29,213 nt of DNA, taken from contig JAAOMT010000239.1 of assembly GCA_016748015.1 (NCBI GenBank), positions 1 through 29,213 on the forward strand, given 5' to 3'. Of this stretch, positions 1-29,213 are shown in pieces. The first letter of the stretch is position 1. Each line of letters opens with the position of its first letter. Under the pieces are notes generated by a model. The model had not been told where the DNA came from. It saw only the letters and a list, made by a program, of their open reading frames with translations, and ran no database searches. A program made the translations under genes and the position numbers. Origin of the DNA: Geosiphon pyriformis uo1 (lineage: Eukaryota > Fungi > Glomeromycota).

Positions 1-10558: not shown

Positions 10559-11589
10559 ATGAAATTTACGATCAAATTGCGCTCTAATTATACCACAGGC
10601 TTTACCATTTGTATTTGGTCAAATTTAATGAAACTGAATTTAAGTAAAAAGGAGGTAAGCTACTGCAAATAATCGGCATTAAATAATTAGAAAAGTTCTC
10701 TTATTTACCTATGAATAAGCTGACGGTTACTTGCCAAGAAGATCATAAAATTCCTGGCATAAGATATCGGAACTGGACTTCGGAAGAAAAACAAATGCTC
10801 ATTGAGCTACAAAAGAAACACGGTTCAAATTGGAAGCTAATTTCTCAGAAATATTTTCAATCAAGAACAATCCAAGCTCTGGAAAAAAAATTTTATAGCT
10901 TAAGCACTGGCGAAAGTATTATTGATGATAGATTAACCAGAAAGGAAAAGAAATGGACACCTAAAGAGGATAAGGAGCTGCAATTAGCTGTCAAAACATA
11001 TTCAATCCAGGGTAAAGTCAATTGGAAATCTATAATTTTAACAGGCTGTTTTCCCAAAAGAAGTGCACCAAATTTAGCGAGTCGGTATCACGGTGTTTTA
11101 GCGGGACCAAAACGTGGCCCCTGGACTAAAAATGAAGATGAACAATTGCACAATTTATTTCAGACACATGGCAGAAAATGGAAAAAAATAAGTCATATTC
11201 TTCAAAGGCCACCTAGGTATATACAATACCGTTATACCCGGTTTTTGTCACCAGGGATTAAAATTGGTCGTTGGACGCCTGAGGAATTCAAAATATTAGC
11301 TGAGAAAGCGGGAAAGCTCAATGAAAATTGGGACGAAATTCAGGAATTAATACCTGGGCGATCTTTAAATGATATTAAAACAACTTATTATAATTCCCCA
11401 AAAGTTCAAAGGAAGTTCAATAGTGGAAAATGGAATGATATAGAAATACATAACTTAAATGAAGCATTCAAAAAATTTGGTAGAAATTTTCAAAAGCTTT
11501 CCGAGGCTGTAACTACGAAAAGTCCCCGACAATGTTATCAAAGGATGCGAAACAACTTTCCAGTTAATAATATTAGAAAACAAGTTTAA
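10559..11589 (+). CDS. Five-repeat Myb/SANT protein A, ~321 aa (exons 10559-10654, 10720-11589)
   Basis: Five W(T/N)xxE-initiated Myb repeats. A 96-nt leader exon MKFTIKLRSNYTTGFTICIWSNLMKLNLSKKE ends at a GTAAGC donor; AAG acceptor at 10717-10719 is positionally equal to TAG in paralog B. Confidence 0.9.
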
Positions 11590-13389
11590 AAGACCGATAA
11601 AATATAAACTAAAATTTGTATTCAGATTTTTCTATGATGAAGATGAGATAGTGTAGGCTTATTGCGAAGGTTTCTAAATTGCAGAATTAAATTTGGGATA
11701 GAAAAGTCAAGAGATGAAAGATAAAGTAACACTTTCTAATAATCACCGAGCTTAGTTAAAACACTCATGTTTAAATAAATCTAACAGAAAAACTTAATTA
11801 AATCTTGAATTTAATGAAAAAAAAATTAAGTGAAGAACCCCCGAAATATATTGTTAGACTTGAATAAAAAATAGACAACAAAATAAATGCTGAATAATAA
11901 ATATAAATTGTATCTCTTATTTTAGAAATAAGAATAAAAAATCGAATATTAATTATTAGTTGCATTAAAGTGGTTTATTTTATCAGCGATGAATATATTA
12001 AGTTTCACATCTTATTTTGCTTACTAATTCTTAATTTAGGGTCTAAAAGTTTCAGAGTTTTTTTAAAATCGAAATTTTAAATTTTAAATAAATAAATCAG
12101 AGTAAAAGATTATGTGATGTATAATCTCGAAATTTTGAATATGTATAATTATTATTAAATTGATCTCAAAATATTATTTTAGCTTAATTTTTTTAATAAT
12201 TTTATGAAAACAGCTGTTTATTCGGTCTCTCATTAATACATATTATTTATGAGTGCAATATTTTTTTTGAAAATTTAAAAAATCTTGCAAACAAAATCTT
12301 AAAAAACAAATACCGAAAATATTTTTAAATCGGAATTTATAAAAGGATCAATTTGTTAATATAAATTGAAAATTCTTTATATTTTTTGCTTTAATATTAA
12401 TATTTGTGTTTTTATATTATAATTTTGAAATTTTCAAGTTAATTTTTTGAATACTGTTCAATACATTAATTTTTAGTCATTTTTTATAATGCAATAATTG
12501 ATAAACCCATTATTTTGTAGTTTTGCTTAGTGGATTCAAAAATTTTTTCAGATAATTTCCTTTTTGGAAAATTAAATAAAAATAATTACATAAAAAGCTT
12601 TATAATAATTATTAAGTATGTTTTAACCTCAATTTTTTCATTTGCTACTTGGATTAAACTCTTATTTCTATTTTATATGAAAAAATAATCAAAAAAAATT
12701 TATTCATCTCAGTCGTTAATAGTGTTCTACCTATAAAAATCGATGATGCCTTCAGCAACTCCTTTAAATAAATAATCGTTTACTAAAGAAATTAAATTAA
12801 AATTAATAGCCTTATACAAAAAGAAAGACTTATTGAATTATCTGTACTGAAAAGTAAATGATTTAATGCAGCTAACAATGTTAAGATTTAATATAAGTAT
12901 TATAGAAAGAAGTATCTAGTTTCAATCATTTCAAAAATTTCATTTCAAAGTATTTTTATAAAAGTATTCAAAAAATATAAATATATCTAATCAGAGTAAG
13001 ATGTGAAACTTAATATCTTCATTTGCTGATAAAAATAAGCCATATTTAATGCAATTTATAACTGGGTATTAGATTTTTTACCAAAAGGAGATGCAGTTTA
13101 TATTTATTTTTCATAATTCATTTTTTATGCTAGTCTAAAAATATATTTCAAGAGATTACTCACAAAAATATCTCGGAAAAATCCCGGACAAGCAATTATT
13201 TATCTTAGATTTATTTAGCATAGATGTTTTAACTAAGTAAGAGTTGCTTTATCTTTCATCTCTTCTATCCCAAATTTAATTCTGCAATTTAGAAACCTTC
13301 GCAATAAGCCTACACTATCTCATTTTTATCATAGAAAAATCTGAATACAAATTTTAGTTTATATTTTATCGGTCTTTTAAACTTGTTTT

Positions 13390-14401
13390 CTATAAATAAT
13401 TAACTGGAAAGTTGTTTCGCATCCTTTGATAACATTGATTAGGACTTCTCGTAGTTACAACTTCGGAAAGCTTTTGAAAATTTCCACCAAATTTTTTAAA
13501 TGCTTCATTTAAGTTATGTATTTCTATATCATTCCATTTTCCACTATTGAACTTCCTTTGAACTTTTGGGGAATTAAAATAAAGTTTTTTAATGTAATTT
13601 AAAGGTCGCCCGGGTATTAATTGCTGGATTTCTTCCCAATTTTCATTGAACTTTCTTGCTTCCTCGGCCAATATTTTGAATTCTTCAGGCGTCCAATAAC
13701 CAATCTTACTCCCTGGTGACAAAAAGTGGGTATAGTGGTATCGTATGTAGCTAGGTGGCCTTTGAAGAATATGACTCATTTTTGACCATTTTTTGCCATG
13801 TGTCTGAACTAAATTGCGCAGTTGTTCATCTTCATTTTTAGTCCATGGCCCACGTTTCGGTTCCGTTAAATAATCGTAATATCGACTTTTTAAACTTTTA
13901 ACACTCCTTTTAGGAAAACAGCCTGTTAAAAATATAGATTTCCAATCGATCCTACCATGGATCAAATTTTTTTTGATAGCCAATTGTAGCTCCTCATCCT
14001 CTTCAAGTGTCCATTTCTGCGCCTTTTTGGTTAATCTATCATCAATAATACTTTCGCCAGTGCTTAAGCTTGAAAATTTATTTTTCAGAGCTGAGATTGT
14101 TCTTGATTGAAAATATTTCTGAGAAATTAGCTTCCAATTTGAACCGTGTTTCTTTTGTAGCTCAATGAGCATTTGTTTTTCTTCCGAAGTCCAGTATCTT
14201 AGCCCAGAAATTTTATGACCACCTTGGCTAGTAACCACCAGCTAATTCATAGGTGAATAAGAAAACTTTCTATTTATTGAATGCGGATTATTTGCAGTAG
14301 CTTACCTCCTTTTTACTTAAATTCAGTTTCATTAAATTTGACCAAACACAAATTGTAAAACCTATGGTATAATTTGAATGCAATTTGATCGTGACTTTCA
14401 T
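13390..14401 (-). CDS. Five-repeat Myb/SANT protein B, ~315 aa (exons 14401-14306, 14241-13390)
   Basis: Close paralog of A. Leader exon MKVTIKLHSNYTIGFTICVWSNLMKLNLSKKE; GTAAGC...TAG intron 14305-14242. Confidence 0.9.
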
Positions 14402-14446
14402 TGTAATAAATGAGTGATAAACAGATGTTTTGGTTGCAAAATTCTT

Positions 14447-14476
14447 TATTTATATAGATGATCAACGTGTCGATCA
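14447..14476 (-). promoter_or_regulatory. Palindrome plus TATA box upstream of Myb gene B
   Basis: Minus strand TGATCGACACGTTGATCATCTATATAAATA, homologous to the gene A promoter. Confidence 0.6.
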
Positions 14477-17120
14477 AGTTAGGAAGATCAGAAAAGGCTA
14501 CTAAACTGGGTGTTGTGATCAAATAAAAAAAATCATTTAATTAAAAGAACTTAATTTATGTTCTTGTAATTAGATACAATGATATTAATATTTTGAATTA
14601 AAATTTTCAAATTTTCAATATGAATCAAAAACAGATTTTCTATTTAGAAAATAAATAATCTGCTCAGAAAAATTTCTTGCTGCCGCAAAGAGACTAGCAA
14701 CTAAAACCATCTCTAAGTCTCATTTTTGTACATTTTAGAGATGCCTTTTGAATTAATTTTTTTTTCGCTCATTAATCTTATTTATACTAAGGCAAGAAAT
14801 AAATCAGAACAATAATTAAATTTATTATTATTAGGACTTTTTATAACTAACGAACCATTTTTCGACATAGAAATTTATTTATGAATGTGGATTAGAATAC
14901 TTTGGGTTTTTCTTAAAGACAACTCTGGAGCTAGTTTCAATTTGAACTTGAATGACATCGGCTAGTAATCGTGTTTAGAGAAATTTCAGGGGCGATAAAT
15001 ATAATAATTTTGTGCAAAGCTTTAACTAGATTAGTTTATTTCGGAAGTAATCAAAATAAAATTTTTCATATTCTATTTTGAGAAACAGTAATACGCAATA
15101 AAAAATTTTGCAAATTATTTAGTTTATTATATCTTGAAAATGATTGTTATAACCCATTTATATTGAAAAATTATTAAAAAATGGCAAACTACTATCAAAA
15201 ATTTTTCAATTCTATTTATCATAATAAATAAAAAATGGTAATAAACACAAATTGATAAACAATTCAAAATAGAACTCATTTGAAGAGATTCTAATTTACT
15301 AAAAAAAACTTGATTTATAAATAAACAGCTAAAATTTTCAAGTTAAGTCTTATATACATACAACTTTTAGATTTGTAAAATGAATTTTTATTCTCTTTAA
15401 ATATCGTTAATATTAAAATTTTTCCCAAGATTGTATTTTTATATAAAATATGTTTTAAATAAAATCAAAACGGGTCTTTTTTCTAATCATTATTTATGCA
15501 AATGTATATTGATTTGACACCAAAGTTATTGATAATAAAGTTACCGGTTACGTTAAATTACACAATTCATATGTGTATTATAAAAAATTCGAATTCAGAT
15601 GCAGTTTTTATTTATAAGTATAAAACGAGTTTATAACATTTAAAAGAAAGACTAATTATATAAAGAAATTTTAAAATAGGCTTAAGTGGTTGGGAAGACT
15701 TTTAAACTCAAAGAAATCAAATATATGTTACTAAAAACAATTTCTTATAATTTATCTTTTCGAAAATTCCAAATTTAATTTTGATAAAATGAATTTTTTC
15801 TTTATTAATTTTTAGAAGTAATTATATAATGAAATTAATAAAAGTGAATTTAAAAAGTAAAATGCTTAAGATATTTTTCATCAATGGGTTTGCTTATAAT
15901 ACTCTAATTTAAATTTTTATTCGCACAAATTTATAATATAAAAAAAAGTTCTGGATACACTTTTTCTTGAATAAAAAAAAGTTAAATACAATAATTTTCT
16001 TAGAATATTTGCAAAAATCCCTTTTTTTAAACATATGAAATATTTTATTGAAACCAAAATCTTATTAAAATATATGAAGAGAAAATATCTTGATGTTTTA
16101 TCTAAAGTAAATTTAGGCTCACTAATTTATTATTATCTAGAGACGTATCAATTCAAAAAAATTCACTTTTTATAGCTTCACTTTACTGAATGGGTCTTAA
16201 TATTTTGAGCATTTTTCTCTTAACTAGTTTGAATCATTCACTCTTGCTCAAGAAAACAAAAAATTAAAAACAAATATTCTTTTTCATAATAATTTCATTC
16301 CTAGTATCCGTAAAGAGAAAATTATCAATAGTAGTTATCCTCATTAGAATTAAATAAGATTTAATGAAAAAATACTTTGATATCTCAAATAACATACATA
16401 ATTGTATTATATGACGCAGAGTGTAAATTAAGAAAAATTGGGTTGAAACTTTTGAAAGTATCATTAAAATGAGAATCTATTTATTAATGTTTTTGATTTC
16501 GAAATTTTGTTTTCAACCAAATTTTTGAAATAAACTGCTTGATAAATATATATTGCAATTCCAATATGATTGAAGTTTCTGATTTAAAAGAACTATTTTT
16601 CAAAACATATTGCTTATTAACAATTTTTAAATTAAAGGGCTAGTTAAAAATATTTACATCTATTTAATGATACTTGATGGAATTTAATAGAATATGTACA
16701 AAAATTTGGCACTTTATATTACTTGATATCAATGAAATCTCAAGTAAGATTAACATATAATTTTTAGAAAATTGAATCTTATATTTTTAAATTTGATAGT
16801 AAAATAAACACATTAGTTAAAGAAAAGCAATATATGATATTTTTTATTCTAAATTAATGTTAGTGATATTGTAAAAATTAATATTTAAGAATAATATAAT
16901 TTAAGAACTTTATTTGCTGATCATTGCAAATCTAAAATATTTTACAATTTATTGTTATTTACTTTCAAGTTTGATATTTATTTAATTAGAAAAATAATAG
17001 TTAATTAAGAAAATATCTAAAATAGCAAATAGTTTTAAGTAAATTTCGGTCAAATTATTTTTTTCATAAATTTTTATTTAATAGGTATTTTTATTGAGGT
17101 TGGATATTTTAACTTTATTT

Positions 17121-17403
17121 CTTAAATGCACTGAATCACCAGGAACACATAATTATGGGATTGTGATAACGTATAACCAATATTATTATACTTTTCGATT
17201 AAGCTGACCAACAAAAAGCAAAAAATAACTATAATGAGAATTCAGGATAGGAAAATCTTCATTTTGTGATCGCTCCAATGATTCCCATTCTCCTAATGAT
17301 CATTTTAAGCGATAAATCACCCCATTTTCAACCGTATTAGCATATCAAATTAATCAGAATACTTCAAACTACAAAAATCGCACCCAGATTTAGTGCATTC
17401 AAG
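17121..17403. mobile_element. Candidate MITE (~283 bp)
   Basis: Imperfect terminal inverted repeats CTTAAATGCACTGAATC / GATTTAGTGCATTCAAG (15/17 match); interior is less AT-rich than the flanks. Confidence 0.45.
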
Positions 17404-17489
17404 TCGTATTTTAAGTTTGCAAATTATCGGACTTTCTAAAGTTTTAGTTCATTTAATTGAGAACGTGTTTTTAATTGATTAATTAATTT

Positions 17490-17515
17490 TTATTTATTTA
17501 TTTATTTATTTATTT
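17490..17515. repeat. (TTTA)n microsatellite
   Basis: About 6 consecutive TTTA units. Confidence 0.8.
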
Positions 17516-18302
17516 TTAAATGGTTTTTTTAAAAGAATTATCTACTTTCCAGAAGAGTTAAAAAGGTATACCTGGCTATCATTTATAATAATGGTATAAT
17601 ATTTGATATTGAAAAGTTTTCTAAAAAAAAGAAGTTGAAATTAAGGCGAGAAAATTAATATCTTCCGGTACCAAGTATTTAAAATTTTGGTCTCTCATAT
17701 ATTAAGCTTTTTAATCTCCTTAAAATAATAAATATATTAATTTAAGCTAAAAGCAAAATGACAACTCAAATTTGAAAGCATTTTTTTTAATAATAAGTAA
17801 TTTTTTTTGGATCTCTTGCCTTTAATCAAACATCTGAAACTTATAAGTTGAGCAAAGATAAATTTTCTAAAAGAATTCTTGTAAATACAAAAAATGACTT
17901 AAAAAGTCAAGATTCATGGGAGATTGTAAATGAGTCTATCTGGCTTCTTTGTGCATGTCTTACAAATACTAATATCACAATTAATTTTAGTGGTGTACAT
18001 TCGGAAAAATTTAATAACAGCTGAAATTTGAAAAGATTCTCCAGTCAAATGTATGCATGGATTTGAACGGAAAATTGAATTGACAAAATTTAAGGGTTTT
18101 AGAACCCTTATATTTGATGCTAATGGTTTTTCCAATATAAAGTTATACTTTAATTATGTAATTTTTTATCGTATATAAATGCAGCTCTTAGAAGTAGCTG
18201 AATCCATTTTAACTTTCATCATCAACTTACTTCTGCATTAAAAACTTGGGGCAAGAATTTTTAACAACAGATTTTTAAAAATACCCTCTAAATACCACCA
18301 TA

Positions 18303-18689
18303 ATGAAACATTACTTTCTATTTACTTTAATATTTGCTGTTCTATCCTTTACCAGCAGGCCTGTTGTGGTGTATTCATCTCCAATACCAGCTCCCCAAAC
18401 ATTCGATCCTTCGAGCAACGCTTATGATTTCACCGGAATTAACATGAATAATTTGGCTTTTTTATCATCAAAGCCAATCTCTGACCCTCTAGATATGGAT
18501 GAACTTCTCGGTTCTGATCGTCGAACCCTTAAACCTGAACCTAGCTCTAACCCTCAAAAATTTGATAACGAGTTGTTATTGCAAAGTGTTGAAAATATGG
18601 TCCCATTTTCACTTCATGATAATATATCACTAGATCAGATTAAAAAATGGTTCAGCGACAAACTGGAGTCTAAACCTTCTTACCCTTGA
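18303..18689 (+). CDS. Small secreted protein, 128 aa, cysteine-free
   Basis: ATG in ATAATG context; signal-peptide-like MKHYFLFTLIFAVLSFTS...VYSSPIP; TATATAAA at 18172-18179; higher GC than the flanks. Confidence 0.8.
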   Translation: MKHYFLFTLIFAVLSFTSRPVVVYSSPIPAPQTFDPSSNAYDFTGINMNNLAFLSSKPISDPLDMDELLGSDRRTLKPEPSSNPQKFDNELLLQSVENMVPFSLHDNISLDQIKKWFSDKLESKPSYP

Positions 18690-20338
18690 TTTTTGATTGC
18701 TAACACGAATAATTTGTTTTAAGCGCTAAGGTTACATGAAATGTGTGTGAGTGCAGCAAAGTTTTTATTATATAAATATGTAATAAAAACAAAGTTAAAA
18801 GATTTCAGAGTAAAGATTTTTGTATGTTTTATCAGACTATAGTTCAAGATTCTCTAGATATATTTTTTCCCCTAATATTTATAAATATCATTCTTCCACT
18901 GCATTTTTTATTCTAGGGTTTCTTCAATTTTTATTTTATTTATTCAATTTAAAGATAGTACAAATACTTTTTGATATTTAATGAAATAAAATTGGGGAAC
19001 ACACAATTTTTTGTTATATTGGAAACCCAAATTGCTATAAAATTATACGTTGTTGTAATATTTAAATTTTATTGTAATGTTTGAATTGTGTCTTGTATCT
19101 AATGTTTAATGGCTTAAATTCCTGATATTTTAAATTTCATTAACAATAAATTTTATATTATTCATTACAATTTTTTAAATTATTCCATTTGTTGATAAAA
19201 AAGCTAAATAATAATTGGTCATTCATGAATAAAATATATATATAAATTATTTGTCAAAGAAAATTTTTTATTAGCAATTTTTTAATTTCAAAAATCAAAA
19301 AGCAATGATTAATTAATTATATTGATTATTAACTAGTTTTTAAAAAAAACCATTGTTTTTCATCTAAAGTAAATATAATTTATATATATGATTAATTATT
19401 TATGTTTTAATCTAAAAAGATTATCTTTTTTATTGCAAAACTAAAAATAATCAAATATTGAAAAATAATAAAAAAAAACTTTTAATAGTTGAATTCTAAA
19501 ATCTTAATTATATTATTTATCAGCAATTTTTGCTATATTTTTAACAATTACTCTTGGTTTTTTATTTGTAAGAACATCAAGTTAATAACTTAATTTTTAA
19601 AAAGTTTTAATTTCAAAATAATAGTTATTAAAAGTCTAATTATCCAATTTTATTGAAATTGGTTTTAATGTATTTTATAAATAAATTATATAGCAATATT
19701 TTCGAGTCTAAAAAATTAAAAATTTAATTCATCAAAATTAGTAACTTATAAATTTTCAAATAATTAATTTAAAACAAAAATATTAAAAAAATTATTATTA
19801 TTTTATTTTAAAAGTTAAAATTTTTAAGTTATTATTGATACATTATTAAAAAACTTTTTATTAATTTTAGAAAACTTTTAAATTATTTAAATTTTTGGTA
19901 ATTTTTAATTATTAACAAGTTCAAAATATCGGATCATTTACTCATTGTATTTAATAATAATTAAATAATTAAAAATTAATGTGAAATAATTAAAATTAAT
20001 AAATTATTAATAATAATAAAAATTATAAATAATTTTATACTAATTTGTGGTTTTATATTTCAACTGTTAACAAAAAATGCATTTTAAAAATGAAAACTTT
20101 AAATAAATTTAAAAGGAAAAAAAGTAAATTTTTTACACCTATTTTTTATGAATATTTTAGTCAAAAATTGATAAATTTCTCGCTTTGCTTCGAACAATAA
20201 AAGTTTTTAAAAAAATCCTTAAAGAACTTCAAGTTTCAAAAGAAAGATACTATTGAAATTCAACAACTTTAATATCTACATTTTCTTTATGCCGTATTCA
20301 AATTTTATTCACAATATAGAAAACTTTAAAATTAAGAG

Positions 20339-20445
20339 AACTCGCCCAGAAGCTCATGATTACAACGAGTGTAAAACATGTCAAGAGAGTATTCGAAATT
20401 AGTGCATAGCATGCCTATTCTTATTAATTGAAAAACTTTACAAAG
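20339..20445. repeat. Dispersed ~110-bp repeat, copy 1
   Basis: AACTCGCCCAGAAGCTCATGATTACAACGAGT...GTATTCGAAAT...TTGAAAA matches 23129-23240. Confidence 0.65.
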
Positions 20446-21164
20446 ACTTTAAAATGACAACAAATTAGTTGATGAAATAATTTATATTTCACCTCTTAAT
20501 GAAAATGAATGGTATAATGGTAGAGTCAAATATTATGAATGAATTTAATGAGAGCACATAGTGAATATCAACAAAATTGGTAAGATGAAATGGTATATAA
20601 AAGAGAAAGATATGAAGTAGAGAGGAAAGAAGAGGTACCAATAAAATTATTAAAGCCATTTTTGCAGAACAGTAAAAAGATTTTTAAAGAGGTAATCAAG
20701 TTATTATCATTTAATTTTTAACTTATTAAAATTTACATCTATTAAACATTTCTTCAACCAAAAATTTTTCATAATTCCCCATTAAAGTGCATTTTTCATA
20801 CATTGTTAAACTGCTTTTTATTAGAAGTCTAGTAAAGAATATTTTTACTTAATTAAAATTTATTCATTTATTTTGAATAGGGTGGTACTCTTCATTATAA
20901 ATGAATTGATTGAAAGCAGATAATATTTTTTATATAATAAAATCTCATTCGAAACATAATTCAGTGAATTATGAGAAGCATCAAATATTGAAGATGGTTT
21001 ATTATTAGCTTTGAAAAGATAGTGGAAAGTTTTAAGTATCACTGCAGATGACGTTGATTAGAGAACAAAGAATTTCTTTGTTTTTAGCAAACACGCAAGA
21101 TGATCGACCTTATGGTTACAGATATAAATAGAGATTAAAAAATTAGTTTCCAATCATTTTAATT

Positions 21165-22041
21165 ATGTTAAAACCGCAAACTAGTAATACAATAGGTCTC
21201 GCCCTTTGCATATGGTTGACTTTAAGGAGATTAAAGTAAGCTGCTACAAATTTTAACCAATTTTGAATTTTATCTAATTTTAATCTTTACTATTAGCCGG
21301 CAATTCCCCGAAATACTAGGAAATACAAACAATACTTTATCAAACGTTTATGAAATTTCTTCCCCAAAATATTCTCCAAGATGGAGCCTTGAAGAAAGTA
21401 AAGCTCTTCTTGAGGCATATAAAGTTTTCGGCTCAAAATGGAAATTAATTTCACAAAATCACTTTCCATTAAGAACAGCTAAATCTCTCGAATGTAAATG
21501 GTATGACTTAAAAGCTAATGGAGAAATTATTAATCAGAAACATACCCAAAATTCAAAAAAGTGGACGCCGGAAGAGGATAAAGAGCTGTACATAGCTGTT
21601 ATACCGTATTCATTGAATAAGAGAGTTGATTGGAAAGCTATTTTATTAAATGCCCGTTTTCCTGGAAAAAATACTTTACAGTTATCCAAACGTTATCACG
21701 GTGTTTTAGCTCAACCAAAACGTGGTCCATGGACCAAGCAAGAAGATGAAAAACTTTTGAGTTTAGTGCAGAGCCATGGAAACAAATGGATAAAAATAAG
21801 TCATCACCTTCAAAGGCCCACTTGTTCAATTAGATTACGTTACTCTAACTACTTGGCACCTGGGATTAAAAGGAGTCAATGGACAGACGAAGAGTTTCAT
21901 CAATTAGCTAAGGCTTTTCAAGATCATGGTGAGAATTGGGAACAGATACAGCGATTACTCCCAGGAAGATCCTTAGATCGTATAAGATACTATTGTCGTC
22001 ATCCACCCAAAATTCAAATAAGGGGAAATGTGACCCAATAG
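21165..22041 (+). CDS. Four-repeat Myb/SANT protein C, ~271 aa (exons 21165-21235, 21297-22041); fifth repeat lost by frameshift
   Basis: The frame is open upstream of ORF 21613 back to 21298, encoding RWSLEESKALL..KWKLISQNHFPLRT and KWTPEEDKEL. Leader exon MLKPQTSNTIGLALCIWLTLRRL; GTAAGC...TAG intron 21236-21296; TATAAATA at 21123-21130. Confidence 0.85.
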
Positions 22042-23128
22042 AAATCAAGTTTAAACCAATCATTTAAAATGATGGAAATTTTTCATGCTCGGAAAATATA
22101 AGAAATTCACAACAAGATCAATAAATTTTTTTATTAGATTCTAAAAGTTTATGACAGCACTTAAGGAAGAGGTCTTTTTCTCAACTACTGTTAATAATAT
22201 ATGCACTCATCCATTTACATTCAGCTGATTTAGATCCCCAACATAAAATTATTCATTTTTTACTTTATTACTAGTAAATTATTGACAAATTCTTAGAAAG
22301 ATAATTAAAGTATTTTTGTACCCATTAAAACAAAAAAATTTTAGGAGTTTTATAAAGTTGTTTTAAATATTGTAAAGAAATATGGGGAATGCAACCTAAA
22401 ATATATATTCAGGACCTTATGTTCATTTAGTAGAGAGCTTTGAGAAAAGTAAAAATTTAAGGCCATATTCCAAAGGTTTTTATCATTACTATATTAAGAA
22501 AAATTTAATATAAATGAATTAATATAGCGGTTTTGGATTGCCAAAAATTTATCATCGTTACTAAAATTCTATCCAAAAATCAATAATTTATTAAGAAAGT
22601 AATCAAAGAATTTATTTTAATTTTAAAATTTAAACTACCTTGAATGTTTTTCGAATTGAAATAGACTTAGGAACTTTAAAAATAGATGAATATTGCAGAT
22701 ATTTGATGATAATTAGTATTACAGATTCAGGAAAAAAAATTTCCCGAAAATTGCCATTATTTATTTCTTAAAGCTTAAATCACTATTTTATTTTCGTAAT
22801 TTAATTGAAGAATTTCATATGATAAATATTTTTATTTCTATAACGTTAAAATTTATTTCATTTAATTAAAAACTTTAATACTATTAAAATAAAACTTTTA
22901 AAATGGATGGCTTTTTTCAATATTAATTTTTAATTGGTAATTTTTTTGAAAAATTATATTTTTTTTTCTTTTTTAAATTTTTATTCAAGGTTGAATTTGT
23001 GTAAATTATTACAAAATTATTAAACCGTAAAGAAATAAAATGAAAAATTAATAACTTCAAATATTTAAAATTGAAAAAGGGTTATTTTGGTATTCATAAA
23101 TACTTATGAAAAATCTTGAAACTAAAAC

Positions 23129-23240
23129 AACTCGTCTAGAAGCTCATGACTTCAACGAGTATTAAAACAGTATTTGAAATAATTAAATGAATTCATGCAC
23201 AGTAGATTATTTCTTCATTTTTGAAAACCTTTCAAATGAA
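23129..23240. repeat. Dispersed ~110-bp repeat, copy 2
   Basis: AACTCGTCTAGAAGCTCATGACTTCAACGAGT...GTATTTGAAAT...TTGAAAA. Confidence 0.65.
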
Positions 23241-25372
23241 AAAACAGAATCAAGACAAAACAAAATAAAAATTTAATAAAAAAATATAAAATTTCAAAAA
23301 TAAAAGTATTGCAAATAAAAAATTATAACTAGATTTAATAAAAGAACAATTTATAATATTAGTTTTTTTTAATTGTTAATATAAATTGATAAATTTGGAC
23401 TAAAAATAAAAAGTAATTAGGGATAATTAGATTAAGGCTGTCTTAAATCCAAATTTAGATATAAGGAGAATATAGATAACTAACTTTTCCTACTTATATG
23501 TTATAATTTTTCTATGTAAAATAGTAATGCTTTTGTCTTATATTAATTAGCTCATATTTAATTTCCAGACTATTCCTGATAATGTACTATCTTGATCTTG
23601 AAAATTTGTTTTTCATGATTTATTTTAAATGCATGAAAGATTAATTTGAAAATTATAAATATAATATTTAATTTTTTCAACAATATCTTTAATGGCAAGT
23701 AGTTTATTAATTGTAATAATATACATTGTAATTTGAACAAATCTTACATATCTATTATTAAATTACTAAATATATTCAATTTAAAAAAATATCTGTTTTA
23801 TTATATAAAAGTCAAAATAAGGAGTTTATAGGCAACAAAAAGCAAAAATTTAAAATAAATAAATAAATAAAAATGAAATAGGAAAAAGAAATTAATTGTA
23901 TAAATTAATAAAATTTTTTATATTTACAAAAATAATTTATAAAGTTAATGAAATATTTTAAACAAATTCCGAAAATATTTGTTTAATAAAAAATATTAAA
24001 TAACTTAATTAATACTTAGCTAAATAATTAAAAATGTTATATATTATTTGATCAGAAATATTATTAAACATAATTAATTTCTTTTAATAAAATTTTATTT
24101 TTTAAAATTTCAACAATTTTATTTAAGACTTTAATAATTTGAATATTATTTAATAAACATAATTTTTAATTTTATGTTAAGTTTTTTTGGTTTAAAACCT
24201 CAATTAAAAAAAATCTAATAAAATATTATAATGTTAAAATGTCATATAATTACAATTTTAATTAATATCATGTTTATTTCTTATATTTGAAAATTATATT
24301 TTATCCCGATTCTTTAGAATGATTATTTTATAATTCAAATATTATATATATATTGTTATGCTAAAGCTAAAAATGGTTATTGTAAAAACTAGTATTAAAA
24401 ATCTTGAAATACAAAATACTTGTAATCGAAATTTTAGTTCATAATAATTATATTTTATTAAAAAAATTTGGAATTAAAATACAAATAAAAATAACATATG
24501 ATTTAAAATATTTTTAATATACACAACTCATATTATGTTTAATAATAGTAAAAAAAATAAAGATTCAATTTTTGTCATTTAGGTAACTGTTTTTTTAATT
24601 AAATTTAATCAATCTAAACTTATTATCTTATATTCTTTTTCCTTAATTTTCGACTTTTTAATTTCTTTGTTTTATTGTATTTGAATTTTTTTGGTACTGA
24701 ATATTATTTTTCTTATTAAATGAATTGGGTAATTTTTAAAATAATTCTTAATATTTTATTACAAAATACTTATATTGAAAAAAATTGCTTATGCTAAAAA
24801 ATGAATAAAACGCATAAGAATAAAAGCTTAACTTTTTGCTTGGTTAATTGACAACACTGAATACATTAATTATCACTAATGAAGAAAAAATACCAAGCTA
24901 GATACAATTGGTAATTTTCGATTATACATGTAATAGCTTCATGGCTTAAAAATGTCCCCCAGATAAATGAAATATAGTCTAAGCAATTATTTGACAAGCT
25001 AATAAAGTTTCTAAATATTTAAGTGAATAAAAAACTGATTAGGTTTGTTTAATATCTTTCCATCTTTAAATTTTCCGAGTTAGGCCGATGTGCGTGAAAT
25101 CCCGATTTTAACCCCCTTTTGAAGATCATTAGAATATAATTAAAAAAGAATATAGAGTGTTTTATGTTTAGATTCTCCTAATAAAGTCTAGAGATGATGT
25201 AAAATGATTATTGAAAGAAGTAGTGAATAAGTTGCTTTTTAATTAGCTATCCTAGGAATTATTTGTATAACACGTTATCAAAATATTAAAAGGCAAGATT
25301 TTTCTTCTGGTACTATATATATACGGTAATGCTTATGAGGAATTTTAGAAAATATGTAATATTTTTAAGTAA

Positions 25373-27466
25373 ATGGCTCTCTTATATATTATTGTCATCC
25401 TTGTCTCCCTCTACCTTTACAAAACCAAATTCTTAAATGCGAAAAGTAATGGCTTGAAGGGATTGCCTGAAGCACCAGGCCGGATTCCTATTCTTGGTAA
25501 TTTTCCGATATTTTTCGATTTAACAATATTAACAAACCCTATATATTTGAAAATTAAATGAGATTTTAAATTTCAAATTCATTTATTATTATAGGACATG
25601 TCTTTTTAATAAGCCGCACTATGTATAAAACGTAATTATATTTTAATAACCCCATAAATTATTGTGAATTGTTTATTTTACTAAAATATATTTATTTAAT
25701 ATAGGTTCGCTAAGTTGGGTGATATATTTACAATTTATATTGGCCCTCAGCGCTTTATAATTATAAACAGCCCCAAAGTTATTAATGATCTTATTGAAAA
25801 ACGTAACTATAAATTTTATTGATTTTCTGAGATTCGCCCCTAGATATCTAATAAAATAGCAAAATCTGACTATCCATAGGAGGTGCCATTTATTCCTCTA
25901 AAAAACCATCATATCTAATAACGACAACTTTGTTACGAGATAGGAGTATATTTGGTTCACCTTATAATGAGTGGTATCGAAAAGCGCAGCCATTAGGTAA
26001 GTGATTAATCAATCTTTTTGTTATTTATTTTTGAAAAAGTCTACAATAAAATATAATATTTTTATCCTAACTTTGATAGCTCATGGTTTTTTAACTCGAC
26101 AAAAAGTTGAATCTTATTACGACCTGATTGAACAAGGCACCAATGACCTCATCAATAAAATTTTGAAGGATGGCAACAAGTCAGATGGCATCGATCCTGA
26201 CCATTATTTACGCTTCACCTCATTCAATATGATAATAAACATCTTGTTTGCGATCCAATTGGAAGATTTTAATGATCAAATTTATCAAAAATTAGAGAAC
26301 GGTTACGCAAGAATTCTCGAAGCTCTTGGCTTTAAAAATCTTCTACCAAATCTATTCCCAATATTCTTGTCCTTTCCTCCATATCGAAAGGAGCTTTCCA
26401 ACATTATACAATTACGTGACGAATTGGAAACACTAATGCGAGGCTTATTGAAAAGAGTAGAGGATGATTTGGAAAAGAAACCATGTGTTTCCCAAGATTT
26501 TTTGCAGAAATTGAATGAAGGCTCTATTGACGAGTCAAGCGTTATTGCATTATGCAATGAGTTTATGCTAGCAGGAACAGTGAGTCCATAAATCCTATTT
26601 TAATAAGTGAATATCGCTATAATAAGTCAGATAAATTTTAAAAATCTTTTTATCAATTCTAGGAAGGCGTGGCACTTACTATATGTTGGCTTATTGCAAT
26701 TTTAGCCAATCATCCTGAGTTTCAACAGAAAGCGCACGAAGAATTAGACAAAGTAGTTGGACGTGAACGCTTACCAAACGTATCTGATTTTAACTCGCTT
26801 CCATATATCCAATCGCTGATTAAAGAAACTCTTCGTTGGAGACCTACAGTTCCGAATCTTTTTTATATTCTGCTACGTTTTTTTTCCAAATTATATCACT
26901 CATATATTCATAGTTTTTCTATTATTATTATTATTATTAGAATCCAGCACCGTTAAGGTTTCTTGAAAAAGATGATGAATATTTAGGATATCATATCCCA
27001 AAAAATTCATTCATCTATTTAAATATTTATGCGTTGAATTTTGACGAAAATCGGTATCAAAATCCCGACGTTTTCAATCCGGATCGGTTTCTTGATTCAA
27101 AAGAAAGCATTGCCGCTTCGGCAAAAGGTCCCTACCAAAATCGAGATCATTATTCTTTTTCGATTGGGAGACGAATTTGTACTGGAATTCACTTAGTAAG
27201 TTTTTAACAATTCTTTTTTAAATTCATTTTATTCTCCCCTAGATTCTGAAAATAAAATTTATATTTAATAGGCTGAAGCAGAATTACTCTCTATCTTAAG
27301 TGGCCTACTTTGGACCTTTAAAATCGAAAACGTGAAACGGGATGCAACCGGAAGGGTTCTTCCAATTGATCTGAACAATTCTTTTAAAAGTGCTCTTCAG
27401 ACTCCTAATCCATACAATGTCCGATTCATTCCGAGGCATCAAGAAAACAAATCTTTAAACCTATAA
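25373..27466 (+). CDS. Cytochrome P450, ~503 aa, 8 exons (25373-25496, 25595-25631, 25705-25802, 25880-25996, 26080-26579, 26663-~26848, ~26941-27195, 27272-27466)
   Basis: N-terminal anchor, PGRIPILGH hinge, WYRK C-helix, LAGTEGV I-helix, ETLR, PDRF, heme motif FSIGRRICTG (27157-27186). All introns are phase-compatible; the exon 6/7 junction is uncertain. Confidence 0.92.
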
Positions 27467-28199
27467 TTAAAATAATATTTCAAGTTTCTTATAACTGATT
27501 TCATTATATGAAAGAAATTCCCAATAATTTTTATTAAAAAATGACCTTTTTGAGCCTAAATTTTTAATAATGTGAAATTTATTTGCTATTATTAGACAAT
27601 GAAATAATAATTTATTTTTGAAATAAAAAATGGTTAAAACACAAAAATTACATTACAAGAAATAAAATTATCACTAAAATATTTAAAATTGTGATTTTTT
27701 AAAATATTAAACTACATTTAATTATTTTTTGTTAAAAGTTATTGAAACTGCAATTTGATAGCTATTTATTTAATTTATTTTTAATAACTAGTCAATATTT
27801 GGATAGCTTAATAATCTATGAATTAAGTGAATTAACTAAAATATGCACATGTAGTGTATATTTAAAAACCCAAAATGAAAGAATATTGTACCTTGATCAA
27901 TCTTTTAAAAAATGTCTTGTAAGATTTTTTTACTTATTCATAAATTGTTCGAATTTTTGCATCCCTTTTTTAACATTTGTCTAAGAATTTTTGTTTGAAT
28001 TCAAATTTGGACTGTTGAATAGTCAATTGAAAAGTTTTTTGTAAATAAGTCTTGAAAAAATAGCTGTTATACTTTGAATTGCTGTGCTGCTAAAATTATC
28101 AATTTGCTTCAAGCATTTAGCTGATTTCTGGAATGTGTTTTAAAGACTTTTCATGTAAGATTTAATGTTTATAATTTGTCGAAAGCAACCAAACTTATT

Positions 28200-28620
28200 T
28201 TCTTACTACAATGTTAATCTATGGAAAATCTTTTGTTTTTAACATAGAAAAACTTGCTATGCATTTTTAGATTATTGTTCATTATGTTTTAAAACAGCGA
28301 GAAGGTCATTTTATTAAACAAACAATATTTATTTTTCAGTTATTATTGAGCCTTTTTAATGAGTTTTTGAATGTAATTCTTGAAAGGCTTGTTAATATTA
28401 ATCATTATTCTTTACATGATTCATTGTTTCAGTTTTTTAAATTTTTTTTAATATTATTATGAATATTAGTAAAAGAGATTTTTGTTTATGTATAGAATTC
28501 TGGCATTATGCACATCTTGATTTAATCGAAATTTATATTTTTTTATGCAGCAGGAAAATGCAAAAAATAAATGTGTTGGTAAAGGTACCAGACTTTAGGC
28601 TTAATCACCAGTTTTCTTTT
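28200..28620 (-). mobile_element. Possible highly degenerate pogo/DDE_1 transposase remnant
   Basis: Minus-strand fragments in the expected order: KPKVW, RILYIN..H, ININKPFKNYIQK (LDVxINKPFK-like, ~28365-28405), KNA*QV (AW-like). Confidence 0.4.
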
Positions 28621-28924
28621 CTTTTCTATTTTGTGCATTGGAAATTGTATGTAACCAGAGGAATTCAAAAACGGTTGTGTTATGTGTAAAAAGTTTTTTT
28701 AAAATGTAATTTTTACTAAAACTAGAATATTTGAATTACTTGCCTTGAAATAAATATTTTCTTTAATTATCAAAAAGATTCAATATTATTCATATAGCAA
28801 TTAAGTCTACAGCAGAGGATTTAGAATTTAACTAAACACATTAAAGAAATGTTAAAAAGTGATGGAGCAATAAAATCTTTAAATAAATTTCCAATAAAAA
28901 GTATTCATTCAGAACCATTTTATA

Positions 28925-29213
28925 TACCGTAAACTCCCGTGAAGCAACCCCCTACGTCATCAATTTTGGATCGATTTTTTAGGGGGGTTGCTTATTCACG
29001 AGACTTTTTGAATACTTAATGCCTATTGGTCCAATGGTTAAATTATTCAGTGTGCATATATCTATTACGAATTTCAATCGCGTTGCTAATTTATTGATCA
29101 TCTGATTGAGCCATTTCGTTGGTATTAGAAGCTGATATTTCGATTATTATAAATGTGGTGAAATAGATACTTGTGTGAAATGCAACAACACAAAAATAAT
29201 ACCTTTGGATGAG
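28925..29213. mobile_element. Left terminus of a probable pogo/Tc2-type DNA transposon or MITE, continuing beyond the window
   Basis: TA|CCGTAAACTCCCGTGAAGCAACCCCCTA with a subterminal inverted copy TAGGGGGGTTGCTTATTCACGAGA (28980-29003). TA + CCGTA start with subterminal palindromes is typical of these elements. Confidence 0.55.

What the first reader, a model, noticed from the sequence alone, without database searches (positions are those of the whole stretch)
10559..14401. Recently duplicated five-repeat Myb genes that differ mainly in their recognition helices: a possible diversifying, modular nucleic-acid recognition system
Seen: in repeat 1, genes A and B are nucleotide-identical for ~100 nt before and ~40 nt after helix 3, yet helix 3 has only amino-acid-changing differences (RTIQALEKKFY vs RTISALKNKFS). 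The same helix differs in R2 (SAPNLASRYHGV vs SVKSLKSRYYDY), R3 (PRYIQYRYTR vs PSYIRYHYTH), R4 (SLNDIKTTYY vs PLNYIKKLYF) and R5 (KSPRQ vs RSPNQ), although R2-R4 also differ outside helix 3. About 130 nt spanning the stop and 3' flank differ at only 2 sites. Gene C has a third set of residues. Known: helix 3 of a Myb repeat contacts bases and is normally highly conserved. Inference: positive selection on target specificity, analogous to tandem zinc-finger or PPR arrays that track changing targets such as transposons, organellar sequences or endosymbiont DNA. The proteins are almost all repeats, with no obvious effector domain.
Basis: partly seen in the sequence, partly recalled or inferred. 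Interest (0 to 1): 0.8.

Follow-up and report, generated by a model that had tools for sequence, protein, structure and literature searches.

The report
Fast-evolving, recombining five-repeat Myb genes
Two neighbouring genes of the fungus Geosiphon pyriformis belong to a large, species-specific family of small five-repeat Myb proteins whose predicted base-touching residues change faster than silent sites, and one of the two is a patchwork made by swapping segments with a distant family member.

Summary
Genes A (10559-11589, +) and B (14401-13390, -) are an inverted pair of intact five-repeat Myb genes. They have 108 identical nt before helix 3 of repeat 1 and 43 after it, and every change inside that helix alters an amino acid.

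The "recent duplicate plus local substitution" reading does not hold. B is a mosaic: its ends are A-like, and its core (codons 52-251) is 96-100% identical to a paralog on another contig (C507:71976-72800). The sharp edge at repeat-1 helix 3 is a gene-conversion breakpoint.

The wider inference survives at family level:
- **Family.** At least 50 loci, in clusters, many broken. All 28 intact Geosiphon copies tested form one clade against homologues from nine other Glomeromycota genera.
- **Selection.** In 10 close paralogs, the 23 positions aligned to c-Myb's base-contact residues have omega 2.6-4 (p=5e-5 against 1). The scaffold has omega about 0.5. M8 beats M7 by 2dlnL=72, and 12 of the 24 selected sites are contact positions.
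- **Closest solved array.** Human SNAPC4, but the proteins lack its other regions.

Targets, expression and cell compartment are unknown; the leader exon is basic and acid-poor. This scan already reported the same family from other windows of this genome. New here are the mosaic and the module shuffling.

The parts
10559..10654 (+). Gene A exon 1: 32 codons encoding a basic, acid-poor leader peptide, ending AAG GAG before the GTAAGC donor
   Evidence: The same exon is used in the deposited models of paralogs P0004 and P0008. The leader has 0 acidic and 5 basic residues in its first 30.
10655..10719 (+). Gene A intron (65 nt), GTAAGC...AAG. A is the only close paralog with an AAG acceptor instead of TAG, which also opens an alternative ATG at 10711.
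10720..11589 (+). Gene A exon 2: five Myb repeats (289 aa plus stop). Third helices at residues 51-62, 116-127, 165-176, 216-225 and 269-279.
   Evidence: Pfam PF00249 matched in 5 stretches, E 3.7e-40. AlphaFold2 model, mean pLDDT 79. PDB matches to c-Myb and SNAPC4.
14306..14401 (-). Gene B exon 1 (32 codons, leader peptide)
   Evidence: The deposited model P0003 uses the inner ATG of this exon and the same intron.
14242..14305 (-). Gene B intron (64 nt), GTAAGC...TAG. The TAG that looks like a premature stop after ATGAAT is the splice acceptor.
13390..14241 (-). Gene B exon 2: five Myb repeats (283 aa plus stop). It is a mosaic: codons 18-51 are A-like, codons 52-251 are like C507:71976-72800 (with a short A-like patch at codons 159-166), and codons 252 to the end are A-like.
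11590..12023 (+). 3' flank of A, shared only with B (the inverted-repeat arm continues past the stop)
   Evidence: I2 94%, then I6, I8, I10; the other paralogs lose similarity at the stop.
12988..13389 (-). 3' flank of B, the counterpart of A's 3' flank
21165..22041 (+). Gene C: a four-repeat paralog of a different subfamily (49% identical to A). Exon 1 is 21165-21235 (phase 2), the intron 21236-21296, exon 2 21297-22041.
   Evidence: Pfam.

Best explanation
What A and B are:
- Genes A and B are two members of a clustered, birth-and-death gene family that expanded within the Geosiphon pyriformis lineage.
- Each gene encodes a short basic leader followed by five Myb repeats and nothing else.
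- By homology, repeats 2-4 correspond to c-Myb R1-R3. The whole array is collinear with the Myb array of SNAPC4, which lies along promoter DNA.
- The proteins are very basic (pI about 10). They most likely bind an extended nucleic-acid site, with each repeat's third helix in the major groove (inferred, not shown).

How the family evolves (shown here):
- The scaffold is kept by purifying selection.
- The helix-3 positions equivalent to c-Myb's base-reading residues are replaced faster than silent sites. Paralogs are therefore selected to differ in what they read.
- New combinations also arise by gene conversion between paralogs, which moves whole repeats or recognition helices.
- B is such a product. 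Its two ends match its inverted neighbour A, and its core matches a paralog on contig C507.
- The abrupt A/B difference at repeat-1 helix 3 is the left edge of that converted tract.

Why specificity is pushed to diversify is inferred only. The usual cause for such a pattern is a changing nucleic-acid target, such as mobile or selfish DNA. The leader is also compatible with an organellar target.
For: Architecture:
- Five Pfam Myb repeats.
- The family profile matches c-Myb R1R2R3 at E 8.6e-26, and SNAPC4 collinearly over positions 34-272 at E 1.4e-21.
- The top Foldseek match is SNAPC4 in the mini-SNAPc/PSE DNA complex, over 283 columns.
- pI is 9.8-10.0.

Family:
- 83 matches in the genome, in clusters on C507, C520, C310, C669 and C596, many with stops.
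- Homologues at 30-37% identity exist in other Glomeromycota genera.
- All 28 Geosiphon copies form one clade, support 100/99.

Selection (own GY94 F3x4 likelihood code, five segment trees, 10 paralogs, 277 codons):
- The contact set was fixed beforehand from c-Myb residues K128, E132, N136, N179, K182, N183, N186 and S187 (PMC3203581).
- Contact-set omega is 2.6 with a shared dS. With its own dS scale it is 3.96, with 2dlnL 16.5 and p=5e-5 against omega=1.
- The rest of the protein has omega 0.47-0.54 across the two fits, below 1 at p=8e-9.
- M2a over M1a gives 2dlnL 55. M8 over M7 gives 72 and M8 over M8a gives 53. In all, 12 of the 23 contact sites have posterior above 0.9.
- Selected sites are enriched in the contact set, Fisher p=2e-4. 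Omega peaks at the correct helical register, and buried positions have omega below 0.4.
- Tree-free check: at contact sites pN 0.34 exceeds pS 0.23 in 39 of 45 pairs. Elsewhere pN is 0.084 and pS 0.196.
- The second subfamily goes the same way: omega 1.65 at contact sites against 0.37 elsewhere.

Mosaic:
- Sliding identity.
- The order of triplet informative sites gives 14 runs against 40 expected, reached in 0 of 20,000 shuffles.
- The B core differs from the C507 paralog at only 21 of 600 nt, with pS 0.02.
- A and B have no differences in codons 17-51.
- Segment trees disagree across repeats.
Against: - No binding data exist. DNA rather than RNA or protein binding is inferred from homology only.
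- No RNA evidence for either gene. The one public run that holds the region is a low-depth, probably DNA, contig set covering part of A.
- The codon models are my own implementation, with branch lengths fixed up to a scale factor and kappa fixed in some fits. Recombination within segments is not modelled and can inflate site-model tests.
- The tree-free pN/pS excess at contact sites (1.46) was not tested for significance.
- In the second subfamily, omega at contact sites is not significantly above 1 (p=0.27).
- My neighbour-incompatibility (PHI-like) test for family-wide recombination was only borderline (p=0.06).
- I had seen the alignment before fixing the contact set, although the set is exactly the published c-Myb list.
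Confidence: 0.75

Rival explanations
1. A and B arose by a recent local inverted duplication, and since then point substitutions driven by selection have accumulated preferentially in the recognition helices of these two copies.
For: - A and B share flanks that no other paralog shares: the 3' flank is 94% identical.
- Contact positions differ at 15 of 23 sites, against 39 of 222 residues outside helix 3.
Against: - B's helices in R1, R2 and R4 are identical or nearly identical to those of the C507 paralog, so they were not made by new substitutions in B.
- The informative sites switch in blocks.
- The A-like and C507-like parts of B have very different divergences: 0%, about 3.5% and 3-9%.
Confidence: 0.08
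2. Relaxed constraint. The copies are redundant or decaying, and helix 3 simply drifts because the proteins no longer need to bind a particular site.
For: - Roughly 40% of the family loci carry stops or frameshifts.
- Whole-gene dN/dS is high, at 0.4-0.8.
- No expression data exist.
Against: - Drift cannot push omega above 1. Contact sites reject omega=1 (p=5e-5), while the scaffold is significantly below 1.
- Buried helix-3 positions stay conserved, with omega 0.09-0.4.
- All nine full-length close copies keep open frames and splice signals.
Confidence: 0.05
3. Recombination artefact. The omega>1 signal comes from forcing trees onto a family that recombines heavily, so convergent-looking replacements are really exchanged segments.
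For: - 48% of informative site pairs fail the four-gamete test.
- Segment trees conflict.
- Site-model likelihood-ratio tests are known to be sensitive to recombination (general knowledge).
Against: - Separate trees were used for each repeat.
- The tree-free pairwise counts give the same picture: pN exceeds pS at contact sites in 39 of 45 pairs, with similar pS inside and outside.
- The signal follows helical periodicity and the published contact register, which recombination would not produce.
Confidence: 0.07
4. The variable helix-3 face contacts proteins or RNA rather than DNA (SANT-like or Cdc5-like use of the Myb fold), so the diversification concerns partners other than DNA sequences.
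For: - Pfam also reports weaker SANT_DAMP1_like matches.
- Cdc5/CEF1 Myb repeats, which work inside the spliceosome, are among the PDB matches.
Against: - The best matches are DNA-bound c-Myb and SNAPC4.
- pI is about 10.
- The variable positions coincide with c-Myb's base-reading residues.
Confidence: 0.1

Closest known systems
SNAPC4 (SNAP190) Myb array, repeats Rh-Ra-Rb-Rc-Rd, of the snRNA-activating protein complex
   Same: - A collinear array of four and a half to five Myb repeats with similar linkers.
- It is the best full-length sequence and structure match (7xur_A).
- In SNAPC4 the array lies along promoter DNA.
   Different: - The Geosiphon proteins are about 320 aa: a 32-aa leader plus repeats.
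- They lack the long N- and C-terminal regions of SNAPC4.
- They are present in dozens of diverging copies instead of one conserved gene.
- The genome separately has SNAPC3 and SNAPC1 homologues.
c-Myb / 3R-Myb DNA-binding domain
   Same: - Repeats 2-4 align to c-Myb R1R2R3 (E 8.6e-26).
- The hydrophobic core and helix-3 register are conserved.
   Different: - Two extra repeats.
- No transactivation or regulatory domains.
- The base-reading residues that are conserved in c-Myb orthologues are hypervariable here.
KRAB zinc-finger (and similar) gene clusters of animals: tandem DNA-reader arrays under positive selection at base-contact residues (comparison from general knowledge)
   Same: - Clustered lineage-specific expansion with birth-and-death and pseudogenes.
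- Omega>1 confined to base-contact positions of a repeated DNA-binding module.
- Exchange of modules between paralogs.
   Different: - Myb three-helix repeats rather than C2H2 fingers.
- A fixed number of five (or four) repeats.
- No repressor domain such as KRAB.
- A fungal host.
- No known target class.
Restorer-of-fertility-like PPR genes of plants (comparison from general knowledge)
   Same: - Clustered, recombining, fast-evolving helical-repeat nucleic-acid readers with selection on the residues that specify the target.
- An N-terminal basic leader.
   Different: - PPR motifs read RNA in organelles, and their targeting is demonstrated.
- Here organellar targeting is only a composition-based lead, and the fold is Myb.

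Membership tests
Myb/SANT repeat proteins (Pfam PF00249) | Repeats of about 50 residues with three helices and regularly spaced aromatic residues, scoring above the Pfam cut-off | tested here: met
   - A: 136 bits, 5 stretches. B: 155 bits, 5 stretches. The cut-off is 24.4.
- The AlphaFold2 model shows three helices per repeat.
SNAPC4 orthologues | Collinear four-and-a-half-repeat Myb array (Rh, Ra-Rd) | tested here: met
   - Single collinear alignment of query 36-276 to SNAPC4 278-512.
- Profile E 1.4e-21.
- Foldseek rank 1.
SNAPC4 orthologues | Long N-terminal region that binds the other SNAPc subunits, plus a long C-terminal region; one conserved gene per genome | tested here: not met
   - Only 32 leader residues precede the repeats, and fewer than 15 follow them.
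- At least 50 loci in the genome.
- The canonical SNAPC4 gene of Geosiphon was not identified.
c-Myb / A-Myb / B-Myb (3R-Myb) | Exactly three repeats R1R2R3 with conserved base-reading residues, followed by transactivation and negative regulatory domains | tested here: not met
   - Five repeats and no further domains.
- The equivalents of K128, E132, N136, N179, K182, N183, N186 and S187 vary among paralogs.
Diversifying tandem DNA-reader families (KRAB-ZNF-like, by way of working) | Omega>1 restricted to base-contact positions, clustered lineage-specific expansion, and turnover with pseudogenes | tested here: met
Diversifying tandem DNA-reader families (KRAB-ZNF-like, by way of working) | Paralogs bind different sequences that track a changing target such as transposons | not testable with these tools
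   No binding or expression data. Needs DAP-seq or SELEX.
Organelle-targeted helical-repeat readers (PPR/Rf-like, by way of working) | Cleavable mitochondrial or plastid presequence and organellar localisation | tested here: inconclusive
   - In 15 of 17 family N-termini, including other genera, the first 30 residues carry 3-7 K/R and at most 1 D/E.
- No trained predictor or localisation data were available.

The most novel reading that the evidence does not exclude
The family is a fungal counterpart of plant restorer-like PPR genes or animal KRAB-ZNF genes, built from Myb repeats. In this reading it is a set of leader-bearing, sequence-specific nucleic-acid readers sent to an organelle (mitochondrion) or to the Nostoc-containing symbiosome. 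There they would be locked in an arms race with selfish or foreign DNA. New specificities would be made both by replacement of base-reading residues and by gene-conversion shuffling of whole recognition modules between arrays.
Probability: 0.15. Interest if true: 0.85.

Novelty: new variant of a known kind. Interest (0 to 1): 0.6.

Why it matters
Rapid, selection-driven change of the residues that read bases is well known for zinc-finger arrays in animals and PPR arrays in plants. I found no description of it for Myb repeats or for early-diverging fungi in the paper library.

If the paralogs really read different sequences, the family offers three things:
- a natural series of five-repeat Myb proteins, differing mostly at base-contact positions, from which a Myb recognition code could be worked out;
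- a marker of an unknown genetic conflict in a fungus that houses a cyanobacterial endosymbiont;
- a clear example of gene conversion acting as a module shuffler rather than a homogeniser.

For this window, the practical lesson is that "identical flanks, changed helix" between neighbouring paralogs can be a conversion breakpoint. It should not be read as in-place substitution.

Tried and rejected
- **Expression and splicing.** The only public run holding the region is a low-depth contig set, probably DNA, covering 10906-11357 of gene A. It shows no joints and no RNA, so nothing can be said about transcription of A or B.
- **Literature.** Four searches found no paper on this family, on Myb expansion in Geosiphon or Glomeromycota, or on mitochondrial Myb proteins. 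The Geosiphon genome paper is not in the library.
- **Canonical SNAPC4 of Geosiphon.** Two longer Myb open frames (L044, L045) match c-Myb and SNAPC4 about equally. They did not settle which gene, if any, is the orthologue.
- **Family-wide recombination.** A PHI-like neighbour-incompatibility test was only borderline (p=0.06), probably because incompatibility is already saturated at 48% of site pairs.
- **Replication of omega>1 in the second subfamily.** The direction is the same (1.65 against 0.37) but it is not significantly above 1.
- **A first optimisation** of the 'own dS scale' model did not converge. It was replaced by a grid search.
- **Transposon origin.** Considered and rejected. Homology among paralogs is limited to the gene plus about 270 nt upstream. 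No terminal repeats or transposase were seen, and the neighbours are ordinary genes.
- **Spliced proteins.** The joined exon 1 + exon 2 proteins were not sent to any search or fold tool. All searches used exon 2 by reference. A short leader string was typed once into a local script, only to count charged residues.
Full report
**Where and what**

The window is the first 29 kb of a 764-kb contig of Geosiphon pyriformis (Glomeromycota). The protein word search returns only proteins named from that species, and the genome tool places the window at C788:1-29213 of a 128-Mb assembly.

Two open frames of 292 and 282 codons face each other at 10711-11589 (+) and 13390-14238 (-). Repeat search shows an inverted duplication of about 1.5 kb per arm, 10456-12023 against 12988-14492. 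The CDS arms are 89% identical, the 3' flank 94% and the 5' flank 91%. Pfam finds five Myb repeats in each protein.

**Gene models**

Reading both strands and the upstream regions of nine close paralogs shows a conserved structure. There is a 96-nt first exon, a GTAAGC donor, a 64-65 nt intron, and an acceptor directly in front of the long exon.

- In every paralog except A the acceptor is the TAG of 'ATGAATTAG'. The apparent stop at codon 3 of B is therefore a splice site, not a lesion.
- A has AAG there, which explains why its deposited model starts at 10711.
- Deposited models of paralogs (P0004, P0008, P0003) use the same intron.
- Among close paralogs, exon 1 is no better conserved than the intron (89.6% against 89.7%).
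- The distant paralog gene C nevertheless keeps an in-frame first exon of different length and phase, with a similar peptide. That argues the exon is coding.

I did not submit joined exon 1 + exon 2 proteins to any search or fold tool. All searches used exon 2 by reference.

**Checking the observation**

A codon-by-codon comparison of A and B shows:

- 83 differing codons, 61 of them changing the amino acid.
- No difference for 108 nt before helix 3 of repeat 1, and none for 43 nt after it.
- Six nucleotide differences in four codons inside that helix, all replacement.
- All the helix-3 differences listed for repeats 2-5.
- A nearly identical stop region and 3' flank.

'Mainly in the recognition helices' is too strong: 20 of the 59 replacements scored up to residue 279 lie in the five third helices defined by DSSP on an AlphaFold2 model (mean pLDDT 79). 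The density there is twice that elsewhere, and 15 of the 23 predicted base-contact positions differ.

**B is a mosaic**

The genome holds at least 83 matches to A, clustered on contigs C507, C520, C310, C669 and C596. I aligned the nine intact close paralogs (73-78% protein identity) by codon.

- Sliding-window identity shows that B is 99% identical to A over codons 16-45.
- It is 96-100% identical to the paralog at C507:71976-72800 from about codon 46 to 225.
- It is again closest to A from codon 226 through the 3' flank.
- In the triplet A/B/C507 paralog, the informative sites switch in blocks. They are A-like at nt 54-153 and C507-like at nt 154-753, with a short A-like patch at 476-500. 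They are A-like again from nt 754.
- That gives 14 runs against 40 expected, reached in 0 of 20,000 shuffles.
- The core differs from the C507 paralog at 21 of 600 nt (3 silent, 18 replacement; pS 0.02).
- A and B have no difference at all in codons 17-51.

The left breakpoint falls at codon 52, the first variable residue of repeat-1 helix 3. B's helices in repeats 1, 2 and 4 are those of the C507 paralog, not new substitutions. The direction of transfer is unresolved.

Trees built per repeat disagree with one another. For example, C507:88k groups with C520:40k in repeat 3 (89%) but with C507:76k/93k in repeat 1 (82-83%). Identical helix-3 peptides also recur in otherwise different paralogs. 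Exchange of repeat-sized modules therefore looks general in the family.

**Selection**

Whole-gene pairwise dN/dS is 0.36-0.84.

I wrote a GY94/F3x4 likelihood program. I used a separate tree for each repeat and fitted branch lengths under one omega.

I fixed site classes from outside knowledge. The base-reading residues of c-Myb are K128, E132, N136, N179, K182, N183, N186 and S187 (PMC3203581). That is offsets -6, -3, -2, +1 and +2 from the helix-3 aromatic residue. I transferred them by the ungapped alignment that the profile search also gives.

Results for 10 paralogs and 277 codons:

- One omega for the whole gene: 0.59.
- Three classes with a shared dS: contact 2.6, other helix-3 0.89, rest 0.47. 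This beats one omega by 2dlnL=136.
- With a separate synonymous scale for each class, contact omega is 3.96. It rejects omega=1 at 2dlnL=16.5, p=5e-5. The rest, at 0.54, is below 1 at p=8e-9.
- Without prior classes, M2a beats M1a by 55. M8 beats M7 by 72 and M8a by 53, with 17% of sites at omega 3.3.
- Of the 24 sites with posterior above 0.9, 12 are among the 23 contact positions.
- With the 13 M2a sites, enrichment has Fisher p=2e-4.
- Shifting the contact set along the helix gives a maximum at shift 0, with side peaks at the helical period. Offsets -12, -8, -4 and 0, the buried positions, have omega 0.09-0.38.
- A tree-free check gives pN 0.34 above pS 0.23 at contact sites in 39 of 45 pairs, against pN 0.084 and pS 0.196 elsewhere. 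The excess at contact sites is therefore in replacements, not in mutation rate.
- A second subfamily (ten genes, mainly the C669 cluster) shows the same contrast: 1.65 against 0.37. There the contact class is not significantly above 1.

Caveats:

- This is home-made code, with branch lengths fixed up to a scale.
- Recombination inside segments is not modelled.
- I had looked at the alignment before fixing the classes.

**Relatives**

- The exhaustive profile-free search finds 33 representatives below 1e-30.
- Those outside Geosiphon that cover all five repeats at 30-37% identity come from Ambispora, Diversispora, Acaulospora, Rhizophagus, Funneliformis, Paraglomus and Entrophospora. In Rhizophagus they are auto-named 'Bas1p' or 'myb-like protein L'.
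- In a maximum-likelihood tree, all 28 intact Geosiphon copies lie on one side of a branch with support 100/99. The expansion happened in the Geosiphon lineage.
- Against solved structures, repeats 2-4 match c-Myb R1R2R3. The whole array matches the Myb array of SNAPC4 collinearly.
- The top Foldseek match of the model is SNAPC4 bound to a PSE promoter element.
- The proteins lack everything else that makes SNAPC4.
- The genome has SNAPC3 and SNAPC1 homologues elsewhere.
- I could not identify the canonical SNAPC4 gene.

**How it probably works**

Shown:

- The fold and five-repeat architecture, and the strong positive charge (pI about 10).
- The conserved scaffold and hypervariable contact positions.
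- Clustering, turnover with pseudogenes, and exchange of segments.

Inferred:

- Each paralog binds a long, different nucleic-acid site with its five third helices.
- Selection favours new specificities.
- Conversion creates new combinations of already tested helices.

Unknown: the targets and the compartment.

The leader exon and the N-termini of homologues in other genera are basic and almost free of acidic residues. That is compatible with an organellar presequence but proves nothing.

**Relation to earlier notes of this scan**

The same family was already reported from other windows of this genome, with the same reading:

- Contact residues evolving faster than silent sites: s1-518170, s1-505782, s1-510041.
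- The leader peptide as a possible mitochondrial signal: s1-526276, s1-495571.

I reached the selection result before the first of these look-ups and the leader lead before the second, and my numbers agree. What this window adds:

- The demonstration that the A/B contrast is a conversion breakpoint.
- The evidence for module shuffling between arrays on different contigs.

**Verdict**

- The specific story for the pair is wrong.
- The general idea of a diversifying, modular nucleic-acid reader family is well supported by sequence evolution but untested functionally.
- It is a new variant of a known kind of system.

Noticed in passing
window 566-1357 and about 1800-2500: Two stretches read as N (withheld or masked) in every frame. 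I did not examine or search them.
   Followed up: no
window 21165-22041: Gene C is a four-repeat member of another subfamily. It ends after repeat 4, as do L022 and L028. It keeps the leader exon and intron, but in a different phase (71-nt exon 1).
   Followed up: partly
L003 / P0001 (C507:88652-91682): The deposited 506-aa model G9A89_003956 fuses an A-like five-repeat gene with the next, C-like four-repeat gene. An A-like gene followed about 2.3 kb downstream by a C-like gene recurs at C507:76-80k.
   Followed up: no
L012 and L013 (C310:20660-22746 and C310:1-2033): The two ends of the 22.7-kb contig C310 carry nearly identical partial copies of the gene in opposite orientation. This is either a recent inverted duplication or an assembly artefact.
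   Followed up: no
N-termini of P0017, P0018, P0020, P0025, P0046, P0068, P0075, P0078 and window 10559-10654: The leaders of the family and of its homologues in other Glomeromycota are basic, rich in Ser/Thr and nearly free of acidic residues for 20-58 residues, like organellar presequences. No predictor was available.
   Followed up: partly
L005 (C507:100873-101721) and L006 (C507:71976-72800): Both have TAA at codon 2 of exon 1, with an in-frame ATG at codon 4. L005 also has a 1-nt deletion at the end of exon 1, so it must start inside exon 2 or is broken. Most paralogs have an ATG at codon 2 of exon 2, but A (ACG) and B (GTG) do not.
   Followed up: partly
window 3609-4019 and 26001-26591: Open-frame pieces of a class-3 lipase gene and of a cytochrome P450 gene. 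These are ordinary neighbours, with no transposase seen near the Myb genes.
   Followed up: partly
L051-L053 (C610:254373-255233; C773:1051177-1051299): The genome encodes SNAPC3 and SNAPC1 homologues, so a canonical SNAPc complex probably exists beside the expanded Myb family.
   Followed up: partly
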